From positions 32,001-96,000 of the forward strand of contig CAWJEN010000003.1 in assembly GCA_963841915.1 (NCBI GenBank): a stretch of 64,000 nt of DNA, given 5' to 3'. This DNA is from an uncultured Planctomycetota bacterium. Its GTDB lineage: Bacteria > Planctomycetota > Phycisphaerae > Tepidisphaerales > Tepidisphaeraceae. Shown piece after piece: positions 1 to 64,000 of the stretch. How positions within the stretch are numbered: position 1 is the stretch's first letter; each line of letters opens with the position of its first letter. The notes beneath the pieces are model-generated. The model searched no databases, was not told the DNA's origin, and saw only the letters and a program-made list of their open reading frames with translations. The position numbers and the translations under genes were made by a program.

Positions 1-537
1 ACAGCCACTTGTCCTATGTCGTTCAAACGTTCCAGAGTGCGGACATAAGGCGAAGGTGCCGTTATCGTTAAGAACGATTCCATCTAATCTGTTGGCAGAG
101 ACATCATCCCCCAGCAACCGGCTTGCTGATCCATCGTGTACGACTTGAATTCCAGGACGAGATTGTGCGTGAACTAGGGTTGCAAGGAGCAACGGTGCAG
201 AACAACAAGCAGTTGGCAGGCGGCGTCGAAGCATGGTCAGGATTGTAGGTGGAAGTACCAGGGAACGCCAGTGCTGCGGAGCGGCCACTCCGGCTCAACG
301 TGCGCTACCAACGGCTGGCAGCCGGCTTCCTGTTCGAAATACTCTTGCAGACTGGAGACCTTCTTCAGGAAGACTGACAAGCCAAATCGCCGTCGCCGCG
401 GCGGCCGCGGCGGCGCATGTCGTAATCCTTGTGAACAGGTCTCGGCAGCTACGTCACGGTACGCACCCGTACCGTAATTTCTGTCGCACCCCGCCCGTAG
501 TGGCGACGACCCGCGGACGCTCCGGCGAGCCTGAGAA

Positions 538-553
538 TGTTCCACGTGGAACA
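538..553. promoter_or_regulatory. parS: parS site (ParB-binding centromere), copy 1
   Basis: Perfect palindrome TGTTCCACGTGGAACA, matching the bacterial parS consensus; intergenic. Confidence 0.88.
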
Positions 554-612
554 TTCCGACCCTCTGCCGGCACCCTTAACCCTCGCCACAGCCCGCGGCA
601 GGGGGTGGCGAT

Positions 613-628
613 TGTTCCACGTGGAACA
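613..628. promoter_or_regulatory. parS: parS site, copy 2
   Basis: Identical TGTTCCACGTGGAACA, 75 bp after copy 1. Confidence 0.88.
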
Positions 629-737
629 TTCGGGTTGAAGCGAGTGCTGAGAATCCATTTGGCCGCCGCTGCGCACCTTTGCCGACGTGCGGTGGGATGT
701 CGTGCAGCAAGTCGCGTGGTCCCTACCGTGCCGGCGC

Positions 738-3600
738 ATGCCTGCATTGACCGCCGAATCCTCCTCTCCCGCCGATCGGCCGCTCGTCAAGCACGGGTTC
801 CTCTCGATCGAGAAGCAGCTCGCCTACCTCAGCGGGTGCCTGCGGGATGTGCTGGTGGATCTGGGCGAGCACGAGGCGGCCAAGCACGTTGATGACGCCA
901 CCAATGTCCCACCCGCGGCATCCGGTACCGCGTACGACCGGCTGGCCCAGGTCGATTCGGTTTGGTTCCAGCTGCTGAACATGGTCGAGGAGCTGGTCGC
1001 AGGCGACGTGCGGAAGTTGCGGGAAGCCGAGCAAGGGCCGGCGGCCGAGCCGGGGCTTTGGGGGCGGACGCTGAGTGATCTTGCGAAGCAAGGGTCTCAC
1101 GCCCGACCCAGGTGGCCGAGGCACTACAGCATGTTCGCATCGAGCCGGTGCTGACGGCCCACCCGACGGAGGCCAAGCCGTCGACCGTCATTGAGCAGCA
1201 CCGGGCGTTGTTTCTGCTGCTGGGTGAGCTGCACGCGCTGCAGACCGACGTGGACCGCGAAGACCACCGCGAACGCACCAAGGCGGCGTTGGAACGGCTG
1301 TGGCGGACGGGTGAAATCCTGCTGCAGAAGCCTGACCTTGCCGCCGAGCGTGCGAACCTGCTGTTCTATCTGCGGGAAGTCTTTCCAGATGCCGTCGCCG
1401 ACGTGGACCGTCGGTTGCGTCGTGCGTGGCAGGCGGCGGGGTATCCGACGCTCGACGACGACCCGTCCAAGCTCCCGGAAGTCAGTTTCGGCTTCTGGGC
1501 GGGCGGTGACCGCGACGGCCACCCGGGCGTCACCCATGCCGTGACGCGCCGCACCTTCGGTGAGTTGCGCCGAGGTGCGATTCAGTCGCACTCGAAGATG
1601 CTGCTTCGTTTGTCAGACCGCCTGAGCCTCAGCAGCTATGTCCAAACGCCGCCTGACGAACTTGTGGCACGCGTCGAAGAGTTGGCAAAGGCCCACCCGA
1701 ACGCGTATGAGGAGATCACGACGCGGCACCCGAACGAGCCTTGGCGTCACCTGGCGCTGCTCATGCGGGTCCACCTGCCGCCGCCTCCCGGAAAGCCGGG
1801 TCGCGGCGAGGGAGAGTCGGCGGCCTCTGGTGAGAATCGCAAGGTGTTCTACCCCGACGCCCCCGCCTTTGCAGACGACTTGAAGCTGCTGCGTGAGGCC
1901 TTGCGGCCGGTCGGTGCGAGCCGTTTAGCCGCCGCCGATGTATCGCCAGCGCTCCGCCGCGTCGGCGTGCTCGGGTTCCACCTCGGCAAGCTCGACGTCC
2001 GTCAGAACAGCGATTATCACGACCGCGCCTTTAGTCAACTGCTCAAGGCTGCCGGGTTCGACGACGCCGACTCCTGGGCGGAATGGCCCGAGGAACGCCG
2101 GCTTGAGCTACTCAATCGCGAGCTCGTCGGCCCGCGCCCATTCACCCGCTTCGGCCGCAAGATCGGCACCGAGTGCGACGAGTTGCTCGCGACCTATCGC
2201 GTGCTCAGCGACCAGGCTGACAAGTACGGCTGGGACGGCCTGGGCCCGCTCATCGTCAGCATGACGCACCGGCTCAGCGACCTGCTGGTCGTCTACGTCT
2301 TCGCCCGCGAGGCAGGGTTGGCACGCTTCCAGGTCGATGCCGAGAAGGGGGGCGGGCGTCTTGTCTGCCCGCTACCGGTCGTGCCGTTGTTCGAGACGAA
2401 CGACGACCTGGAGATCGCACCGGGCCTCATGGCCGACTTCCTACGGCACCCGGTGACGCAGGCCAGCATCCGCAGCCGACCGGGTCGGCCGCCGTCGCTG
2501 CTAGTCAGTCGAGGCGAGACGTTGCCCGTCCAGCAGGTCATGCTGGGTTACAGCGACTCCAACAAGTCCAGCGGCATTCTGGCAGCCCAGTACGCACTGC
2601 ACGTCTGCCAGGAGCAGCTCAGCGACGTGGCCGACGAAATCGGCGTGCGGCTCCGCTTCTTCCACGGTCGCGGCGGCACCATCAGCCGCGGTGCCGGCCC
2701 GACGCACCGCTTCCTCGAAAGCCTTCCGCAACGGTCGCTCGGTGGTGATGTTCGCCTGACCGAGCAGGGCGAAACCGTCAGTCAGAAGTTCGCCAACACG
2801 GAGTCCGCCGCTTACAACCTCGAACTTCTCGTCGCCGGTGTGACGGGCGTGACGCTCGAAAATCGTGCCAGCCACGGTTCCAGCAAGCCGCCGCACCATG
2901 CGTTAAGGCCGGCGGCGGCGTTGCTCAGCGACTACAGCCGCGACGCTTACCGCGAGTTGGTCGAGGCGGACGGCTTCATCGACTTCTTCCGCCAGGCGAC
3001 CCCGATCGATGTTCTCGAGCAGTCGAACATCGGCTCCCGCCCCAGCCGGCGGACCGGTCAGCGAACGCTCGACGACCTGCGGGCCATCCCCTGGGTCTTC
3101 AGCTGGAACCAGGCCCGCTTCTACCTGCCCGGCTGGTTCGGCGTCGGCACCGCCCTCGAACGACTCGCGGGCGAAGAGCCAAAGTTATTCGAGCGGCTGT
3201 GCGACGATCAGACGGGAGTGTCGGACTATCCGTTCCTCAACTACGTGCTGACGAATGTGGAGACGAACATCGCCAGTGCGGATCGCGACCTCATGCAGCG
3301 GTACGCCCAGCTGGTGGAGGACAAGGACCTTCGCGAGCGGTTCATGCAGACGCTGCTGGGTGAGTACGACCGGACCGAGCAATCATTGAACCAGCTGTTC
3401 GGCGGCCTGCCGCTCGCCGACCGGCGGCCACGCATGGTGCGGACGCTGGATCTGCGTGAGGCCCGACTTCGTGTATTGCACGAGCGTCAGATTGACCTGC
3501 TGCAAGCAGTTCCGCACGCAGCGAAGACACGGCCGGCTTGCTGCCGCAGTTGTTGCTCAGCGTCAACGCCATCGCCAGTGGCCTCCGCACGACGGGCTGA
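738..3600 (+). CDS. ppc: Phosphoenolpyruvate carboxylase, frameshifted in this sequence near 1090-1112 and 3505-3540
   Basis: Motifs VLTAHPTE, GGDRDGHP, LDVRQNS, QQVMLGYSDSNK, FFHGRGGTISRG, LRAIPWVFSWNQAR. The canonical C-terminus SVNAIASGLRTTG* is in another frame ending at 3600; the N-terminus is in ORF 687..1154. Confidence 0.92.
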
Positions 3601-3796
3601 CGCAGCACGACAGGACAGGAAGCCGCGACGTGGCGTCAACCTGTCGCCTACGACAGATTCGCCCGTCGGCTAGCAACTGTGCGAATTTTCAAATTGATGC
3701 GGGAACGGCATTGGATATTCAGGTGACCGTCAATTTAACGCCGTTATCGCCGCACGGCTTCGAAGCAAAGGAAATTTGCCGGCGAATCGGGCGTGT

Positions 3797-3811
3797 TGGC
3801 ACAGCACTTGC
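3797..3811 (+). promoter_or_regulatory. Putative sigma-54 (-24/-12) promoter
   Basis: TGGCAC-AGCAC-TTGC with exact GG-N10-GC spacing, AT-rich upstream DNA, about 75 bp before a gene with a strong RBS. Confidence 0.65.
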
Positions 3812-3883
3812 CTCCAGTGTTTGTGGGAGACGTTACGACAACAGTGACGTTGCATTACTCACTGATACAGAAGGAGATACAAG

Positions 3884-4132
3884 ATGAGCATTGGAGCCGA
3901 CGCCTTCGCCGCCACTGGCCTGCACCCGACATTCGACCCCTACGAGCCGACCGTCGAGCGGCTGACGGTCCACCAGACGCAGTGCCGATCCTGCGGCAAC
4001 GAGCCAGCCGATCCGTTGTCGCCGCCTCGTCGTTGCCCCAAGTGCGGCAGCACGTCGTGGGAGCGTTTTGCACTGCCGGGCAGCATTCTGAAGAACAGCA
4101 TTCGCTACGGCCGCCGCGTCGGATTGTCCTGA
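3884..4132 (+). CDS. Small zinc-ribbon protein (82 aa)
   Basis: CRSC...CPKC pairs; GAAGGAG RBS before the ATG. Confidence 0.75.
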   Translation: MSIGADAFAATGLHPTFDPYEPTVERLTVHQTQCRSCGNEPADPLSPPRRCPKCGSTSWERFALPGSILKNSIRYGRRVGLS

Positions 4133-4265
4133 TCCGACATCAGTCGTCGCGTCGCGATGACGTGACCGCCCGAGCAACTGATAACGCATGTCGCCGCCGT
4201 CCGCTGGACGTCGGCGACGTCGTTCAATGACATCCACCGACACTTAGGATGCACAGCAGGTTTGT

Positions 4266-4439
4266 GGTGTCCGCCACCGCGCCCTGTGGACGGACGACTT
4301 GCAGCGCCTGCACGTCCCGATGAAAAAGGTCCTGCCGTGGGTCACCGCGGCCGACCACAACCCGTCGACGCGCCTGCTCGACGCGGAGGATTTGCGGCAA
4401 CGCGTAGCACCGGTCGATCGGCAGATGACGCTGTTCTGA
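4266..4439 (+). pseudogene. Probable 3' remnant of a DNA modification/repair radical SAM gene (TIGR03916-like)
   Basis: Frame reads RHRALWTDDLQRLHVPMKKVLPWVTAADHNPSTRLLDAEDLRQRVAPVDRQMTLF*. Recognised from memory as like that family's C-terminus; in-frame stop upstream and no radical SAM core. Confidence 0.45.
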
Positions 4440-4551
4440 GTCTGGACACACGCCCGTCTCGAGGTGAATGAACTCGCACCAGCATCACGATGAGTTTCAG
4501 CGCAGAACCCGAAGCAATGGCTCGCAATACCGTGAACGCTGACTCTGTGCT

Positions 4552-4881
4552 TTGTTAGCTCTAGCTGTGGCCGAGCGTAGCTGCGCTTTGATGAGCTTCA
4601 CGCGTCACGAGGTCGACCGAGATCCGCCTGCCACTGTTTCGGCCGACGCCGAAGGCCCGCATCAGGTTCGGCTGGCATCGGTTCGTCGACCGTGTGACGG
4701 TCAGTACGAAACTGCTATTGAAGCCTTTGAGGCTGTTCTCGGCAGAGGGCAGAGAGTCAATGGTGACACGGGCGTGAGATATCGCCTGTCGCGTGACAGC
4801 TTCGGCGTCGACGACCTTTACCTCTACCTCGGCGTCGAAGACGACGGATCAGTCGTCGCAGCAAAAATTGTGTCACAGTAG
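4552..4881 (+). CDS. Hypothetical protein, possibly a fragment
   Basis: 109-aa ORF with a protein-like C-terminal half; start uncertain. Confidence 0.35.
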   Translation: MLALAVAERSCALMSFTRHEVDRDPPATVSADAEGPHQVRLASVRRPCDGQYETAIEAFEAVLGRGQRVNGDTGVRYRLSRDSFGVDDLYLYLGVEDDGSVVAAKIVSQ

Positions 4882-4992
4882 GACGCCGTGGTGGGCGATA
4901 GCGCGTCGGCAAGCCCTCGCTAGTAGTCGGCTTTGTCATGGACGTGCAGGTGTACAGGACGATGTTGGGCCGCGACCCACCGTCGCACGCCG

Positions 4993-5064
4993 GGTGCCAC
5001 GGCTTGCTGTGCAAGCCGTGTCTGCTCGATTCGCCGCACGGCTCGCACAGCATGCCGTGGCACC
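4993..5064. repeat. REP doublet (REPIN-like), GGTGCCACGGC family
   Basis: ggtgccacggcttgctgtgcaagccgtg ... cacggctcgcacagcatgccgtggcacc: inverted arms, each itself an imperfect hairpin. Confidence 0.7.
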
Positions 5065-5453
5065 AGTGCACTTGGCATCAGGCCTTATCGTGCCCGCCGC
5101 CGTGCGCCTGAACCCACTCGCCCCCAGGTCGTCGCGTCCGGGAAGCTCGGCCTCGCCGCGGGCCGCCACGCCCGCCCCCACCCGCCCCAGCACCCCCGAC
5201 GACGGCCGAGCGCGCAAAGAAGTCAGGCGTCGCAAACGACGCTTCGTTCGCTGCAATCAACGCGTCGTTTGTCACGACGGAGAGCCTACAAGAGGTCGAA
5301 CGGCCGATGCGGCGACCGCCTTCGAACCCACCGATCCCCGAGCGGCGACGCCTGACCCCGTCGATCCCGACCGGGGTTCACGGCAGAAGCCTACCTGAGT
5401 TCACGCTCCCGCCCGACCGCGAACCTCGGCAGCCCCTGACGTTCAACCCTTCT

Positions 5454-5527
5454 GTAGGGTGGGCTTCAGCCCACCACCGGCGGCTGAGCGGCGTTCGCCT
5501 CCCGTGGTGGGCTAAAGCCGACCCTAC
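5454..5527. repeat. GTAG-type REP doublet (REPIN-like)
   Basis: GTAGGGTGGGCTTCAGCCCACC ... GGTGGGCTAAAGCCGACCCTAC inverted pair with GTAG/CTAC ends. Confidence 0.8.
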
Positions 5528-5557
5528 TTGGCTAATCCCAGGCTACGGTGTTACCAA

Positions 5558-6136
5558 GTGATCGATGTTGACACTATCTCCCAACGTGTTGTCGGGGCCT
5601 TTGCTCTAAGCGGCATCGCTTATGTCTCGGTATACATGTACGAGAGAGGGATTGCTGACTTCTACGGATATCCGTTCGATTGGATTGAACTGCAGCTTGT
5701 CAACAGCGTTGTTCCGCTTATGATTTGCGGAGTAGTAGTCTTTATCGCTCTGATGCTCCTGGGAATTGCCGACAACAATTTTCTACGTGCGATTCCCGAA
5801 GGTGCTTTGTTGCGAAGGATAAAAACCCTTCTCATTATGCTGATACTCGGCACCATTCTGTTTTTAATGGAACAAGCTGAGTCGCTAGGTGGAAGCACAT
5901 TCCTTCCTGTGTTCGCCACGTCGCTCGTGATTTTTATCCTGAGTTTCTTCATAACACCGCTACTGCTTCAGTCATCGGACGGGACAAAGCTTTCCTATGC
6001 TGAAAAGCTGCAACTCGACGAGGATCGGGACAAGGGGAAGGTTGCCGCGGGCAATGAGGACATCGTTGGCCGCCTTGTCCACCTGCTCCCAATCCCGTTG
6101 GCCTGCTTGTACTCTGCTCGCTTTTGTTGCGCTTGA
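5558..6136 (+). CDS. Hypothetical multi-pass membrane protein, AT-richer than host DNA; 3' end possibly frameshifted
   Basis: Several hydrophobic segments; base composition visibly different from the flanks. Confidence 0.6.
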   Translation: MIDVDTISQRVVGAFALSGIAYVSVYMYERGIADFYGYPFDWIELQLVNSVVPLMICGVVVFIALMLLGIADNNFLRAIPEGALLRRIKTLLIMLILGTILFLMEQAESLGGSTFLPVFATSLVIFILSFFITPLLLQSSDGTKLSYAEKLQLDEDRDKGKVAAGNEDIVGRLVHLLPIPLACLYSARFCCA

Positions 6137-6304
6137 CGACGGGGGCATCGCTCCGGCGAGAAGGCACTGGAGTGAGACAGCAGCAAAGAACGACCAGGAC
6201 TGCGGAATGTTCATCCGGACTCGAGCATCAGGGTACCATTCAACATTGGATTACAGTCGAGTAGGTCGACCAGCTGATGGCAGATCACAGCCCATTCGCC
6301 GCCG

Positions 6305-6922
6305 TCACAGCAGCGTCACGAGCTGCCGCGCAAACGCCGCCTTGTCGGCGACGGGCATCTCGACCTCCGAGCCGTGTTGGCCGAAGACGACGGCCCGGAC
6401 CTCGCCGCTGTCGAGGGTGGCGATCGGGTTGAAGACGAGCCAGTCGCACCCCTTGCGGGCCAGCTTCGCCCTCGCCCGGTCGCGGGCGGCGGGCGTGTCG
6501 TCGTCGAGGCTGAAGCCGACGAGGACCTGTCCGTCCCTGCGGAGGCGGCCGGCGGCGGCGAGGATGTCCTCGGTCGGCTCGAACTCGAGCGTCAGGCCGT
6601 CACCTCTCCGCAGCTTGACGTCGCTGACGCCCCCACCCTTGGGCCGAAAGTCGGCGACGGCCGCGGCCATGACGAGGGCGTCGCTCGTCGGCCAGCGCTC
6701 CAGGACCGCGTCGTGCATCTGCCGCGTCGTCTCGACGGGCACCACCTCGACCGTCGGCGGCATCGCGACGCTCATGCTGCCGCAGACGGCGACGACGTCA
6801 TGCCCGGCCTCGACGGCGGCGTCGGCGATGGCCGCGCCCATGCGGCCGCTGCTGCGGTTGCCGAGATAGCGGACGGCGTCGACCGGCTCCCGCGTCCCGC
6901 CGGCGGTCAGGAGGAGCTTCAC
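6305..6922 (-). CDS. coaB: Phosphopantothenate-cysteine ligase (stand-alone CoaB domain)
   Basis: LLTAGGTREPVDAVRYLGNRSSGRMG, MAAAVADFRP, LVGFSL. Confidence 0.9.
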   Translation of the reverse strand: MKLLLTAGGTREPVDAVRYLGNRSSGRMGAAIADAAVEAGHDVVAVCGSMSVAMPPTVEVVPVETTRQMHDAVLERWPTSDALVMAAAVADFRPKGGGVSDVKLRRGDGLTLEFEPTEDILAAAGRLRRDGQVLVGFSLDDDTPAARDRARAKLARKGCDWLVFNPIATLDSGEVRAVVFGQHGSEVEMPVADKAAFARQLVTLL

Positions 6923-7364
6923 GGGCGGGGAAGTTGGTGCAGGAGGAGCGTCGGCACGTCGGCAACGTCGGCCATGCCCGCGTCGTTGGTGACGAAGGCA
7001 TCGGCCGCGTGCTGTTCGGCCGTCGCTAAGTGGATCGCGTCGGGCGTCTTCAGCGACGCGGCGGCTCGCAACTCTGCCGCCCGTCGAAGGATGGGCAATG
7101 TCATCGGAAGCAGGTCCATCCCGTCCGAACCGAAGAGCGTCGTCTCGTAGAAGCGCCGCAGCCGGGCATCGCCCGCACGAAACGGTAGAACGAGGACCTC
7201 CGATACGATGATCTCGCTCGCGACCAATTGGAGTTCTCCGGCCCGTGGGCCTCGAACAGCGGGCGGACGAGGTAGAACCAAGGCGTGACGGTCTCGCCGA
7301 CGTAGATCAGGACGTTGGTGTCGATGAAGACGCGACCGCTCGTCGGCAGCTGCGTCAGTCCCAC
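6919..7364 (-). CDS. vapC: PIN-domain toxin (VapC-like), one frameshift near 7240
   Basis: VFIDTNVLIY in ORF 7101..7364; AAELRAAASLKTPDAIHLATA...FVTND in ORF 6919..7437; stop overlaps the coaB GTG. Confidence 0.85.
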
Positions 7365-7681
7365 GATTTTCGCTCCTTGCGGATGTACTCGTCGACTTCC
7401 TCGCCCGTCTTGAACATGGGCGGGATGCCCATGGCAAATCGCTTCTCGACCATCTCGAGGATGCTCATGCCCTTGAACGGATTCTCCTCATCTTCGGTCG
7501 CAACGTCCCGTGGCGGCAGCCGCCTTGAGGCGCGGCACGATCAGCAGCTCGACGTCCTCGCCGTCGGCGATCTCGGGGATGTCGGCCTCGACGTGGCCGT
7601 TGCGACCGGCACGGACGCGGACGCGGTAGCCCGCTCGGTCGTGACGGCGGGGGCGGCGGGCTCGGCTTCGGCGACGCTCAT
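7355..7681 (-). CDS. Putative antitoxin, frameshifted in this sequence
   Basis: Pieced reading MSVAEAEP..YRVRVRAGRNGHVEADIPEIADGEDVELLIV...EEVDEYIRKERKSWD*; overlaps the toxin start; acidic tail like VapB-type partners. Confidence 0.7.
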
Positions 7682-7685
7682 GACG

Positions 7686-8156
7686 TCACTCTACCGCATC
7701 GCCGCCCTCGGCGGGAGGCGGGGCAGCGACGACCCGCCCGCACTCGGGGCAGACGCCGCTGACGTTGCCGGTGAGGTCGTAGCCGCAGGCGGAGCAGAGA
7801 GCTGGAAGGCGATCTCGAAGATACTTGCTCATTCGGCGTACCCGCAGGACTTGATCCGCTCCGATCATCGTTGGGAGAGTCACAACAACGCTAGAGCCGA
7901 TGATGCACGGGCCCGGAATGCCAGGGTTGAGACCGCTGAATGCGAACTGCCAAGCAGCAATGAAGACGAGGCCAATGAACAGGATTTGCACCGGGATGAA
8001 AAGCATCTCTCGACAGCCTGCACGTGTTGCTTTGACGGCATCATCAAAGAGTTCAGCTTTCCGCGAGTGCGATAAGTGCCTGAGTTCCGGCACGGTGTCG
8101 AAGAGGGCGCGGTTGTACGAATCCGCCGGTTCTTCATTCGGCATGGCAGGCCTCAT
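7686..8156 (-). CDS. Membrane protein with C-terminal zinc ribbon (CSACGYDLTGNVSGVCPECG)
   Basis: Two hydrophobic helices followed by the CxxCGYDL...CPECG motif; ATG overlaps the coaC stop. Confidence 0.75.
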   Translation of the reverse strand: MRPAMPNEEPADSYNRALFDTVPELRHLSHSRKAELFDDAVKATRAGCREMLFIPVQILFIGLVFIAAWQFAFSGLNPGIPGPCIIGSSVVVTLPTMIGADQVLRVRRMSKYLRDRLPALCSACGYDLTGNVSGVCPECGRVVAAPPPAEGGDAVE

Positions 8157-8716
8157 GACACCGAGAGAGACACGCAAGCTTGAAGAATCGCGTCCCGCTC
8201 CGCCAGCCGGCCCGCCCCCTGGTTGCGGCAGGCCAGCCATCCGCTGTCGGGGCCGACGAAGCTCACGCCGCGGGCCTTGAGCTTCTCGACCGCCTCCCCT
8301 GTCGCCGGGTTGGCCCACATGCGGTCGTTCATGCTCGGGGCCATCAGGACCGGGCAGGCCGACGCCGCGACGAGGAGGCTGACGACGTCGTCGCACAGGC
8401 CGACGGCGCACTTGCAAAGCAGGTGCATCGTCGCCGGGGCAATCAGCAGGAGGTCGGCCTTCTCGGTGAGCTTGATGTGCTGGGTGTCGGCGGCGTCGAC
8501 CTGGTTCCAGATGCCGGTGTGGACCGGCCGCTGCGTCAGCGCCTCGAAGGTCAGCGGCGTGACGAACTTCTGGGCGGCGTCGGTCATGGCGACGGTCACG
8601 CCGCAGCCGGCCTGGGCGAGCTTGCTGACGACGTCGCAGACCTTGTAGCACGCGATCCCGCCACCGACGCCGACGACGATCTCGCGGCCTTTGAGCGATG
8701 AGAGGTCGAGGTCCAC
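8153..8716 (-). CDS. coaC: Phosphopantothenoylcysteine decarboxylase (stand-alone CoaC flavoprotein)
   Basis: GVGGGIACYK, FVTPLTFEALT, HIKL, IAPAT, APSMNDRMW, GWLACRNQGAGRL. Confidence 0.92.
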   Translation of the reverse strand: MDLDLSSLKGREIVVGVGGGIACYKVCDVVSKLAQAGCGVTVAMTDAAQKFVTPLTFEALTQRPVHTGIWNQVDAADTQHIKLTEKADLLLIAPATMHLLCKCAVGLCDDVVSLLVAASACPVLMAPSMNDRMWANPATGEAVEKLKARGVSFVGPDSGWLACRNQGAGRLAERDAILQACVSLSVS

Positions 8717-8737
8717 GCCCGTACCTTATGGTGCGAC

Positions 8738-10006
8738 GTGCAAGGCGACACCACGATCTGCGCCGTCGCCACGCCGCCGGGCGTAGCGGTGCGGGCCATC
8801 GTGCGGACGAGTGGGCCGATGGCCATTGCCGTCGCTGAGGAGGTGGCAGGGCATTCGCTGCGGATTAGATGTGCAACGGCTGTTGCGCTGCCTTTGGCGG
8901 GTGCGACCATTTCGGCGGAGGTCTATGTCTTTGCAGCCCCTTCATCCCACACGGCAGAAAATGTTGTCGAGTACCACCTGACCGGCGGCCCGCTCGTGTC
9001 GCGGCTGCTCATCGAACGGCTTCACGCGCTCGGCCTGCACGACGCTCAGCCCGGCGAGTTCACCGCCCGCGCGTTCCTCAACGGCAAGATCAGCCTCGAC
9101 CGGGCCGAGGCGGTGCAGCTTGCCATCGCAGCCGACAACGACGCCGATCTGCAGGCGGCCCATCGACTTCGGCAGGGTGCACTGGCGGACGTGCTGGCGG
9201 GACCGACGGGCCAGACGTCGCACCTGCTGGCGATGGCGGAGGCGGCAATTGATTTCGCCAGCGAGCCCGACGTCACGCCACTCCCGCACGAGGTGGCACG
9301 GCGTGAGTTGGCGTCGCTCCACGCGTCTTTGCTCGTACTCGTAGCTGATCAGCAGCGGGTGACCGCTGACGCTGTGCCGACCGTCGCTCTCGTCGGCCGC
9401 CCGAATGCGGGCAAGAGCACGCTGTTCAACGCGTTGCTGAAGCGGACCCGCACCGTCGCCTCCGAGCAAGCAGGTACCACACGCGACGCCGTCGCCGCTG
9501 ACGTCACGATCAACGGCATCAAGATGCGTTTACTCGACCTGCCTGGCATCGGAACCTTCTCCAACGCCGTCGATGCCGCGGCCAGCGATCGGGCGGCAAC
9601 GCTGTCCGAGTCGGCCGACGTGCGCGTTCTTGTCGTTGATCCCGCCGACACAAATCGGCAGGCGGCGGATCTTGTTGTCACGACAAAATCGGACATTACG
9701 CAGGCCGGTGAATTTCAGGTGTCTGCCGTCACCGGCGACGGCATGTCAACATTGGAGCAACGCCTGGCAACGCTCGCCGGCCGCACGTCAATCGGCAGCG
9801 CACTGCGACTCAACGCACGGCACGCCGGTCTCATCCGTCAGGCAGCAGATCACGTGGCCGACGCCCTTGCAGCGGTCGATGCCGGTGACGAGCTTGTCGC
9901 CTTCTCACTGCGCGAAGCGCTCGACGCCCTTGGTGAAGTTGTCGGCGTCGTCACACCCGACGACGTCCTGGGCAAGATCTTCAGCGGCTTTTGCGTCGGG
10001 AAGTAA
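8738..10006 (+). CDS. mnmE: tRNA modification GTPase MnmE/TrmE
   Basis: DTTICAVATPPG, PGEFTARAFLNGK, GRPNAGKSTL, GTTRD, terminal IFSGFCVGK. Confidence 0.95.
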   Translation: MQGDTTICAVATPPGVAVRAIVRTSGPMAIAVAEEVAGHSLRIRCATAVALPLAGATISAEVYVFAAPSSHTAENVVEYHLTGGPLVSRLLIERLHALGLHDAQPGEFTARAFLNGKISLDRAEAVQLAIAADNDADLQAAHRLRQGALADVLAGPTGQTSHLLAMAEAAIDFASEPDVTPLPHEVARRELASLHASLLVLVADQQRVTADAVPTVALVGRPNAGKSTLFNALLKRTRTVASEQAGTTRDAVAADVTINGIKMRLLDLPGIGTFSNAVDAAASDRAATLSESADVRVLVVDPADTNRQAADLVVTTKSDITQAGEFQVSAVTGDGMSTLEQRLATLAGRTSIGSALRLNARHAGLIRQAADHVADALAAVDAGDELVAFSLREALDALGEVVGVVTPDDVLGKIFSGFCVGK

Positions 10007-10084
10007 GGAAACAGAGTGTCGTGCAACTCCCAGCCGGGTTGTCGCTGAAGACGAGAAGTCGTTACCCTTTTGCCGGACCACATT

Positions 10085-11971
10085 ATGAAACTTGCCATCA
10101 GCCCCATCGCTGTCTGCGTCGCCCTTGCCACTGGCCAGGCTCTCGCCAAGCCTGAATCGCCGCTTGCGGAACGCGTGCCGACGAACGCGCTCCTGTACGT
10201 CGGCTGGGCCGGCGCAGAATCGATTGTCGAGCAGTACGAAGGAACGCACACGCAGGCGCTGCTCGAGCAGAGCGAGATGCCAGCCGTGTTCAGCGAGTAT
10301 GTGCCCGAGCTGCTGGCGGCGCTCGGTCGCGAGGAACGCGACGCGCAGCCCGTCATCGACTTCGTGAACAACGTCGGCCCGATCCTCTGGCAAAAGCCGC
10401 ACGCGCTGGCGTTCGGTGGGATCGACTGGCAGTCACCGTTGAACGACGGCGACCCGATGCCGCGCATCATGGTCGTCGTCGATGCCGGTGATCAGGCCGC
10501 AGAATTGCGGGCCGGCATCACGCAGTCGCTGGCCAGCTGGGAGGCGTTGCAGCTCGTTCCGCTCATCCGTGAGCAGGATGGCTTTGTCTACATGAGTGTC
10601 GGTTACGGCGACATGGATCTGGCAGAGCTCGCCGCCGAAGGTGCGGGCGGGATGCCGGACAACGACCGTTTCGACCTGGCGATGAACAATCTGCCGGGCG
10701 GCTTCGAGCAGGGCACGCTGCTCAGCGCATACGTCGATGTTCCCGGCATGGCGGCCCTCGTTGTCGAGGCGATCGAGCTCGAGGGCGACGTGGAAGACGC
10801 ACAGCAGGTTCTGGAGGTGATGGACGTGCTCGGCCTCGACACGGTCGGCGACCTGTCGTACGCGATCGGCTTCGACGGCGACATGTTCGTTGCCAGCGCC
10901 TTCTTCGGCCTGCCCGGCGAGCGTGACGGCCTGTTCCGCCTGCTGCCTGCCGTCGGTGACGGGCTCGATAGTGAGACGATCGACCAGATCCCGGCCGACA
11001 GCACGATGGTCGCCGCGACCCGCTTCGAGGTCGGTCAGCTCATCCCGGTCATCCGCGACGTCGTCAACCGGCTTTCGCCTGAGAACGCCGAAAACATCGA
11101 TCAAGGCCTGCAGTTCGCCAACATGTTCGGCGGGGCCGACCTTGAGCAGGACGTGCTCGGCAACGTCGGCCCGACGTGGGGCTTCTTCGTCAGCCCGAGC
11201 GTCGGCAATGACCTCATCGGCGGCGTGGTCGTCAACCGTCCGGCCGATGCCGACAAGCTCACCGCCGCACTGCGTGGCCTGTCGCTCAACCTCACGAGCG
11301 TCGCCAACGGCCAACTGCGTCAGGAGACCGACGGCATGGTCCGGATTCCGGCCCGCACGGTTGAGCGGGACGGCGAAACGTTCTACCTGCTCAACGCACC
11401 GGTGCTCGCGCCGACGTGGAGCATCGCCGACGGCACGCTGACACTCGGCCTGCTGCCGCAAAGTGCTATTGCCGCCCGGCAGGTCAAGGGCGGCTTCACC
11501 AGTGGTGACGCGGCGGCCAAGGTGATGGAGCTGACCGACGGCAACGTGCCGATCAGCATGACCTACGCGGCCCTGCCGACGATGGTGCCGGACACGTACC
11601 CGGCATTTCTCGCCCTGACGCAGGCGGCCTTCGGTGCCGGTGACCTTCTGGGCGACTTCCTGAGGACGACGCCCCCGACGATGGTCCTGCCGCCGCTTCC
11701 GACGGTGATGGAGCACGTGACGCCCAGCATGTCCGCCTCGTGGCAAACCGACGCCGGCATCATGGTCCGCAGCGTCGAGCCGTTCCCGGCCAGTGGCCTG
11801 CTCATCGATTCGGGCAACGTCGGCGGATTGCTCAACTCAATTGGTACCGTGGCTCCGCTTCTGAGCGGTAATGGCGTTCATTCCAGGCCGATGGAGTTCG
11901 AGGAATTCGAGTTCGAGGACATGCAAGACGCCGAAGACGCCGACGGTGCTCGACTAGAAGTCGGCGAATGA
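10085..11971 (+). CDS. Exported hypothetical protein (DUF3352-like)
   Basis: Signal peptide MKLAISPIAVCVALATGQALA; duplicated VPTNALLYVGW / IPADSTMVAA-type starts. Confidence 0.7.
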   Translation: MKLAISPIAVCVALATGQALAKPESPLAERVPTNALLYVGWAGAESIVEQYEGTHTQALLEQSEMPAVFSEYVPELLAALGREERDAQPVIDFVNNVGPILWQKPHALAFGGIDWQSPLNDGDPMPRIMVVVDAGDQAAELRAGITQSLASWEALQLVPLIREQDGFVYMSVGYGDMDLAELAAEGAGGMPDNDRFDLAMNNLPGGFEQGTLLSAYVDVPGMAALVVEAIELEGDVEDAQQVLEVMDVLGLDTVGDLSYAIGFDGDMFVASAFFGLPGERDGLFRLLPAVGDGLDSETIDQIPADSTMVAATRFEVGQLIPVIRDVVNRLSPENAENIDQGLQFANMFGGADLEQDVLGNVGPTWGFFVSPSVGNDLIGGVVVNRPADADKLTAALRGLSLNLTSVANGQLRQETDGMVRIPARTVERDGETFYLLNAPVLAPTWSIADGTLTLGLLPQSAIAARQVKGGFTSGDAAAKVMELTDGNVPISMTYAALPTMVPDTYPAFLALTQAAFGAGDLLGDFLRTTPPTMVLPPLPTVMEHVTPSMSASWQTDAGIMVRSVEPFPASGLLIDSGNVGGLLNSIGTVAPLLSGNGVHSRPMEFEEFEFEDMQDAEDADGARLEVGE

Positions 11972-12855
11972 GCAAGCCAGCTGAAACTCTGCTCTTCGGC
12001 TCTCACCTGTCGATCGCCGGCGGCTTGTACAAGGCCGTCGATGCGGCGACAGGTTTGGGTATGCGGGCGGTCCAGATCTTCACGAAGAATCAGAAGACCT
12101 GGGCCGCTCCGCCGTTGACGACCGCGGCCATCGACGGCTGGCGGACGGCGTGTGACAACGCCGGCTTCACCCAGACCGTCAGCCACGCAAGCTACCTCAT
12201 CAACCTCGCCTCGCCGGACCCGGCCCAGCGGAAGAAGAGCGTCGACTTGTTCGTCGATGAGATTCGCCGGTGCGATGCGCTCGGCGTGCCGTGGCTGGTC
12301 GCCCATCCGGGTGCCCACATGGGTGAGGGCGAGACGGCGGGCATCGAGCGAATCGCCAAAGGGCTTGACACAATCTTCGGCCGCACGAAGAAGAGCCAGA
12401 CGATCGTCTGCCTAGAGAGCACCGCCGGGCAGGGCAGCAGTGTCGGGCACAAGCTCGAGCATCTGGCCGAGATCATCGCGAGCAGCAAGCATCCGGAGCG
12501 GCTGGCGGTGTGCCTCGACACGGCCCATCTGTTTGCCGCCGGCTACGACTTTCGCGGCAGAAAATACGCCGGCTTCGTCAAGGAGCTGGACGCCACCGTT
12601 GGTGTCGATCACGTGAAGGTCTGGCACATCAATGACAGCAAGAAAGAGCTCGGCAGCCGCGTCGACCGCCATGAGCACATCGGCCGCGGTACGATCGGCG
12701 ACGACGGCTTCCGCCCACTCGTCCGCGACAAGCGGTGGAAGAACATCCCGATGATCCTCGAAACGCCCAAGGGCGAGGATGACGAAGGCACCGCCTGGGA
12801 CGCGATCAACATGCAGCGCCTCCGCGATCTGACAACCGGGCCATCATCTGCGTAA
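11968..12855 (+). CDS. nfo: Endonuclease IV
   Basis: GSHLSIAGG, HASYLINLAS, HPG, LESTAGQG, CLDTAHLF, HINDSK..GSRVDRHEHIG, ILETP. Confidence 0.96.
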   Translation: MSKPAETLLFGSHLSIAGGLYKAVDAATGLGMRAVQIFTKNQKTWAAPPLTTAAIDGWRTACDNAGFTQTVSHASYLINLASPDPAQRKKSVDLFVDEIRRCDALGVPWLVAHPGAHMGEGETAGIERIAKGLDTIFGRTKKSQTIVCLESTAGQGSSVGHKLEHLAEIIASSKHPERLAVCLDTAHLFAAGYDFRGRKYAGFVKELDATVGVDHVKVWHINDSKKELGSRVDRHEHIGRGTIGDDGFRPLVRDKRWKNIPMILETPKGEDDEGTAWDAINMQRLRDLTTGPSSA

Positions 12856-12865
12856 CCTGCGGCCG

Positions 12866-14017
<1,152 letters not shown>

Positions 14018-14123
14018 ACGCTCTGTCTTTTGCGGATGCGAAGTCGGAACGTTTGGGCGGGAAGAAGGTCGCGTGTGCCAGGTGGATTGGCAACCCGGCG
14101 GCCGACCGCTCGGCGAGCCACGC

Positions 14124-17100
14124 TCAAAGCTTCGCCAGATCCGCCTCGGCTTTGGCAAGCTGATCCCGCGTCTCTTGCACCAAGTGCGGGGGAGCCCGAT
14201 CGGTGTACCCCTTGTTGGACAAGCGGCCGGACAAGGCGGCGACCTGCTTCTGAAGCGCCGCCTTCTCCTTGGCGACGCGGTCGGCGTCGGCGGCCTTGTC
14301 CACGACGCCGCCGACGCGGATCGTTGTGTCGGCAGCCGTCGTTTCGGCCGCGTCCTCGACCGTCTCCTTCACCTCACAGTTGGCCCAAAGCTCAAGGGTC
14401 TGGCGCACATCGTCGGCCACCTCGACCGCGACCGGCACCGTCTGTCGCGGCGGTACCTTGTTCTCCGTTCGCACGCGACGCACCGCCTCGGCGATCTCGC
14501 GGACCCGCTCGATCGACGCCTCGGCCGCTTCGTCGGCAAACGTCACCGTCGGCCAGGCGGCGGTAATGCACCGCTCGTTTGCCGGCAAGTCGATGACGCC
14601 TTCGATGCCGCGCGTGGGCATGGCTTCGTTCAGTGCCCACCAAAGGCGTTCGCTGACGAACGGCATGATCGGGTGCATCAGTCGAAGCGCGCCGTCCAGG
14701 CAGGCCGCCAACGTCGCAGCGGCGGCGGCATCCTGGGCCTTCATCCGCGGCTTCGTCGACTCGACGTACCAGTCGCAGAAGTCCCGCCAGAAGAAGTCGT
14801 AGATGGCCGTCGCGTATCGGTCAAAGCGATAGTCGGCCAGGGCCGCGTCGCATTCGCGGACGGCCGCGGCGAGGCGCGACAGGATCCACCGGTCGGCGGT
14901 GGTCAGATCAATCTCGCCTGTCACATCGGCGTTGTGCAGGTTCGAGATGACAAACCGCCCGGCGTTCCAGATCTTGTTGGCAAAGTTGCGGCCGTGATCG
15001 AACTTGCTGCTCGTTGTGCCGGCCGCGGGTCGGTCGTCGGTCGCCGTCGCTTCACCGCTGGCGATGCCGTATGGGCTGACGCTGTGCTTGCCTTTGTGCT
15101 CCTGGATCGGCTTGAAGACGGTGTAGCCGCTGTTGTTGGTGAAGGTTTGGCCCGGGAAGGTCTCGCCGGTGTGCGGGTCGACGAGGTCGACGGGCAGGCG
15201 GACGTCCTGCGTGTGGGTCGTCATGCCGCAGAGCGTGAACCGCATGGCGTCGGCGCCGTGGGAGTCGATGACCGCCAGCGGGTCGACGCCGTTGCCGAGC
15301 GACTTGCTCATCTTCTGGCCGTGGCCGTCCTGGATCATCGCGTGGATGAAGACGTCTTTGAACGGCAGGTGCGACGCGTCCGCCCCACGCGGGCCCCGAC
15401 CGTGAGGGAGGGGTTCTGAATGAAGTTCTGAAAGGGTCGCTGGATCGAGTTCTGATGTCTGGCGGTCGTCCAGAACCCCTCCCTGACGGTCGGGGCTCGC
15501 GTGAGACTGTTCGACATCTTTTTTCGAGTCGGAGCGCTGCTCGTCGGGGTGGGCGAGGAGGTAGCGGTTGAACATGACCATCCGCGAGACCCACAGCGTG
15601 ATGATCTCGCGTGCGGTGCACAGGACGCTGGTCGGGTTCCACTGCTCGAGCGCGGGCGTGCGGTCGGGCCAGCCGAGCGTGCTCATCGGCCACAGGGCAC
15701 TGGAAAACCAGGTGTCGAGGACGTCGGGGTCCTGCTCAAATCCTGCCTTGTCCAGCTCACCAAGGAACTTGTCCGCATTGCTTGGGACGGCGTACTGGTA
15801 TCCCCACGAGCTGTCCGCTCGGCGATAGGAGTAGTACGGCGCGATGCCGTGCGGATCATCGGGATCGCCGAACGTGAGTTCATTGGGTTCCGTGCTCTCG
15901 CCCGGATCGAGGTCGCTCTGGTAAAGCGCCGACTGTGACCCGCTCCACACCGGGATCCGGTGCCCCCACCAAAGTTGGCGGCTGATGCACCAGTCGCGGA
16001 GGGCGGCGTTCCACTGCGTGTAGGTCTTGGCGTACCGGTCGGGCACGAACCGCAGCACGTCGTCGCCCAACGCGAACGATCCCTGCGAGCCCCGACCGTC
16101 AGGGAGGGGTTCTGATTCTGAGCGAGCCCCCGACACCCCTCCCTCACGGTCGGGGCTCGCATCGCTCTCGACGCTCTCGACGGACGCGGGGTTGAGCGGG
16201 CGCCCCTGACGATCGACCGTGTACCGGATCGCCCCCTCAACCGACCCCGACGTTTTGAGATAGCGCGTGCTCCCGTGACGGGTCCAGACCTTGCGCTCCC
16301 CGTCGACGAGCGACTCCTCTCGAAGACGACGCGTCGCGTACGCCTTGAAGTCCGTCATGACCTTCTCCGGCGTCGCGTCGGCCGACACGACGGCGTGCAG
16401 GTGGTTCGACCGCACGTGCAGCGCGTGAAGCGTCCAGCCGCGGTGTCGGCAGACGTCGACGATCGCGTCTTGCACCGTAATCCGCTGGGCCTCGTCGAGC
16501 TCCGTCGGCTCATGCTTGAGGCGGGCGAACTGGCGACGCTCTTCGTCTTCGTCGCCAACGAGGTAGGGCTCGCCCGGGATGTTGTGTCGTTTGGGGTCGG
16601 CGCTTCCGAGCTCGCGACCCTGGAGCCAGGTTCCGTAGGTCGTGAACGTGATGAGATACGAGAGGGTCTCCCGCGAGCCCTGAGCGTGAGCGAGGGGTTC
16701 TGAGCGAGAAGCGGAATCCCCTCCCTCACGGTCGGGGCTCGCGGGGATTTTCTCGCATCCCGTCAGTGCGGTGAGTGCGAGACCTGCGAGCGAATTCGCC
16801 GGGACGTCGGTGCCCTCGACCTTGCCGGTGTCGGGCATCCACGGAATCGGCTTCTGGACCGCGACGTACCACTGGTCACTCAGGTACGGCTCGACCGGCA
16901 CGTGGCTGCGGTAGCTGTGGCCGACGCTGTGGCGGTACGGGCGGACCTCCTCGAGCAGGTCGTGCTCCTTGAACCACGAGACGATCGCCTCGCGGGCGGC
17001 CTCGCGGGAGAGGCCGACGAACTGCCTGGCGGCGTCGGTCTCGGGCGTCCAGCCGTGTGCGTCGGAGATCGACGCGTCGGGGGCCATGATGTTGATGGCC

Positions 17101-18155
17101 GCAAGGCTGTGCCGCTGGCCGATGTCCCAGTCGTTGGGATCGTGAGCGGGCGTGACCTTCAGGAAGCCGGTGGCAAACTTGGCCTTGGGGTCGCTTTCAT
17201 CGCTCGGCATGACCACGTAGTCGTCCTCGACGATCGGGATCTCGCGGTCGACGATCGGCAGCAGGACCTTCTTCCCGCGCAACCCCGCCGCCCTCGGGTC
17301 GTTCGGGTTGATGGCGACGGCGGTGTCGCCGAGCATCGTCTCGGGACGCGTCGTGGCGACGACGACATACTCGAGTTCTCCGTCGCGAGCCCCGACCGTG
17401 AGGGAGGGGTCCGGGTCGCTCGAGGAAGACCCCTCCCTCACGGTCGGGGCTCGCGAGGTGCTCTCGGGTCGGGTCTCGTTCAACGGCGCGAGCGGATAAC
17501 GCAGGTAGTAGAACTTCCCATCGATCTCCTCGTTCTCAACCTCGTCGTCGGCGAGGGCGGTTTGGGTGACGGGGTCCCAATTGACCAGCCGCTTGCCGCG
17601 GTAGATGAGGCCGTCCTTGAAGAGGCGGAAGAAGGCCTCTCTCACGGCCGCGGCTCGTGGGGGGTCCATCGTGAAGGCGGTGCGTTCGAAGTCGCAGCTG
17701 CAGCCCATTGCCTTGAGCTGGCCGAGGATGACGGTTTCGTATTCGTCCTTCCACGCCTGGACCTTGCCGATGAACTGCTCGCGTCCCGGCTGGCCGGCCG
17801 CTTCGTCGAGCTTGTAGTCCTTCAGCGCCTTCTCACCCGCCGCCTGGAGCCGTTTGTCGACGACCGTTTGCGTCGCAATGCCCGCATGGTCGGTGCCGGG
17901 AATCCAGACCGCGTTCAGCCCCCGCATGCGGGCGTGACGCACCAGAATGTCCTGGATCGTGTTGTTCAGCGCGTGCCCGAGGTGCAGCGCAGCGGTCACA
18001 TTGGGCGGCGGGATGACGACGCTGAACGGCTCCTTGCTTGCGTCGGGCTCGGCGTGGAACAGCCGCTCGTCGTCCCAAACCTTCGCCACCTCGCTCTGCA
18101 CGGCAGTGGCGTCGTAACGGGGCGGCAGCTCGGTCGTCGGGGTCGTGTCAGACAT
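14124..18155 (-). CDS. valS: Valyl-tRNA synthetase, enlarged (about 1343 aa) by in-frame REP and transposase-domain insertions
   Basis: PPPNVTAALHLGHA (HIGH), GTDHAGIATQ, ATTRPETMLGDTA, DWCISRQLWWGHRIP, DVLDTWFSS, KMSKS, C-terminal coiled-coil arm. Confidence 0.97.
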   Translation of the reverse strand: MSDTTPTTELPPRYDATAVQSEVAKVWDDERLFHAEPDASKEPFSVVIPPPNVTAALHLGHALNNTIQDILVRHARMRGLNAVWIPGTDHAGIATQTVVDKRLQAAGEKALKDYKLDEAAGQPGREQFIGKVQAWKDEYETVILGQLKAMGCSCDFERTAFTMDPPRAAAVREAFFRLFKDGLIYRGKRLVNWDPVTQTALADDEVENEEIDGKFYYLRYPLAPLNETRPESTSRAPTVREGSSSSDPDPSLTVGARDGELEYVVVATTRPETMLGDTAVAINPNDPRAAGLRGKKVLLPIVDREIPIVEDDYVVMPSDESDPKAKFATGFLKVTPAHDPNDWDIGQRHSLAAINIMAPDASISDAHGWTPETDAARQFVGLSREAAREAIVSWFKEHDLLEEVRPYRHSVGHSYRSHVPVEPYLSDQWYVAVQKPIPWMPDTGKVEGTDVPANSLAGLALTALTGCEKIPASPDREGGDSASRSEPLAHAQGSRETLSYLITFTTYGTWLQGRELGSADPKRHNIPGEPYLVGDEDEERRQFARLKHEPTELDEAQRITVQDAIVDVCRHRGWTLHALHVRSNHLHAVVSADATPEKVMTDFKAYATRRLREESLVDGERKVWTRHGSTRYLKTSGSVEGAIRYTVDRQGRPLNPASVESVESDASPDREGGVSGARSESEPLPDGRGSQGSFALGDDVLRFVPDRYAKTYTQWNAALRDWCISRQLWWGHRIPVWSGSQSALYQSDLDPGESTEPNELTFGDPDDPHGIAPYYSYRRADSSWGYQYAVPSNADKFLGELDKAGFEQDPDVLDTWFSSALWPMSTLGWPDRTPALEQWNPTSVLCTAREIITLWVSRMVMFNRYLLAHPDEQRSDSKKDVEQSHASPDRQGGVLDDRQTSELDPATLSELHSEPLPHGRGPRGADASHLPFKDVFIHAMIQDGHGQKMSKSLGNGVDPLAVIDSHGADAMRFTLCGMTTHTQDVRLPVDLVDPHTGETFPGQTFTNNSGYTVFKPIQEHKGKHSVSPYGIASGEATATDDRPAAGTTSSKFDHGRNFANKIWNAGRFVISNLHNADVTGEIDLTTADRWILSRLAAAVRECDAALADYRFDRYATAIYDFFWRDFCDWYVESTKPRMKAQDAAAAATLAACLDGALRLMHPIMPFVSERLWWALNEAMPTRGIEGVIDLPANERCITAAWPTVTFADEAAEASIERVREIAEAVRRVRTENKVPPRQTVPVAVEVADDVRQTLELWANCEVKETVEDAAETTAADTTIRVGGVVDKAADADRVAKEKAALQKQVAALSGRLSNKGYTDRAPPHLVQETRDQLAKAEADLAKL
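15386..15503. repeat. REP doublet D inside valS (in frame)
   Basis: cacgcgggccccgaccgtgagggaggggttctg ... cagaacccctccctgacggtcggggctcgcgtg. Confidence 0.9.
16084..16161. repeat. REP doublet C inside valS, at the 3' flank of the RAYT domain
   Basis: tgcgagccccgaccgtcagggaggggt ... acccctccctcacggtcggggctcgca. Confidence 0.9.
16203..16664 (-). mobile_element. REP-associated tyrosine transposase (RAYT / IS200-like Y1 HUH) domain, in frame within valS
   Basis: YLITFTTYGTWL...HRGWTLHALHVRSNHLHAVV (HUH)...FKAYATRRL...KVWTRHGSTRYL...AIRYTVDRQG (candidate catalytic Tyr, YxxxQ-like); bracketed by REP doublets. Confidence 0.88.
16670..16745. repeat. REP doublet B inside valS, at the 5' flank of the RAYT domain (one arm divergent)
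   Basis: cccgcgagccctgagcgtgagcgagggg ... cccctccctcacggtcggggctcgcggg. Confidence 0.85.
17383..17456. repeat. REP doublet A inside the valS editing-domain region (in frame)
   Basis: Perfect 29-bp inverted repeat tcgcgagccccgaccgtgagggaggggtc / gacccctccctcacggtcggggctcgcga with a 16-nt loop. Confidence 0.92.
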
Positions 18156-18210
18156 GAGAACGAACCAGCGTAGAGCGACCGCCAATGCCTCAGCCGATAG
18201 GCTGGCGACG

Positions 18211-19014
18211 TTGGACCCGCTTCACGTCGAGATCGAGAAGGCACCGCTGCTGAGCATCGGCCTGCCGCAGACGCTTCGGGCGATGAAGGCGACGCTGCCG
18301 ATCAGAGGCAACCTGCCGCCGAACGGGTTGCGGATCGTGCATCTGAGCGATCTGCATCTGCGCAACCACGTCCCGCCAGCGCTGCCTTGGCTTGCGAAGC
18401 GACTGGCAGCTGATCCGCCGGACCTGATCCTGATCACCGGTGATTTTGTCGACGACAAGGTAACCTGTGACGCGACGCCGACGCTCGCCAAAGCCGCAAA
18501 CCTCCTGCGGCCGATGGCAACGCTTGGTCTGTTCGGCTCGATCGGCAACCACGACGGTGACCTCATCGCCGCCCGGCTCGAGGCAGCAGGCATTGTCCCG
18601 CTGCACGGCCGACGCGTGCGCGTGGAGAATCGTGGCTTCCCCGTCGAGCTTCTCGGTCTGCCGGGCACCACGCGGTACGAGTGGCCGGGCGTCAGCACGT
18701 TGTCGCGAAACCCGGCCGTGCCGCTGATCGTGCTGGGGCATTATCCCGACGAGGTTCGCCGCGTGCTGCCGCTGAGGCCGTCGCTCTACCTCGCCGGTCA
18801 CACCCACGGCGGCCAGATCGCGATGCCCAAGGTCGGCCCGCTGCTCACCCACGACGGCCTTCCCAAGCATCAAAGCAGCGGCATCCATCGCTTCGACGAC
18901 ACCTGGCTGAGCGTCTCCCGCGGCATCGGGACGACGCGACTGCACGCCCGCTTCCTCTCGCCTGCCGAGTACGGCGACCTCACGCTCGTGGCCGCTGACG
19001 AAGCGCAGGCCTGA
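18211..19014 (+). CDS. Metallophosphoesterase (calcineurin-like, YkuE type); start uncertain
   Basis: HLSDLH, ITGDFVD, GNHD, GHYPD, LAGHTHGGQ, VSRGIG. Confidence 0.9.
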   Translation: MDPLHVEIEKAPLLSIGLPQTLRAMKATLPIRGNLPPNGLRIVHLSDLHLRNHVPPALPWLAKRLAADPPDLILITGDFVDDKVTCDATPTLAKAANLLRPMATLGLFGSIGNHDGDLIAARLEAAGIVPLHGRRVRVENRGFPVELLGLPGTTRYEWPGVSTLSRNPAVPLIVLGHYPDEVRRVLPLRPSLYLAGHTHGGQIAMPKVGPLLTHDGLPKHQSSGIHRFDDTWLSVSRGIGTTRLHARFLSPAEYGDLTLVAADEAQA

Positions 19015-19158
19015 TTGTGGGGCGACAACCTGGCACGTACTGCCTTGACACTTGAACAATCTGGCAACGTCCGCATAATCACGCGGCGGGACCTGCGACA
19101 GGAGGTCGCCGCCCATGTCTCGCAAATTTCTTCAGCACCTACTGCACGGAGGCAGACC

Positions 19159-20064
19159 ATGCCCTTAAACACCATTCTCACCCGCGCCGCCTCGATCGGC
19201 CTCGCCACCTTGCTCGGCTCTTCTCTCCTCGGTTGCGTCAGCCAGGACGACTACCGCGCGATGAAGCTCCAGCGCGACGACCTCGCCGCCGAACTCGCCG
19301 AGACGCAGCGTCAGGCCGAAGCCCAGCGTGCACTTGCCGCCGGTTATCGCGGCCAGATTGACCGCGTCGATAACGCCGTTGCCAACGAAGGCGCGATGCA
19401 GGCGAACTACGAGATGCAGATCGCCAGCCTCACCGGCGAGCGGGACGATCTGGCGTCCCGCTACGAAGAGCTTGTCGGCAAAATCGGCACCGGCCCGGCC
19501 TTGCCTGCCGCTTTGACGAGCGAGCTGTCGAGCTACGCCGCCGAGAACCCTGACTTGATCGAATTTGATGCCGATCGTGGCATCGTCAAGTTCAAGAGCG
19601 ACGTGACGTTCAAGAGCGGCGATGCCGAGCTGGTCGCCGACGCTAAGCAGGCGATCGACCGCTTCGCCACCATCCTCAACTCGCCCGTCGCCCGCAGCTA
19701 CCAGCTTCGCATTGAAGGCCACACCGACAACGTCAAGGGCTTCAGCGCCAACACGATCGCCAAGGGCCACAAGGACAACTGGTATCTTTCGAGCCACCGC
19801 GCGATCAGCGTCGCGCAGGGCCTGATGGGCCAAGGCATCGACGCCGGCCGGATCGGCGTCCTCGGCTACGCCGACCAGCAGCCCGCCGCCAGCAACGCCT
19901 CCGCCGCCGGCCGCGCCCAGAACCGTCGCGTCGAGGTCCTGATCCTCCCGCAGACCGTCGCCAAGGGTGGCCAGGCTTCACCCGAGCCCGACGCCATGCC
20001 CGCCGCTGCTGTCGAGAACGACATGGAGACGGACCGCATGGACGACAGCGACTCGATGAAGTAG
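19159..20064 (+). CDS. OmpA/MotB-family lipoprotein with coiled coil
   Basis: Lipobox LLGC; IEGHTDN, NWYLSSHRAISV, NRRVEVLI. Confidence 0.88.
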   Translation: MPLNTILTRAASIGLATLLGSSLLGCVSQDDYRAMKLQRDDLAAELAETQRQAEAQRALAAGYRGQIDRVDNAVANEGAMQANYEMQIASLTGERDDLASRYEELVGKIGTGPALPAALTSELSSYAAENPDLIEFDADRGIVKFKSDVTFKSGDAELVADAKQAIDRFATILNSPVARSYQLRIEGHTDNVKGFSANTIAKGHKDNWYLSSHRAISVAQGLMGQGIDAGRIGVLGYADQQPAASNASAAGRAQNRRVEVLILPQTVAKGGQASPEPDAMPAAAVENDMETDRMDDSDSMK

Positions 20065-20084
20065 CCGCTTCTCATCCAGCAACA

Positions 20085-20117
20085 CAAGAGGCCCGACGGC
20101 TGCCGTCGGGCCTCTTG
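20085..20117. terminator. Hairpin, probable terminator
   Basis: caagaggcccgacggc-t-gccgtcgggcctcttg perfect inverted repeat between convergent genes. Confidence 0.65.
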
Positions 20118-20157
20118 CATGTCCATGAAGTCGCGATCCTCGACAAGCGTTATCATG

Positions 20158-20197
20158 ACGAACAAGCACCCGCACGTTGGTGCGGGTGCTTGTTCGT
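20158..20197. terminator. Second hairpin, probable terminator
   Basis: acgaacaagcacccgcac-gttg-gtgcgggtgcttgttcgt, 18-bp stem. Confidence 0.65.
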
Positions 20198-20217
20198 TGT
20201 CGTGTTGGCTGTGGTCG

Positions 20218-21054
20218 CTACCGCCTGCGACGCAGGAGTAGGCCGCCGAACGCGAGGGCCGCTGCGGAGGTGGGTTCGGGTACGACGCTGAAGTCGTAGG
20301 TGACGGTGATGTCACCCTGGTGACGCAGGTTGTTGTACTCGAGGAAGACGCCATAGTACGGGTCTTCGAAGAAACCGAAGTTGCCGGGTGGCGGGTTGTT
20401 GGGGTCGACGTCGGGGAAGTCGGGCTGCGTGTTGTAACCGCCGAACAGCTCGACGAGGCCGCCGAACACGGTGGTCAACGAGCCTTCGCCGGTGAGCGTT
20501 TCGATGAAGCTCAGCTCGATCGGCTCGCCATCGGAGGCGTAGGACGATGAGAAGGTGAAGAGACCTGAGTCAAAGCTTGTGGAAAAGCTGTCGGGGCCGG
20601 TGCCGTTGAAGCCGTCGCTGGGGGCAAAGCCGGGGCTGTAGACATCGCCGGCGGCGCCTGGCCCGAGGAAGGGCGGGCCGCTACCACCGTCATCGTCATC
20701 ATCGTCGTCCCCGCCGCCGTCATCGACGGTGCCGAGCTGGTGAATCGAGCGATAGAGGATGTCGATGAAGAAATCACCCTCGGGAATGGCCACAGGTGAG
20801 TTCTGCTCGAGCAGGACGTCGAAGGTGACCCGCTGGTCGTAGGTGAGCGTCACGCCGTCAAGCGTGCGGGTGCCGTTCATCGTGTCGAACAGCTCGATCT
20901 CCGGAAATATCGGAGCTTGATTGATGAAGAAGTCGAAGGGAATGACCTGCGACTCAGAGTCGGCGGCGGCGGGCGCGACACAGGCGACGGCGGCGAGCAG
21001 AGCCGCGGCCGACGGTGCGACGCGGCGGAGCGAGACGGACGAATAAAGCGGCAT
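20218..21054 (-). CDS. PEP-CTERM sorting-domain protein
   Basis: Signal peptide; C-terminus VPEPTSAAALAFGGLLLRRRR; AGGAGA RBS. Confidence 0.88.
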   Translation of the reverse strand: MPLYSSVSLRRVAPSAAALLAAVACVAPAAADSESQVIPFDFFINQAPIFPEIELFDTMNGTRTLDGVTLTYDQRVTFDVLLEQNSPVAIPEGDFFIDILYRSIHQLGTVDDGGGDDDDDDDGGSGPPFLGPGAAGDVYSPGFAPSDGFNGTGPDSFSTSFDSGLFTFSSSYASDGEPIELSFIETLTGEGSLTTVFGGLVELFGGYNTQPDFPDVDPNNPPPGNFGFFEDPYYGVFLEYNNLRHQGDITVTYDFSVVPEPTSAAALAFGGLLLRRRR

Positions 21055-21159
21055 GTTGATTCTCCTGATGTTGCGTGTGGATCGGCCGAGTCGGCGGCCT
21101 TGGCGGGGTCGGTGTCGCAGCAACCTAGCAGGTCGGGCGACGACTGAAAGCGGATTCTG

Positions 21160-21179
21160 GAAAATCTCCAAAGATTTTC
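21160..21179. promoter_or_regulatory. Putative operator (inverted repeat) in divergent intergenic region
   Basis: GAAAATCT-CCAA-AGATTTTC, an AT-rich dyad in GC-rich DNA. Confidence 0.45.
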
Positions 21180-21221
21180 TGCACGGGTTGCGACTCAATG
21201 GCCTGCCGGTAGGATGAGGCC

Positions 21222-22451
21222 ATGTCCGTACGGGCCGAGACTTCGACCGCCGACTTCGTTCCCGCCGCCGAGCGGGCGATCAGGCGGTCGCAACGGGCGC
21301 TTCGCGCCGTAATGGACGACGCCGGCCTGGAAGACGCGCGGGCGGTCGACTTGGCCCGCACGCTCAAGCTGGACAAGACGCTGGCGTGGAAGGTGGCACG
21401 CTTCACCATCGATGCCGACCCGCAGGAGGCGTTTCGACATTTACCCGGTCGCGGCGGCATGGAGCTGGTCGTCACCGCCGCCAAAAAGCTCGGCATTGCG
21501 TCGGGTCGACTCGAAGAAGCCCGCAAAGCAGACCGTGACCTACGCGGCCTCGTTCGCCTGCACGCGGGTGATCGGCGGACATTCGAAGCCATGCTTGCCG
21601 GCGTCCGACCCGACGCGGCGGCGGAGCTCGAGGAGCGAAAGGCCTATTTCAAGTCGGGCTCAGCCATCTGGGGCGTACGGGCCCACGCCCAGGTGCTGAC
21701 GCTTGCCCTCAAGCCGGCCGACGACGCGCCCGACAAGCTTGACTGCATTTCGCTGTCCGGTTTCGTGCGTCTGGAACGACTGCGGTCGGACGTGCCCTGG
21801 GTGGTGCGGCGGCTTCGGACGCACGCCGATGACGGGACGGCGTACGAGCCCTTTGAACGGGTGCCGCTCGATGCGGCAGGGGCTGCGTCTGCGGGTTCGG
21901 GCGAGCGGCCGCTGGCACTGATGGCCGACTATTGCTCGCAGCCGCTTCCGACGATTCGCCAGCGCATGGCCGACAACGGCTGGCTGTACGACGAGATCGC
22001 GCCCGGCGACGTCGGTCGGCCCGGCGCGGTGACAGTGGTGTCCGGTGAGCGGTATCGGCACGCGCTGCCACGGCATCGTTCGGCAGACAACACTGAAGGG
22101 CGGTACGTGCTGACGGTGCGGACGCCTCTGGAGCGGGTGCAGCTTGATCTGCTGTTGCACCCGAGCCTGACGAACTTTCGCTGGCCCAGCGTGACGGTGA
22201 CGGGGAACCTGGAGGAACGGGCCAGCAGCGAGCGGGCACCCGGGCGTGAGTTGTTCCCGGTGCGACCGGCCGAGGCGGTGACGCCGGGGTCGGCGTCGTT
22301 CGATGCAAACCTGCTGGACTTGCGGCAATTGCTGCCCGACGCTTTCGAACGCGGCGGGTTCGGCGACGTGTCGAGCTATCGGGGCTTTCGGGCGACGGTC
22401 GAGTATCCGCCTTCGCCTTGCGAGGTGATGGTGACGTCGGAGCTTGCGTAA
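21222..22451 (+). CDS. Hypothetical protein, possible N-terminal helix-turn-helix
   Basis: 409-aa ORF with host-like codon usage; RAVDLARTLKLDKTLAWKV is HTH-like. Confidence 0.7.
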   Translation: MSVRAETSTADFVPAAERAIRRSQRALRAVMDDAGLEDARAVDLARTLKLDKTLAWKVARFTIDADPQEAFRHLPGRGGMELVVTAAKKLGIASGRLEEARKADRDLRGLVRLHAGDRRTFEAMLAGVRPDAAAELEERKAYFKSGSAIWGVRAHAQVLTLALKPADDAPDKLDCISLSGFVRLERLRSDVPWVVRRLRTHADDGTAYEPFERVPLDAAGAASAGSGERPLALMADYCSQPLPTIRQRMADNGWLYDEIAPGDVGRPGAVTVVSGERYRHALPRHRSADNTEGRYVLTVRTPLERVQLDLLLHPSLTNFRWPSVTVTGNLEERASSERAPGRELFPVRPAEAVTPGSASFDANLLDLRQLLPDAFERGGFGDVSSYRGFRATVEYPPSPCEVMVTSELA

Positions 22452-22599
22452 TGGCGGCCGCGGCGGCGCACCAGGATTTGGTGCGCACATTGACGTCGTG
22501 CGGACGACACAGTGTTGCCGTTTGTGGCACAGGGCATGTCTCGTGCTGTAGAAAATCCCGCTTGGCAGACGGACCGCCGACGCACAAGTGAGGGCAGAA

Positions 22600-22615
22600 T
22601 GTTCCACGTGGAACA
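22600..22615. promoter_or_regulatory. parS: parS site, copy 3
   Basis: TGTTCCACGTGGAACA. Confidence 0.88.
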
Positions 22616-22665
22616 ATCGCCGGCGGTGGAATGGTGGCTGAGAGCGTGTGGCGAGGGTCGGCCGA

Positions 22666-22681
22666 TGTTCCACGTGGAACA
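22666..22681. promoter_or_regulatory. parS: parS site, copy 4
   Basis: TGTTCCACGTGGAACA, 66 bp after copy 3. Confidence 0.88.
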
Positions 22682-22728
22682 TTGGCCCCGCCACCGACGC
22701 CCAAACCCAAGGCGGCCGCCGCGGCGCA

Positions 22729-24570
22729 TCATTTTGGAGGCGTTTTGCCGTTCTTGATCGGGTCGGCGATTGTCGGCTCTGGCTCGGCGTCGAGCACGTC
22801 GGCCAGCTTGCCTTGGATGCGGTCGACGAGCTGTTTGGCCTCGGGTGGCAGGCTCTTCAGGAAGCCGTCGGCCGCGTTGCCCATTGTGGCGGCGGTCATG
22901 AAGCGGCTCGACATTTTGGCCATCGTCTCCGGGTCGCCGAAGATCTGCATGTTCGCCTTCGACAGCATTTGCCCCAGCGACGCTGCGGCGGCGATACGCA
23001 CGTCCTTGTCCGCGGCGATCCGCAGCTTGTCGATCTCAAAGTTGAGGGCCGCTTCCTCAAATTCGCTCTTGTTGGCCAGCTCCTGACGCTCGACCTCGAC
23101 GCGATCCCGCTCGACGTCGACACGCTCCCGCTCGATCTGCACGTCGACACTCTTGCGGGCACGATCACCCTCGGCCCGCTTCATCTCCGCGCTTGCATCG
23201 GCCTCTGCCAGACGCAGCTTGGCCGCCGCCTGCGCTTCGGCAGACTGCTTCTCGGCATCCGCCTTCTTGATCACCCGGAATGCGTCGACCTCGGCCTCGG
23301 TCTGCTCACGGATGCGGCTCTCATCGATAATCTGCTGGGCGGCGATGAGCTTCTGGGCGGCTTCGCGGTCGGCCTGGCTCTTGACCTCCACGGTCAGCAC
23401 GTCCTGCCGGGCCTGTTCCTTCTCGGCCTCGGCTTCGAGTGCACGCGCCTGCGCGGTGGCCCGTTCCTGCTCCTGCTCGGCAATGGCAGCTTCACGACGC
23501 CGCTGGGCGACCTCAATCGCCTGCTGCTTGGCCACCTCTGCCGTTTCCTGCTCCTGGAGCTTCTCGATGAGGGCAACCCGCTTGGCAACCTCCGCCTGCT
23601 CGACGGCGAGCGTGCGACGCACCTCCGCTTCCTCGATCTCCTGCTGACGCTCGATGTCGCGACGGTTGACGGCCTCTTCCTGGGCGATGCGGAACTCTTC
23701 CTGCTCACGCTTGCGACCCGCCTGCACGTTGGCGACCTTCGTCCGCTGGTCAGCCTCGAACTCTGCCTGATCCCGCTGCAGTTCGAGCACCTGCTTACGG
23801 GTGGCCACGTCCTTCATCGTGATCTCCTGCTCGCTCTGACGCTCGATCTCGTTCCGCTGGACCTTGGCCCGTTGGGTGATCTCTGCGATCTTGCGGAGGC
23901 CCTGGGCGTCGAAGACGTTGCGCTCCTGGAGCTGCGACGGGTCGGTCTGGTCGAGCGCACTAATTGTCACAGACTCGAGCGTCAGGCCGTTGCTGGCGAG
24001 GTCGTGCGTGACGATCGCCTGCACCTTGCCGGCGAATTCGTCGCGCTTGCTGTGCAATTCGACCAGTTCCTGCGTGGCTGCGACGGTGCGAAGGGCACTG
24101 ACGAGCTTTTCCTGAACAAGCTCGCTGACGCTGCCGGGCGTGATTGAACGTTCGCCGAGCGAGCGTGAAGCGTTGAGGATGTCGTCGCTGTTGGCCTGGA
24201 CCTTGATGTAGAACTCTGCCGACAGGTCGACGCGCAGGTTGTCCTTTGTGATGAGCGCGTGCGTGCCGCGCCGCTCGACGTTGAGGCGCATCGTCTCGAG
24301 GGAGACAGGGATGACCTGGTGGACGACGGGCAGGACGATGGTGCCGCCGTCCTTGACGACGCGAGCACCACCCATACCGGTGCGGACGAAGGCCATGTTG
24401 GCCGACGCTTTGTGGTAGAGCTTCGTGATGACGGCTGCGACGGCTGCGGCGATGAGCAGCAGCAGGCCCAGGCCGCTGAGGCCGATCTGCACCGTCGAGG
24501 CCATCTCAGGCAGGAACCACGGGCCGACCGCCAGGACGGCACCGACGATGAGCATTACAAAGAGAACCAT
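22729..24570 (-). CDS. Flotillin-family SPFH protein (YqiK-like)
   Basis: TM helices, AFVRTGMGG, LITKDNLRVD, NGLTLESVTISALDQT, long AE-rich coiled coil. Confidence 0.9.
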   Translation of the reverse strand: MVLFVMLIVGAVLAVGPWFLPEMASTVQIGLSGLGLLLLIAAAVAAVITKLYHKASANMAFVRTGMGGARVVKDGGTIVLPVVHQVIPVSLETMRLNVERRGTHALITKDNLRVDLSAEFYIKVQANSDDILNASRSLGERSITPGSVSELVQEKLVSALRTVAATQELVELHSKRDEFAGKVQAIVTHDLASNGLTLESVTISALDQTDPSQLQERNVFDAQGLRKIAEITQRAKVQRNEIERQSEQEITMKDVATRKQVLELQRDQAEFEADQRTKVANVQAGRKREQEEFRIAQEEAVNRRDIERQQEIEEAEVRRTLAVEQAEVAKRVALIEKLQEQETAEVAKQQAIEVAQRRREAAIAEQEQERATAQARALEAEAEKEQARQDVLTVEVKSQADREAAQKLIAAQQIIDESRIREQTEAEVDAFRVIKKADAEKQSAEAQAAAKLRLAEADASAEMKRAEGDRARKSVDVQIERERVDVERDRVEVERQELANKSEFEEAALNFEIDKLRIAADKDVRIAAAASLGQMLSKANMQIFGDPETMAKMSSRFMTAATMGNAADGFLKSLPPEAKQLVDRIQGKLADVLDAEPEPTIADPIKNGKTPPK

Positions 24571-24604
24571 ATTGAGCTAGTAACAGGAGATGAGAAAAAA
24601 GAGG

Positions 24605-25303
24605 TTAGAAGTCGAGCTGTTTGACCAGGAATGAGCCGTCGCGGTAGTCGACGAGCACGACCTCGCTGCCGGCGGCGATGGGTTTGAGCGAGCGGGCGGC
24701 AACCTGATACCGGTCGCCACCGGCGTCGCTCACCGTTACCGTGCCGCTGTCGGCAGAGACGGCGAACACGACCGTCGCCCGACTACCGACGAGGGCGGCA
24801 ACCGGGCGGGCGCTCGACTCGTTGAGCGGCATATACCGGGCGATGAGCTGGCTGACGCCGCTCGTAATGGCAAAGGCGAGCACGAATGCAATTGGCAGGG
24901 CGACGAAGAAGCCGTTGACGCCCAGTGAATCTCGCAGAAGCTGGTTCGTCGCAAAGCCGACGAGGCCAAACGTCAGGCAAAGGACCATCAGCACGATCGA
25001 CAACGGCACGCGGCCGACACCAAGCCACGTCAGCGACGCGAGCAGGCCGTGGGCCTGGCCGACGTCGCTGTCGGCACCAATGTCAGGCCGGGCGACGGCG
25101 TGATCGGCGTCTGCATCAGCGTTCAGATCCCAATCTGCGTCGACATCAACGTCTACCTCGACGTCTGCATCGGCACCGACGTCGACATCAGCGTCGCCAA
25201 AGGTCCACCCGCTCAGGGCGTAGGCGAACAGGTACGCCAGCGCCAACCCGAGCGGCACGAGGAAGACGAGATTGTTCCACCCCAGCAGCCACGCGACGCT
25301 CAT
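24605..25303 (-). CDS. YqiJ/NfeD-like membrane protein with C-terminal OB fold
   Basis: DADVD repeats, WLGVGRVPLSIVL, C-terminal beta domain; directly upstream of the flotillin. Confidence 0.82.
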   Translation of the reverse strand: MSVAWLLGWNNLVFLVPLGLALAYLFAYALSGWTFGDADVDVGADADVEVDVDVDADWDLNADADADHAVARPDIGADSDVGQAHGLLASLTWLGVGRVPLSIVLMVLCLTFGLVGFATNQLLRDSLGVNGFFVALPIAFVLAFAITSGVSQLIARYMPLNESSARPVAALVGSRATVVFAVSADSGTVTVSDAGGDRYQVAARSLKPIAAGSEVVLVDYRDGSFLVKQLDF

Positions 25304-25424
25304 GTCAGGGTCCCCAGGGCGATCATGGACTGCAGGCTAACAGAGATGTCAGCTCGACGACAACAAGACCGCCGCACGATAAAGCTCGTGCGGCGGCGTT
25401 CTCCCTTCCGGAATCGACGCCGGC

Positions 25425-26135
25425 TTACCGCCTGAAGCGTCGCATCAGCATCGGCAGCGCGAGCAGGAACGCTGTCGACGCTATAGCCGGCTCTGGCACG
25501 AGTACGACGATGCTGCCGCTGCTCATGTCCGGGGCCGTCCCGCCACTGAGACTGGCAAATCCCGGCGAGCCCATGGCCTCCGGTGGCAGGCCGAGAACGT
25601 TGCTGTAGTCATCGATGATGAACTCCCACGTCTCACCGGGGCTGAAGACATGGTCGCTCAGCACGCTCTCCGACAGGAGCGGCCGGTTGAGACCGACGTT
25701 GTCGATCTTGAAGGCGAGTCCCGCAGCACCGCCGCCGGCACCACCTGTTAAGTCCACAGCACCGCCGTCGTCATTCGACAAGAACGTCTGCGGCCCGGCG
25801 CCTGGGTCAGATGTCGAGTCGCCGACGTAGAACAGGTCGGTGAAGGCCCGGTCGGTCAAATTGGTCATCCGCACGATAACATTGGGCACCTGTGGGTTGT
25901 CAGAGCCGGGACAGGCCGCCTGATCGGTCACGGTCGAGCCTGCGAAGATGAGCTCATCCGGGTAGAGGGTTTCAAAAATCGAGCCGGTGCCGAGCTCGTC
26001 GACGATGCCTTGCTGGCCGTGGTTGTCACAGTCGGGGCCGTCGACGTAGAAGCCTTCGCGGGGCAGGGCGAAGGCACATTGAGCGAACGTCAACCCGGCA
26101 GTGCCGGCGATGACAAAGTACATGTGACGGAGCAT
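25425..26135 (-). CDS. PEP-CTERM sorting-domain protein
   Basis: Signal peptide; VPEPAIASTAFLLALPMLMRRFRR. Confidence 0.85.
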   Translation of the reverse strand: MLRHMYFVIAGTAGLTFAQCAFALPREGFYVDGPDCDNHGQQGIVDELGTGSIFETLYPDELIFAGSTVTDQAACPGSDNPQVPNVIVRMTNLTDRAFTDLFYVGDSTSDPGAGPQTFLSNDDGGAVDLTGGAGGGAAGLAFKIDNVGLNRPLLSESVLSDHVFSPGETWEFIIDDYSNVLGLPPEAMGSPGFASLSGGTAPDMSSGSIVVLVPEPAIASTAFLLALPMLMRRFRR

Positions 26136-26345
26136 GATGATTCTCTCTCGCCCGCATCGGAAGGACGATGGAGCGACAAAACGCAGTGACCTGTGCCCGC
26201 ATCACCGAGTGACGTGCGAGCGGGAAGATCCGACGCCGACGGCCACACGGCCAAGGGCGCTACAGCGGGAACGACACAGCGGTACGTCGACAGCAACAAC
26301 AGCCTGTCACGTTGCAAATTACCATCATTCGACAACGCGTCAATC

Positions 26346-27254
26346 CTATTGCGCCGTGTTGTTGTCTCCACCCGTGAGCAGGTCTGCCCATGCCCGCATC
26401 AGGCTCTCCGTGATCGTGCCGGGCGTCCCGTCGGCAATTTGTTCTTGCTCCAACTTTGTTACCGGCAGCACGCCCATCGCACTGTTCGTGACAAAGACCT
26501 CGTCGGCGGCGAGCAGCCGCTTGACGTTGATCGGCAGCCGCTGCACCTTTCGCTCACGCAGCACCCAACCCCTGACCGTGCCCGGCAGCACGCACGACCG
26601 CGGGTAAGGCGTCGACCGCTTCACCGCCTCATCCCTTAAGTCATCATTTGTCGGCGGCGTCACGATCATCCCAGCCTCGACGATGTAGACATTGCACACG
26701 CTGCCGCACTGCAGGAAGTTGTGGACGTCGAACCAGAGCGATTCGCCCGCACCACGCCTGGCCGCCTCGCGAAGGGCGGCGAATCGGCTGAAGTAGTCGA
26801 GCGTCTTGTGCCCTGACTGGATGTCGTACGGGTTGAGCTTGTGCTCGCTGTTGAGCACGGCTGTCATGCCCTTCTCCTGATACTCGGGCGGATAGATCGT
26901 CATGTCGCCCGCCGTCAGGAGCATTGTCGGGCGGTGAATCTCGCCGTGGAGCGGGTCTCGTTCGGTTCTGCCGCGGGTGACGGTGAGACGCATGCGGGCG
27001 TTGTGTAAGCCGTTGCGGGCGAGCAGGCCGCCACAGGCGATTGCAAGGTCTTTGTCGCTGACGGTGAGCGGCACGTGCAACGCCCCGCAAGAGTTGCGCA
27101 GCCGGGCCAGGTGGTCGTCGAGCATTAACACGCGTCCGCCGACGGCTCGCATGGTGGTAAAGACGCCCGCCCCGTGCAGGAAACCGCCGTCGCGAGGGTC
27201 GATGCGGGCTTCGTCTTCGGAAACGAAGGTGCCATTGAGCCAGACGTCTGCCAT
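26346..27254 (-). CDS. Class IV PLP aminotransferase (IlvE/PabC family)
   Basis: VWLNG, DGGFLHGAGVFTTMR, HLARL, HKTLDY, LPGTVRG, ADEVFVTNS. Confidence 0.9.
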   Translation of the reverse strand: MADVWLNGTFVSEDEARIDPRDGGFLHGAGVFTTMRAVGGRVLMLDDHLARLRNSCGALHVPLTVSDKDLAIACGGLLARNGLHNARMRLTVTRGRTERDPLHGEIHRPTMLLTAGDMTIYPPEYQEKGMTAVLNSEHKLNPYDIQSGHKTLDYFSRFAALREAARRGAGESLWFDVHNFLQCGSVCNVYIVEAGMIVTPPTNDDLRDEAVKRSTPYPRSCVLPGTVRGWVLRERKVQRLPINVKRLLAADEVFVTNSAMGVLPVTKLEQEQIADGTPGTITESLMRAWADLLTGGDNNTAQ

Positions 27255-27465
27255 GCCGCACCGTACGGGGACCGCAGGTAAAGGCAGATCGCGTGGCAGC
27301 GACAACTCCACGTCGTTGCGGCATCCTGCCGCACTGCCTGGGGCGCAGGACTGGAAGTCTCCGCGGCAAAATGCACTGACCCGCCCGAGCCGATACGGGG
27401 AATCGAACGGGGAACATCTTCACATGCCGGATCGCCGCGTGCTTCGCTCCTACCCTCGGCCGCAC

Positions 27466-29343
27466 ATGTCTGAAGCTCCACGCCGCGACGATCTTCGCAA
27501 CGTCGCCATCATCGCCCACGTCGATCACGGCAAAACCACGCTTGTCGATGCTCTGCTGCGTCAAAGCGGCAACTTTCGCGACACGCAGTTGTCCGACGAT
27601 CTTATCATGGACAGCAACCCGCTCGAAAGGGAACGGGGCATCACCATCCTGAGCAAAAACGTTGCGATTACCTACCGCGGCCAGGACGGTAAGGAGACGA
27701 AGATCAACCTCATCGACACGCCTGGCCACGCCGACTTCGGTGGTGAGGTCGAACGCGTCCTGAGCATGGCCGACGGCTGCTTCCTGCTCGTCGACGCTGC
27801 CGAAGGTCCGATGCCGCAGACACGTTTCGTGCTCGGAAAGGCGCTGGGCCTAGGGCTCAAGCCGATCGTCGTCATCAACAAAATTGACCGTCCGGACCGT
27901 CGGCCCGACGAGGTACTCAACGAGATCTTCGACCTCTTTGTCGAGCTCGACGCCGCCGATGATCAGCTCGACTTCCCGGTGCTCTACGCCTCAGGCCGAG
28001 ACGGCTGGGCGAGTGACGCCGTGGACAAGAAGGGCGAAGACATCCGTCCCATCTTCGAGGCCATTTTGGACCAGGTGCCCGGCCCTGAGGCTGATCGGGA
28101 CGGCCCGCTCCGGTTGCGGATTCAGACGCTGGCCTACAGCGAATACGTCGGCCGCATTGCCGTCGGGCGCGTCTGGGGCGGCAAGGTCAAGACGAACATG
28201 CCGATTAAAACGGTCGGCCGCGAAGGGGAGAAGGCCGGTCGGATTCAGCAGGTTCAGGTGTTTGAAGGCTTCGGCCGCAAAGATGTTGACGGTGCAGAAG
28301 CCGGTGACATCGTTGCGCTTGTCGGCCTGCCGGACGTCGAGATCGGCAACAGCGTTGTTGATCCACAGAACCCGTCTCCAATGCCGCCGCTCGAAATCGA
28401 GCCGCCGACGCTGACGATGACGTTCCGCGTCAACGACAGCCCCTTCGTCGGTAAGGATGGTGATCACGTCACCAGCCGCAAGATTCGCGATCGACTCCAC
28501 AAGGAGCTCGAGAGCAACGTTGCCCTTCAGGTTGAAGACACGGCCGACAATGACGCCATGCGGGTCAGCGGACGCGGCCTGATGCACCTGGGCATCCTCA
28601 TCGAAACGATGCGGCGTGAGGGCTACGAGTTGTCCGTCGGCAAGCCTGAGGTTGTCCTCAAGCGTGGCGAAGACGGCGTGTTGATGGAGCCTGTCGAGCA
28701 CCTCGTCGTCGACGTGCCGGAGGCCAACATGGGACCGGTCATGGAGATGGTCGGCCTGCGTCGTGGCACGCTCGAGAAGATGGACCAGCGCAGCGGCATC
28801 ACGCACCTGGAGTTCTCGATTCCCGCTCGCGGGCTCATCGGCTTGCGGACACGTTTGCTCACCGCCACCCAGGGCGAGGCGATCGTCCACCACAACTTCA
28901 GCGGCTACCAACCGGCGGCGAAGAACGATCCCGGCGGCCGAAGTGCGGGTGTGATGATCTCCAACATGGCTGGTAAAGCGACCGCGTACAAGATCAACGA
29001 GTTGCAGCAACGCGGCGTCTTGTTCGTCGCGCCGACTGACGAGGTCTACGAGGGCATGGTCGTCGGTGAGCACGCTCGTGAGAATGACATTGTCGTCAAC
29101 ATCACCGAAGCCAAGCAGCTGACGAACTTTCGCACCACCAGCAAGGATAACGCCGAGTATCTCAAGCCGGCTTGGAAGCCGACGGTGGAGCAGGCGCTGG
29201 AATACGTAGGCGAAGATGAGTACGTCGAGGTGACGCCTACCGGTGTCCGCCTTCGTAAGCAGATGCTCAAGGAGGCCGAGCGCAAGCGGCACGATCGTGG
29301 TAAGGCCAAGCGTGAAAAGGAAGCCGCCATGGCAATCGTCTAG
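27466..29343 (+). CDS. typA: Translational GTPase TypA/BipA
   Basis: RNVAIIAHVDHGKTTLVD, ERERGITILSKN, DTPGHADFGGEVERVL, SGRGLMHLGILIETMRREG. Confidence 0.97.
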   Translation: MSEAPRRDDLRNVAIIAHVDHGKTTLVDALLRQSGNFRDTQLSDDLIMDSNPLERERGITILSKNVAITYRGQDGKETKINLIDTPGHADFGGEVERVLSMADGCFLLVDAAEGPMPQTRFVLGKALGLGLKPIVVINKIDRPDRRPDEVLNEIFDLFVELDAADDQLDFPVLYASGRDGWASDAVDKKGEDIRPIFEAILDQVPGPEADRDGPLRLRIQTLAYSEYVGRIAVGRVWGGKVKTNMPIKTVGREGEKAGRIQQVQVFEGFGRKDVDGAEAGDIVALVGLPDVEIGNSVVDPQNPSPMPPLEIEPPTLTMTFRVNDSPFVGKDGDHVTSRKIRDRLHKELESNVALQVEDTADNDAMRVSGRGLMHLGILIETMRREGYELSVGKPEVVLKRGEDGVLMEPVEHLVVDVPEANMGPVMEMVGLRRGTLEKMDQRSGITHLEFSIPARGLIGLRTRLLTATQGEAIVHHNFSGYQPAAKNDPGGRSAGVMISNMAGKATAYKINELQQRGVLFVAPTDEVYEGMVVGEHARENDIVVNITEAKQLTNFRTTSKDNAEYLKPAWKPTVEQALEYVGEDEYVEVTPTGVRLRKQMLKEAERKRHDRGKAKREKEAAMAIV

Positions 29344-29369
29344 GCGGTCAGCCGCCGGGGGAGCCGACG

Positions 29370-30632
29370 ATGTACACAGTCTTCATTGATGTTCCCTTCG
29401 CCCGTCGGGGCGACAGGAAGGCGTGCGTCACCGGCGAGTGGGCAATTGCTTTGAAGCTGCTTCGTGACAGCTTTGGCGGCCGCTTCGGCCCGCTGCGGGT
29501 TGCCTCACCAGAGGTGCTGACTGATGACCCGTCCGCTTTTGATCAGGCACCGGCCGACCTCGACGAGAGGGAGGACGACATCCACTTCTTCTCGCTCGGG
29601 GCCAAATTCACGCGGGCCGTCGACTATTGGCGGCATCGAACTGACATAGAAGCTCGATGTGCAGCTGCCGTCGCTGAGGCGACGGTCGTGCATGCCGGCA
29701 TCAACGACGCCTTTCGACCATGGGCGCCGACAGGTGCACGCTTGGCCTTCAAAGCGGGCAAGCCCAGCGTCTTTGTCATCGACACCGACATCGTTCGGCA
29801 GAATCGCCAATTGTCCCGGGACAAGCCGCTGCCCGTGCGTCTCAAGCAAATGATCTATCGCCGGGTCCACCACCGCCAGGCCCAGCGCGGCGTCCGCGAA
29901 GCGACGATCGCGCTGCTGAAGGGGCAGGCGCTGATGGACGTTTACGCAGGCGGCATCGACCACGCTCGCAGCTTCTACAACACGTCTTACAGCGCGGCGG
30001 ACGTCGTGCAGCAGGGTGAACTCGATCGCAGGCTGAGCCTGCGTCGTTTGGGTGCCTCGACGTCACCACTGAGGGTCGTCTCCTTGGGTCGCCTTACCGC
30101 GCGGAAGGGCGTGGATCATTCGATTCGTGCAGTTCACGCAGCCGTCGAAGGAGGTGCGTCAGTAACGCTCGACATCATCGGCGACGGCGATGAGCGGGCG
30201 AACCTGGAGGCGCTTGTCGCAATGCTCGGGGCTGGCGATCATGTTCATTTTCTAGGGGCTCAGCCATACGGACCGAAGCTGCTGCAGTCGCTTCAGGCTT
30301 ACGACGCGTTCATTTATACACCGCTCGGCGAGGACACGGCTCGTGCGTATTTCGACGCATTATGTGCCGGCTTGGCCACCGTCTGCTACGACATCTCATA
30401 CACGCGAGACTTGGCAAGCGAGGCCAGGCAGCCCCGCACGGTGCCGCTGGGTGACGAAGCGGCGATGACGCGTTTGCTCAATGCGTTGGTGAATGATCCT
30501 GATCGTCTTGAAGCACACCGGCGTGCCGCCGCGGCGGCGGCGCTGCTCAACACGCACGAGCAGTGGTACGCCCGACGTGCCGTCTGGACAATCGAGGCCC
30601 ACGACCGCCACGTAGCCGCACGTAGATGTTGA
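29370..30632 (+). CDS. Glycosyltransferase, GT-B fold (GT4-like)
   Basis: SLGRLTARKG, LDIIGDGDER, VHFLG. Confidence 0.82.
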   Translation: MYTVFIDVPFARRGDRKACVTGEWAIALKLLRDSFGGRFGPLRVASPEVLTDDPSAFDQAPADLDEREDDIHFFSLGAKFTRAVDYWRHRTDIEARCAAAVAEATVVHAGINDAFRPWAPTGARLAFKAGKPSVFVIDTDIVRQNRQLSRDKPLPVRLKQMIYRRVHHRQAQRGVREATIALLKGQALMDVYAGGIDHARSFYNTSYSAADVVQQGELDRRLSLRRLGASTSPLRVVSLGRLTARKGVDHSIRAVHAAVEGGASVTLDIIGDGDERANLEALVAMLGAGDHVHFLGAQPYGPKLLQSLQAYDAFIYTPLGEDTARAYFDALCAGLATVCYDISYTRDLASEARQPRTVPLGDEAAMTRLLNALVNDPDRLEAHRRAAAAAALLNTHEQWYARRAVWTIEAHDRHVAARRC

Positions 30633-30636
30633 AGCG

Positions 30637-31281
30637 TCAGGCAAGCGGCCGCATCAGGACGCTGCCGTACCGCTTGAGCCACCGCTCGTGGAGCTTGAAC
30701 GCTGAACACGCAGCGGCGACGCGCCGCCAGTACTCAGGCGAGTGATTCGGCACGTCAAGGTGGATCAACTCGTGAATCGCGAGATACTCCAGCACGGGCG
30801 GTGGGGCCATGATCAGCCGAAAGTTGAAGGACAACGTCCCGCGGGACGAGCAACTGCCCCAAAGCGTTCGCTGGTCTCGGATCGTCAGCCGAGTCGGCTG
30901 GTTCGTGACGAACTTGCGATTGCGTTCGACGGCAGCCGCAAGGTCGACCCTCGCCTCGCTGCGTAGCCACGGCTCGAGCGGGTCGGGCACGTCCTCCCGT
31001 CGCACAGCCTTGCCCCTCAGCAGGATCATGCCGTCCTGGAGTTCCAGCTCGTCAGCTGTTGCCCGCCGCTCATCCGCCGTTTGGTCTAGTCGCTTCAGCA
31101 GCCAAGCCGCATGCGCTTGCACCAGTCGTTGCACGTCTTGCTGCGTCGCTCGTCTGGGCGCAGTGACGCGTACGCCCGCTGGCGTGACCCGCAGGATAAG
31201 CCGCCTCGCCGACGGATGCCGATGCACGCGGTAGGTGATCGAGCGACCCCGAATCGTGATCTGGTGCGGCCGGTCGAGCAC
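30637..31281 (-). CDS. YgjP/DUF45 zinc metallopeptidase-like protein
   Basis: IRDQRTLWGSCS, YLAIHELIHL..NHS (HExxH). Confidence 0.9.
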   Translation of the reverse strand: MLDRPHQITIRGRSITYRVHRHPSARRLILRVTPAGVRVTAPRRATQQDVQRLVQAHAAWLLKRLDQTADERRATADELELQDGMILLRGKAVRREDVPDPLEPWLRSEARVDLAAAVERNRKFVTNQPTRLTIRDQRTLWGSCSSRGTLSFNFRLIMAPPPVLEYLAIHELIHLDVPNHSPEYWRRVAAACSAFKLHERWLKRYGSVLMRPLA

Positions 31282-31346
31282 TACGTAAACCTTATACTTT
31301 CCGAAATTGCTGACGCCGCATCGCGCCGGCTGTACGCTCGCGGCGA

Positions 31347-31739
31347 ATGAACCCCGCTTTCGTCGAACAGCTTTTCGTCTATGGCCTTCTGAGGCCGGAC
31401 GATGCGCCGGTGGCGATTCGACCCGCGATTGAAGACGCCGAAGATCTCGGCGAGGCCAGCATTCGTGGCAAGCTGTTCAACGTGCACAACAAATTTCCCG
31501 CCGCGGTCGAGGGTGACGGCGTCATCCATGGCCACCTCCTCCGTTGGACGAGCGTAGTTGATTGGCAGACGCTGGATCACTGGGAGGGCTGTGACCGTAA
31601 TCCGCCGCTGTACTACCGAACGGTCACACGTGTGACGCTGGCCCCTGGCCACCTGCTCGATGCCTGGGTTTACTGGTGGCAGGGATCGTCGGAGGGCCTG
31701 AAGCATCTGCCGACCGGCTACTGGAGTCAGACACCGTGA
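31347..31739 (+). CDS. Gamma-glutamylcyclotransferase family protein
   Basis: LFVYGLLR, LDHWEG, YYRT, AWVY. Confidence 0.85.
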   Translation: MNPAFVEQLFVYGLLRPDDAPVAIRPAIEDAEDLGEASIRGKLFNVHNKFPAAVEGDGVIHGHLLRWTSVVDWQTLDHWEGCDRNPPLYYRTVTRVTLAPGHLLDAWVYWWQGSSEGLKHLPTGYWSQTP

Positions 31740-32425
31740 GGCGGCCGATCATCGGCATCACCCTTGACCACGAGCGGTCACGCGAGCGTTACGAGCTGAG
31801 TTACGCCGTTGTCGACAGTGTCGTGCTCGCCGGTGGCGATCCAGTGTTGTTGCCATTCCACGACGAGGCGACGCTGCCGACCTTCATCGACGGGTTGCTA
31901 CTTTCAGGGGGAAATGATCCCGATCCGGCGGCCTGGGGCGAGCCGTGGCACCCGGCCTGCAATCCGGTCGATCCTCATCGAGAGCAACACGAACGACGGC
32001 TTGCCCTGGAGGCTCGACGGCGGGGTGTGCCGACGCTCGGCATCTGCTTCGGCATGCAGGTCATGAACCTGATCGCAGGCGGAACGCTCGCCCAGCACCT
32101 GCCCGATGTCACAGGACGCAACGACCACGCCCGCGGCGACCTCGGCTGGAGACGGCGGCACGACGTGGCGATTCGCCCAAACTCCGTGCTCGCCCGGGCG
32201 TGCGGTGTCGTCGGTCTGAGCGTCAACACGAGCCACCATCAGGCGGTCGCTCGCGTGGGGCCTGGACTCGACGCGTCTGCGATTGCCGGTGACGGCGTGG
32301 TGGAAGCGATCGAGGATCGGCGGCGACAATTCTGGCTCGGCGTGCAATGGCACCCTGAACGGCTAGCCGCCGAGGAGACGCGACACCTACGCATCTTCGA
32401 AGCGCTCGTGCGGGCGAGCGCTTAG
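31736..32425 (+). CDS. Gamma-glutamyl-gamma-aminobutyrate hydrolase family (peptidase C26, class I GATase)
   Basis: RPIIGIT, DGLLLSGG, LGICFGMQ, VNTSHHQAV, GVQWHPE; GTGA overlap with the upstream gene. Confidence 0.9.
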   Translation: MRRPIIGITLDHERSRERYELSYAVVDSVVLAGGDPVLLPFHDEATLPTFIDGLLLSGGNDPDPAAWGEPWHPACNPVDPHREQHERRLALEARRRGVPTLGICFGMQVMNLIAGGTLAQHLPDVTGRNDHARGDLGWRRRHDVAIRPNSVLARACGVVGLSVNTSHHQAVARVGPGLDASAIAGDGVVEAIEDRRRQFWLGVQWHPERLAAEETRHLRIFEALVRASA

Positions 32426-32426
32426 G

Positions 32427-32918
32427 TCACGCCACCCGCATCGGGAGATCGTGCGGGCGGACCAGGTCGCACAGCGAGTCGGACCAGTCGACGCCCGCAT
32501 CGCAGCCGACGATAAAGCGATCGTCCTGCGCCCGGTGCCAGCGGACGGTGCAAAGCAGCTCGATTGACCGCCTGCCAGTTGGCGGGTGAATGACGACGTG
32601 AACCTGCTCGCCAGCTTGAAGTCGTTCTGGCAACTCGAACGACAAGCCGTCAGCCGAGACGTCGCGAACGCGTGCATTGAGAGCTAGCCCGAGCCGGCCA
32701 GCACCAATGACGCGAACATCAGCCTCGATGCCGCCGATGCATTGACGACGCCGGTCGCGACGATCGATCGCGAGGGGGTCCGGTGTAGCGGCGGCGACAA
32801 TCTGCTGCGGCGTGACCTCAAGCCAAGCTTGCAAGTCGCGGACTTGACGCGGCTTGAGGCGAAGCGCCGGCTCGTGCCGGCGTCGTGTCAGGCCGTGAAA
32901 ATCGGGAAGTAGTCGCAC
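32427..32918 (-). CDS. PilZ-domain protein
   Basis: DRRDRRR (RxxxR) and DVSADG (D/NxSxxG) motifs. Confidence 0.78.
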   Translation of the reverse strand: MRLLPDFHGLTRRRHEPALRLKPRQVRDLQAWLEVTPQQIVAAATPDPLAIDRRDRRRQCIGGIEADVRVIGAGRLGLALNARVRDVSADGLSFELPERLQAGEQVHVVIHPPTGRRSIELLCTVRWHRAQDDRFIVGCDAGVDWSDSLCDLVRPHDLPMRVA

Positions 32919-32993
32919 CGCGTGAGCCTCACGCCGTGCATCGACTGTCTGGGATCAACATCTACGCGGGCAGTGTGTTGTCGGACCCGGCAA

Positions 32994-33947
32994 CTATTCC
33001 TTGCCCATGAGCGGCTCGCCGAGGTTCATCAGCGGCAGCGGCATCGGGCTGTCGCTGTTCATGAAGTACAATTTGGCGGCGACGTCCTTGCTCATGGCTT
33101 GAAGTGCCTTGAGTGCCTCGAGCTGGATGTACGCCGGATTTTGTGCGATGGCCTCGTTGATCGCGTTGATCTCGTACGCCTGGGCGTCTGCAAGGATCTT
33201 CTTCATCTCGGCCGTCTGCTCGGCCGCCTCACGTTCGGCCTTGGCAATCTCTACGCCACGCTGTGCCTCTACCTTGGCCTGCTCGAGCTCTGCCTTAGTC
33301 TGCTCAATCTTTTGCTCCGCCTGCTTCTTCTTCTCGACGTTCTCCAGAATACTCGGCGGTAGGGTGAAATCTCGCAGAAGGACGGCGTTGACGATGACGC
33401 CCTTTGGCTCCATGTACTCATTGAGCTTCGCGTAGAGCTCGTCCTGCAAACGAGCCTGCGTCGTCTCGTTGAAGAAGTCCTCGGCATTGACGACGCTTTT
33501 GCCCTGCTCCCGCATGAGACTGCGGAGCTTCGGGACGAGCAGCACTTCTTCGACCTTGTCGAACTCGCCGGTCTCGCTGAGAATCCGTGATGCCTCGCTG
33601 CCGTCGATCCGCCACTGCACGCTGACGTCGATGCGTGTCGTGAGCTGGTCCTGGCTCGGCACGCCGACCTTTTCCTCGTAGTGCGTCTGTTCGCGGGTGT
33701 CGTACTCGGTCCACCTGTAGAGCGGATTGACCGGGAATTGCAGGCCGGGCGAGTATTCGACCGACTGCGGCTTGCCGAAGAGCGTTGCGACGCCGACGTA
33801 GCCGGCGGGAATGCTCTTGAAGAAGAAACTCACAGCGACTAGAAGGCCGATCAGCAGTACGACCACTGCGACGGCTGCCTTGCCCTTGCCGGTGAGTTGA
33901 CCGCTGTTCGAGATGAAGCCGCCGTTGCCGTAGTTGGTTTGGGTCAC
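32994..33947 (-). CDS. SPFH/prohibitin (band 7) family protein
   Basis: TM helix, IPAGYVGV..LFG, VLLRDFTLP, coiled coil. Confidence 0.9.
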   Translation of the reverse strand: MTQTNYGNGGFISNSGQLTGKGKAAVAVVVLLIGLLVAVSFFFKSIPAGYVGVATLFGKPQSVEYSPGLQFPVNPLYRWTEYDTREQTHYEEKVGVPSQDQLTTRIDVSVQWRIDGSEASRILSETGEFDKVEEVLLVPKLRSLMREQGKSVVNAEDFFNETTQARLQDELYAKLNEYMEPKGVIVNAVLLRDFTLPPSILENVEKKKQAEQKIEQTKAELEQAKVEAQRGVEIAKAEREAAEQTAEMKKILADAQAYEINAINEAIAQNPAYIQLEALKALQAMSKDVAAKLYFMNSDSPMPLPLMNLGEPLMGKE

Positions 33948-33983
33948 AACCCATCGTACGCGCGAGCCGCCCGGTTGTTGCCG

Positions 33984-36900
33984 CTACTGGTTCGTATCCA
34001 GACGCCCAAGCAGGTCATCGACCGCCGCCTGCAGCTGCTCGTCCTCACCGGCGGCCTCGGCCTCGGGGGTCTGCGGCACGAGCAAGTCCGGGATCGCACC
34101 GTTGTTCTCCATGTCCGTGCCGTCGGGCAGGAACCACCCGCGGAAGGGCAGGCGGACGCGGGTGCCGTCGACCAGCGTGAATGAGCCGGTGCTGATGACA
34201 CCGCCGGCCGTCTGTTCACCGACGAGCGTGCCACGACCGAGCGTCTTGAAGGCGTGGCTGACGATCTCGGCGTTGCTGAAGCTCTTTTCGTTGCAGAGCA
34301 TGTTGGTCGGCAGGTCGTACCGCTGGATGAACAGCCGGTCCTGCGGATAGCCGCCACGGATCGGGCCATCGCGGTCGGCCTCGGTCGAATCTTTCAGACC
34401 ACGCGGAATGGTGTAGGCATGCTTGGGGTACATCAGGCTGGCGAGCAGGCGGTCTGTGGTCCAGCCACCGCCGTTGTTGCGAACGTCAACGATGAGCCCG
34501 TCTTTGCCCTCAGCGGCGGCGTAGAGGTCGCGCTCGAAGACGTCGAGGCTCTCCTGATTCATCCCACGGATGTGGATGTAGCCGAGGCGTCCGTTCGAAA
34601 GCTCTTCGACCTTGGCAGCGTTGCCGAGCCGCCAGGCGTCGTACGTTTGGGCGGTGATGGCTCCGAAATCGACGGGCGTGATGAGCAGGTCGACGTTGCC
34701 ACCGTTGCGGGTGACGGTGATGATCGTCTCTCTGCCAATGCGGTCACTGAGCTGTGCCTCCATCGGCTGATCGAGCTTCACCGGCTGCAGGTCGATCGCG
34801 GTGATGACATCGCCCACTTCGAGCGCCATTGGACCGACACCGGCCGGGCCAGTTTGCAGGACGTCGACGACTTCGAAGCCGTCGCCGTCAACTTCGGTGC
34901 GTACGCCGAGCCTGCCGAAACGGCGCTGTATCGGATTGCTGACCGCTGGCGTGGAGACGACCAAGGTGAGAGGCGTTGAGTTCACCGAGCAGCTTGCCCC
35001 CGACGTGCTCAAACTCGTCACCCGTGCGGGCCAAGCGTGCGAGCTGCGCGTAGTCATCGACCAGCGTTGGCCAGTCGAGACCTTTCATGGTCGGGTGATA
35101 GAACATCGCGCCGAGCGTCGTGGCGAGCTCGCGGAACTTCTGTTCCTGCTCGTCGGCGACGTCGATGCGAAGGGTGTCGCTCGCCGGCCAGGTTTCACGC
35201 CCACCCCCGGCGGCGGTCATCGTGGCCGCCCGGCCGTCGGTGAGCATGGCGACGGTTGAGCCGCCCGTGGTCGTATTGAGCAAGCGACCGGCTGCACCGA
35301 TTTCGCTGGCCGAGCCGTCCCACGGCTTCCGCATGAGGTTGCTGCCACTCTGGTAAAGAACCGCCGACGCGTCGGGAAGCATGAGCAAATTCGTCTCGCT
35401 ACCCGGCTCGCGACTCAGGCGACGAAGACGCAGATAGGCCGTGTCCAAAGCAAGCTCGTCGAGCGACGTCATCGCCGCCCGGTCGCTGAGTTCCTGCCAA
35501 GCAGCCATGGCCGCCTCGCGAACTTCTGCCAAGCCTTCTTGAAGTGCTTCGGAATCGAACTTCTCGGCCGGCTCTGCGACTTCGTCGTCCACCAGCGGCG
35601 AGACCGTGCCTCGACGCGTCGCAAAACCGGGCACCGCGATCGGCTTCATTGCCTTTGTCGCGTCGGCCAGTTCCTTGTAGTACGCGGCCATCTCGGCCGG
35701 TGGCAGCGCCTCAGTCTCCTCGTCGAGGTACACCTGCCAGACGTCGTACTCCTCGTCGACCCGCTCACTTGTGAACGTCAGCACGCGGCCGTCGCTGGAA
35801 AGGCTCGGGTTGTAGTCGTTGTCAGGGTGTCGCGTGAGGTTGATCGCCTCTCCCGTTCCGTCCGCCGCCTTGATCCACAGGTCTGCGTTGAAGTCAGCGT
35901 CCTCGACGTTGAACAACAGGTGCCGCCCGTCCGGCGACCACAAGTACGACAAGCCGCTGTCCCAGCCGTTGAAGACGATCGTCTCGTCGCCTGTGACAAG
36001 GTCAAGCACGACAAGGTCGCCCACGTTCTTGTGCAGCGCCAGCCGCCGACCCTCGGGCGAAGGGACCGGGTCGCTGTAGCTGTCGACGCCTTGCGTCACT
36101 GCCTCAACGTGGAACGCCAGCGCGTCGGCCCACTTGTCGGGAGCGGGTGCGTAACGCTCCTGCATCGCCGGCCGCGTCGTCGCATCCTTCACGCTCTTCT
36201 GAACGTCGCTTCGCGAAAGCGCGACCGTCGCCGCGTGCACCTGTGACCGACCCGATTCTTCGCCAACAAAGTAGAGCGTCCCGCCGTCCGGACTCCAGGC
36301 AACGTCGCTGTGGCGTGCAGGAGGCGTCGTAACGGCACGGGCGGCTGCGTCATCTTCCGTACCGCGGACGTAGACCTGTCCATATGCCACAATCGCAATG
36401 GCTTTGCCATCTGGTGAGACAGCAGCATCGGTCGCGCGGCTGGTGGTCAGTGACGACCTTCTCTGCCAGCGCGTCCTGCGTCGCGCGAATTTCAACTTCT
36501 CGTGGCTCGCCACCTTCGACGTCGAGGACGTACAGCTTGTCCCAGCGGGCAAAGACGATGGTCCTGCCGTCGGGCGTGACGTCGTAATCTTCTACGTCAC
36601 GGCCGGAGAAGTCGGTCAGCGGCGTGACGTTGCCGCCATCAATATTGGCGACGTAGAGGTTGACCGTCGCGTTCTCGCGGTCGCTCGTGAAGACGAAGCG
36701 ATCACTGCCGAGCCACTGTGGGCGGGCGTCGTTGCCGCGACGGTCGGTTAGCTGCGTGAAGGCCCCGCCGTCCCACATCCAAATGTCGCGCGTGTCAGGC
36801 CCACGTTCTCCGCGACGTTGAAGGTCGGCGTTGCCACGAACGAACAGGAAACGCGCGCCTCCAATCTCTTTGACCGGGCTTCTGCCGAAAGCGTCGTGCA

Positions 36901-37351
36901 GGCGTTCATGCACGCCGCCTGCCGCGTCGACGCTGTACGGCCGCGGGTTCCGGTAGACGTCGGGCTCGTGATAGCCGGTGAAGTAGAGCTTGCCGTCGTC
37001 TCCGAAATCGGTGAGCAGGGCGGCCCGGTCGACGACGAGCGCTTCAACCACATTTGAGCCGTCTGCGTCCATCGTGAACAAGCCGCTCGGGCCGTAGCGG
37101 TCGCTGGTGAAGGCGATCCGGCTGCCGTCGGGGCTGAACTGCGGCAAACGGTCTTCGCCCGGGTGGGCCGTGAGTCGTCTGGCCTCGCCACCGTCGGCAG
37201 GCACCTGCCACAAGTCGCCAGCCCAGCCGAAGACGATGGTCTCGCCGTCGGGGCTGATCGCCGGGAATCTTGGCAGTGGCACGTTTCCTTGGCCACGCGA
37301 CAGCGGCGTCAGGAGCAGGACAAAGAGCACGATCCAGCGACTCGGCGACAT
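33984..37351 (-). CDS. Tricorn-like S41 peptidase (TolB/PD40 propellers, PDZ, S41); frameshifts near 36440 and 34965
   Basis: Three overlapping ORFs; PAISPDG/FSPDG repeats, LGELNASH, GYIHIRGM, DVRNNGGG, SFSNAEI, GEQTAGGVI, ENNGAIPD. Confidence 0.9.
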
Positions 37352-37377
37352 CGCTTTGAGCCTATGGCCTTGGATCC

Positions 37378-37791
37378 TTAGAAGAACTCGCCGCCGATCT
37401 CGTACAGGCCGTTGATTTGCTTGCAAGACGCGATTCGCAACCGCGTGCTAAGCCGTTGCAGTCCGTGACTCACGACCAGCCAATGACAGGCACCGACGGT
37501 AAATCTCTTAGCAGAGTTGAATCCAACGCCTTCGAGCGACAAGTCGCGGATCATGATGGCGTGGCCACTCGTTTGGCTTCGGCCCGACGCGCTGCTGATC
37601 CAGCCTTCAAGGTCGCTCTGCTCGGACCGGTCGCTGCGACGCCGTTCCGCACTGGCGAGGCGAAGACGCACTTCCTGTTCGACAGGGCAAGTCTGATCGG
37701 ACCGTTCAAGCTTCCGCGCAGCCGAGCCATCGAAGGCTTCGGGCGGTAGGGAGGCGTAAGCAGTCGAGTCGGCAGGCATTACCTGTCGCAT
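37378..37791 (-). CDS. PilZ-domain protein
   Basis: ERRRSDR and DLSLEG motifs, terminal IGGEFF. Confidence 0.75.
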   Translation of the reverse strand: MRQVMPADSTAYASLPPEAFDGSAARKLERSDQTCPVEQEVRLRLASAERRRSDRSEQSDLEGWISSASGRSQTSGHAIMIRDLSLEGVGFNSAKRFTVGACHWLVVSHGLQRLSTRLRIASCKQINGLYEIGGEFF

Positions 37792-37921
37792 CGGCGGGCG
37801 GTCCAAGCAACTTGTGCCGAGCTGTCGCTTGTTTGTGGCCGGGACGCAGGTTCGATAACTTGTGTGACCGTGCCCAAGGTGTAAGCCAGGAGACGGGCAG
37901 CAACCGATCCAACCTTTGCCG

Positions 37922-39874
37922 ATGACGCCGACCAAGTACAACGCCGCCAAGCTCTCGACCTCCGCCGCCCTGAGTGAGCGGCTCGAGCCGCGCCGTCTGC
38001 TGACGGCAACGTTTGATGATGCCACAGGGGTGCTGACGATCCTGAGCGGAGACGAAGACGCCATCATCCGGTTCGAAGACGTGACGGCGAACGAGCCGGA
38101 CGCCGAGTCGATGTTTCGAGTCATCCAGGCCGCCGGTCGATCGACCGTTCCGAGCGATCCGTCGGATGACGCGGCAGTTTTGGCCTACCTGGACGCCGCC
38201 GGCAGCACCGAAGTGTTCGGCCCCTACAACGCCAGCGACATCTTTCGCGTCGACATTGGCACAGGTACGGGCGACGATCTGATCATCGTCGGCAACCGGG
38301 CTCGCGTGAACGTCAGCGTCTTCGGCAACACCGGCAACGACACCATCTCAGGCGGACGCGGCAGCGACACCCTCTTCGGGAACGACGGCGACGACTATCT
38401 TTATGGTTCGTCGAGCGACGACCTGCTCACCGGCGGTGACGGAGACGACATCCTGCTCGGCGGTGACGGTGACTACGACTTCGTCGACTATGGAGATCTC
38501 AATGGCTCGGCCGGCGTCAGCGTCAGCCTCGACAATGTTGCCAATGACGGCGAAGGCGGTGACAACGTCGGCATCGACGTCGAGGCTGTCAGCGGTACGG
38601 CCGGTGCCGACACCTTCGACGCCTCCGTCCGCCCCAATGTTCTGGTCGACCGCACGAGCGGCTTCGTCCGCGCCTTGCCGCCGGTCTCGTTTTACGGGGC
38701 AGACGGCGCTGATATTTTGATCGGCACAGACCTGGATCAGGTGTCACTCGACAACGAAGCGGCCGTGCTGGGTGTTGTCGCGCCGACCTTTGACGGCCGG
38801 GCCGACACGCTAAATGGCGGTTTGGGTGCCGACCTGCTGACGGGGCTGGCAGGTCGCGACATCATCATTGATGCCAACGGCGACAGCGACACCGTCGACG
38901 GCGGACGCGGCGGAGCGATTTTCGTCGGTGATAACAGTGACACTTCAACGTCAGCAACCAGGCTAACGCCCGCAGAAGAGCGTCCCGGCACCGCCTTGAC
39001 CAGCGGTGGTGGCATCACCTTCGACGATGACGGCGTTATCACCATCGATGGCTCTGATGGCGACGACACGGTGCTGGTCCAGATCGGTCGGCGCGACGAA
39101 GGGCCGCAGAATCTGCGGTTCGATTTCGTCCGTATCAGCTCGGCCCTCGACGGCGGGTCGCCCGTCATTCGTGAGTTCGGCATCACCGACCTCAGCGACG
39201 ACGACGTGGAGCGGGACACGCCGGCACCGACAGCCGTCGTCTTCAACGGCAACGACGGAGATGATGTCGCTTACATTGCTTCGCCCAGTGGGGAGCAGAT
39301 CGGTGACGGCGTCGCCAACCTGTTCGCACGACTGCTTGGCGGTGAGGGCGACGACCTGCTCATCGGTGGTGACGCGGCTGACTTCATCGACGGTGGGACG
39401 GGCAACAACATCCTGCTCGGCTTCGACGGCAACGACACCCTGCTCGCCGGCTTCGGACGCGACGACTTCTCCGGTGGTCAGGGCCAGGACCGCGTCGACT
39501 ACAGCATCCGCTCGCCGGTCGAGCCGCTTCGTGTCGGACTCGGCTCGCTCTTCGACGACGGCTTCGTCGGCGAGAACGATAACGTTCGCGGCGATGTTGA
39601 AGAGCTACTGGGCGGTGACGGCAACGACGAGCTGTCGACCACTGCAAACACCGCTGTTCGCTTCTTCGGGCAAGGCGGCAATGACACGCTGCTCGGCTCC
39701 AACGCGGGTGACTTCCTGGCCGGTGGCGGCGGTAGTGACACGCTAGCCGGTGGCAACGGAGCCGACTTCTTTGCCGCACTGGACGGAAACGTCGACCAGA
39801 TCTTCGGCGGGAACGGTAACGACGACGGGGACTTCGACTCGAACGACATCGTCGACCTCGGCGTCGACGGCTAA
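37922..39874 (+). CDS. RTX-type calcium-binding repeat protein with N-terminal LEPR-XLL motif
   Basis: ERLEPRRLL; many GGxGxDxL nonapeptides. Confidence 0.9.
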   Translation: MTPTKYNAAKLSTSAALSERLEPRRLLTATFDDATGVLTILSGDEDAIIRFEDVTANEPDAESMFRVIQAAGRSTVPSDPSDDAAVLAYLDAAGSTEVFGPYNASDIFRVDIGTGTGDDLIIVGNRARVNVSVFGNTGNDTISGGRGSDTLFGNDGDDYLYGSSSDDLLTGGDGDDILLGGDGDYDFVDYGDLNGSAGVSVSLDNVANDGEGGDNVGIDVEAVSGTAGADTFDASVRPNVLVDRTSGFVRALPPVSFYGADGADILIGTDLDQVSLDNEAAVLGVVAPTFDGRADTLNGGLGADLLTGLAGRDIIIDANGDSDTVDGGRGGAIFVGDNSDTSTSATRLTPAEERPGTALTSGGGITFDDDGVITIDGSDGDDTVLVQIGRRDEGPQNLRFDFVRISSALDGGSPVIREFGITDLSDDDVERDTPAPTAVVFNGNDGDDVAYIASPSGEQIGDGVANLFARLLGGEGDDLLIGGDAADFIDGGTGNNILLGFDGNDTLLAGFGRDDFSGGQGQDRVDYSIRSPVEPLRVGLGSLFDDGFVGENDNVRGDVEELLGGDGNDELSTTANTAVRFFGQGGNDTLLGSNAGDFLAGGGGSDTLAGGNGADFFAALDGNVDQIFGGNGNDDGDFDSNDIVDLGVDG

Positions 39875-39892
39875 GCCGCTACGGTGCCGGTG

Positions 39893-40654
39893 ATGCCGTC
39901 CGACTATCGCGAAATCTCAGAGTTTTACGACCAGGAGTACCCGGAGCTCGACCTGCTCGGGCCTGACGTGGCGTGCTTTCTGCAACACGTCGACGGACCA
40001 CGCGTCGTCGAGATCGGCTGCGGGACCGGCCGGGCCAGCCGAGCTATTGCAGCGGCGGGGCGAGAGGTTGTCGGCTTCGACATCGATCAGGCAATGCTCG
40101 ACATCGCCCACCAGCACGGCGGCGACGTGAGCTACGTCACGGCGGATGCAACGGATGACGGCTGGCATGAGGCCACCGGCGGCGACTTCGACGCAGCCTG
40201 CTGTTTCTTCAACACGTTCCTTGCCCTCGTCGATCCCGCCGGACAAGAGGCTTGCCTGCGTGGTGCTCATGCCGCTCTGAGGCCGGGAGGCAGACTTTGG
40301 CTCGACATCTTCCACCCCAACCTCGAGCTCATTCTCGCCACCGTCGGCGGAGAGGATGAGCTCGAGCCTGACCTGTTCTACCTGCCGGATGGCCGCACGG
40401 TGCTACGGACGACGTCGATCTATGCCGACATCACGCAACAGGTACAACACGTCACATTTCACTACAGCTGGTACGTTAATGAGCAGCGGGTCGAGCGGAG
40501 TCGCAGCTTCGACATGACCTGGATCATGCCTCGCGAACTGGAGCGACTCTTGCGAATCTGCGGCTTCGAGCTCGTCGAATCGTGGGGCGACTACGACGGC
40601 AACGAGATTGATGACGACAGCGAAAGGCAGATCGTTCTAGCCGTCCGCGTCTGA
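39893..40654 (+). CDS. Class I SAM-dependent methyltransferase
   Basis: VVEIGCGTGR, VVGFDID, LRPGGRLWLD. Confidence 0.9.
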   Translation: MPSDYREISEFYDQEYPELDLLGPDVACFLQHVDGPRVVEIGCGTGRASRAIAAAGREVVGFDIDQAMLDIAHQHGGDVSYVTADATDDGWHEATGGDFDAACCFFNTFLALVDPAGQEACLRGAHAALRPGGRLWLDIFHPNLELILATVGGEDELEPDLFYLPDGRTVLRTTSIYADITQQVQHVTFHYSWYVNEQRVERSRSFDMTWIMPRELERLLRICGFELVESWGDYDGNEIDDDSERQIVLAVRV

Positions 40655-40657
40655 CCG

Positions 40658-41416
40658 TCATTCTGCCGCGCGGGTGGTGACGAGCTGGTCTGTGGCCTGC
40701 ACCTCTACCCGGCGATTTGCTCTGCGATCTGCGGCGTCGTAGGCGCGGCGACGCACTGGCTCGTATCGGCCACAGGCCTGGACACGAAGGATTTCAGGGT
40801 CAACTCCGTGCCCGATGAGGGCTTCGACGACGCGGCTGGCCCGGTCGAGCGAGAGCTCCATCTCGAGCTGCCTGGCCTGAGGGCTGCTCGGGTCGAGATC
40901 GGTCGGTAGATCGTCCGGTGCCGTGTGCCCTTTGACGAGCACGATATTACGAAATCCCCTGATTTTCGACGCGATCTGCCGGAGGGCGACCTCGTCGCTG
41001 GGCAACAGGTCGACTGTGCCTGCGTCAAATAGCACGCGTCCGCCGATACCCGCTTGGTCACCGTCACGAATTTTAGTTACTTCGCTGTCAGTGCCTTCGG
41101 CCCCTTTGGCAGCCGTCTCGGCGTGGCCAGTGCCACCGGTGCCAGTCCGCTTCATTTGCTCGAGCAGCTTGTACAGCTCTTCAATGCGAACTTGACGATC
41201 CTGCACGTCTTCGGGTGAGGCACCGAAGGCGATCTGGATGTCACGCGTGGTCTCCTCTGACCGGATCTCCTCCTGTGTTGCCTCCATCGGCGTGTCGGTG
41301 ACGTCGGGCTTGAGCACCCAGAGGATCACGAACAGGCCCATCATGCACATCAGCAGGTCGGCCAGGGTGAAGATCCATTCGGGACACTCTTCACAGATTT
41401 CTTCTGGGTCACACAT
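40658..41416 (-). CDS. motB: MotB-family stator protein
   Basis: PEWIFTLADLL (conserved Asp) TM; KGHT, LSLDRA, NRRVEV. Confidence 0.85.
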   Translation of the reverse strand: MCDPEEICEECPEWIFTLADLLMCMMGLFVILWVLKPDVTDTPMEATQEEIRSEETTRDIQIAFGASPEDVQDRQVRIEELYKLLEQMKRTGTGGTGHAETAAKGAEGTDSEVTKIRDGDQAGIGGRVLFDAGTVDLLPSDEVALRQIASKIRGFRNIVLVKGHTAPDDLPTDLDPSSPQARQLEMELSLDRASRVVEALIGHGVDPEILRVQACGRYEPVRRRAYDAADRRANRRVEVQATDQLVTTRAAE

Positions 41417-41454
41417 GAAAGCTCGGGTGAGGCGTGGGCGGGAAGCGAATCAGG

Positions 41455-42234
41455 TCAGTCGGCGCGGGCAAGCTGTGCCTGCTTTGCGGCAGTCATGAAG
41501 CTCAGCAGCTGCATCTCGACGACCCGCGGGTTGTTGCCGGCTTGGATGCTGAGCAGGCCCTGCATCATGATCTCCTTCGCGAATGCCTCTTCTTTACTGA
41601 TAAAGCCGAGTTTTTCAGCGATGGGGCCTGCGATGACGTTCTGCACCATGGCCCCGTACAGCGTGCCGGTGAGGGCAACCGCCAATGCGCCACCGATGGC
41701 CGCCGGGTCGCCGTCGAGGTTCTTGAACAACGCGATCTGTGCGATGAGACAGGCGAGCAGTCCACAACCTGGTCCGAACTTGGCAATGCTGGCCCAGAAG
41801 TGCTTGCCGTGCTTGTGCCGTTCAAGCATGGCGTCAATTTCGACGCGAAGCACCCGCTCGACCACCTCGGCGTCGGTGCCGTCGATGGTGAGCTGAAGCC
41901 CCTTCCGCATGAAGGGATCGTGGTGATCCTTGCTCGGGCCCTCGAGCGCCAGTACACCATCTCGACGGGCAGTTTCTGCGTATTCTACCAGTTCCTTGAC
42001 GGTATGCTCGATGTCGTGGTGTGCCCCGAAGAGCATCTTCATCGAGCCCTTGAGACTCACCATGATGGCCGACATGGGCGTGCCGGCGATGGCGGCGCCG
42101 ACTGCTGCGCCACCGACGAGGATGACCTCAGTCGGCTTGATGTAGGGGCCGATGGCCCCGTGTGTGACGTGCCACATGCCGAAGCCGAGCGAACCCCAGG
42201 CGACGCCATATCCGAGAATTGTTCCGAAGTCCAT
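41455..42234 (-). CDS. motA: MotA-family stator protein
   Basis: ARRDGVLALE, FMRKGLQLTIDG, AVALTGTLYG, GLLSIQAGNNP. Confidence 0.9.
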   Translation of the reverse strand: MDFGTILGYGVAWGSLGFGMWHVTHGAIGPYIKPTEVILVGGAAVGAAIAGTPMSAIMVSLKGSMKMLFGAHHDIEHTVKELVEYAETARRDGVLALEGPSKDHHDPFMRKGLQLTIDGTDAEVVERVLRVEIDAMLERHKHGKHFWASIAKFGPGCGLLACLIAQIALFKNLDGDPAAIGGALAVALTGTLYGAMVQNVIAGPIAEKLGFISKEEAFAKEIMMQGLLSIQAGNNPRVVEMQLLSFMTAAKQAQLARAD

Positions 42235-42337
42235 GAGCTGCTTGCTGGTGCGAGGAGAAGGTCCACCAGCGTTATCGGCCTTAGCCGGCCTGGGCCAACA
42301 GTCGCCTTGCACCTAAGCTGCGACCATCGCTTCTGCC

Positions 42338-43099
42338 ATGCCCAACGCCCTCGTCCTTCAAGCCGCCGGTATTAACTGTGACCGTGAAACGGCGCGTGCC
42401 TTTGAGCTGGCCGGTGCTCAGGCTGACCTGCGTCACATCAACGAGTTGGCAACCCTCCAGCACCCGTTCGACGACTACGACCTGCTTGCCATCCCCGGCG
42501 GGTTCAGCTTCGGCGACGACGTCGCGGCTGGCCGCATCCTGGGTGACCGCCTCGCCCGCGGGTTCGGCGACCACGTGCGGCGGTTTATCGAAAAGGGGCG
42601 ACCGGTCATCGGAATTTGCAACGGATTTCAGACCCTTGCCAGCTCTGGACTGCTCGGCGGGTCGTGCGCACTCGATGACAATGCGGGCGCAGCCTTTGTC
42701 TGCCGATGGTCGTCGTTGGTGCGGGGTCGTTCGCCATGCGTCTGGTTACGAAACTGGCAGGAGGACGAAGTCGTCGAACTGCCCATCGCCCATGCCGAGG
42801 GTCGCGTCGTCTTCGCCGACGAGGCCGCCACGTCAAGTGCCCGCGCCGCGGTGACGTATGTGGCCCCGAGCCGGCAACTATCGGCCGACATGCCTCCGAA
42901 CCCCAACGGCAGCGTCGGCAACATCGCTGGCTTGTGCGACGCGTCGGGCCTGATGCTCGGCCTCATGCCGCACCCGGAGCGATTTGTTGAGCCGATGCAG
43001 CATCCCGCTTACCAGCGGCAAAGGATTGAGCAACGTGACGTTCCCGAGCCAGCCGGACTTCGAATGTTCAGGGCGGCTGTCGACTATGTTCGTAGCTAA
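42338..43099 (+). CDS. purQ: Phosphoribosylformylglycinamidine synthase glutaminase subunit
   Basis: GINCDRE, PGGFSFGD, GICNGFQ, PIAHAEG, NPNGS, GLMPHPER. Confidence 0.95.
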   Translation: MPNALVLQAAGINCDRETARAFELAGAQADLRHINELATLQHPFDDYDLLAIPGGFSFGDDVAAGRILGDRLARGFGDHVRRFIEKGRPVIGICNGFQTLASSGLLGGSCALDDNAGAAFVCRWSSLVRGRSPCVWLRNWQEDEVVELPIAHAEGRVVFADEAATSSARAAVTYVAPSRQLSADMPPNPNGSVGNIAGLCDASGLMLGLMPHPERFVEPMQHPAYQRQRIEQRDVPEPAGLRMFRAAVDYVRS

Positions 43100-43256
43100 C
43101 TGAGACCATAGGCTGAAGTAATAAGGCAGCTAAATAACTTGCGAAATCAAACGATAAGCAGTTAGACTCTTCTGAGCGAACGTCTGATAATTGCAGACGA
43201 TTTGCAATTCGGATCAGCGATTCCTGTCTGTCCGCCGGTTTGCCGATATCGGCAAC

Positions 43257-44456
43257 ATGACGCTTCGTACTCGCCTTGTCGTCGCCGCCGCGGTTGCCGC
43301 GGCCTTTGTGCCCGCCGCCGCCGCGCAGGATCTGTTCGGCGTCACCGTCACCGCGCCGGGTGAAGATTCGGTCACCGTCACCGGCTCATCGCTCTTCGAC
43401 CTCGCCGAGAATGTCATCGAGAGCCTGGGCGAGTTCGAGAACTTCGAGGGCACCAGCTTCACCGGTAGCCTCGACTACGCCGGCCTCAATGATGCGATCA
43501 TCGTCAGCGGCGATGCCGCCAATGCCGATCAGGTGCGGGTGCAGATTCCCAGCATCGGTTTCGACCGTGTCTTCGACGACGAAGACGAAGCCGAGGAGTT
43601 CCTGCGGAACGACGGTGCCGACGTCGTCGCTGAATTTATCAGCGTCGTCAACCGACAGACGCTCGTCGGTGTCACCGACGGCAACCCGGCAGCGGTCACC
43701 GCCCTCATGGCTGACGACGCCTTCCGCAACTTTGGTGAGTTCCGCAACCCGTTCATCGGTTACACGCAGGGCGGTGACGCGCTTCGTCTGTACGGCAGTG
43801 CCGGCGTCATCTCGACCGACATCGGTGACGGCACGCTCTACGAAGGTGCCCTCACCGGCGGCTTCAAGTTCACAGACCGTGTCGGCCTCGTCCTCAGCTT
43901 TCCCGGCGGATACCGCGAGATCGAGGGCTCGCAGACGTTCTTCGGCGGCGCTCAGGTCGGCGTGCCGATCAAGATCGCCGGTGACGTGACCGACGACCAG
44001 CCGCTCATCTGGCAAGTCACGCCATACGGCCTCGCCAGCGTCGGCGGTAGCCAGGATCAACTTTCCGGTGGTGTCATCCTCGGTGGCGGCCTCGTCAACC
44101 TCCTCGGCGTCAAGCTCGGTGACTTCACCATCACCAGCGGCCAACAGCTTGTCGGTTACGGCGGCACACCCATCGAAGTCGGTGACTATCGCTTCGAAAC
44201 CGACGTCTCGCAAACGCTGCTCCGCCTCAGCCTCCAGGCCACCTACGGCGGCGTCGGGCAAACTGCCTACGTCACCGGCGGCGTCGCCTACACCGATTTT
44301 CTCGACGATGCGGCTGTCGACAACTACTTCAGCCCCCTGGCTGGCGTCGGCTTCCGACTCGGGGCCGGGAGCCTGTTCCGCATCGGCTACCGCGGCGACT
44401 TCGGCGACGGCTATGACACGCACCGCGGTGAAATTGAGCTTCGACTGGCCTACTAA
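43257..44456 (+). CDS. Exported protein, probable outer-membrane beta-barrel
   Basis: Signal peptide; Gly/aromatic amphipathic strands; terminal ELRLAY. Confidence 0.7.
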   Translation: MTLRTRLVVAAAVAAAFVPAAAAQDLFGVTVTAPGEDSVTVTGSSLFDLAENVIESLGEFENFEGTSFTGSLDYAGLNDAIIVSGDAANADQVRVQIPSIGFDRVFDDEDEAEEFLRNDGADVVAEFISVVNRQTLVGVTDGNPAAVTALMADDAFRNFGEFRNPFIGYTQGGDALRLYGSAGVISTDIGDGTLYEGALTGGFKFTDRVGLVLSFPGGYREIEGSQTFFGGAQVGVPIKIAGDVTDDQPLIWQVTPYGLASVGGSQDQLSGGVILGGGLVNLLGVKLGDFTITSGQQLVGYGGTPIEVGDYRFETDVSQTLLRLSLQATYGGVGQTAYVTGGVAYTDFLDDAAVDNYFSPLAGVGFRLGAGSLFRIGYRGDFGDGYDTHRGEIELRLAY

Positions 44457-44507
44457 GCAGCTGTATGGCAACGTTCCCTTACGAAGGTTGCTAAGTTTCA
44501 GGCTCCC

Positions 44508-45722
44508 ATGCGCGTGCTCCACGTCATTTCCGGCATCCGACCTGCTGCCGGTGGAACCACGTTTGCCTTGGCCGGCCTGACCAAAGCACAAGCCGACGCC
44601 GGCCTCGATGTCGCGACCTTCAGCACGTTCCTCAAGGGCGACGACGCGCAGGGGCTCGAACTATTCGATCCGCGTGTCACGATGCACCGGCTGGGCCCGG
44701 CGACGAACCCGATGTCGCGGCACCCGGACCTGCCGGCGCGGGTGCAGCGTGCGGTCGAGCAGGCGGACATCGTGCACATCCACGGCCTGTGGGAGATGAG
44801 TCAACCGACCGCCGCCGAGGCCGCATGGCGGCAGGGCAAGCCGTACCTCATCACGCCGCACGGCATGCTCGAGCCCTGGTCCATGGGGCAAACGTTTGCG
44901 AAAGCGTTGAAAAAGCGCATTTACCTGTGGCTTAAGCTGCGTCGCTGGCTAAATCGTGCCTCGGCCATGCACGCAACGACGGAGCTCGAACAGACGAATC
45001 TGAAACGACTCGGCCTCAAGTCGCCGACGCTCGTCGAGTCGAACGGGCTGGACCTTGCAGAGTTTCGAGACCTCCCGGCTGGAGGCTTCCTCAGGCAACG
45101 GCACCCGGAGATCGGCGACCGACCGATTCTGCTGTTCCTCGCCCGCATCAACCGCAAGAAGGGCGTCGACGTACTGATGCGTGCATTCGTCAAGGCCAAG
45201 CAGTCGGCGGGCGATTCGCCGATGCGGGATGCGGTGCTGGTGCTGGCCGGTCCGAACACCGACGGCTACCTCGCCGAGATGATGCAGATCGCCAAAGCGG
45301 GCGGCGTGGCAGACGACATCCTTGCCACCGGGCTGCTCGACAAGGATGAACGGGTGGCGGCCCTTGTAGACGCGGACTTGTTCGTCCTGAGCAGTTACAA
45401 CGAGAACTACGGCATCGCTGTCATCGAGTCCATGGCCGCCGGCACGCCCGTGTTGATCAGCGACCAGGTGCAATGCCATCCGGAAGTCACCGCTGCAGAC
45501 GCGGGAGATGTGCTACCAGTCGATTCTGACGCATTTGCAGAGAAGATGATTCAGCGGCTAATATTGCCGAAAGAGCTCACAGCTGCAGGAATGCGCGGCC
45601 GTGCGCACGCTCTCGCCTCCTTGGGTTGGGGAGCGGTGGCGACGCGTTGGGTGAAACACTACACCAAGATGGTCGCTACAGTAAGCAAGAAGGCGGTCCG
45701 CGAGGGTGGAGCGTCTGACTAA
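44508..45722 (+). CDS. Glycosyltransferase family 4
   Basis: IVHIHGLW, TPHGML, LARINRKKG, SSYNENYGIAVIESMAAG. Confidence 0.92.
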   Translation: MRVLHVISGIRPAAGGTTFALAGLTKAQADAGLDVATFSTFLKGDDAQGLELFDPRVTMHRLGPATNPMSRHPDLPARVQRAVEQADIVHIHGLWEMSQPTAAEAAWRQGKPYLITPHGMLEPWSMGQTFAKALKKRIYLWLKLRRWLNRASAMHATTELEQTNLKRLGLKSPTLVESNGLDLAEFRDLPAGGFLRQRHPEIGDRPILLFLARINRKKGVDVLMRAFVKAKQSAGDSPMRDAVLVLAGPNTDGYLAEMMQIAKAGGVADDILATGLLDKDERVAALVDADLFVLSSYNENYGIAVIESMAAGTPVLISDQVQCHPEVTAADAGDVLPVDSDAFAEKMIQRLILPKELTAAGMRGRAHALASLGWGAVATRWVKHYTKMVATVSKKAVREGGASD

Positions 45723-45733
45723 CGACCTTCTTG

Positions 45734-46921
45734 ATGAATGTCCTGCACGTCATCTCCGGCATTCGAGCTGCCGCGGGTGGTACGACCTTTGCGCTTGCTG
45801 GTTTAACGGCTGCACAAGCGGCCGCCGGACTTGACGTCACGGTCCTGAGCTTGTGGCGTGAGGGCGCTGAAGACGATGGGCCGGAGCTTTTCGATGATCG
45901 CGTGAGAATGGTCCGGGTGGGCCCGGTCAATCGCCCGCTCGCCAATTGCGAAGGTCTTGATAGCGAAGTGCGACGTCGCGTTGAAGACGCAGACATCGTC
46001 CATATTCACGGACTTTGGGAGAGCGTTCAGCACTATGCCGCCCGCGAGGCTCGCAAATTAAAGCGTCCGTATGTGGTGACGCCGCACGGCATGCTGTCGC
46101 CTTGGGCGCTGAGCCAATCGGTCAGGCAGTGGATCGTTAAACGGTTGTATCTGGCATGGCGTCTCAGGCGTGACCTGAACCAAGCTGCAGCCATCAACTA
46201 CACGACGTCGACCGAGCGGGATAATGCCAAGCCGCTCGGCCTGCGGTCACCGGCACTAATCGAGCCCAACGGCGTGGATCTAGACGAGTTTAAGACGCTA
46301 CCGCCGAAGGGATTTCTGCGGAAACGGTTCCCAGCAATCGGCGACCGGCCGATCTTGCTGTTTTTGGGTCGTCTGCACCCGGTGAAGGGGCTCGACATCA
46401 CCGTTCCGGCTTTTGCGAAGGCGGTCAAAGAGGCACCGTCTGGATCGCGAGTGAGTCAAGCCTGCCTGGTCGTGGCAGGTCCGGACAGAGACGACTACAC
46501 GCCCGAGATCACTCGAATGGCAGCAGATGCCGACGTTGCAAATCGCTTGTTTTTTACCGGAATGCTCGACCCGATTGACCGTGTCGCTGCTCTCTTAGAC
46601 GGCGACATGTTCATTCTGAGCAGTTACAGCGAGAACTACGGCATCAGCGTGATTGAAGCGATGGCGGCCGGGCTGCCAGTCCTGGTGAGCGATCAGGTCC
46701 AGTGCCACCCAGAAGTCACTGCTGCCGACGCGGGCGACGTTTTGCCGATGGAGATCAACGACTTCGCTGAGGCGATTTCGAGTCGGTTTCCCGATGCCGA
46801 GGGCTTGGTGGCAGCGGGCAAGCGGGGGCGGGACCACGTGATGGCAAACCTTGGATGGCGTGCGGTGGCCGAGCGGTGGGTCGAGCACTACGGCAAGCTG
46901 CTAAGCAATCACCGCGGCTGA
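45734..46921 (+). CDS. Glycosyltransferase family 4, tandem paralogue
   Basis: Same motifs; LGRLHPVKG, SSYSENYGISVIEAMAAG. Confidence 0.92.
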   Translation: MNVLHVISGIRAAAGGTTFALAGLTAAQAAAGLDVTVLSLWREGAEDDGPELFDDRVRMVRVGPVNRPLANCEGLDSEVRRRVEDADIVHIHGLWESVQHYAAREARKLKRPYVVTPHGMLSPWALSQSVRQWIVKRLYLAWRLRRDLNQAAAINYTTSTERDNAKPLGLRSPALIEPNGVDLDEFKTLPPKGFLRKRFPAIGDRPILLFLGRLHPVKGLDITVPAFAKAVKEAPSGSRVSQACLVVAGPDRDDYTPEITRMAADADVANRLFFTGMLDPIDRVAALLDGDMFILSSYSENYGISVIEAMAAGLPVLVSDQVQCHPEVTAADAGDVLPMEINDFAEAISSRFPDAEGLVAAGKRGRDHVMANLGWRAVAERWVEHYGKLLSNHRG

Positions 46922-47676
46922 GGCACGCCCGCGGCTGCGATGGCTCGCCGCATGTCCTCTTCGTACGTGGCGGCAAGGGCTTCGAGGCGCTCGCGACTCG
47001 GTCGCATGTCTTTGCCGACGATTCGGCGAATGGCAAACATAAGCTTGCCCCAATACTTGTGCCGAACCGGTAGCGGGCGATGTTCGTCCCGCAGTGGCCC
47101 CGTGAAGTGAAGGACGTGGCGGTCGGGTGCTTTGGAATCGGTGCTGTTCCACTCCGGGCCGATGACTTGCACGGCCGGATGACCGGTGGCGTGTTGGATG
47201 AAGTGGCCGTTCTCGTACGCGGTCCGAATGTCGGCAGGGGCGGCCTTGCCGGAGTCGTTGAGCATCGTCTCGAAGATGTTGCCGACCTCCGCCCGGTTGC
47301 GGGAGAACAAGACCCCAGAGTTGAAGTTGCCGCTCAATCCTTCAGCCGCGAATAGACCGGCATTCGGGTAGGTCTTACCGAGGCTGCGTGGGTCGGGTGC
47401 GGTTGAGCGGACAAGACAGTCTGCGTCGAAGAATGCGACCCACCCGACGGTCTCTGCCGGTTCAAGGAGCAGACGCCGAAGCATGGCGATTTTGAGCCAG
47501 GCCGCCTCTCGCGGGGTCAGGCCGTACCGGCCAGACAACAGGAGGTAGCCGGCCCCGAGCCGCGCGGCATATGCCCGCTGCGACGCGAGGCAGTCCGACC
47601 AGACGTGCTGATAGCCGTTGGTCGCGACGGAGAAGATGACGAGGTTGTCCCCACTCGGTGACGTCACGGGCGGCAC
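46909..47676 (-). CDS. GT-A glycosyltransferase (GT34/galactosyltransferase-like)
   Basis: AAWLKI, FFDAD (DxD), FNSGV, WNS, VLHFTG. Confidence 0.75.
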   Translation of the reverse strand: MPPVTSPSGDNLVIFSVATNGYQHVWSDCLASQRAYAARLGAGYLLLSGRYGLTPREAAWLKIAMLRRLLLEPAETVGWVAFFDADCLVRSTAPDPRSLGKTYPNAGLFAAEGLSGNFNSGVLFSRNRAEVGNIFETMLNDSGKAAPADIRTAYENGHFIQHATGHPAVQVIGPEWNSTDSKAPDRHVLHFTGPLRDEHRPLPVRHKYWGKLMFAIRRIVGKDMRPSRERLEALAATYEEDMRRAIAAAGVPQPR

Positions 47677-48749
47677 AGCGTAAGGAAGTCATCCAGGAGC
47701 GGATTAAATCGCTCGCGAAAACGGGAAAATCGGAAGTGTTTCTGCCAATGGTCGCGACCGGCGTCGCCGAATCGCCAGGCGGTGGAGCTGTCGGTCAGCA
47801 GGCGGACGAGACGGTCGACGAGGACGTTCTGGGCGTCGGGCTGATCGAGGTCGACGTTGTAGCCCGTGACATCATCGACATTGACCTCGTGCGCTGCGTC
47901 CTGCACCGACGCGATGGCGGGCACGCCGTGACGCATGGCCTCGATGTAGACGAGCCCAAAGCCTTCGCCGCGAGAAGGCATCGCCAGCACGTCCACGTCG
48001 GCCCAGAGCTGCGGCATGTCAGCCTCGGGAACGAAACCGAGGAACTCGACACCCTCACCGGCGGCGGCTTCGAGCTCGTCGCGGTCCGGTCCTCTGCCGA
48101 CGACGAGCAAGCGAGCATTCGGCACGCTCTGGCGGACGAGGGGCCAGGCGTCGAACAGTTCGCGGTGCCCTTTGTAGCCACCTTCGAGGCGGCCGAGGAT
48201 GACGGCTGTAGGTGGGCGATCGGGCGTGGAAGGCGGCATTGTCGGCAGGTCATCGGTCTTGGTCGCGAGCCAGCAGACCTTGGCCCGGGCCATGCGGGCG
48301 TCGGTCTTGGCGGCACGGTCCCGGGTATAGGCCGTGTTGCTCAGAAGCAGATCAGCCCGGGCCGCCCAGAGGGCGCGGTCGGGTCGCCAATCGTGGCCGG
48401 GCCAGACCTCGATGCCGTGGATCCAGTCGAGGTGCGGCCGACGGAGGCCCGGCAGGCGACAGTGTGCACGCGCCATGCCGACGAAGTCGTAGACGAATCC
48501 ATCGGCCCGCAAGGCGGCAAGTTGGACCCTTGCAAAGAAGCTGGCTTTGGAGCCGCCGCAGACGGTTTGTGGCAGCGAGATGTCAGCGGCCGGCTGCTTG
48601 TCCTTCAGCACGATCGCGCGGCACTGCAGCTCGCCTGCCGCCTGCCGCTCGTTCAGGACGCGGGCCATGAGTCGGGCGACGCGGCAGATGCCACCGTTAC
48701 CGGCGTCGAGGCTGTCGACTGCGAGGATGAGGCGCGTTGGCCGAGGCAT
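47664..48749 (-). CDS. Glycosyltransferase family 4
   Basis: HGIEVW, YKGH, MPSRGEGFGLVYIEAM. Confidence 0.92.
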   Translation of the reverse strand: MPRPTRLILAVDSLDAGNGGICRVARLMARVLNERQAAGELQCRAIVLKDKQPAADISLPQTVCGGSKASFFARVQLAALRADGFVYDFVGMARAHCRLPGLRRPHLDWIHGIEVWPGHDWRPDRALWAARADLLLSNTAYTRDRAAKTDARMARAKVCWLATKTDDLPTMPPSTPDRPPTAVILGRLEGGYKGHRELFDAWPLVRQSVPNARLLVVGRGPDRDELEAAAGEGVEFLGFVPEADMPQLWADVDVLAMPSRGEGFGLVYIEAMRHGVPAIASVQDAAHEVNVDDVTGYNVDLDQPDAQNVLVDRLVRLLTDSSTAWRFGDAGRDHWQKHFRFSRFRERFNPLLDDFLTLCRP

Positions 48750-48755
48750 GTGTTA

Positions 48756-50273
48756 CTAGAACCCGGCGGCACTGACGGGAGGGCCCAGAACGTCACGCGT
48801 CGCCTCCGGCCTTAGGGCCAGTTGACGCGTCGACTGCGCTGGGGCAGGAAGTACGCCTTCGTGTTCGAATACCACGGGCAGATCACCATCCTGCGGCGTC
48901 TCGGCGACGTTGCGGCGTGCCAGGAAGCCGAAGAAGAGACCGGTCGACACCATCCAGACGGTCTGGCTTGCGCCGTTACCGAGCACCGTGTGACTTTTGA
49001 AGAAGAACCAACCTGCCGCACCAAGGGCGACCGCCATCGCAGCCACACCCGCCAGCGGCACATTGCCGAGGGTCGACAGCCGCACCCATGCCAGAAACGG
49101 CAAGCCGGCAAAAACCAACACGAAGCACGCAAGCCCGACGTAGCCCGTTTCGCGGAAGATGAGTGCGGTGCCGGTGTCGGCAACGCTCTCGAAGCGGGAC
49201 AGGTCCTGGCTGTTGATGACGTTGCGGACGGCACCGGCTGTTCCAATACCCTGGCCAAACATCGGCGGGACGCTGGAGCCGGCAACCTCGCTCTGGAAGA
49301 AGAACAGCCGGTCGCTGATGACTTCGAAGGTCAGCGCCCGCTCATAAAAGCTGGCATCGGTCTCGGCCGTGCTTGCGTCCTGGTTCGGGATCAACACCGA
49401 GGCGACGGCAGCGACCACGATGAGAAGCACACCACCAAAGACGGCTCGACCGGCGACAGCGGTGCTGCTGATGTTGCTCCGCAGCAGGCCCAGCGACACG
49501 GCAGCGACGGAGAGGATTGTGATGAGCACGCCGATCCGTACGCGGGCGACATAAATGCCGTACAGGCACAGCACCAGCAAAATGGTGAGCGGCACCCGAC
49601 GCCGCAGGTTCGCCTGGTCGAAGAGCATCGCAAACGTGAATGTGGCAACGGCCATCAGCACCAGCGACAGCACCTGGGCCGAGTTGAACGAGCCTTCGTT
49701 GAACCGCCCACCGGCCATGACGTGAGCTTCTTTGTAGATGTTGACTTGCAAGAAGCCGGGCAGCAGGCCGCGGGCGTTTTCCTGCATGAACGTCAGGAAC
49801 AGCGTGATACTGACGCCGACGACGCCCACGCGGAACAGCAAGCGTGCCAGCGGCGGACTTTGTCCGACGAGCAAGCCCGTCAGAAACAACGCGGGCGCGA
49901 TGGCATACGTTCGGCCGATCGCCAGCGGTACGCTCGGCTTGAAAAACTCGGCCGTGACCATGAGCCCGCTGATCGCTACTACGAGCAGCCACGGCACGAA
50001 CAAGACAAGCAGTCCCTTGTACTTGAGCGGCTGCTGGATCGCCCAAAGGCCGATAAAGAAGAAGAGCAAATCCTTGATCGCGGTGACGTACACCGGGCGC
50101 CCGGGCAGGGCCTTGCGAATCGTCTCATCGATGAAGAAAAGCGACAGAGCAGTTACGACGGCAAATGTCACCCACTGCGGCACGAAGAGCCCGCCGACCC
50201 TGTGTTGGTCGTCTTGCGAAGTCGTCGCCAGCCCAAACGAAGCGGGGGTGTAGTGCGAGAGGCTTTGCGTCAT
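48756..50273 (-). CDS. Polysaccharide polymerase/ligase-like membrane protein (Wzy-like)
   Basis: More than 10 TM segments, periplasmic loop with FGQGIG, located in the EPS cluster. Confidence 0.7.
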   Translation of the reverse strand: MTQSLSHYTPASFGLATTSQDDQHRVGGLFVPQWVTFAVVTALSLFFIDETIRKALPGRPVYVTAIKDLLFFFIGLWAIQQPLKYKGLLVLFVPWLLVVAISGLMVTAEFFKPSVPLAIGRTYAIAPALFLTGLLVGQSPPLARLLFRVGVVGVSITLFLTFMQENARGLLPGFLQVNIYKEAHVMAGGRFNEGSFNSAQVLSLVLMAVATFTFAMLFDQANLRRRVPLTILLVLCLYGIYVARVRIGVLITILSVAAVSLGLLRSNISSTAVAGRAVFGGVLLIVVAAVASVLIPNQDASTAETDASFYERALTFEVISDRLFFFQSEVAGSSVPPMFGQGIGTAGAVRNVINSQDLSRFESVADTGTALIFRETGYVGLACFVLVFAGLPFLAWVRLSTLGNVPLAGVAAMAVALGAAGWFFFKSHTVLGNGASQTVWMVSTGLFFGFLARRNVAETPQDGDLPVVFEHEGVLPAPAQSTRQLALRPEATRDVLGPPVSAAGF

Positions 50274-50311
50274 GGCATCATCGGGTGCATCGGCACGTGG
50301 GCACGGGTAGT

Positions 50312-51583
50312 TCAGCGTACCGCAGGAACAACCCTTGTCTCAAGACCTTCCAATGGGTCTTGCTCTGGCAGGTAATGCTGCTGGGCCGCGTCGAGCATCT
50401 GTCGGCTCCGCCGGCTACCGCGAAGCAGGCGCCGGCCGACGATGGCGAGCGACGCGACGAGTGATAACAACACCATCGGCAACAGCCAGCACGCAGCCGT
50501 GAGTCGCACACGCACCGGCACGACAGCTGCGTCGACATCGTTCAGCACGCGTGCAAAAGCGGCCTCGGCTGACGTGCGTAGCTCCTCCATCGCCTCGGCA
50601 TCGGCGGTGCCGACAAGGCCGTCGTGGTCGGCGAGCGCTGCGGGCCTGACTGCCTTGCCGTTGAATCTGGCGTCGTCGAGCAGGTGATCGACTTTGGCTT
50701 CGTAGCTGACCGCCAGAAGCGGCCCACCCACGGCCAGCGCCAGATGAACGACGTGCAGCCGCATCGCCAGCGTCGCGGCAGCGCCGGCGACGAGACTCGC
50801 TGCTTCGTCGACATCGCGCGGCCACACGACGCGAACAAGGAGCGAATCAGCATCCAGGCGAGCCTTGATCTGCTCCAGCAGCACGATGTCAGGCGTCTCG
50901 GCGGCCAGGAGGAGCACGGTCTTTACATGGAACTCGTCCGCCAGTCGGCGGGCGGCACTAACGGCGGCTTCTTCGGTCAGGCCTTCGGTCTGGCGGACGT
51001 TGACCATCACGTAGGGCGGCAACGTCTTGGTCTGTCGCTGCAGATCGGCCAGCACAGCCAGGTCAGGAGCGACAAAAGCAAGCGCACTGGGGGCCATGCC
51101 TCGCACCCGCGCGACGGAGGCTTCGTCCCGGACGTACACCGCCGCCGCGTTGCCCAGCAGGAAGGTCGCCATCTTCCGAAGCAGTGGCCGCCGAATCGGT
51201 CGCACGCCCAGCCCGACGTAGGCGATCGCGTGGCCCCGCACCAGTGACACCATCGCGTCGGCGGCGTATCGCGGGATCGACTGCCACGTGTAGACATCCT
51301 CAAGCAGGCCACCACCACCGATGAGCAGGCCGCAGGAACGTCCGCGTCGCGCGAGCGATTTGAGCCAGTCGGGGTAAGGCCACCAGCCTTGAAGAATCTG
51401 CGACCGCTCTTGCCCGGCGAGGGCGAATTGCCTGGTAGTCCTTGCGTTGAAGGTGTGCAGGACAGCCAGATGCTCCGGCCGTAGCCGTCGAAGCGTGTCA
51501 ACGATCGCCCGTGCGAGCAGCTCGTCGCCCAGATTCGGTGCGCCGAAGAAGCCGACGGAGCCGTAGGTCTTGTCGCTACTCAT
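50312..51583 (-). CDS. Polysaccharide pyruvyl transferase (CsaB-like)
   Basis: GFFGAPNLGDE, IGGGGLL, VRDEAS, APDLA, AMRLH, SYEAKV. Confidence 0.88.
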   Translation of the reverse strand: MSSDKTYGSVGFFGAPNLGDELLARAIVDTLRRLRPEHLAVLHTFNARTTRQFALAGQERSQILQGWWPYPDWLKSLARRGRSCGLLIGGGGLLEDVYTWQSIPRYAADAMVSLVRGHAIAYVGLGVRPIRRPLLRKMATFLLGNAAAVYVRDEASVARVRGMAPSALAFVAPDLAVLADLQRQTKTLPPYVMVNVRQTEGLTEEAAVSAARRLADEFHVKTVLLLAAETPDIVLLEQIKARLDADSLLVRVVWPRDVDEAASLVAGAAATLAMRLHVVHLALAVGGPLLAVSYEAKVDHLLDDARFNGKAVRPAALADHDGLVGTADAEAMEELRTSAEAAFARVLNDVDAAVVPVRVRLTAACWLLPMVLLSLVASLAIVGRRLLRGSRRSRQMLDAAQQHYLPEQDPLEGLETRVVPAVR

Positions 51584-53277
51584 GCGGTGGCTCCTCGCGT
51601 GCTCCAGCGTGATAGCGGACGTCCACCGGCGGCCAGTCGGTGGGGCGGCCAGACGCTGGCACCTGCCGACCACAACATCACCGCAAGCGACGAGGCATAG
51701 ACGATGCCGAAGACGACGACGTTGATCAGGAAGACGACAAGCTCCGGCACGCCTAGCTCCCGCGGCACCGCGGCGGTGACGAGCGTTGCGGCAAGGCTGG
51801 CCACGGCAGGCTCGAAGAACGGCCGCATCAGGCTTGCCAGTGATAGCCCGAGAAGCTGCTTGACGCGGATCGGCACCAAGACGCCCTGCACAACGAAGAC
51901 CACCGCCAGCAGCCCGACCGACGGCATGTAGATGCCGATCTTTTCGGGCACGGACCATGCCAGCACAAGACCCAGCAAGGGGCCGACAATGCCAGAGATG
52001 AGGCTCAGCAGCGCGTATTGCCGCACCTTGCCGATGCCGTAGAGGATTCGGGTAAGACACCCGGCCGCCGACAGGACGACAATCGATGGCACGAGCAGTC
52101 GCACGTTATCGGCCATGAGCGGTAGGACGATCTGCGGGTCATCGACCTGTCCGCCGAGCCAGACGCGGAGCACGAGGTCGGCTGTCAGCATGAGTCCCGC
52201 ACCGGCGGGCAGCATCACGATCGCGACGAGCGTCATGTTGACCCGAACCAGCCGCGACATGTTCTTACCAGCAGTGTCCTTGTCACGAGACCGTCTGGCC
52301 TCTGCGTCGACACGAACCGCCACCGCCTGCAGGCCATCGGTGACGCCGGTGCCGATCATTTGCACGTACCCGCTGAGCTGGACGGCGATGGCGTAGATCG
52401 TGTTTCCGACGAGCCCGAAGAGGGCGAACATGACGAATTGCGGCGCACGCCAGACGAGGTTGTTGGCCAGCGTGTTGATGAAGTTCCACCCGCCGACGGA
52501 GAAGAATCGGCCGATGAGCCGCTTGCGCATCCGATCTGGCCGCGGAAACAGACGCGTGTCGACCCGGACCTGCGTGGCCACAATGGTGAGGCAGATGAGC
52601 GCGGTGCAGGCCGTCGAGACAATGCCGTAGACGATGACAAGCCCCGGCTGACCCCACGCGGTGGTGAGGCTTGCGATGAAGGCGCAACCGCTGCCGATGA
52701 GCATCGGAAAGCGCATGGCCACGCGATAGGCGTTGTGCTGCCCCATCTTCTCGCGGACAAGCAGCAGGTTCATCCACGGGCTGCTCATGAGCTCGACGAC
52801 GACGGCCAGCCCACTCAGCGCCAGCAACCATCCGGCAGCATTTGCCAGCCCCGCCGGGATCTTGAGCTGATCGACGAACGGCACGATCGCGCCGACGATG
52901 ATGCCGACGACACCTGCTGCCATCCAAGCCAGTGCGACTGCAGTTTGGAAGGAGGCTTCGAGCCGCTTAGGCGAGTGGTGATAGGCGCTGCCCAGCTCCC
53001 TCACCATGCTGCCGGTGATGACGTTGCTGGCGATGGCGGCCATGCCTGTCGTGGAGCCGAGCAGGGCGACCAGGCCGAAGCCGTCGTTCCCGACGACGCC
53101 CATGAGCAGGGGCACGTGAATGATGCCGAGGGCAAAGGTGCCGAGCAGCCGTGCGTAGTTGGTAACAAGCCGCCAGACGGTGGTCGAGCCCCGCCGGTTC
53201 TTGACGACGGCGTCTGCCGAACCGCCCACCGACTCATACGGCACGGTGGTGGCGGCGGAAACTCGGTCGTCGTTCAT
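51580..53277 (-). CDS. Oligosaccharide flippase (Wzx/MOP family)
   Basis: About 14 TM segments; stop overlaps the pyruvyltransferase ATG. Confidence 0.8.
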   Translation of the reverse strand: MNDDRVSAATTVPYESVGGSADAVVKNRRGSTTVWRLVTNYARLLGTFALGIIHVPLLMGVVGNDGFGLVALLGSTTGMAAIASNVITGSMVRELGSAYHHSPKRLEASFQTAVALAWMAAGVVGIIVGAIVPFVDQLKIPAGLANAAGWLLALSGLAVVVELMSSPWMNLLLVREKMGQHNAYRVAMRFPMLIGSGCAFIASLTTAWGQPGLVIVYGIVSTACTALICLTIVATQVRVDTRLFPRPDRMRKRLIGRFFSVGGWNFINTLANNLVWRAPQFVMFALFGLVGNTIYAIAVQLSGYVQMIGTGVTDGLQAVAVRVDAEARRSRDKDTAGKNMSRLVRVNMTLVAIVMLPAGAGLMLTADLVLRVWLGGQVDDPQIVLPLMADNVRLLVPSIVVLSAAGCLTRILYGIGKVRQYALLSLISGIVGPLLGLVLAWSVPEKIGIYMPSVGLLAVVFVVQGVLVPIRVKQLLGLSLASLMRPFFEPAVASLAATLVTAAVPRELGVPELVVFLINVVVFGIVYASSLAVMLWSAGASVWPPHRLAAGGRPLSRWSTRGATA

Positions 53278-53389
53278 GAACTTGTTGACGGCAAGCGGAC
53301 CCCCTGCAGCACATACATCGGCAACAGTCCCGGGCCAGCGTAGCCCGGGACTGCAGTCTTGCCAGTTGATGAACCTGCCACAAACGTCG

Positions 53390-54748
53390 TTAGCCGACGT
53401 TGATCGGCGGCGACAGGCCCTCGATCAGCACGTTGTGGGTGCCGGTGGTGAAGAGCGAGCCGCGGAAGTTGCCATTGGTGTCGCGGAACGTCACGCTCGT
53501 GGCCGGGGTGTTGGCCCGCAGGAAGTTGGGTCGACGGCTGGAGGTAATGGGGTCGAAGTAGAGGTTCTGGAACGTCAGGCCGTACACGCCGCCGTCCTTG
53601 CCGGTGGCACTTGTGACAATCTCACCTGCCCGGGCAGCGTTGCCGGTGGCAAGGCCGTTGTTCTCGAACCAGGCGTCGCGGAAGGTGACCTGGCGACTAC
53701 CGGCCAGGCTGATCGTGCCCTCGCTGGTCTTGTTGGCCTCAAAGACGCAGCCGTCGAACGTGAGCTGGCGGGCGGTGCGGATTTCCAGGGCCCAGTCACC
53801 CGAAGCGGCAGTGAACGTGCATCGCTCGAAGCGGGTCGCCGTCGATTCGCCGTTCCAGACGACGTGCGTCTTGTTGTTCTGGAAGGTGACGTCGCGGAAG
53901 GTGTTTCCGACGCCGCTGGCTTCCATGGCAATATCGAGGTGACGGAAACGAACGTTCTCGAGCGTCGACCAGTGCATCCCCGAGCCGGTCGTGCCGAGGC
54001 CGACGAACCCGCCCTCGATGGAGAGGTCACGGAGCGTCAAGCCGACGTGGTCGGTGAACTGCTTGGCGACGCGGACGATGGCAGCGTTACCGAACTCGGC
54101 AGCCCAGGCGGCGCGGTCGCCGATGGTGAGCGCTGTCGAGTTGCCGTCACCGGTGATGGTAATAGCTGACGTGATGTCGAGCGGGCGATCCAGGTCGTAC
54201 ACGCCGGCCGAGAGGTGCAGGCCGACGCCCTGTGCCTGTGCCTGTGCGAGAGCCGCATGCACGTCCTGGCCGGGCTGAACGACGATGGCGTTCAGCGGTG
54301 CCTGCGTGTCAGGTTGCTGCGGGTTACCGACATCCGGCGTCGGCTGGTCAATGTCGTTGCTGTCCTTCTGGTTGACGATCACCGGCTCGACGGCATCAGG
54401 GCCCGTGGTGACCGGGACATTGAGCTCGCGCTGCTTGATCAGCTCGCGAAGTTGTTCGCTGAGGCCGCTGTCACCACTTGCGGCGGCGGTGGCACGGTTG
54501 AGAACCTGGTTGAGCGTCTCGGCCTGGAGCGTGAGAATCTCGCTCGACTCGAAGCCTTCCTTCTCCATCATCTCCACGAGGTCGAGCGAGCCGCTGGCAG
54601 ACATGAGGCGGCGAACGTCGAGGCCCTCGAGAAGTCGGTTGACACCAGCCCGGCCATTGGACCGGCGGCAGCGTGGGCACAGGCAAGCTTCATCCTTGGA
54701 GCTTTGACCGAGCTCTTGGGCGGCGGTGTTGTTTGACTTCTCAAGCAT
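53390..54748 (-). CDS. Right-handed beta-helix (pectate lyase-like) protein with LEPR-XLL-like motif
   Basis: LEGLDVRRLMS; LHLSAGVY..PL.I, ITITGDG, repeated TFxxxxFxxN strands. Confidence 0.72.
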   Translation of the reverse strand: MLEKSNNTAAQELGQSSKDEACLCPRCRRSNGRAGVNRLLEGLDVRRLMSASGSLDLVEMMEKEGFESSEILTLQAETLNQVLNRATAAASGDSGLSEQLRELIKQRELNVPVTTGPDAVEPVIVNQKDSNDIDQPTPDVGNPQQPDTQAPLNAIVVQPGQDVHAALAQAQAQGVGLHLSAGVYDLDRPLDITSAITITGDGNSTALTIGDRAAWAAEFGNAAIVRVAKQFTDHVGLTLRDLSIEGGFVGLGTTGSGMHWSTLENVRFRHLDIAMEASGVGNTFRDVTFQNNKTHVVWNGESTATRFERCTFTAASGDWALEIRTARQLTFDGCVFEANKTSEGTISLAGSRQVTFRDAWFENNGLATGNAARAGEIVTSATGKDGGVYGLTFQNLYFDPITSSRRPNFLRANTPATSVTFRDTNGNFRGSLFTTGTHNVLIEGLSPPINVG

Positions 54749-54906
54749 GGTCTAAGTTCTCCATTGTGACACGGGAAGATGCAAAGCCTGAATCACGTAT
54801 TCCGGCTGGCGCGGCCGCTGCAGCCGCTCAGAGGCATACGCCACCCGCGGCCGATAAGCTCACGGTGCTAGACGTTTCCTGTTCAGGCGGCGGGGCGAGA
54901 CCCGAC

Positions 54907-55611
54907 ATGCACTCTATGAAGCTTCGACTCTCGGCCACAGTTGCGTTGATTTTCGTGTTGCTCGCCGGTGGTTGCTCCAGCTCGCAGCCCGATCGCTCGC
55001 AGCCCAAGCCGATGCCCAAAGCAGCCATTACGGCCGAGGGCCACTACGCGGCTGGTCAATTTCACGAGTCGGCGATCGTCACCGATCAGAGTGGTCGGGC
55101 GACGGCTAAGCAGCTTCGCGAGGCCCGTCGCAGCGCGATCAAGCAGTACGAAGCCGCGCTGAAGCTCGACGAGACGCACGCCGGCAGCCTGTACCGCCTG
55201 GCTGTCCTGGCGACCGAGGACCAGGATCTTGACCGGGCGGCTGGGTTTTGGCGTCGGTATGTGAAGGCAACCGATGGCTCAGCCGTCGCGTGGCGCAACC
55301 TGGCCGTCGCCCACGACGTGCTCGGTGAGGCCGAGACGGCCGAGGAGGCGTACCGACACGCATTGGCCGCTGACGCCGACGACGACATCAGCCGCGTGAA
55401 CCTTGGGATGTTGCTCGCCCGGGCGGGGCGGCTGACCGAGGCACGCGAGCAACTGTCCAAGGTGCTGGCCCCGGCTGCCGTCCACTTTCACGTCGCTCAG
55501 GCGTTGCAGCGTCGCGGTCAACACGCCGCCGCGGCCACCGAACTTCGTGCGGCTGCCGCAATCGACAGCCGCTACGCAACAGCGTCGCTCAGCGTCATGC
55601 CGATCGACTAA
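54907..55611 (+). CDS. TPR-repeat lipoprotein
   Basis: Lipobox LAGGC; TPR helices AWRNLA..., RVNLGMLLA. Confidence 0.82.
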   Translation: MHSMKLRLSATVALIFVLLAGGCSSSQPDRSQPKPMPKAAITAEGHYAAGQFHESAIVTDQSGRATAKQLREARRSAIKQYEAALKLDETHAGSLYRLAVLATEDQDLDRAAGFWRRYVKATDGSAVAWRNLAVAHDVLGEAETAEEAYRHALAADADDDISRVNLGMLLARAGRLTEAREQLSKVLAPAAVHFHVAQALQRRGQHAAAATELRAAAAIDSRYATASLSVMPID

Positions 55612-55631
55612 TTCAAGTCGTGACACAATCA

Positions 55632-55664
55632 AAGAAGCCGAGACACGACGCGTCGCGGCTTCTT
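55632..55664. terminator. Probable bidirectional terminator
   Basis: aagaagccg...cggcttctt hairpin between convergent genes. Confidence 0.55.
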
Positions 55665-55681
55665 CTGCATCTCTAACGGTG

Positions 55682-56455
55682 TCACTCGCGATCGAAGAGT
55701 GACACGCCGATCGGGCCAAAGAAGCCGACGGCCGCCGCTTCGTTCTGTGACTTCGTCACGGTGTAGACGTTGCCGCGGGTGAAGCTCATGACCTGCGGCG
55801 AAACGTGACCATCGAGCCACGCGACATTGGCGCGGCCGTCGTGGCGAAAGTGCGTCGAAGGATCGACACCGGCCGCCGGTGGCTCGACGAAGCCGTACTC
55901 GATGAGACGACCCGGCCGCAGAAATGCGGTGTCGGCGAGCAGCACCGTCTCGCTTGACGAGCGAAACTGCGAGAGCCTGGCCCCCAGCATCGATGTCAGC
56001 TTCGACGGCACGTCTCGGCCGACGTAGGTGGCGTTGTAGCCGTATCCGCCGGTGCCGCTCTCGAAGGCTGCCGCTTGTCCCGACTCGTATTCCACCGCCT
56101 CGTGATCGAAGGACGGGCAGCGGTTGACCTCGCCCGTCTCCAGATAGTCGAAGATCGGGCCGCGTTCGCTGACGAAGGCGGCATCGTCGTCCTCCCGCTC
56201 GCCGTGCCAACGACGCAGGTTCGAATCATTCGGCAGCGATGCGTCCCAAAACCGGGCGGCTCCGGGTGGCATCCGACCTTTGTGGTCGCCGGCGTAGTGG
56301 AACATGACCGTCGCGAGCTGACGCAGATTCGAGCTGCACGTGACCGCCTCCGCCGAGCGTCGAGCGGCCCCGAGCGTCGGCAGCATCACGCTGACCAGCA
56401 GCGCGATGATGCCGATCACGACGAGCAATTCCACAAGCGTAAAACCGCGCCTCAT
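55682..56455 (-). CDS. Prepilin-type N-terminal cleavage/methylation protein with H-X9-DG motif (DUF1559-like)
   Basis: RRGFTLVELLVVIGIIALL, CSSNLRQL, RHDGRANVAWLDGHV. Confidence 0.93.
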   Translation of the reverse strand: MRRGFTLVELLVVIGIIALLVSVMLPTLGAARRSAEAVTCSSNLRQLATVMFHYAGDHKGRMPPGAARFWDASLPNDSNLRRWHGEREDDDAAFVSERGPIFDYLETGEVNRCPSFDHEAVEYESGQAAAFESGTGGYGYNATYVGRDVPSKLTSMLGARLSQFRSSSETVLLADTAFLRPGRLIEYGFVEPPAAGVDPSTHFRHDGRANVAWLDGHVSPQVMSFTRGNVYTVTKSQNEAAAVGFFGPIGVSLFDRE

Positions 56456-57249
56456 CGCCGCCTCCGCGCGAGCAGGCCACCGAGCACGAGCAGGCCGAGC
56501 GTTGACGGCTCGGGGACGACGTTAATGACGCCAACACCTGCGCCGACGCCGAGCTGGAAGTCGAAGCCGCCGGTCCCTTCGGTGAGCCAGGCGTCGAGGA
56601 TCGGGTTTCCGAGCGAGTCGAGGAAGCTGCCGTTGCCTGGGATGTCGACGAGGCGGACGAAGTTGATGCTGGCGAGATCGACATCGCCGCTGGCGACGAG
56701 CGGGTCGGCGGCAAGGTCAGCGAGATCGAACGGTGTCCCGAAGCCCGCCGCGTGCTTGCCGGCAAGGCCCTTGATGTTGGTCGCGTCGAACCCGCCGAAG
56801 CTCTGGCCGAAATCGCCTGCGAAGGTGGTGTTCGTCGAGACGCTCGGGAAGCGGGCAAAGTTGCTGCCGTCGGTACTGACTTCGACGTAAGCGAGCTCTG
56901 CCAGGAGGAACGGGTCGCTGGGGAAGACAAAGCCGTTTTCGAAGACGGCAAAGTCATCGCCAACGCCGTTGGTGATCGCTGCTGGGAAAGCAACGGTCAA
57001 CTCGCCAGGCTGGATGCCGTTGGCGATGTCGGCGGCGTCGAGGTCACCGAGGCTGTTGAAGCCGCCGTCTTCGTTGATGGCCGTGCTGCCGCGTGGGGCG
57101 AAGCTTGTGAGGCTGTCGACGATGTCGTCGGCCCAGGCGACGAAGCGGTCGCTGTCGACAGGAACGCCATCGGTCGGTCCGGAGTAGGGGCCGGCCACCG
57201 CTGCTGCAGGAACGGCCATCACGGCCGCGAGAATCAATTTGTAAGTCAA
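56452..57249 (-). CDS. PEP-CTERM cell-surface protein, first gene under the B12 riboswitch
   Basis: TTG start, signal peptide; NGVGDDFAVFENGF, ELAYVEVSTDG; VPEPSTLGLLVLGGLLARRRR. Confidence 0.88.
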   Translation of the reverse strand: MTYKLILAAVMAVPAAAVAGPYSGPTDGVPVDSDRFVAWADDIVDSLTSFAPRGSTAINEDGGFNSLGDLDAADIANGIQPGELTVAFPAAITNGVGDDFAVFENGFVFPSDPFLLAELAYVEVSTDGSNFARFPSVSTNTTFAGDFGQSFGGFDATNIKGLAGKHAAGFGTPFDLADLAADPLVASGDVDLASINFVRLVDIPGNGSFLDSLGNPILDAWLTEGTGGFDFQLGVGAGVGVINVVPEPSTLGLLVLGGLLARRRR

Positions 57250-57462
57250 GAAAAGTCGCTCTCTGTCCCGAACGGGGCGGGACGCATCTTCGAGTCAGAT
57301 GGGTCACCGGCGACACAACTCGGGCAGAAGACGGACGACCGGCCGCCAATGGCGGGGCGGAAGCACATCGTCCGCCGGTCGTCCTGTTGCGCGAGGACCC
57401 GACAGGTGCCAACCGTCACGCGTTACCACGTGCGGCATCCGCCCGAACACGTCGGGTGGCAA

Positions 57463-57658
57463 CAGGCAGGTCTTCCGGCTACGGGTTCAACAGCGTCGGC
57501 CTGCCTTCCCGCTGACGCATCAGCAGTGGCTTGGTTGGCCGACGCCTGGCCCGTTACGGCGGCGCGTCCGCGGAGGAATCGGCATCATCGTCAGAGACGG
57601 CTCAACCTCACCTCACTTCCCTCTTCGCCGACGACAATGCGTCGCCGGCACCTGTGAC
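57463..57658 (-). ncRNA. Cobalamin riboswitch
   Basis: Minus strand reads AGGTGC...AAGAGGGAA...GCGCCGCCGTAA...AGCCACTG...GGGAAGGC...AGCCGGAAGACCTGCC (B12 box). Confidence 0.92.
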
Positions 57659-57853
57659 GAAGGCAACGTAGCCTCCCGAGCGGGTGCGTCAACCGCGATG
57701 ATCGGGCGCGCCAGCAGCTTTCGCCCGCAGTTGTAGATACGTGCAAGTATTGGCAGTATATTGCACTTTTTCGACGAATTGGAGAAGCTGTGGCCTTAAC
57801 CGGACGTTGCTGTCGCATGAGCAAGCGTCCAGTCACGCCATCCCGTAGAACCC

Positions 57854-60800
57854 ATGAACCGCCACCACCTGATCGAATCGCTCGAAACCCGTCGCCTGCT
57901 TGCCGCCCTGTCCTGGGACGGCGGCGGTGACGGCACCACCTTTGAAGATCCGCTCAACTGGAGCACGAACGTTGTACCTGGTGCGGCGGACGACGTCACG
58001 GTGGATGTCGCGGCAAATCCGACAATCGTGATTTCCGAGAGCCGCGTGCTGCGTTCGCTCAACAACTCCGAAGTCTTCGAAGTGACCGCGGCGGCGGCTT
58101 CGCGAACGCTCACCATCACGCAAGGCGGTCACAACAGTGGCACCATGGTCCTGACCGGGACTGGTCTGGGTGTCTCGTCTCTAGCCCTTGGCAGTACCTT
58201 TACCAATAGCGGAACAATTCGCTTCGACACCGCCGCCGGCTCGGCAGAGCGGCGGATCACGCTCAATCAGACCAACCCGGTCGCCTTCGTCAACGACGGC
58301 ATCATCAACGTGACGGCGGGAACCGACGCGGTGCTGCTTGGCAACGGAGCGGCCATCGCGACCTTCACGCAGAACGGCAACATCAACGTCGACGCCACAG
58401 GTCAGCTGATCGTCCAGAGCGTCAGCTTCGACTATGTCGGCGGGACCAACTCTGACGGCTTGTTTGTCGCGAGCAGTGTGCTCGACTTGGTCGATGCCGA
58501 CGCAGCCTCGACTTTGTCGGCAGTCGCCAGCAACACGTTGGCCGGCTTCGATTCGCCAGACCTGACGCTCGCAATACGTGGCGATGCAGGCGGTTTCAGC
58601 TCAGCGTCGCTCACCAATAGCGGCGTTGCGATGACGATGAACGGTGACATTGACATCGAGACGGCAGGCACCGCCTCGGCGACACTGACGCTCACCGGCA
58701 ACGTGACGAACCAGGGCACCATTGGCCTGACCGGCACCGGATCAGGCACCGCCACCTTCAACATCGGCGGAACCTTCACCAACGTCGGCACCGTCCGCGT
58801 CGACCAAGGCAGCGGCACGGGCGGTCGAAACGTTCGACTCAACCAGACGAATCCGGTCGCTTTCGTCCATAGCGGAACCCTCGACGTCACTGCCGGGACA
58901 GAGACCGCAATCCAAGGCAGTGGCGCGACGATCTCGACCTTCACGCAGAACGGAACGATTTCCGTCGGCGCAGGCGGTGAGCTCATCGTGCAAAGCGTCA
59001 GCCTGAACTACGTCGGCGGCACGCACACCAGCGGATTCTTCGTCACCAGCAGCCTCCTCGACCTCGACGACAGCGACGCCGCCTTGACGCTTACGGGCGT
59101 CGGGAGCAACACGTTGGCCGGTCACGACGCAGCGAACCTGACGCTGTCCGTGGCCGGCAACGGCGTCGGTGGGTTCTTCACGGCGTCGCTGACCAATGGC
59201 GGCGTCGCGATGAGCATCAACGGCGACATCGACCTCGTCACCAACGGCACCGCGTCGGTAAACCTGACGCTGACCGGACTCGTGACCAACAACGCGCAGA
59301 TCACCCTGACCGGAGACGATACCGGCGGTGTGAACTTCAGTATCGGTGGAACGTTTACCAACGACGGCACCATCCGCATCGACCAGGGCAGTGGCACCGG
59401 CACGCGGCTGCTCCGGCTCAACCAGACAAACCCGGTCGCCTTCGTCAACAACGGAACCCTCGCGACGACGGCCGGCACGGCAATCGAAGTGACAGGCATC
59501 GGCCCGGCCATCACAACCTTCACACAGAATGGCCTGATCAGCGTCGGTGCCGGTGGGCAGCTCATCATTGGAAGCGTCCGCTTGAACTACGTCGGCGGAG
59601 CCCACACGAGCGGGCTGTTTGTGACGAGCAGTGTCCTGGACCTGAACGACTCGGACACGGCAGTCACACTCGTTGCCGTCGGCTCAAACACGCTCGCAGG
59701 GCACGACGCGGCCAACCTGACGCTGACATCAACAGGCAACGCGATCAGCGGTTTCTCGACCGCGACCCTGAGCAACAATGGCGTTGATATGACCTTCAAC
59801 GGCGACATCGTCATCGCTGCCGACGGCACCGGGACGTCTAACTTCACGTTGACCGGCCTCGTGACGAACAACGGGGTCATCACCCTCACAGGCAGCGGAA
59901 CCGGCGGGACGAACTTCAACGTCGGCAACACCTTCACCAACAACGGCTCACTCACAATTGACCAAAGCACCGGCAGCGGTGCCAAGATCGTCCGTCTGAA
60001 TCAGACCAATCCGGTCGCTTTAGTCAACAACGGCACGATCGACGTCGCAGCCGGGACGAGTGCCGACATCCTCGGTAATGGAGCAACTATCACGACGTTG
60101 ACGCAGAACGGCCAGATTAATGTCGCACCAGGCAGCGACCTGACGCTGTCGAGCACGCAGCTCGACTACATCGGCGGGAGCAACACGAGCGGCCTGCTGG
60201 TCACGGCGGGCAACCTGAACCTGCTCAACGCCGCATCGTCGTCGGAGGTGGTCGGCATCGGGACCAACCTATTGCTTGCCCACGCCGCGGCGAATCTAAC
60301 CTTGGCCGCAGAGGGTGGCGTGGCGGGCAACACGACAGCGACGATCCGCACGTCGAGTGACCTCGTCAGCAACGGGCCGATCATCCTTCGAGGAAACGGC
60401 ACCTCCGCGGCGAATCTGCTCGTCGGTGGGACGTTCACCAACAACAGCACGGTCACGCTCGAACGCGGCACCGGCTCGGGCGGGAGGACCATCTCGATGA
60501 ACCAGACGACGCCTGCAGCGTTTGTCAACGTCGGCACCGTGGCTGTGGCGGCGGACGTCAACGCGAGCATCACCGGAACGACCGGGCCATTCATCAATAC
60601 TTCGCTTGTGAGCGTCGCCGACGGGGCGAGGCTGGCGTTGTCGGGTCAAAGCAACCTCTACGACGCGGCCGGAACGTTCTTGTCCGGCGGGCGATACGTC
60701 ATTGCCGACGGTGGAGAGCTGGACCTGCCGAATGCCACGGTACTGACGGCCGAGATCGAGGCGTTCGGCTCTGCCGAGATCGATCTGCTTCGCCTCGAGT

Positions 60801-61783
60801 TCAACCGTGGTGCGATTCGTCTGCTCGACGGTGCGGACGTGACGATCAACCCGTTCGGCAACAACACGTTTCAGAACCAGGGCATCATCGACCTGTCACC
60901 GACCAGCGTGCTCGACGTCATCGGCGACATGACGTTCGGCGGCGTGAGCCAGCCGGTGATCCGCAGCGAGATTGCAAGCCTCACCGACTTCGGCCGCGTC
61001 AACGTCAGTGGCAGTTTCGACCTCAACTCGCCCGACTCGACGAGCCGGTTCGACCCGGACCTCGTCGGCGGATTCGACCCCGAGGTCGGCGACAGCTTTG
61101 CCGTCATAACGGCAACGGGTGGCGTGGCCAACGGATTCGACTCGTTCCAGGGCGGCGAAGACCCTAGTGGCGATGTGCTGGCGGTTTCGCGTCCGAACAG
61201 CAGCACCGTGGCCGTGGCCGTCGTTCCCGGCCCGCTGCCGCCGGCTCCGCAGATTCTGGACCAGGCATTCGAGTTCCAGACGCGGCTGGCCGTGACGTTC
61301 ACGTTCGACCAGGACGTGTCGGCCTTCCTGTCGCGTAGCGACTACACCATCACGAACGTCGACACGGGCGAGGTGTTGCCACAGTCGGCCGGCGTGTTGA
61401 GCTTCAACTCAACGAGCAATCAGGCCGTGCTTGACCTGACCGGCAGCGTGCCCAACGGCAACTACCAGCTCGTTGTACAGGCCAGCGACATTGCCAACGG
61501 TGCGGGTGTGCCGGCCAGCGGGTCGCCGATCACGCTGGACTTCTTCGTTCTCGCCGGCGACGCCAACCGCGACCGCCAGGTGAGCATCCTCGACTTTGCC
61601 ATCCTGCGTGGCAATTTCGGCACGGGCAGCGGGGCGACCTTCACGCAAGGCGACTTCAACTACGACGGAAGCGTCTCCATCCTCGACTTTGCAGTGCTCA
61701 GGGCCAACTTCGGGCAGAACCTGCCGGTCCCGATGGCCTCCTTGTTCGCAACCGAGAACGAGGAACGTCTGACGCTGCGGTAG
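57854..61783 (+). CDS. Large secreted repeat protein with planctomycete ESLExRxLL N-terminus and dockerin-like C-terminus
   Basis: IESLETRRLLA; G/T/N-rich repeats; paired GDANRDRQVSILDFAILRGNFG / GDFNYDGSVSILDFAVLRANFG. Confidence 0.9.
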   Translation: MNRHHLIESLETRRLLAALSWDGGGDGTTFEDPLNWSTNVVPGAADDVTVDVAANPTIVISESRVLRSLNNSEVFEVTAAAASRTLTITQGGHNSGTMVLTGTGLGVSSLALGSTFTNSGTIRFDTAAGSAERRITLNQTNPVAFVNDGIINVTAGTDAVLLGNGAAIATFTQNGNINVDATGQLIVQSVSFDYVGGTNSDGLFVASSVLDLVDADAASTLSAVASNTLAGFDSPDLTLAIRGDAGGFSSASLTNSGVAMTMNGDIDIETAGTASATLTLTGNVTNQGTIGLTGTGSGTATFNIGGTFTNVGTVRVDQGSGTGGRNVRLNQTNPVAFVHSGTLDVTAGTETAIQGSGATISTFTQNGTISVGAGGELIVQSVSLNYVGGTHTSGFFVTSSLLDLDDSDAALTLTGVGSNTLAGHDAANLTLSVAGNGVGGFFTASLTNGGVAMSINGDIDLVTNGTASVNLTLTGLVTNNAQITLTGDDTGGVNFSIGGTFTNDGTIRIDQGSGTGTRLLRLNQTNPVAFVNNGTLATTAGTAIEVTGIGPAITTFTQNGLISVGAGGQLIIGSVRLNYVGGAHTSGLFVTSSVLDLNDSDTAVTLVAVGSNTLAGHDAANLTLTSTGNAISGFSTATLSNNGVDMTFNGDIVIAADGTGTSNFTLTGLVTNNGVITLTGSGTGGTNFNVGNTFTNNGSLTIDQSTGSGAKIVRLNQTNPVALVNNGTIDVAAGTSADILGNGATITTLTQNGQINVAPGSDLTLSSTQLDYIGGSNTSGLLVTAGNLNLLNAASSSEVVGIGTNLLLAHAAANLTLAAEGGVAGNTTATIRTSSDLVSNGPIILRGNGTSAANLLVGGTFTNNSTVTLERGTGSGGRTISMNQTTPAAFVNVGTVAVAADVNASITGTTGPFINTSLVSVADGARLALSGQSNLYDAAGTFLSGGRYVIADGGELDLPNATVLTAEIEAFGSAEIDLLRLEFNRGAIRLLDGADVTINPFGNNTFQNQGIIDLSPTSVLDVIGDMTFGGVSQPVIRSEIASLTDFGRVNVSGSFDLNSPDSTSRFDPDLVGGFDPEVGDSFAVITATGGVANGFDSFQGGEDPSGDVLAVSRPNSSTVAVAVVPGPLPPAPQILDQAFEFQTRLAVTFTFDQDVSAFLSRSDYTITNVDTGEVLPQSAGVLSFNSTSNQAVLDLTGSVPNGNYQLVVQASDIANGAGVPASGSPITLDFFVLAGDANRDRQVSILDFAILRGNFGTGSGATFTQGDFNYDGSVSILDFAVLRANFGQNLPVPMASLFATENEERLTLR

Positions 61784-61814
61784 GCAGACGGCACGTGTAG
61801 ACCGTTACAAACCA

Positions 61815-61844
61815 AACGCCCGCCGGCAGATGCCGGCAGGCGTT
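61815..61844. terminator. Hairpin between the convergent CDS and tRNA
   Basis: aacgcccgccggca-ga-tgccggcaggcgtt. Confidence 0.6.
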
Positions 61845-61857
61845 GTTCGTATCGCAG

Positions 61858-61931
<74 letters not shown>

Positions 61932-62125
61932 ATCGTGAGGGCAGCGTAGGCATCGCAACGACGCAGTCAACCGGCCGTCTTGCCGCGGCAGATGCTCTTC
62001 GTGCGGTTGAACCTGGCGGTCTGGATGCCGTACATTCCCCGATGACAGGCCACGGCGGCAACTCGACCGGCAAAGGACGCCGGGCGGTCGTCGAGGCACA
62101 GCAGGTGGTGGCAAAGGAGTGCCCT

Positions 62126-62935
62126 ATGGCCGGTGAGACGGCGATGCACAAAACGCTCAAGAAGGAAGCCTGCCGGTGGATGTTCCGCCAGGGCTACCGC
62201 TCCGTCGCGGCCGAAGTTCGTGTGCCGCCACTAGGCATCATCGATGCGGTCGGCGTCGGCACGTTCCGCGCGTACCACAACTACCTGTCAACGCCTTACG
62301 CGCTTCCGCAGACTGTCTTTGTTGAGTGCAAGCAGAGTCGAGGCGATTTCCTGCGTGACTGCTGCAAGGACACGAATCAGCTCAAGCTTGCGTTGAAGGC
62401 CAAGCGGGAAGATTGGCTGCGTCGCGGCTTTGAGCGTCGACACCGCAAGATTCGCGGCCAGGCCGGTCTCGGTAAGTTCAAGAGCTGCCTGCTCACGCCA
62501 ATGGCCCAGTTGCATTACGTCATGGCACCGGCCGGCCTGCTGAAGAAAAGCGACCTGCCGCCACGTTGGGGTTTGCTGACGCTCGGTGACGGCGGCGTGA
62601 GCGTGACCGTGCGGGCCGACTGGTGCGAGACAGCATCCTGCGGCATCGTCGAAGGCTGCATTGCCAGAACGCTTACCGGCGACCTCTATCGGGCCGACGA
62701 TCGTGCGATGGCAAGCGTGAACCGTGAGCTGTTTGCCCAGCAGCAACAACTGGCCGACAAAATTCGCGCGCTCACGCCCGGGATCCTGGAGCAGCAACGC
62801 CACGCGGCCAATGTCGATCGGCCTGCGTCATCGCCCAAGACGCTGTTCGAGCCGGCCGAGGCCGAGCCGACGGCCGGTGACATGATGCGGCCGACCGTGC
62901 GTGGTCGTCGGGCGGCGCGGCGTCTGGCGTCGTGA
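62126..62935 (+). CDS. PD-(D/E)XK nuclease-like protein (MmcB-like)
   Basis: AEV...IDAVG...VECKQSRGDFLRD...HYVMAPAGL..LPPRWGLL; AAGGAG RBS. Confidence 0.72.
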   Translation: MAGETAMHKTLKKEACRWMFRQGYRSVAAEVRVPPLGIIDAVGVGTFRAYHNYLSTPYALPQTVFVECKQSRGDFLRDCCKDTNQLKLALKAKREDWLRRGFERRHRKIRGQAGLGKFKSCLLTPMAQLHYVMAPAGLLKKSDLPPRWGLLTLGDGGVSVTVRADWCETASCGIVEGCIARTLTGDLYRADDRAMASVNRELFAQQQQLADKIRALTPGILEQQRHAANVDRPASSPKTLFEPAEAEPTAGDMMRPTVRGRRAARRLAS

Positions 62936-62971
62936 CCTGCGGGCGGGCGACGCATCTGTTAGAGTGCGGGC

Positions 62972-64000
62972 ATGCGATGGTTCGCCGCAGGATGTGTCGT
63001 TGCACTATTTGCCTCGGTGACCCTTGCCCAATCAACGGCACCGCTGGCCGATGACGTCGCGACCGCGATCGAGCAGCTTGGGGTCTCGTCCTTCCGCGAG
63101 CGCGAGACGGCCCAGCGGTCGTTGTTGGCTTATGCGACACGCGACCCGGCAGTTCGACAGAAAGTCAAGTCGGCGGCGAGCGATCATCCGTCGGCCGAAG
63201 TGCGTGCCCGGGCGGCTGCGGTGCTGGCACGGCTGGATGACCGCGACCGTTTCGGCCAGAGCTTCGTCACGCTGTCGATCGACGGCACCATGCTCGACGC
63301 AGTCATCGCGCTGAATGACCTCATGGACGGTGGAGACGGCAGTCCTAGCTCGCCCAATCGCGTTGCTGCACAGCAGGAGTTTTTTGGCGACGACGCGGCA
63401 GCCGCTGCGATTCCGGTGACGTTCGATGTCGTCGGCGTGCCCTTTTGGGAGGTGGTCACGGAGCTGGGGCACCAGACTGGTTTCTGGCCGATCGAGCACG
63501 CCGGCCGTGGCAACGGCATGCTTGTCACACGTGGTCGACAGAGCGTCGGTAACTACCCGACGGTCATCGACACCGACACGGTCACCTCGGCCATTCGTGT
63601 CGAAATGCAGGGCTCGCAACGGTCGCGGAACGCGTCCATCGACTTCGGCCTGCCGGGAAACGGCCGCGGCAATCAAGACAACAGCTCGGCATCGATTACG
63701 CTGCGGCTGTTGTTTGAGCCCAAGCTTATCATCTCCAGCCAATCGCCCGTTGCCGTTCAGGTTAAGGAAGCAACGGACGCGGCGGGCAATGACTTGCTCG
63801 GCGAGTTGAACCGCGCGCAAGGCATGCATCGAAGCATGATCAACGAAGGCTGGTTGGCGACGGTGGCCGTTCCGCTGGACCCGACGCTGACTGCCTCTGC
63901 CGATAGCGTGGCCAGGTTAGTAGGCGAGGCCAGTGTGGACGTGGCCGAGGAGGTCGGAACCTTGGAGGCCGACATCGCAGATGCCGTGGCGTCGTTGACG
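62972..64000 (+). CDS. Exported hypothetical protein with N-terminal HEAT-like helices (runs off the window)
   Basis: MRWFAAGCVVALFASVTLAQ signal peptide; IEQLGVSSFRERETAQ...SAEVRARA. Confidence 0.7.
   Translation, partial: MRWFAAGCVVALFASVTLAQSTAPLADDVATAIEQLGVSSFRERETAQRSLLAYATRDPAVRQKVKSAASDHPSAEVRARAAAVLARLDDRDRFGQSFVTLSIDGTMLDAVIALNDLMDGGDGSPSSPNRVAAQQEFFGDDAAAAAIPVTFDVVGVPFWEVVTELGHQTGFWPIEHAGRGNGMLVTRGRQSVGNYPTVIDTDTVTSAIRVEMQGSQRSRNASIDFGLPGNGRGNQDNSSASITLRLLFEPKLIISSQSPVAVQVKEATDAAGNDLLGELNRAQGMHRSMINEGWLATVAVPLDPTLTASADSVARLVGEASVDVAEEVGTLEADIADAVASLT

Follow-up and report, generated by a model that had tools for sequence, protein, structure and literature searches.

A REP-flanked Y1 HUH transposase domain in frame within the valyl-tRNA synthetase gene of a Planctomycetota bacterium

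The valyl-tRNA synthetase (ValRS) gene, valS, of the genome studied here (G000; assembly of 3.63 Mb, 93.8% complete) carries a REP-flanked transposase domain within its own reading frame. We think it probable that this insert is a REPtron lodged in the valS frame, made as a passenger domain of ValRS and still active on REPs, with an expression and a nuclease activity that we infer. The stretch would then be a complete REPtron, that is, a transposase open reading frame of the class 3 Y1 HUH type bracketed by its own REPs, sharing strand and frame with valS and set into a variable loop that separates the editing domain from the second half of the catalytic fold. The element has neither a start nor a stop codon of its own and apparently no promoter either, so it would be made solely as about residues 481–701 of the 1353-residue ValRS. 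The REP arms would be read as flexible linkers of Pro, Gly and charged residues, and the transposase would form a separate HUH domain attached to the synthetase. This domain may be a still-working single-strand DNA nuclease/ligase that recognises REP hairpins, and it may maintain and spread the 25 REP loci of G000, mostly in frame within genes. An essential host gene would give the element steady expression and may also shield it, since a frameshift, a nonsense mutation or a sloppy deletion in the element would kill ValRS. Such persistence would resemble the strategy of inteins, minus the splicing.

The features discussed below lie in a window of 64,000 nucleotides, the whole stretch of DNA that was analysed:

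14124–18185, minus strand: valS, the host gene, one open frame of 1353 codons (Pfam tRNA-synt_1, Anticodon_1 and Val_tRNA-synt_C)
17385–17454, no strand assigned: REP doublet A, an in-frame REPIN standing alone in the editing-domain region, forming a hairpin and encoding RAPTVREG...PSLTVGAR
16673–16742, no strand assigned: REP doublet B, a REPIN-like inverted pair at the upstream flank of the domain, encoding ASPDREGG...EPLAHAQGS
16182–16670, minus strand: class 3 Y1 HUH (RAYT-like) transposase domain, ValRS residues 506–668 (Pfam, AlphaFold2, Foldseek)
16395–16403, minus strand: HUH motif, His-Leu-His in SNHLHAV, read from the translation and conserved in homologues
16206–16223, minus strand: Y-x4-Q motif YTVDRQ with the presumed catalytic Tyr (translation; conservation; class 3 signature in PMC6006769)
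16085–16160, no strand assigned: REP doublet C, the downstream flank of the domain, encoding ASPDREGG...EPLPDGRGS
15389–15500, no strand assigned: REP doublet D, likewise a lone in-frame REPIN, just ahead of the KMSKS region, forming a hairpin (residues 896–933)

The host gene and the embedded domain

In the open reading frames of the window, valS is one uninterrupted frame with a product of 1353 aa, as a first-pass annotation of this DNA had proposed. That annotation had also read positions 16084–16745 as REP doublet B, a transposase domain and REP doublet C fused into the valS frame, and the interval does hold all three and is translated in that frame without a stop. In all, valS contains four inverted REP doublets, with the domain between B and C. 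The gene is the sole match above cut-off to TIGR00422 in G000 (805.9 bits summed against 612.1). A second, uninterrupted valS, which the annotation had named as a finding that would speak against it, was sought across the assembly with the same model, and none was found. The next-best match (230 + 140 bits, below cut-off) is a 1078-aa frame that also matches tRNA-synt_1 and is presumably ileS.

The embedded domain comprises 163 residues. Its match to the Pfam family Y1_Tnp (PF01797), the comparison that the annotation had suggested, exceeds the cut-off of 23 bits, with a score of 29.3 (E 1e-6, profile positions 24–94 of 121) and one of 30.6 in the genome-level search. Family scores for the domain are modest overall. 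It reaches 29.7 bits against the NCBIfam IS200 model, below the cut-off of 55, and 29.4 bits against the NCBIfam RAYT model REP_Tyr_transpos, below the cut-off of 80; because of the latter score we place it in class 3 of the TnpA-Y1 enzymes and not among canonical RAYTs. The earlier description of a RAYT-like HUH transposase thus holds for the Y1 HUH assignment, by Pfam and by fold, and for the REP flanks, and gives way on the class. No further copy of the domain was found in the G000 assembly at E <= 0.01, making it single-copy there, and just one other Y1_Tnp match above cut-off is present, a different stand-alone gene of 246 aa.

The valS copy bears the motifs YLITFTTYGTWL, NHLH, DFK, VWT and RYTVDRQ. 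All but the last agree with those first noted; the tyrosine motif is Y-x4-Q, not YxxxQ. Neither histidine of NHLH varies among the aligned homologues (65 of 65), and the tyrosine of RYTVDRQ, which lies on a helix (166–178) of the predicted model, is near-invariant among them. The core of the domain is modelled by AlphaFold2 with pLDDT >90, and the 30 Foldseek matches at E <= 0.001, among those listed, are all Y1 transposases (the IS200, IS608 and ISDra2 TnpA proteins and the RAYT 4ER8), with target-normalised TM scores of 0.52–0.67. Structure prediction, likewise proposed at the outset, yields an HUH nuclease fold of the IS200/IS608/RAYT type.

The domain lacks start and stop codons of its own. 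There is no in-frame ATG, GTG or TTG in the 60 codons preceding its first strand or in its first 12 codons, in agreement with the earlier observation that no start lies between doublet B and the domain and no stop after it. Stand-alone homologues place their initiator Met 2–5 residues ahead of the same strand, and among the embedded copies a Met within 12 residues upstream of the domain occurs in 2 of 58 from ValRS and 1 of 35 from AlaRS.

REP doublets in valS and across the genome

The 25-nt REP GCGAGCCCCGACCGTGAGGGAGGGG occurs eight times in the window at three or fewer mismatches, against none expected from 100 shuffles, and all eight copies lie inside valS as the four inverted doublets A–D. 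The doublets fold as hairpins: A at -39.1 kcal/mol (z -9.9), B as a DNA hairpin at -25 kcal/mol (z -5.2; ValRS residues 482–505), C at -33.9 kcal/mol (z -7.8; residues 676–701) and D with z -7.1. A lone REP arm folds weakly (z -0.5). Genome-wide, G000 has 44 copies of the repeat, 15 of them exact, and 8 of the 44 fall within valS, which accounts for 0.11% of the genome and would be expected to contain about 0.05. At 19 of the 25 REP loci the repeat is in frame and stop-free inside a Pfam-named gene, and one more locus coincides with a frame break in fumC, bringing the loci inside genes to 20 of 25. Not all insertions seem harmless: fumC shifts frame at its REP doublet, and the valS of another genome, G001, reads in three frames. 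Selection for readable REP sequence was considered and dismissed, as one of the six frames of the two arms has a stop, which by a rough estimate is near chance at such G+C.

REP-like peptides also stand beside the domain in other genomes, in 53 of 58 ValRS copies and 35 of 35 AlaRS copies, compared with 5 of 221 control windows. The flanking REP type is in each case the dispersed family of the same genome, with 44 copies in G000, about 100 in G009, 28 in G029 and 99 in G002. Flanking REPs and domain change together from one genome to another, while the presence of REP flanks persists. The repeats start 5' with CAGA at the G004, G009 and G029 copies and with GCGA in the G000 type.

Distribution among genomes and host genes

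The same insert occupies the same valS site in six further genomes: G003 and G004 of the same genus, G009 and G029 of other genera, and G450 and G424 of other families, making three families in total. Among domain-bearing ValRS protein clusters, 57 of 58 have the domain at that site, some of them on contigs of 1.4–3.7 Mb, and the carriers include the named strain RAS1, whose domain-bearing ValRS has 1481 aa. Relatives of the domain also lie in frame in AlaRS (36 clusters, two sites) and in HrpA, GlnE, DNA methylases, an oxidoreductase and a nucleotidyltransferase. The insert is open, free of stops, in all 58 ValRS and 36 AlaRS clusters. At this valS position, genes that lack the transposase have inserts that are short and variable and include a REP-like scar, and the linkers vary in sequence and length between genomes. 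At the site of doublet A, G003 has no doublet and G004 has a different repeat. Judged from sequence, the embedded arrangement is not unique to G000 and is old and widespread in Phycisphaerae.

With its recurrence at one valS site in six further genomes and in 57 of the 58 ValRS clusters, the insert is real and not an accident of assembly. An assembly chimera might be suspected because REP repeats can mislead assemblers and no public sequencing run matches the stretch. Public runs yielded three DNA metagenomes, each with 5–7% of the sampled words, and no RNA run; at 80% likeness, contigs of these metagenomes match the conserved valS flanks alone, belong to other organisms and in some cases skip the insert, which has no bearing on G000. 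Independent assemblies from several sources nevertheless have the same junctions, among them multi-megabase contigs and strain RAS1. A dead relic under neutral drift is at odds with catalytic residues retained in 57 of 57 copies and a dN/dS of 0.08, and we find either possibility, chimera or relic, scarcely credible.

Selection and movement of the domain

The H-u-H, Lys, Trp, Tyr and Gln residues are retained in 57 of 57 ValRS and 38 of 38 AlaRS copies. In the closest pair of genomes, G000 and G003, the domain has a dN/dS of 0.083 and the host one of 0.27; values of 0.44–0.64 were obtained in three pairs, and synonymous sites are saturated in most pairs. Domain and host identities are correlated (r 0.57; Mantel test, 0 of 2000 permutations), with means of 54% and 59%. 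Together the substitution rates and motifs indicate that the domain is under purifying selection with intact catalytic residues.

Tree positions likewise indicate that the domain is one that has moved between host genes. Trees were built with FastTree (258 rows) and with a quick IQ-TREE run (172 rows). Copies from a GFO/IDH oxidoreductase, HrpA and an N6 methylase nest beside ValRS copies with support of 99, 99 and 95. The ValRS copies do not form one clade, requiring 11 changes of which 5 are forced by well-supported branches, in an IQ-TREE tree that is poorly resolved (support <80 on 73 of 162 inner branches); both trees are too weak for counting entries into valS. At this valS position the congeners G000 and G004 differ clearly in their transposase lineage and in their REP lineage, and inheritance is thus not simply vertical.

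These patterns bear on a broader proposal, namely that Planctomycetota harbour a guild of HUH transposases without genes of their own, living as active in-frame passengers of essential enzymes and hopping together with their REP ends. We regard this as an even call. The hosts named in the proposal are ValRS, AlaRS and HrpA, with hops between permissive loops of different genes.

Alternatively, the HUH domain may have been recruited for a host function, such as the binding of structured nucleic acids or enzyme regulation, and may no longer serve the repeats. Long retention at one site in at least three families would fit such domestication, as would strong purifying selection (dN/dS 0.08) and a rate of evolution in the domain only slightly above that of the ValRS core (mean identities of 54% and 59%). 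RAYTs are also generally regarded as domesticated transposases in the available portions of two accounts (PMC5581495, PMC8266576). A role specific to ValRS is disfavoured, however, as it would explain neither the same domain in unrelated hosts (AlaRS at two sites, HrpA, GlnE, methylases, oxidoreductase, nucleotidyltransferase) nor REP flanks that are nearly always present, match the dispersed family and change with the domain. It would also leave without explanation the moves between host genes and the retention of every nuclease residue. On balance, domestication seems not very likely.

Fate of the insert in the protein

In a 1200-residue model, confidence is high for both the ValRS core and the transposase domain, and the segments with pLDDT <50 are exactly the four REP-coded stretches: residues 237–268 (doublet A), 477–505 (B), 671–706 (C) and 896–934 (D). 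The disorder predicted for the two linkers next to the domain (pLDDT 28–50) would suit a further scheme, in which the REP-coded linkers are cut after translation to release a free transposase and leave ValRS assembled from two pieces. Split class I synthetases that function as two chains exist, and cleavage would place the same demand for a common frame on the insert as a stable fusion does. Linkers that differ in sequence and length among genomes share no conserved cleavage motif, though, and nothing in the data requires cleavage; we consider proteolytic release unlikely.

The insert could also be removed before the protein matures, whether through hairpin-guided RNA splicing or processing, through bypass by the ribosome or through protein splicing of the intein kind. 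Inteins also reside in frame within essential genes, and the very stable hairpins of the flanking doublets could bring the ends of the insert together. Loss at the RNA level or bypass would exert no pressure for an open frame, yet the frame is open in all 58 ValRS and 36 AlaRS clusters, and 19 of the 25 REP loci of G000 are in frame. An Rfam search found no intron or ribozyme, returning sub-threshold hairpins on the REP doublets (best 37.7 bits against a gathering threshold of 80). No Hint or intein family appeared in the Pfam search of the valS product, and the insert junctions have no conserved Cys, Ser or Thr nucleophile, the junction residues being unconserved among five genomes. The predicted fold is that of an HUH enzyme. 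Removal is in our judgement very unlikely, and a translated fusion whose active site is conserved fits the evidence better than removal or domestication does.

Comparison with known systems

REPtrons and REPIN-RAYT systems, such as TnpA-REP of E. coli (PDB 4ER8) and the REPINs of Pseudomonas, likewise pair a single-copy Y1 HUH enzyme with inverted REPs. As far as the available accounts of them go, they also share the dispersal of the same REP as inverted doublets and long-term inheritance. The valS enzyme differs in having no gene of its own and lying in frame in an essential gene, in falling below the cut-off of the NCBIfam RAYT model and in the location of its repeats, of which 20 of the 25 G000 loci are intragenic and not between genes.

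The closest described group is class 3 of the TnpA-Y1 enzymes (Quentin 2018, PMC6006769), whose motifs NH[VL]H, W[TA] and Y-x4-Q correspond to NHLH, VWT and YTVDRQ here. That study reported class 3 enzymes in Planctomycetes with atypical hairpin flanks, described them as intermediate between insertion sequences and REPtrons, and stated that further experiments on them were required. The 5' CnGA at the foot of class 3 hairpins fits the CAGA of the G004, G009 and G029 copies, the G000 type being GCGA. The class 3 genes described there are stand-alone, with a median length of 178 aa, and unexpectedly long proteins were discarded as gene fusions or annotation errors. The embedded form belongs to exactly the category that was excluded.

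Doublets A and D, like the remaining in-frame loci of G000, are covered in the available descriptions by intragenic REPs (Di Nocera 2013, PMC3733652) and by the palindromic elements of Rickettsia that the same paper cites. The available text of PMC3733652 describes short palindromic repeats, often dimers, lying in frame in genes that include tRNA synthetases and adding 20–30 residues. In that text the repeats alone are intragenic, never their transposase, and the GTAG or CGTC tag of the superfamilies it defines is absent from the 5' end of the REPs here (GCGAG or CAGAG).

The TnpA proteins of IS200/IS605 elements (IS608, ISDra2) are the best fold matches of the valS domain among the matches listed, and its Y-x4-Q resembles that of class 1. 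The valS domain has neither IS ends nor tnpB, is single-copy in G000 and falls below the NCBIfam IS200 cut-off. Inteins with homing endonucleases offer another parallel, as selfish nucleases in frame within essential proteins, where an imprecise loss would be lethal. Here, by contrast, a Hint fold and conserved residues at splice junctions are lacking, as is any sign of splicing, and the passenger appears to be retained in the mature protein. Literature searches turned up no account of such a mode of life.

Implications

REP-and-RAYT systems have been treated as intergenic, with a stand-alone domesticated transposase, and the present case is that of a transposase without its own gene. It seems to have been carried for a very long time within the reading frames of indispensable enzymes, which offers a testable case of a mobile element made hard to delete without any splicing machinery. 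If the insert is a translated passenger, living cells should contain chimeras of ValRS or AlaRS with the nuclease, of about 150 kDa. If the guild proposal is true, residence of this kind would join inteins and self-splicing introns as a third means by which selfish nucleases shelter in essential genes; with no splicing involved, the synthetase-nuclease chimeras would be permanent members of the host proteome.

Surveys that drop over-long transposase matches as fusion errors (PMC6006769) can miss a real lifestyle. The permissive synthetase loops marked by the element may also serve protein engineers who want sites for domain insertion. Synthetases of Phycisphaerae are often 300–500 residues over length and carry generic names such as "class I tRNA ligase family protein", and embedded domains would explain both the excess length and the mixed naming of many of them.

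A transposase domain in the valS reading frame

The valyl-tRNA synthetase gene is one uninterrupted frame, as the first-pass annotation had described it, and its product combines a class I synthetase core, an anticodon-binding domain and the ValRS C-terminal arm. The middle of the protein matches Pfam Y1_Tnp (PF01797; cut-off 23 bits) at 26 bits in the whole protein and at 29.3 bits (E 1e-6) when the stretch is excised. The features are as follows.

14124-18185, minus strand: valS, single open frame of 1353 codons
17385-17454: REP doublet A, inverted pair in valS
16084-16745: doublet B, transposase domain and doublet C, read throughout in the valS frame
16673-16742: REP doublet B, inverted pair in valS
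16182-16670: transposase domain, 163 residues, in the valS frame
16085-16160: REP doublet C, inverted pair in valS
15389-15500: REP doublet D, inverted pair in valS

The same annotation held that the insert could be translated only as part of ValRS, and the codons agree: there is no in-frame ATG, GTG or TTG in the 60 codons preceding the domain's first strand, and the domain is not followed by a stop codon. Stand-alone homologues have a Met start 2-5 residues ahead of this same strand. A second, uninterrupted valS was sought in the window's genome (G000; 3,634,901 bases in 6 contigs, 93.8% complete), where a single frame exceeds the TIGR00422 cut-off (805.9 bits summed vs 612.1). The domain likewise occurs once in that genome (E <= 0.01). 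Another Y1_Tnp gene (C6:1463088; L002:1351-2091 = G000:C6:1462938-1463678) encodes a different, stand-alone protein of 246 aa that starts at an ATG of its own and contains an HWH motif; it is unrelated to the valS domain, scores 52.2 bits against the NCBIfam RAYT cut-off of 80, and no REP of the valS type was found adjoining it.

Identity and predicted fold

An AlphaFold2 model of a 220-residue stretch, built on an alignment of 64 stand-alone homologues, has a mean pLDDT of 83.5, with a confident core (89-98) and lower values at the REP-coded ends (53-64). Foldseek returned 30 matches at E <= 0.001, and those listed are all IS200, IS608 and ISDra2 TnpA proteins or the E. coli RAYT 4ER8. Both HUH histidines, one glycine and one lysine are invariant in the 65-sequence alignment, and the Tyr and Gln of the Y-x4-Q motif reach 90% conservation or more; none of these residues is missing from the valS copy. 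The domain had been called a RAYT-like HUH transposase, and its Y1 HUH identity holds by Pfam and Foldseek. Because both the NCBIfam RAYT model (29.4 bits vs a cut-off of 80) and the IS200 model (29.7 bits vs 55) fall short, the domain is a Y1 HUH enzyme outside both the canonical IS200 TnpA proteins and the canonical RAYTs. Its NHLH, WT and YTVDRQ motifs match those given for class 3 TnpA-Y1 by Quentin et al. (2018; PMC6006769), a study in which unexpectedly long proteins were discarded as gene fusions or annotation errors.

By alignment, the insert maps between chain residues 363 and 379 of Thermus thermophilus ValRS (1GAX), a position that we take to lie between the editing domain and the second half of the catalytic fold. 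In a 1200-residue AlphaFold2 model of the ValRS, based on 53 other ValRS sequences, the synthetase core and the transposase domain are both confident. Nine segments have a pLDDT below 50, and four of these coincide with doublet-coded residues: 237-268 (doublet A, residues 245-267), 477-505 (B, 482-505), 671-706 (C, 676-701) and 896-934 (D, 896-933). The others lie elsewhere and include a loop of the transposase domain (522-542). Since the doublet-coded residues fall in such segments, the REPs read as floppy linkers in this model and the domain as a separate module. Proteolysis might release the domain through these linkers, a reading that we consider rather unlikely.

The REP family and its reading frames

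The 25-nt REP GCGAGCCCCGACCGTGAGGGAGGGG occurs eight times in the window at up to 3 mismatches, vs none expected in 100 shuffles, and all eight copies lie inside valS as the four inverted doublets. Folded as single-stranded DNA, the doublets give long hairpins (z -5.2 to -9.9), and a single arm folds weakly (z -0.5). With up to 3 mismatches allowed, the genome holds 44 copies, including 15 exact ones; allowing up to 4 gives 48 copies in 25 loci. By simple arithmetic, about 0.05 copies would be expected in valS, which makes up 0.11% of the genome.

At 19 of the 25 loci the REPs keep the frame of a Pfam-named or otherwise long gene and bring no stop into it: four in valS, three each in carB and a proline dehydrogenase/aldehyde dehydrogenase (putA-like) gene, two in an amine-oxidase-type (phytoene-desaturase-like) gene, and one each in lysS, hrpA, cstA, a vWA protein gene, an amidohydrolase gene, a GNAT-like gene and a 612-codon frame without a Pfam hit that by eye resembles the GNAT-like protein. 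The frames used encode ASPDREGG...PLPHGRGS or RAPTVREG...PSLTVGAR, and the TGA-containing frame of the first arm is unused. Five loci look extragenic: two lie upstream of genes, one of groEL and one of a gene for an ABC ATPase, and the layout of ORFs places the other three between genes. The remaining locus is at a frame change in fumC.

The doublets are concentrated in a few long housekeeping genes. In carB (G000:C4:55349-59278) and the putA-like gene (G000:C6:1470777-1473155), the three doublets are separated by host sequence alone. The class II fumarase gene fumC (L033:426-2136 = G000:C4:136425-138135) is the sole exception that this genome shows to the in-frame rule. Its N-terminal part (426-1007 of L033) ends in a stop, and the remainder (907-2136), with Pfam Lyase_1 and FumaraseC_C, continues in another frame, the switch coming at a degenerate doublet (L033:991-1060). 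A pseudogene, a sequencing error or an out-of-frame insertion could each account for this.

In-frame REPs within genes, including tRNA synthetase genes, were described by Di Nocera et al. (2013; PMC3733652), who also cite Rickettsia palindromic elements as likewise lying in frame inside genes. Along with the other in-frame loci, doublets A and D add to a known phenomenon, and REPtrons, transposase ORFs bracketed by their own REP repeats, and REPIN-RAYT systems are also already known. What we could not find described, in full-text searches of the literature or by searching for terms within PMC6006769, PMC3733652 and PMC5581495, whose supplementary tables could list such long proteins, is the transposase itself, and not just its repeats, living in the frame of a host gene.

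Distribution among genomes and host proteins

The domain is matched in 31 of 61 related genomes (E <= 0.001), and the closest of these matches are in very long frames. The counts here and in the profile search below take in one genome flagged as unpublished, G006, which lacks the insert and on which no claim depends. Two congeners (G003, G004) and two genomes of other genera in the family (G009, G029) carry the insert at the same position in valS genes that align end to end with that of G000 (51-68% identity). Four domain-free valS genes (G019, G020, G036, G008) have at this site a short variable insert ending in a REP-like HGRG-type peptide, which on our reading is a scar or solo REP. Across the class, as a profile search shows, this position is a general insertion break point. 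The congener G001, assembled in 3 contigs, has the same insert (83-84% identity) in a valS split over three reading frames (L026, G001:C1:1598500-1606500), which could reflect indel errors of a long-read assembly or a broken gene.

In a phylum-wide sample, 27 of 401 genomes have a match at E <= 1e-25. Besides that of G000, just two of these matches lie in frames above 1000 aa, those of G450 and G424, from two further families of the class; each of the two frames is a valS that carries the insert at the same site. The remaining matches are stand-alone genes of 165-400 aa. In genomes of family f69 (e.g., G167, G258 and G395) the class 3 family occurs as stand-alone genes in multiple copies, as many as five in a genome, and looks more like an insertion sequence than a single-copy RAYT.

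A protein search limited to longer proteins returned 121 hits (E <= 0.001). A full scan gave 2510 cluster representatives at that threshold, of which 1497 pass E <= 1e-10 and 126 pass E <= 1e-30, and the best 150 of the 2510 are mostly stand-alone proteins of 150-290 aa. Hosts were classified by BLAST against masked references.

Host proteins of 127 domain-bearing proteins of at least 287 aa
ValRS: 58 (57 at the G000 site; strain RAS1 at another site)
AlaRS: 36 (two sites; two proteins with two copies)
DUF1156 methylases: 5
MmeI-like proteins: 4
HrpA: 3
Nucleotidyltransferases: 3
GlnE, GFO/IDH oxidoreductase, PF18135 protein, N6 methylase, DinB-like: 1 each
No host assigned: 13

Several of these proteins are encoded on contigs of 1.4-4.8 Mb, their source names point to Phycisphaerae/Planctomycetota, and automatic annotation, in a JGI protein name, had already picked up the double identity. 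The AlaRS proteins P0002 and P0003 each carry two transposase domains, at two sites, and in the RAS1 ValRS (P0030) the domain sits amid tandem arrays of EPLPHGRGSE-type REP-coded repeats.

REP-like peptides flank 53 of 58 ValRS and 35 of 35 AlaRS copies, vs 5 of 221 control windows; the other five ValRS copies have another repeat type instead. In the DNA, doublets form the flanks in G000, G003 and G004; G009 and G029 have single inverted REPs there. Where compared, the flanking type is the genome's own dispersed family: 44 copies in G000, about 100 of GAGCCGCGACCGTGAGGGAGCG (24 exact) in G009, 28 of an own variant in G029, and 99 of the G000 type in G002.

Translation and proposed mechanism

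Frame retention in dozens of independent copies and in the in-frame REP loci is the main support for translation through the insert, since RNA excision or ribosome bypass would hold none of these open and in frame. Removal by RNA or protein splicing seems very improbable: Rfam gave no intron match, Pfam gave no Hint domain, and the junction residues are not conserved. We think it probable that this is a REPtron whose transposase exists only as an internal domain of ValRS and keeps its nuclease function on REPs. The essential host gene would supply the element's expression and may protect it from frameshifts, nonsense mutations and imprecise deletion.

Selection and movement between genes

Both His and the Lys, Trp, Tyr and Gln are present in 57/57 ValRS and 38/38 AlaRS copies. 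Other embedded copies have the first His in 33/33, the second in 31/33, and Tyr and Gln in 32/33 each, and stand-alone proteins have both His in 130/130, Tyr in 122/130 and Gln in 117/130. The closest pair, G000-G003, has a dN/dS of 0.083 in the domain and of 0.27 over the aligned columns of the host; other pairs give 0.14-0.64 with synonymous sites saturated. An artefact or dead relic is scarcely credible. Recruitment of the domain for a host function is an alternative that we regard as unlikely, if less so than proteolytic release.

Across 53 full-length ValRS, mean identity is 54% in the domain and 59% in the host core, and the pairwise identities are correlated (r 0.57; Mantel, 0 of 2000 permutations). 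The congeners G000 and G004 show similar host divergence, yet the domain and REP lineages that occupy the site differ clearly between the two, with a domain identity of 55% vs 81% for G000-G003.

A quick IQ-TREE analysis of 172 domain segments was poorly resolved (73 of 162 inner branches below 80 support). Within it, an oxidoreductase copy of G002 groups with the G000 and G003 copies (support 99), three HrpA copies with one ValRS copy (99), and the N6 methylase copy with a ValRS copy (95), while the RAS1 second-site copy, GlnE and others fall within the main AlaRS group (95). Because copies from other hosts stand beside ValRS copies with strong support, the unit has moved from gene to gene and stayed in frame.

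In the congener G002, whose 89%-complete assembly yielded no valS over the cut-off, a transposase of the same lineage (66% identity) forms an in-frame fusion with the C-terminus of a Gfo/Idh/MocA oxidoreductase (G002:C115, L018:5066-6832), with REP doublets on both sides and at least 11 REP copies on that 11-kb contig. The hrpA genes of G002 (L019, G002:C268) and G004 (L020, G004:C115) carry a related domain in frame (50-52% identity), flanked by a different repeat encoding ATRHDREG...ALPHGRAS, and hrpA of G000 has a solo REP doublet alone, elsewhere in the gene than the insert of its congeners.

Follow-up and report, generated by a model that had tools for sequence, protein, structure and literature searches.

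An in-frame RAYT-like HUH/Y1 transposase domain bordered by REP doublets within the valS gene of an uncultured Planctomycetota bacterium

Textbooks place REPs and REPINs outside genes, and RAYTs are regarded as domesticated genes that stand on their own. The locus described here raises the question of how four inverted REP doublets come to lie within the coding sequence of valS, an essential gene, without interrupting its reading frame. The window, i.e. the whole stretch of DNA that was analysed, covers 64,000 nt (contig CAWJEN010000003.1, positions 32,001-96,000) of assembly GCA_963841915.1 (uncultured Planctomycetota, Tepidisphaeraceae), a MAG of 3.63 Mb in 6 contigs with 93.8% completeness, labelled G000 in the comparisons below. 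A close strain of G000 was absent from the collections searched (best match 64% identity). The features of the locus, with the REPINs numbered in protein order, are as follows:

14124..18185, minus strand: valS, a single uninterrupted ORF of 1353 codons with a probable ATG start at 18155
17383..17456, no strand assigned: REPIN 1, an inverted pair of fully complementary 29-nt arms spaced by 16 nt; peptide at aa 244-268, RAPTVREGSSSSDPDPSLTVGA
16670..16745, no strand assigned: REPIN 2, bordering the RAYT domain upstream; aa 481-506, ASPDREGGDS..EPLAHAQGS
16191..16667, minus strand: HUH/Y1 transposase domain (RAYT-like, class 3), in frame in valS, aa 507-665
16084..16161, no strand assigned: REPIN 3, bordering the RAYT domain downstream; aa 675-701, ASPDREGGVS..EPLPDGRGS
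15386..15503, no strand assigned: REPIN 4, a long form with a 62-nt spacer containing repeated TTCTGA units; aa 895-934

The valS product matches tRNA-synt_1, Anticodon_1 and Val_tRNA-synt_C (Pfam), retains intact HLGH and KMSKS (aa 958-962) motifs and has no second copy in the 3.63-Mb assembly (93.8% complete). Searching with the 24-mer REP arm (<=3 mismatches) returned eight matches in the window (15390-15413+, 15476-15499-, 16086-16109+, 16136-16159-, 16674-16697+, 16718-16741-, 17386-17409+ and 17430-17453-), all within valS and none elsewhere in the 64 kb, with matches in 0/100 dinucleotide-preserving shuffles. These eight arms form inverted pairs with arm lengths of 38, 27, 28 and 29 nt (complementarity 89, 96, 89 and 100%, respectively), and the 1353-aa ORF that contains them has no stop codon, confirming the report of a first-pass annotation that four in-frame doublets lie within valS with no further copies in the window. 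That annotation lettered the doublets A-D, an order that holds along the protein, from high to low coordinates because valS lies on the minus strand, but not along ascending coordinates. Its peptide readings were correct: doublet A is read as RAPTVREG..PSLTVGA (aa 245-266), followed shortly by VATTRPET (aa 276-283), doublets B-D as ASPDREGG..EPL(A/P)H/DxxGS, and doublet D (aa 896-932) separates WVSRMVMF from PFKDVFIH and precedes KMSKS. The spacer words that it found to be shared are likewise real, TTCTG/CAGAA being an inner extension of the REP arms and the ~20-nt spacers of the doublets resembling one another; one arm of REPIN 2 is of a GAGC..GCGA subtype.

Relative to the ValRS structure 1GAX, REPIN 1 falls where the Rossmann-fold part gives way to the editing domain (204/209), while REPIN 4 lies between residues 503 and 510, ahead of KMSKS. 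In a 1195-residue AlphaFold2 model, pLDDT drops below 50 at aa 236-269, 477-505, 661-707 and 892-937, so that all four REPIN peptides are predicted as low-confidence loops, low pLDDT being no proof of surface exposure; this agrees with the earlier proposal of new peptide loops. The strong hairpins proposed alongside are also possible, as the doublets fold as DNA at -33 to -44 kcal/mol (z -7.5 to -9.9; 0/200 shuffles equally stable).

The same annotation invoked a resident RAYT, which is indeed present, but missed that valS itself encodes the enzyme in frame, in the stretch separating its two middle doublets. A Y1_Tnp match (PF01797; aa 567-635, E 1.1e-5, 26.0 bits against a Pfam cut-off of 23) is bordered by REPIN 2 and REPIN 3 on either side, and the domain carries ITFTTYGTW (512-520), the HUH motif H595-L-H597, VWTRHGSTRYL (633-643), the catalytic-type Y655 and Q660. 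Residues H595, H597, Y655, Q660 and G661 (H156, H158, Y216, Q221 and G222 in the numbering of alignment A2) are invariant in 33/33 aligned homologues, embedded and stand-alone. The fold is that of a TnpA: the core is modelled at pLDDT 92-98 (AF2), and 30/30 Foldseek PDB matches with E <= 1e-3 are IS200/IS608/ISDra2 TnpA or RAYT structures, the E. coli TnpA-REP structure 4ER8 among them. The domain occurs once in the assembly (tblastn, 3.63 Mb). Its tyrosine motif is RYTVDRQG (alignment consensus Y-x4-Q-G), and the YIxxNP type of RAYT class 2 (TnpA-REP) was rejected on this ground; instead, NHLH (594-597), VWT (633-635) and Y655..Q660 match the class 3 motifs of Quentin 2018. Compared with sister species G003, the RAYT domain has a pN of 0.123 and a pS of 0.665, and a dN/dS of about 0.08, rough because dS is near saturation, indicates purifying selection on the domain; the ValRS parts give 0.10-0.37 in the same comparison.

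Genome-wide, 49 arms were detected on 4/6 contigs, comprising 23 doublets and 3 single arms. Arm positions 10 and 17 covary (C..G in 34 arms, G..C in 12), which supports a putative hairpin of the form CCCC-GA-SC[GTSA]GS-GA-GGGG. Taken singly, the arms are no more stable than shuffles (z 0.4 to -0.6), so the small hairpin of the arm is proposed from covariation alone. The arm starts with (Y)G-CGAG in 48/49 copies, CGAG being the tetranucleotide 5' of the hairpin, while CCGA lies inside the arm; the arms thus lack the GTAG or CGTC end of the REP superfamilies of Di Nocera 2013, CGTC being confined to a loop variant.

This family departs from the view that REPs usually lie outside genes. When the 24-mer was mapped genome-wide, 19/23 doublets proved to be intragenic and 4/23 intergenic, and 17/23 are in frame within long ORFs, with Pfam domains flanking both sides or spanning the doublet in 13 of these 17 and on one side in 4. 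Fifteen further doublets of the same DNA sit in unrelated genes, bearing out the proposal that the doublets are inserted mobile-element DNA. Clusters occur in valS (4), carB (3), putA (3) and an amine oxidase gene (2), the last three on other contigs with no RAYT. Preservation of the frame by every copy, as suggested from valS, is not true of the genome as a whole, as two intragenic REPINs (fumC and putA site 1) coincide with frame changes; both genes have single frames at those places in sister genomes, pointing to an indel or assembly error in G000. Most frames of the element contain few stop codons or none, and its usual lengths are spaced 6 nt apart, suggesting that copies landing in tolerant loops of long housekeeping proteins would survive as loop peptides.

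Comparison with relatives indicates how old these insertions may be. A RAYT occupies the same valS site in 9/141 genomes of the family and at 21/80 named Planctomycetota loci; it fills the site in G003, G004, G009, G001, G061, G152, G044 and G126, and the cassette spans several genera and two orders. REPINs lie next to the RAYT in every embedded relative aligned, and its frame is open in all of them. Many relatives have a ValRS without the RAYT domain, and the possibility that the REPIN peptides are ancestral ValRS sequence was not borne out, as T. thermophilus ValRS and the relatives G007, G024 and G026 have no doublets. The sister-genome comparison called for by the first-pass annotation does reveal presence/absence differences: REPIN 1 has no counterpart in G003 or G009, the REPIN 4 site also holds a REPIN in G003, and valS of G001 and G003 each contain several doublets. 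On these alignments, occupancy of the same loops varies between species of the genus, and the four valS REPINs differ in age, the outer two representing additional insertions. Filled and empty sites are also found outside valS: at carB site 3 a REPIN is present in G000 and G002 and missing from G003, G004 and G009, while hrpA holds a second in-frame RAYT cassette in G002 and G004, at a site that is empty in G000, G003 and G001. Besides valS and hrpA, cassettes were found in AlaRS, AddB, a lactonase and an oxidoreductase, with the RAYT of locus L059 (G002) positioned in frame after a Gfo/Idh/MocA oxidoreductase. Embedded RAYTs form a candidate clade (SH-aLRT only 87), and a second valS group (P0047, L161 and L145) falls outside it, so that the embedded domains may have more than one origin.

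REP arm numbers in genomes with a G000-type RAYT are 38 (G001), 116 (G002) and 59 (G003); G004, whose RAYT is only 55% identical to that of G000, has 5 arms and G009 has 1. REP abundance thus tracks the RAYT lineage, as for a cognate pair, which makes catalysis of REPIN movement by the resident RAYT plausible. For G004 and G000, the ValRS cores are 83-93% identical against 55% for the RAYT, which hints that another RAYT lineage has re-invaded valS site-specifically (homing) and that descent has not been purely vertical.

We consider it reasonably probable that the doublets are REPINs of one small population served by the single class-3 HUH/Y1 transposase encoded in frame in valS. A REPIN would here consist of two REP hairpins in inverted orientation, separated by ~20 nt of spacer that is related between copies, and would move as one unit. 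The RAYT would most likely be produced as an additional globular domain within ValRS, carried on two disordered linkers encoded by REPINs 2 and 3. Its cassette would be old and mostly descended vertically at the valS site, with occasional replacement by, or copying to, other lineages and genes, and REPINs 1 and 4 would have been inserted afterwards, as copies of the same element, in two further ValRS loops. We infer that the domain is translated together with ValRS and may still cut and join REP DNA. Since valS is essential and removal would require an exact in-frame deletion, copies there would owe their persistence to this 'hard to delete' location. A bolder version, to which we would give slightly less than an even chance, is that this class-3 lineage occupies an intein-like niche without splicing, being made only inside essential housekeeping proteins, with REPINs that are mainly translated coding-sequence loops. 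The proteins concerned would be ValRS throughout Phycisphaerae and, in other places, AlaRS, HrpA and AddB; the hairpin ends of the RAYT would be read as linkers, REPINs would be its non-autonomous offspring, and the valS site would be open to renewed occupation by other RAYT lineages.

Other explanations were weighed against the same data. The first-pass annotation favoured independent local insertions in cis by the neighbouring RAYT, which would make the four doublets fairly recent products of newly made enzyme hitting the nearest DNA. valS does hold 4/23 doublets against 0.026 expected, REPIN 1 looks young (29/29 palindrome, missing in G003 and G009) and valS of G001 and G003 also carry several doublets. 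However, the clusters in carB, putA and the amine oxidase gene lie far from any RAYT, so clustering is no evidence for cis action; REPIN 4 is shared with G003, and REPINs 2 and 3 border the RAYT in all embedded relatives aligned, identifying them as parts of the cassette. The idea of inserted elements therefore stands, that of four independent events is not supported, and we regard the cis scenario as unlikely. Takeover by the host, with the domain working in ValRS as a regulatory or nucleic-acid-binding module, or else as a genome-maintenance nuclease, and with the REPINs as immobile relics, seems to us improbable. Invariance of the catalytic HxH, Tyr and Gln, REPIN occupancy that varies among species of one genus, REP copy number that tracks the RAYT lineage, the cassettes in hrpA, AlaRS, AddB, a lactonase and an oxidoreductase, and the many ValRS without a RAYT all speak against it, despite the strong purifying selection, the single copy per genome, the same valS site across long evolutionary distances and the general view of RAYTs, in the parts of the literature available here, as domesticated, vertically inherited genes.

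Removal of the inserts before the mature protein is formed, whether by cutting from the mRNA, ribosomal skipping at the hairpins or intein-like splicing, is very improbable. The hairpins are very stable, REPINs 2 and 3 could pair together (inverted pairs I3, I8 and I12) and the frame changes at a REPIN in two other genes; yet those two frames (fumC and putA) are intact in sister genomes, and conservation of the frame in 17/19 intragenic copies, together with the open RAYT frame in all relatives aligned, would be needless if the inserts were skipped. An intein was rejected, as no Hint or intein family was detected at E <= 0.01 (Pfam) and the aligned junctions lack conserved Cys/Ser/Thr or His-Asn residues. 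That the locus stems from chimeric assembly at repeats, or is a valS pseudogene in decay, is barely credible: the genome is a MAG whose assembly does contain indel errors or pseudogenes, as seen from a cstA split over three frames and from the frame changes in fumC and putA, but the same architecture recurs in > 20 independent assemblies, the only valS has 1353 open codons with HLGH and KMSKS intact, and dN/dS is well below 1 in every part of the gene.

The preferred reading, of a REPIN population served by a valS-encoded RAYT, is reminiscent of REPIN-RAYT systems (REPtrons) as presented in the available part of Bertels & Rainey 2011 (PMC3116915), with which it shares inverted REP doublets with a short spacer and long hairpins, a genomic population of copies, a single-copy HUH/Y1 transposase flanked by copies, and vertical inheritance of the enzyme under purifying selection. 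Unlike in those systems, the transposase lacks a separate gene, its reading frame being part of that of valS; copies are extragenic there and mostly intragenic here (19/23), in a small population (23 doublets), and the GTAG tag and YIxxNP motif are replaced by CGAG and Yx4Q. Class 3 TnpA-Y1 occur in Planctomycetes, their genes flanked by atypical genome-repeated hairpins, and share NH(V/L)H, W(T/A), Y....Q and an extended conserved N-terminal region with the valS domain, according to the portion of Quentin 2018 (PMC6006769) at hand. They are, however, free-standing genes of ~178 aa rather than an in-frame domain, and the 5' CnGA foot of their hairpins is not evident in the valS REPs; that portion contains no description of an in-frame location in host genes.

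In-frame REP dimers as such are already known. Di Nocera 2013 (PMC3733652) and the work on Rickettsia RPEs (Ogata 2000/2002, via PMC10969869), in the extracts available, describe in-frame palindromes, often dimers, of 20-30 aa, sometimes two per gene, in housekeeping hosts that include tRNA synthetase and helicase genes and with loops presumed. Genic copies are a minority of the GTAG or CGTC families in Di Nocera 2013, whereas they are the majority here; RPEs, to which the likeness is one of behaviour only, have no known transposase in those extracts, while the presumed transposase is itself among the in-frame inserts of valS. In our literature search, no publication described a transposase that is translated as part of an essential gene.

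Inteins are selfish elements in essential genes, and their imprecise loss is lethal. IStrons, as summarized in an abstract, share this situation with inteins and the valS insert, but inteins and IStrons carry a splicing domain or ribozyme, whereas the valS insert has neither and apparently stays in the protein.

Here, both the enzyme and most hairpin elements are coding sequence, the enzyme within the only valS of the organism. If translated and active, it would represent a new route to expression and permanence for a mobile element, with promoter, ribosome-binding site and indispensability borrowed from an essential gene, and conserved enzymes would steadily gain loops and domains in this way. 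How RAYTs move REPINs could be approached with this material, which offers a defined enzyme, a 24-nt hairpin with natural compensatory variants, and naturally filled and empty sites. The locus also bears on annotation: Quentin 2018 (PMC6006769), in the portion available, discarded unexpectedly long proteins as fusions or annotation errors, and long synthetases with Y1_Tnp have been dropped in this way.

The 24-mer CGAGCCCCGACCGTSAGGGAGGGG (≤3 mismatches) occurs eight times in the 64-kb window, while 100 dinucleotide-preserving shuffles of the window returned no match. The eight arms (27-38 nt, 89-100 % complementary) form four inverted pairs, with no further copy in the window, and all four lie within a single stop-free ORF, a class I tRNA synthetase by Pfam that also has the anticodon-binding and C-terminal arm domains of ValRS. 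The features, with the doublets (hereafter REPINs) numbered in protein order, are as follows.

14124-18185, minus strand: valS ORF of 1353 codons, with the signature motifs HLGH (aa 68-71) and KMSKS (aa 958-962) intact
17383-17456, within valS: REPIN 1
16670-16745, within valS: REPIN 2
about 500 nt between REPINs 2 and 3, in the valS frame: Y1_Tnp (IS200-like) transposase domain, aa 567-635
16084-16161, within valS: REPIN 3
15386-15503, within valS: REPIN 4

The pattern search, shuffles and ORF call thus bear out the first-pass annotation, which had placed four doublets in one open valS frame and noticed none elsewhere in the window; the encoded peptides match those it gave, and its labels A-D hold when read in protein order. 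The folding energies predicted for the doublets in single-stranded form are -33 to -44 kcal/mol (z scores -7.5 to -9.9). A tblastn search of the whole assembly (3.63 Mb, 6 contigs, 93.8 % complete) revealed a single valS and a single copy of the transposase domain.

The resident RAYT proposed previously is indeed present (Pfam Y1_Tnp, 26.0 bits against a cut-off of 23), but its in-frame position inside valS had been left unsaid. Searching the 168-aa domain against 1.84 billion representative proteins returned 2520 matches at E ≤1e-3, most of them free-standing proteins of 160-200 aa; the closest matches, however, are embedded in long proteins, namely ValRS (P0002, P0003, P0047), AlaRS (P0004, P0007, P0009, P0010, P0027), AddB (P0005), HrpA (P0011) and a lactonase (P0127). 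Across 33 aligned homologues (20 embedded, 13 free-standing), both HUH histidines, the tyrosine and a Gln-Gly pair five residues past the tyrosine are invariant (here H595, H597, Y655, Q660 and G661). An AlphaFold2 model of aa 440-725, built using the homologue alignment, has a core of pLDDT 92-98 with the order beta-alpha-beta-beta-alpha-beta-alpha, and its 30 PDB matches by Foldseek at E ≤1e-3 are without exception IS200/IS608/ISDra2 transposases or 4ER8, the REP-associated transposase of E. coli. The domain's NHLH, VWT and Y-x4-Q motifs correspond to those of the 'class 3' TnpA-Y1 proteins described by Quentin et al. 2018 (PMC6006769), which are known from Planctomycetes, Acidobacteria and Proteobacteria and whose genes are flanked by atypical repeated hairpins; that study dropped unexpectedly long proteins as fusions or annotation errors. 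Between this genome and the congeneric G003, dN/dS is about 0.08 for the transposase domain (pN 0.123, pS 0.665) and 0.10-0.37 for the ValRS parts, with dS near saturation.

Relative to Thermus thermophilus ValRS (1GAX), the protein carries the following extra segments and REP-free inserts.

aa 233-272: extra segment between 1GAX residues 204 and 209
aa 444-710: extra segment between 1GAX residues 363 and 379, containing REPIN 2, the transposase domain and REPIN 3
aa 874-939: extra segment between 1GAX residues 503 and 510
aa 749-815 (window 15741-15941): REP-free insert, partly of low confidence in the AlphaFold2 model
aa 1000-1063 (window 14997-15188): REP-free insert common to several relatives

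In an AlphaFold2 model of aa 11-1205 (24 sequences; mean pLDDT 73, pTM 0.64), the parts belonging to ValRS and the core of the transposase domain adopt a folded structure, with pLDDT mostly between 70 and 94. Stretches with pLDDT below 50 (aa 236-269, 477-505, 522-542, 661-707, 754-776 and 892-937) include all four REPIN-encoded peptides, as well as a loop in the transposase domain and an insert specific to ValRS. The model agrees with REPIN peptides lying in loops of ValRS; pLDDT, however, does not measure the surface exposure predicted for the insertion points.

Across the whole genome (≤4 mismatches), we detected 49 arms, comprising 23 doublets and three single arms. The aligned arms give the consensus (Y)G-CGAG-CCCC-GA-SC-GTSA-GS-GA-GGGG-TTCTG, with covariation between positions 10 and 17 (34 arms have C..G, 12 have G..C). 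Such covariation is consistent with a putative small hairpin comprising a G:C stem of 4 bp, a tandem G.A/A.G, two more pairs and a GTGA-type loop; as the folding energy of single arms was not significant, the proposed structure rests on the covariation. The spacers of about 20 nt are mutually related, and the doublets share common arm-inclusive lengths of 68, 74, 80 and 86 nt (plus 110); the repeating unit is therefore the doublet and not the single arm, as in REPINs. The lengths differ by 6-nt steps of TTCTGA-like units (TTCTGA/CAGAAC), for which slippage or selection for frame may be responsible. Of the four intergenic REPINs, three are of other lengths (70, 79 and 85). We rejected a target-site duplication or longer palindrome, as complementarity past the arms (0-4 nt, mode 2) amounts only to the consensus YG..CR, with no sign of duplication. 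The stop-free frames were likewise rejected as an adaptation: by our own estimate, a 23-codon frame at 64 % G+C has roughly a one-in-two chance of being open.

REPs had been described in the first-pass annotation as typically extragenic; this does not apply to the repeat in this genome, where 19 of the 23 doublets are genic, a placement opposite to that of classical REPs. The proportion is roughly that expected from unfiltered random placement at the usual bacterial coding density (our own estimate). Seventeen doublets are in frame within long ORFs, and for 13 of these Pfam domains lie on both sides of the element or span it (valS, four; carB, three; putA, two; hrpA, a class II aaRS, an amine oxidase and cstA, one each). 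The other four have a domain on one side only; they are the second doublet of the amine oxidase gene and one each in genes for an amidohydrolase, a vWA protein and a GNAT protein of 612 aa. The four intergenic doublets are positioned 5′ of groEL, 5′ of a lyase gene, between gyrB and mscS, and 3′ of mdh. Directly upstream of a lyase gene, beside an intergenic REPIN, a 401-aa ORF (G000:C5:841430-842632, minus strand; L170:1931-3133) has a match to PF17236, the family of SU10 major capsid proteins (E 2.7e-79), and may be left over from a prophage or be an encapsulin-like gene. In addition, cstA (G000:C3:105621-107762, outside the window) extends over three frames (CstA profile parts 4-268, 292-353 and 433-538), a split that is independent of the REPIN near its 3′ end and represents either a pseudogene or assembly indels.

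The remaining two doublets lie inside genes whose frame changes exactly at the element, both outside the window: fumC (G000:C4:136991-137058), where the upstream frame stops at a TGA in the REP arm, and the Pro_dh domain of putA (G000:C6:1470991-1471070). An indel or assembly error in this genome is the likelier explanation, since the sister genomes have single open frames (putA, 1174 and 1120 aa; fumC, 540 aa, with its REPIN in frame).

The doublets are also strongly clustered, with eight gaps below 1.1 kb between neighbours against 0.15 expected; none of 20,000 simulations reached eight. valS is enriched (four doublets against 0.026 expected), in line with the local-insertion reading, but clusters also occur in carB, putA and the amine oxidase gene, on other contigs and far from the transposase.

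Comparison with related genomes (G numbers) shows gain, loss or replacement of inserts at shared loops, though these patterns do not give exact ends. The sites compared are listed below.

valS REPIN 1 loop: absent in G003 and G009; different insert in G004
valS REPIN 4: counterpart in G003
carB sites 1 and 2: common to this genome and G003
carB site 2 in G004 (locus L179): other palindrome, WASAHH..GGLKPTL
carB site 3: filled in this genome and G002; empty in G003, G004 and G009
hrpA REPIN loop: filled in this genome, G003 and G001; other palindrome (WASAHH..GGLKPTL) in G004 (L193)
hrpA, further along: second complete RAYT cassette in frame in G002:C268 (L191) and G004:C115 (L193), flanked by TRHDREG.. 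and ..ALPHGRAS peptides; empty in this genome, G003 and G001

In G004, the recurring palindrome and a short repeated peptide, EERGARSEERG, found in both carB and valS (L019), suggest another family of in-frame repeats that behaves alike. G001 was excluded from the frame comparison, as its valS and carB lie in many frames, probably owing to assembly indels. A metagenome scan with ValRS aa 161-330 (80 loci, best 64 % identical) returned no close strain with an empty valS site, and in protein alignments of filled and empty carB, hrpA and valS the loops are too diverged for placing the insertion ends.

Taken together, the data support a class 3 REPIN-RAYT system whose enzyme would be expressed as an internal domain of ValRS, with translated REPINs as linkers. 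By analogy with IS200/IS605 TnpA and TnpA-REP, the enzyme would presumably act on single-stranded DNA, recognising the small REP hairpin and cutting beside it. REPIN copies entering tolerant loops without breaking the frame would survive, and in essential genes, where only exact deletions would be permitted, they would be long-lived. That the insert is translated, that the enzyme is active today and that such copies are hard to delete are inferences. The in-frame doublets, as first worded, are of a published kind: in-frame palindromic repeats in genes are reported for Rickettsia RPEs (PMC10969869) and for GTAG and CGTC REPs inside genes, over half of which are dimers or groups encoding 20-30 aa, with tRNA synthetase and helicase genes among their hosts (Di Nocera et al. 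2013, PMC3733652). In full-text literature searches we found neither a mostly genic REPIN population nor a synthetase, or another housekeeping or essential gene, that contains a RAYT/Y1 or REP-type transposase in its reading frame; cases of the latter might be listed in the supplementary material of Quentin 2018 and Di Nocera 2013.

Homologues of the domain were detected in 53 of 141 genomes of the family. The same valS site is occupied in this genome, G001, G003 and G004 (one genus) and in G009, G061, G152, G044 and G126 (five other genera), with broken valS frames in G001 and G126, while the other homologues in the family are open frames of about 160-370 aa. Among 80 named loci (one genome per species), the domain lies inside ValRS in 21, mostly labelled Phycisphaerales or Phycisphaeraceae (one Planctomycetaceae, one Vicinamibacteraceae), and in other long ORFs in three (AlaRS, a Gfo/Idh/MocA oxidoreductase in G002 and an unknown 564-aa ORF); 56 are free-standing. 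In those relatives, the embedded domain again has on either side peptides such as TSRDRxGA and PLPHGRGS, translated from a similar REP. Arms of the REP pattern are numerous in genomes with the enzyme type studied here and few in genomes lacking it (38 arms in G001, 116 in G002, 59 in G003, five in G004 and one in G009; reversed-pattern controls, 0 in all five).

Phylogenetic analysis placed 31 embedded rows in a clade with no free-standing member, with moderate support (SH-aLRT 87), and a second valS-embedded trio outside it; one row labelled valS (L059, from G002) is actually not a valS locus. The ValRS core of G004 is 83-93 % identical to that studied here, compared with 55 % for the transposase domain, which groups with G044 and an HrpA-embedded copy, apart from this genome and G003. 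In G002, the middle part of valS is absent from the assembly, and the RAYT of the type studied here (C115, L087:3334-5100) lies downstream of the oxidoreductase within one open frame of 589 aa, at a C-terminal rather than internal position.
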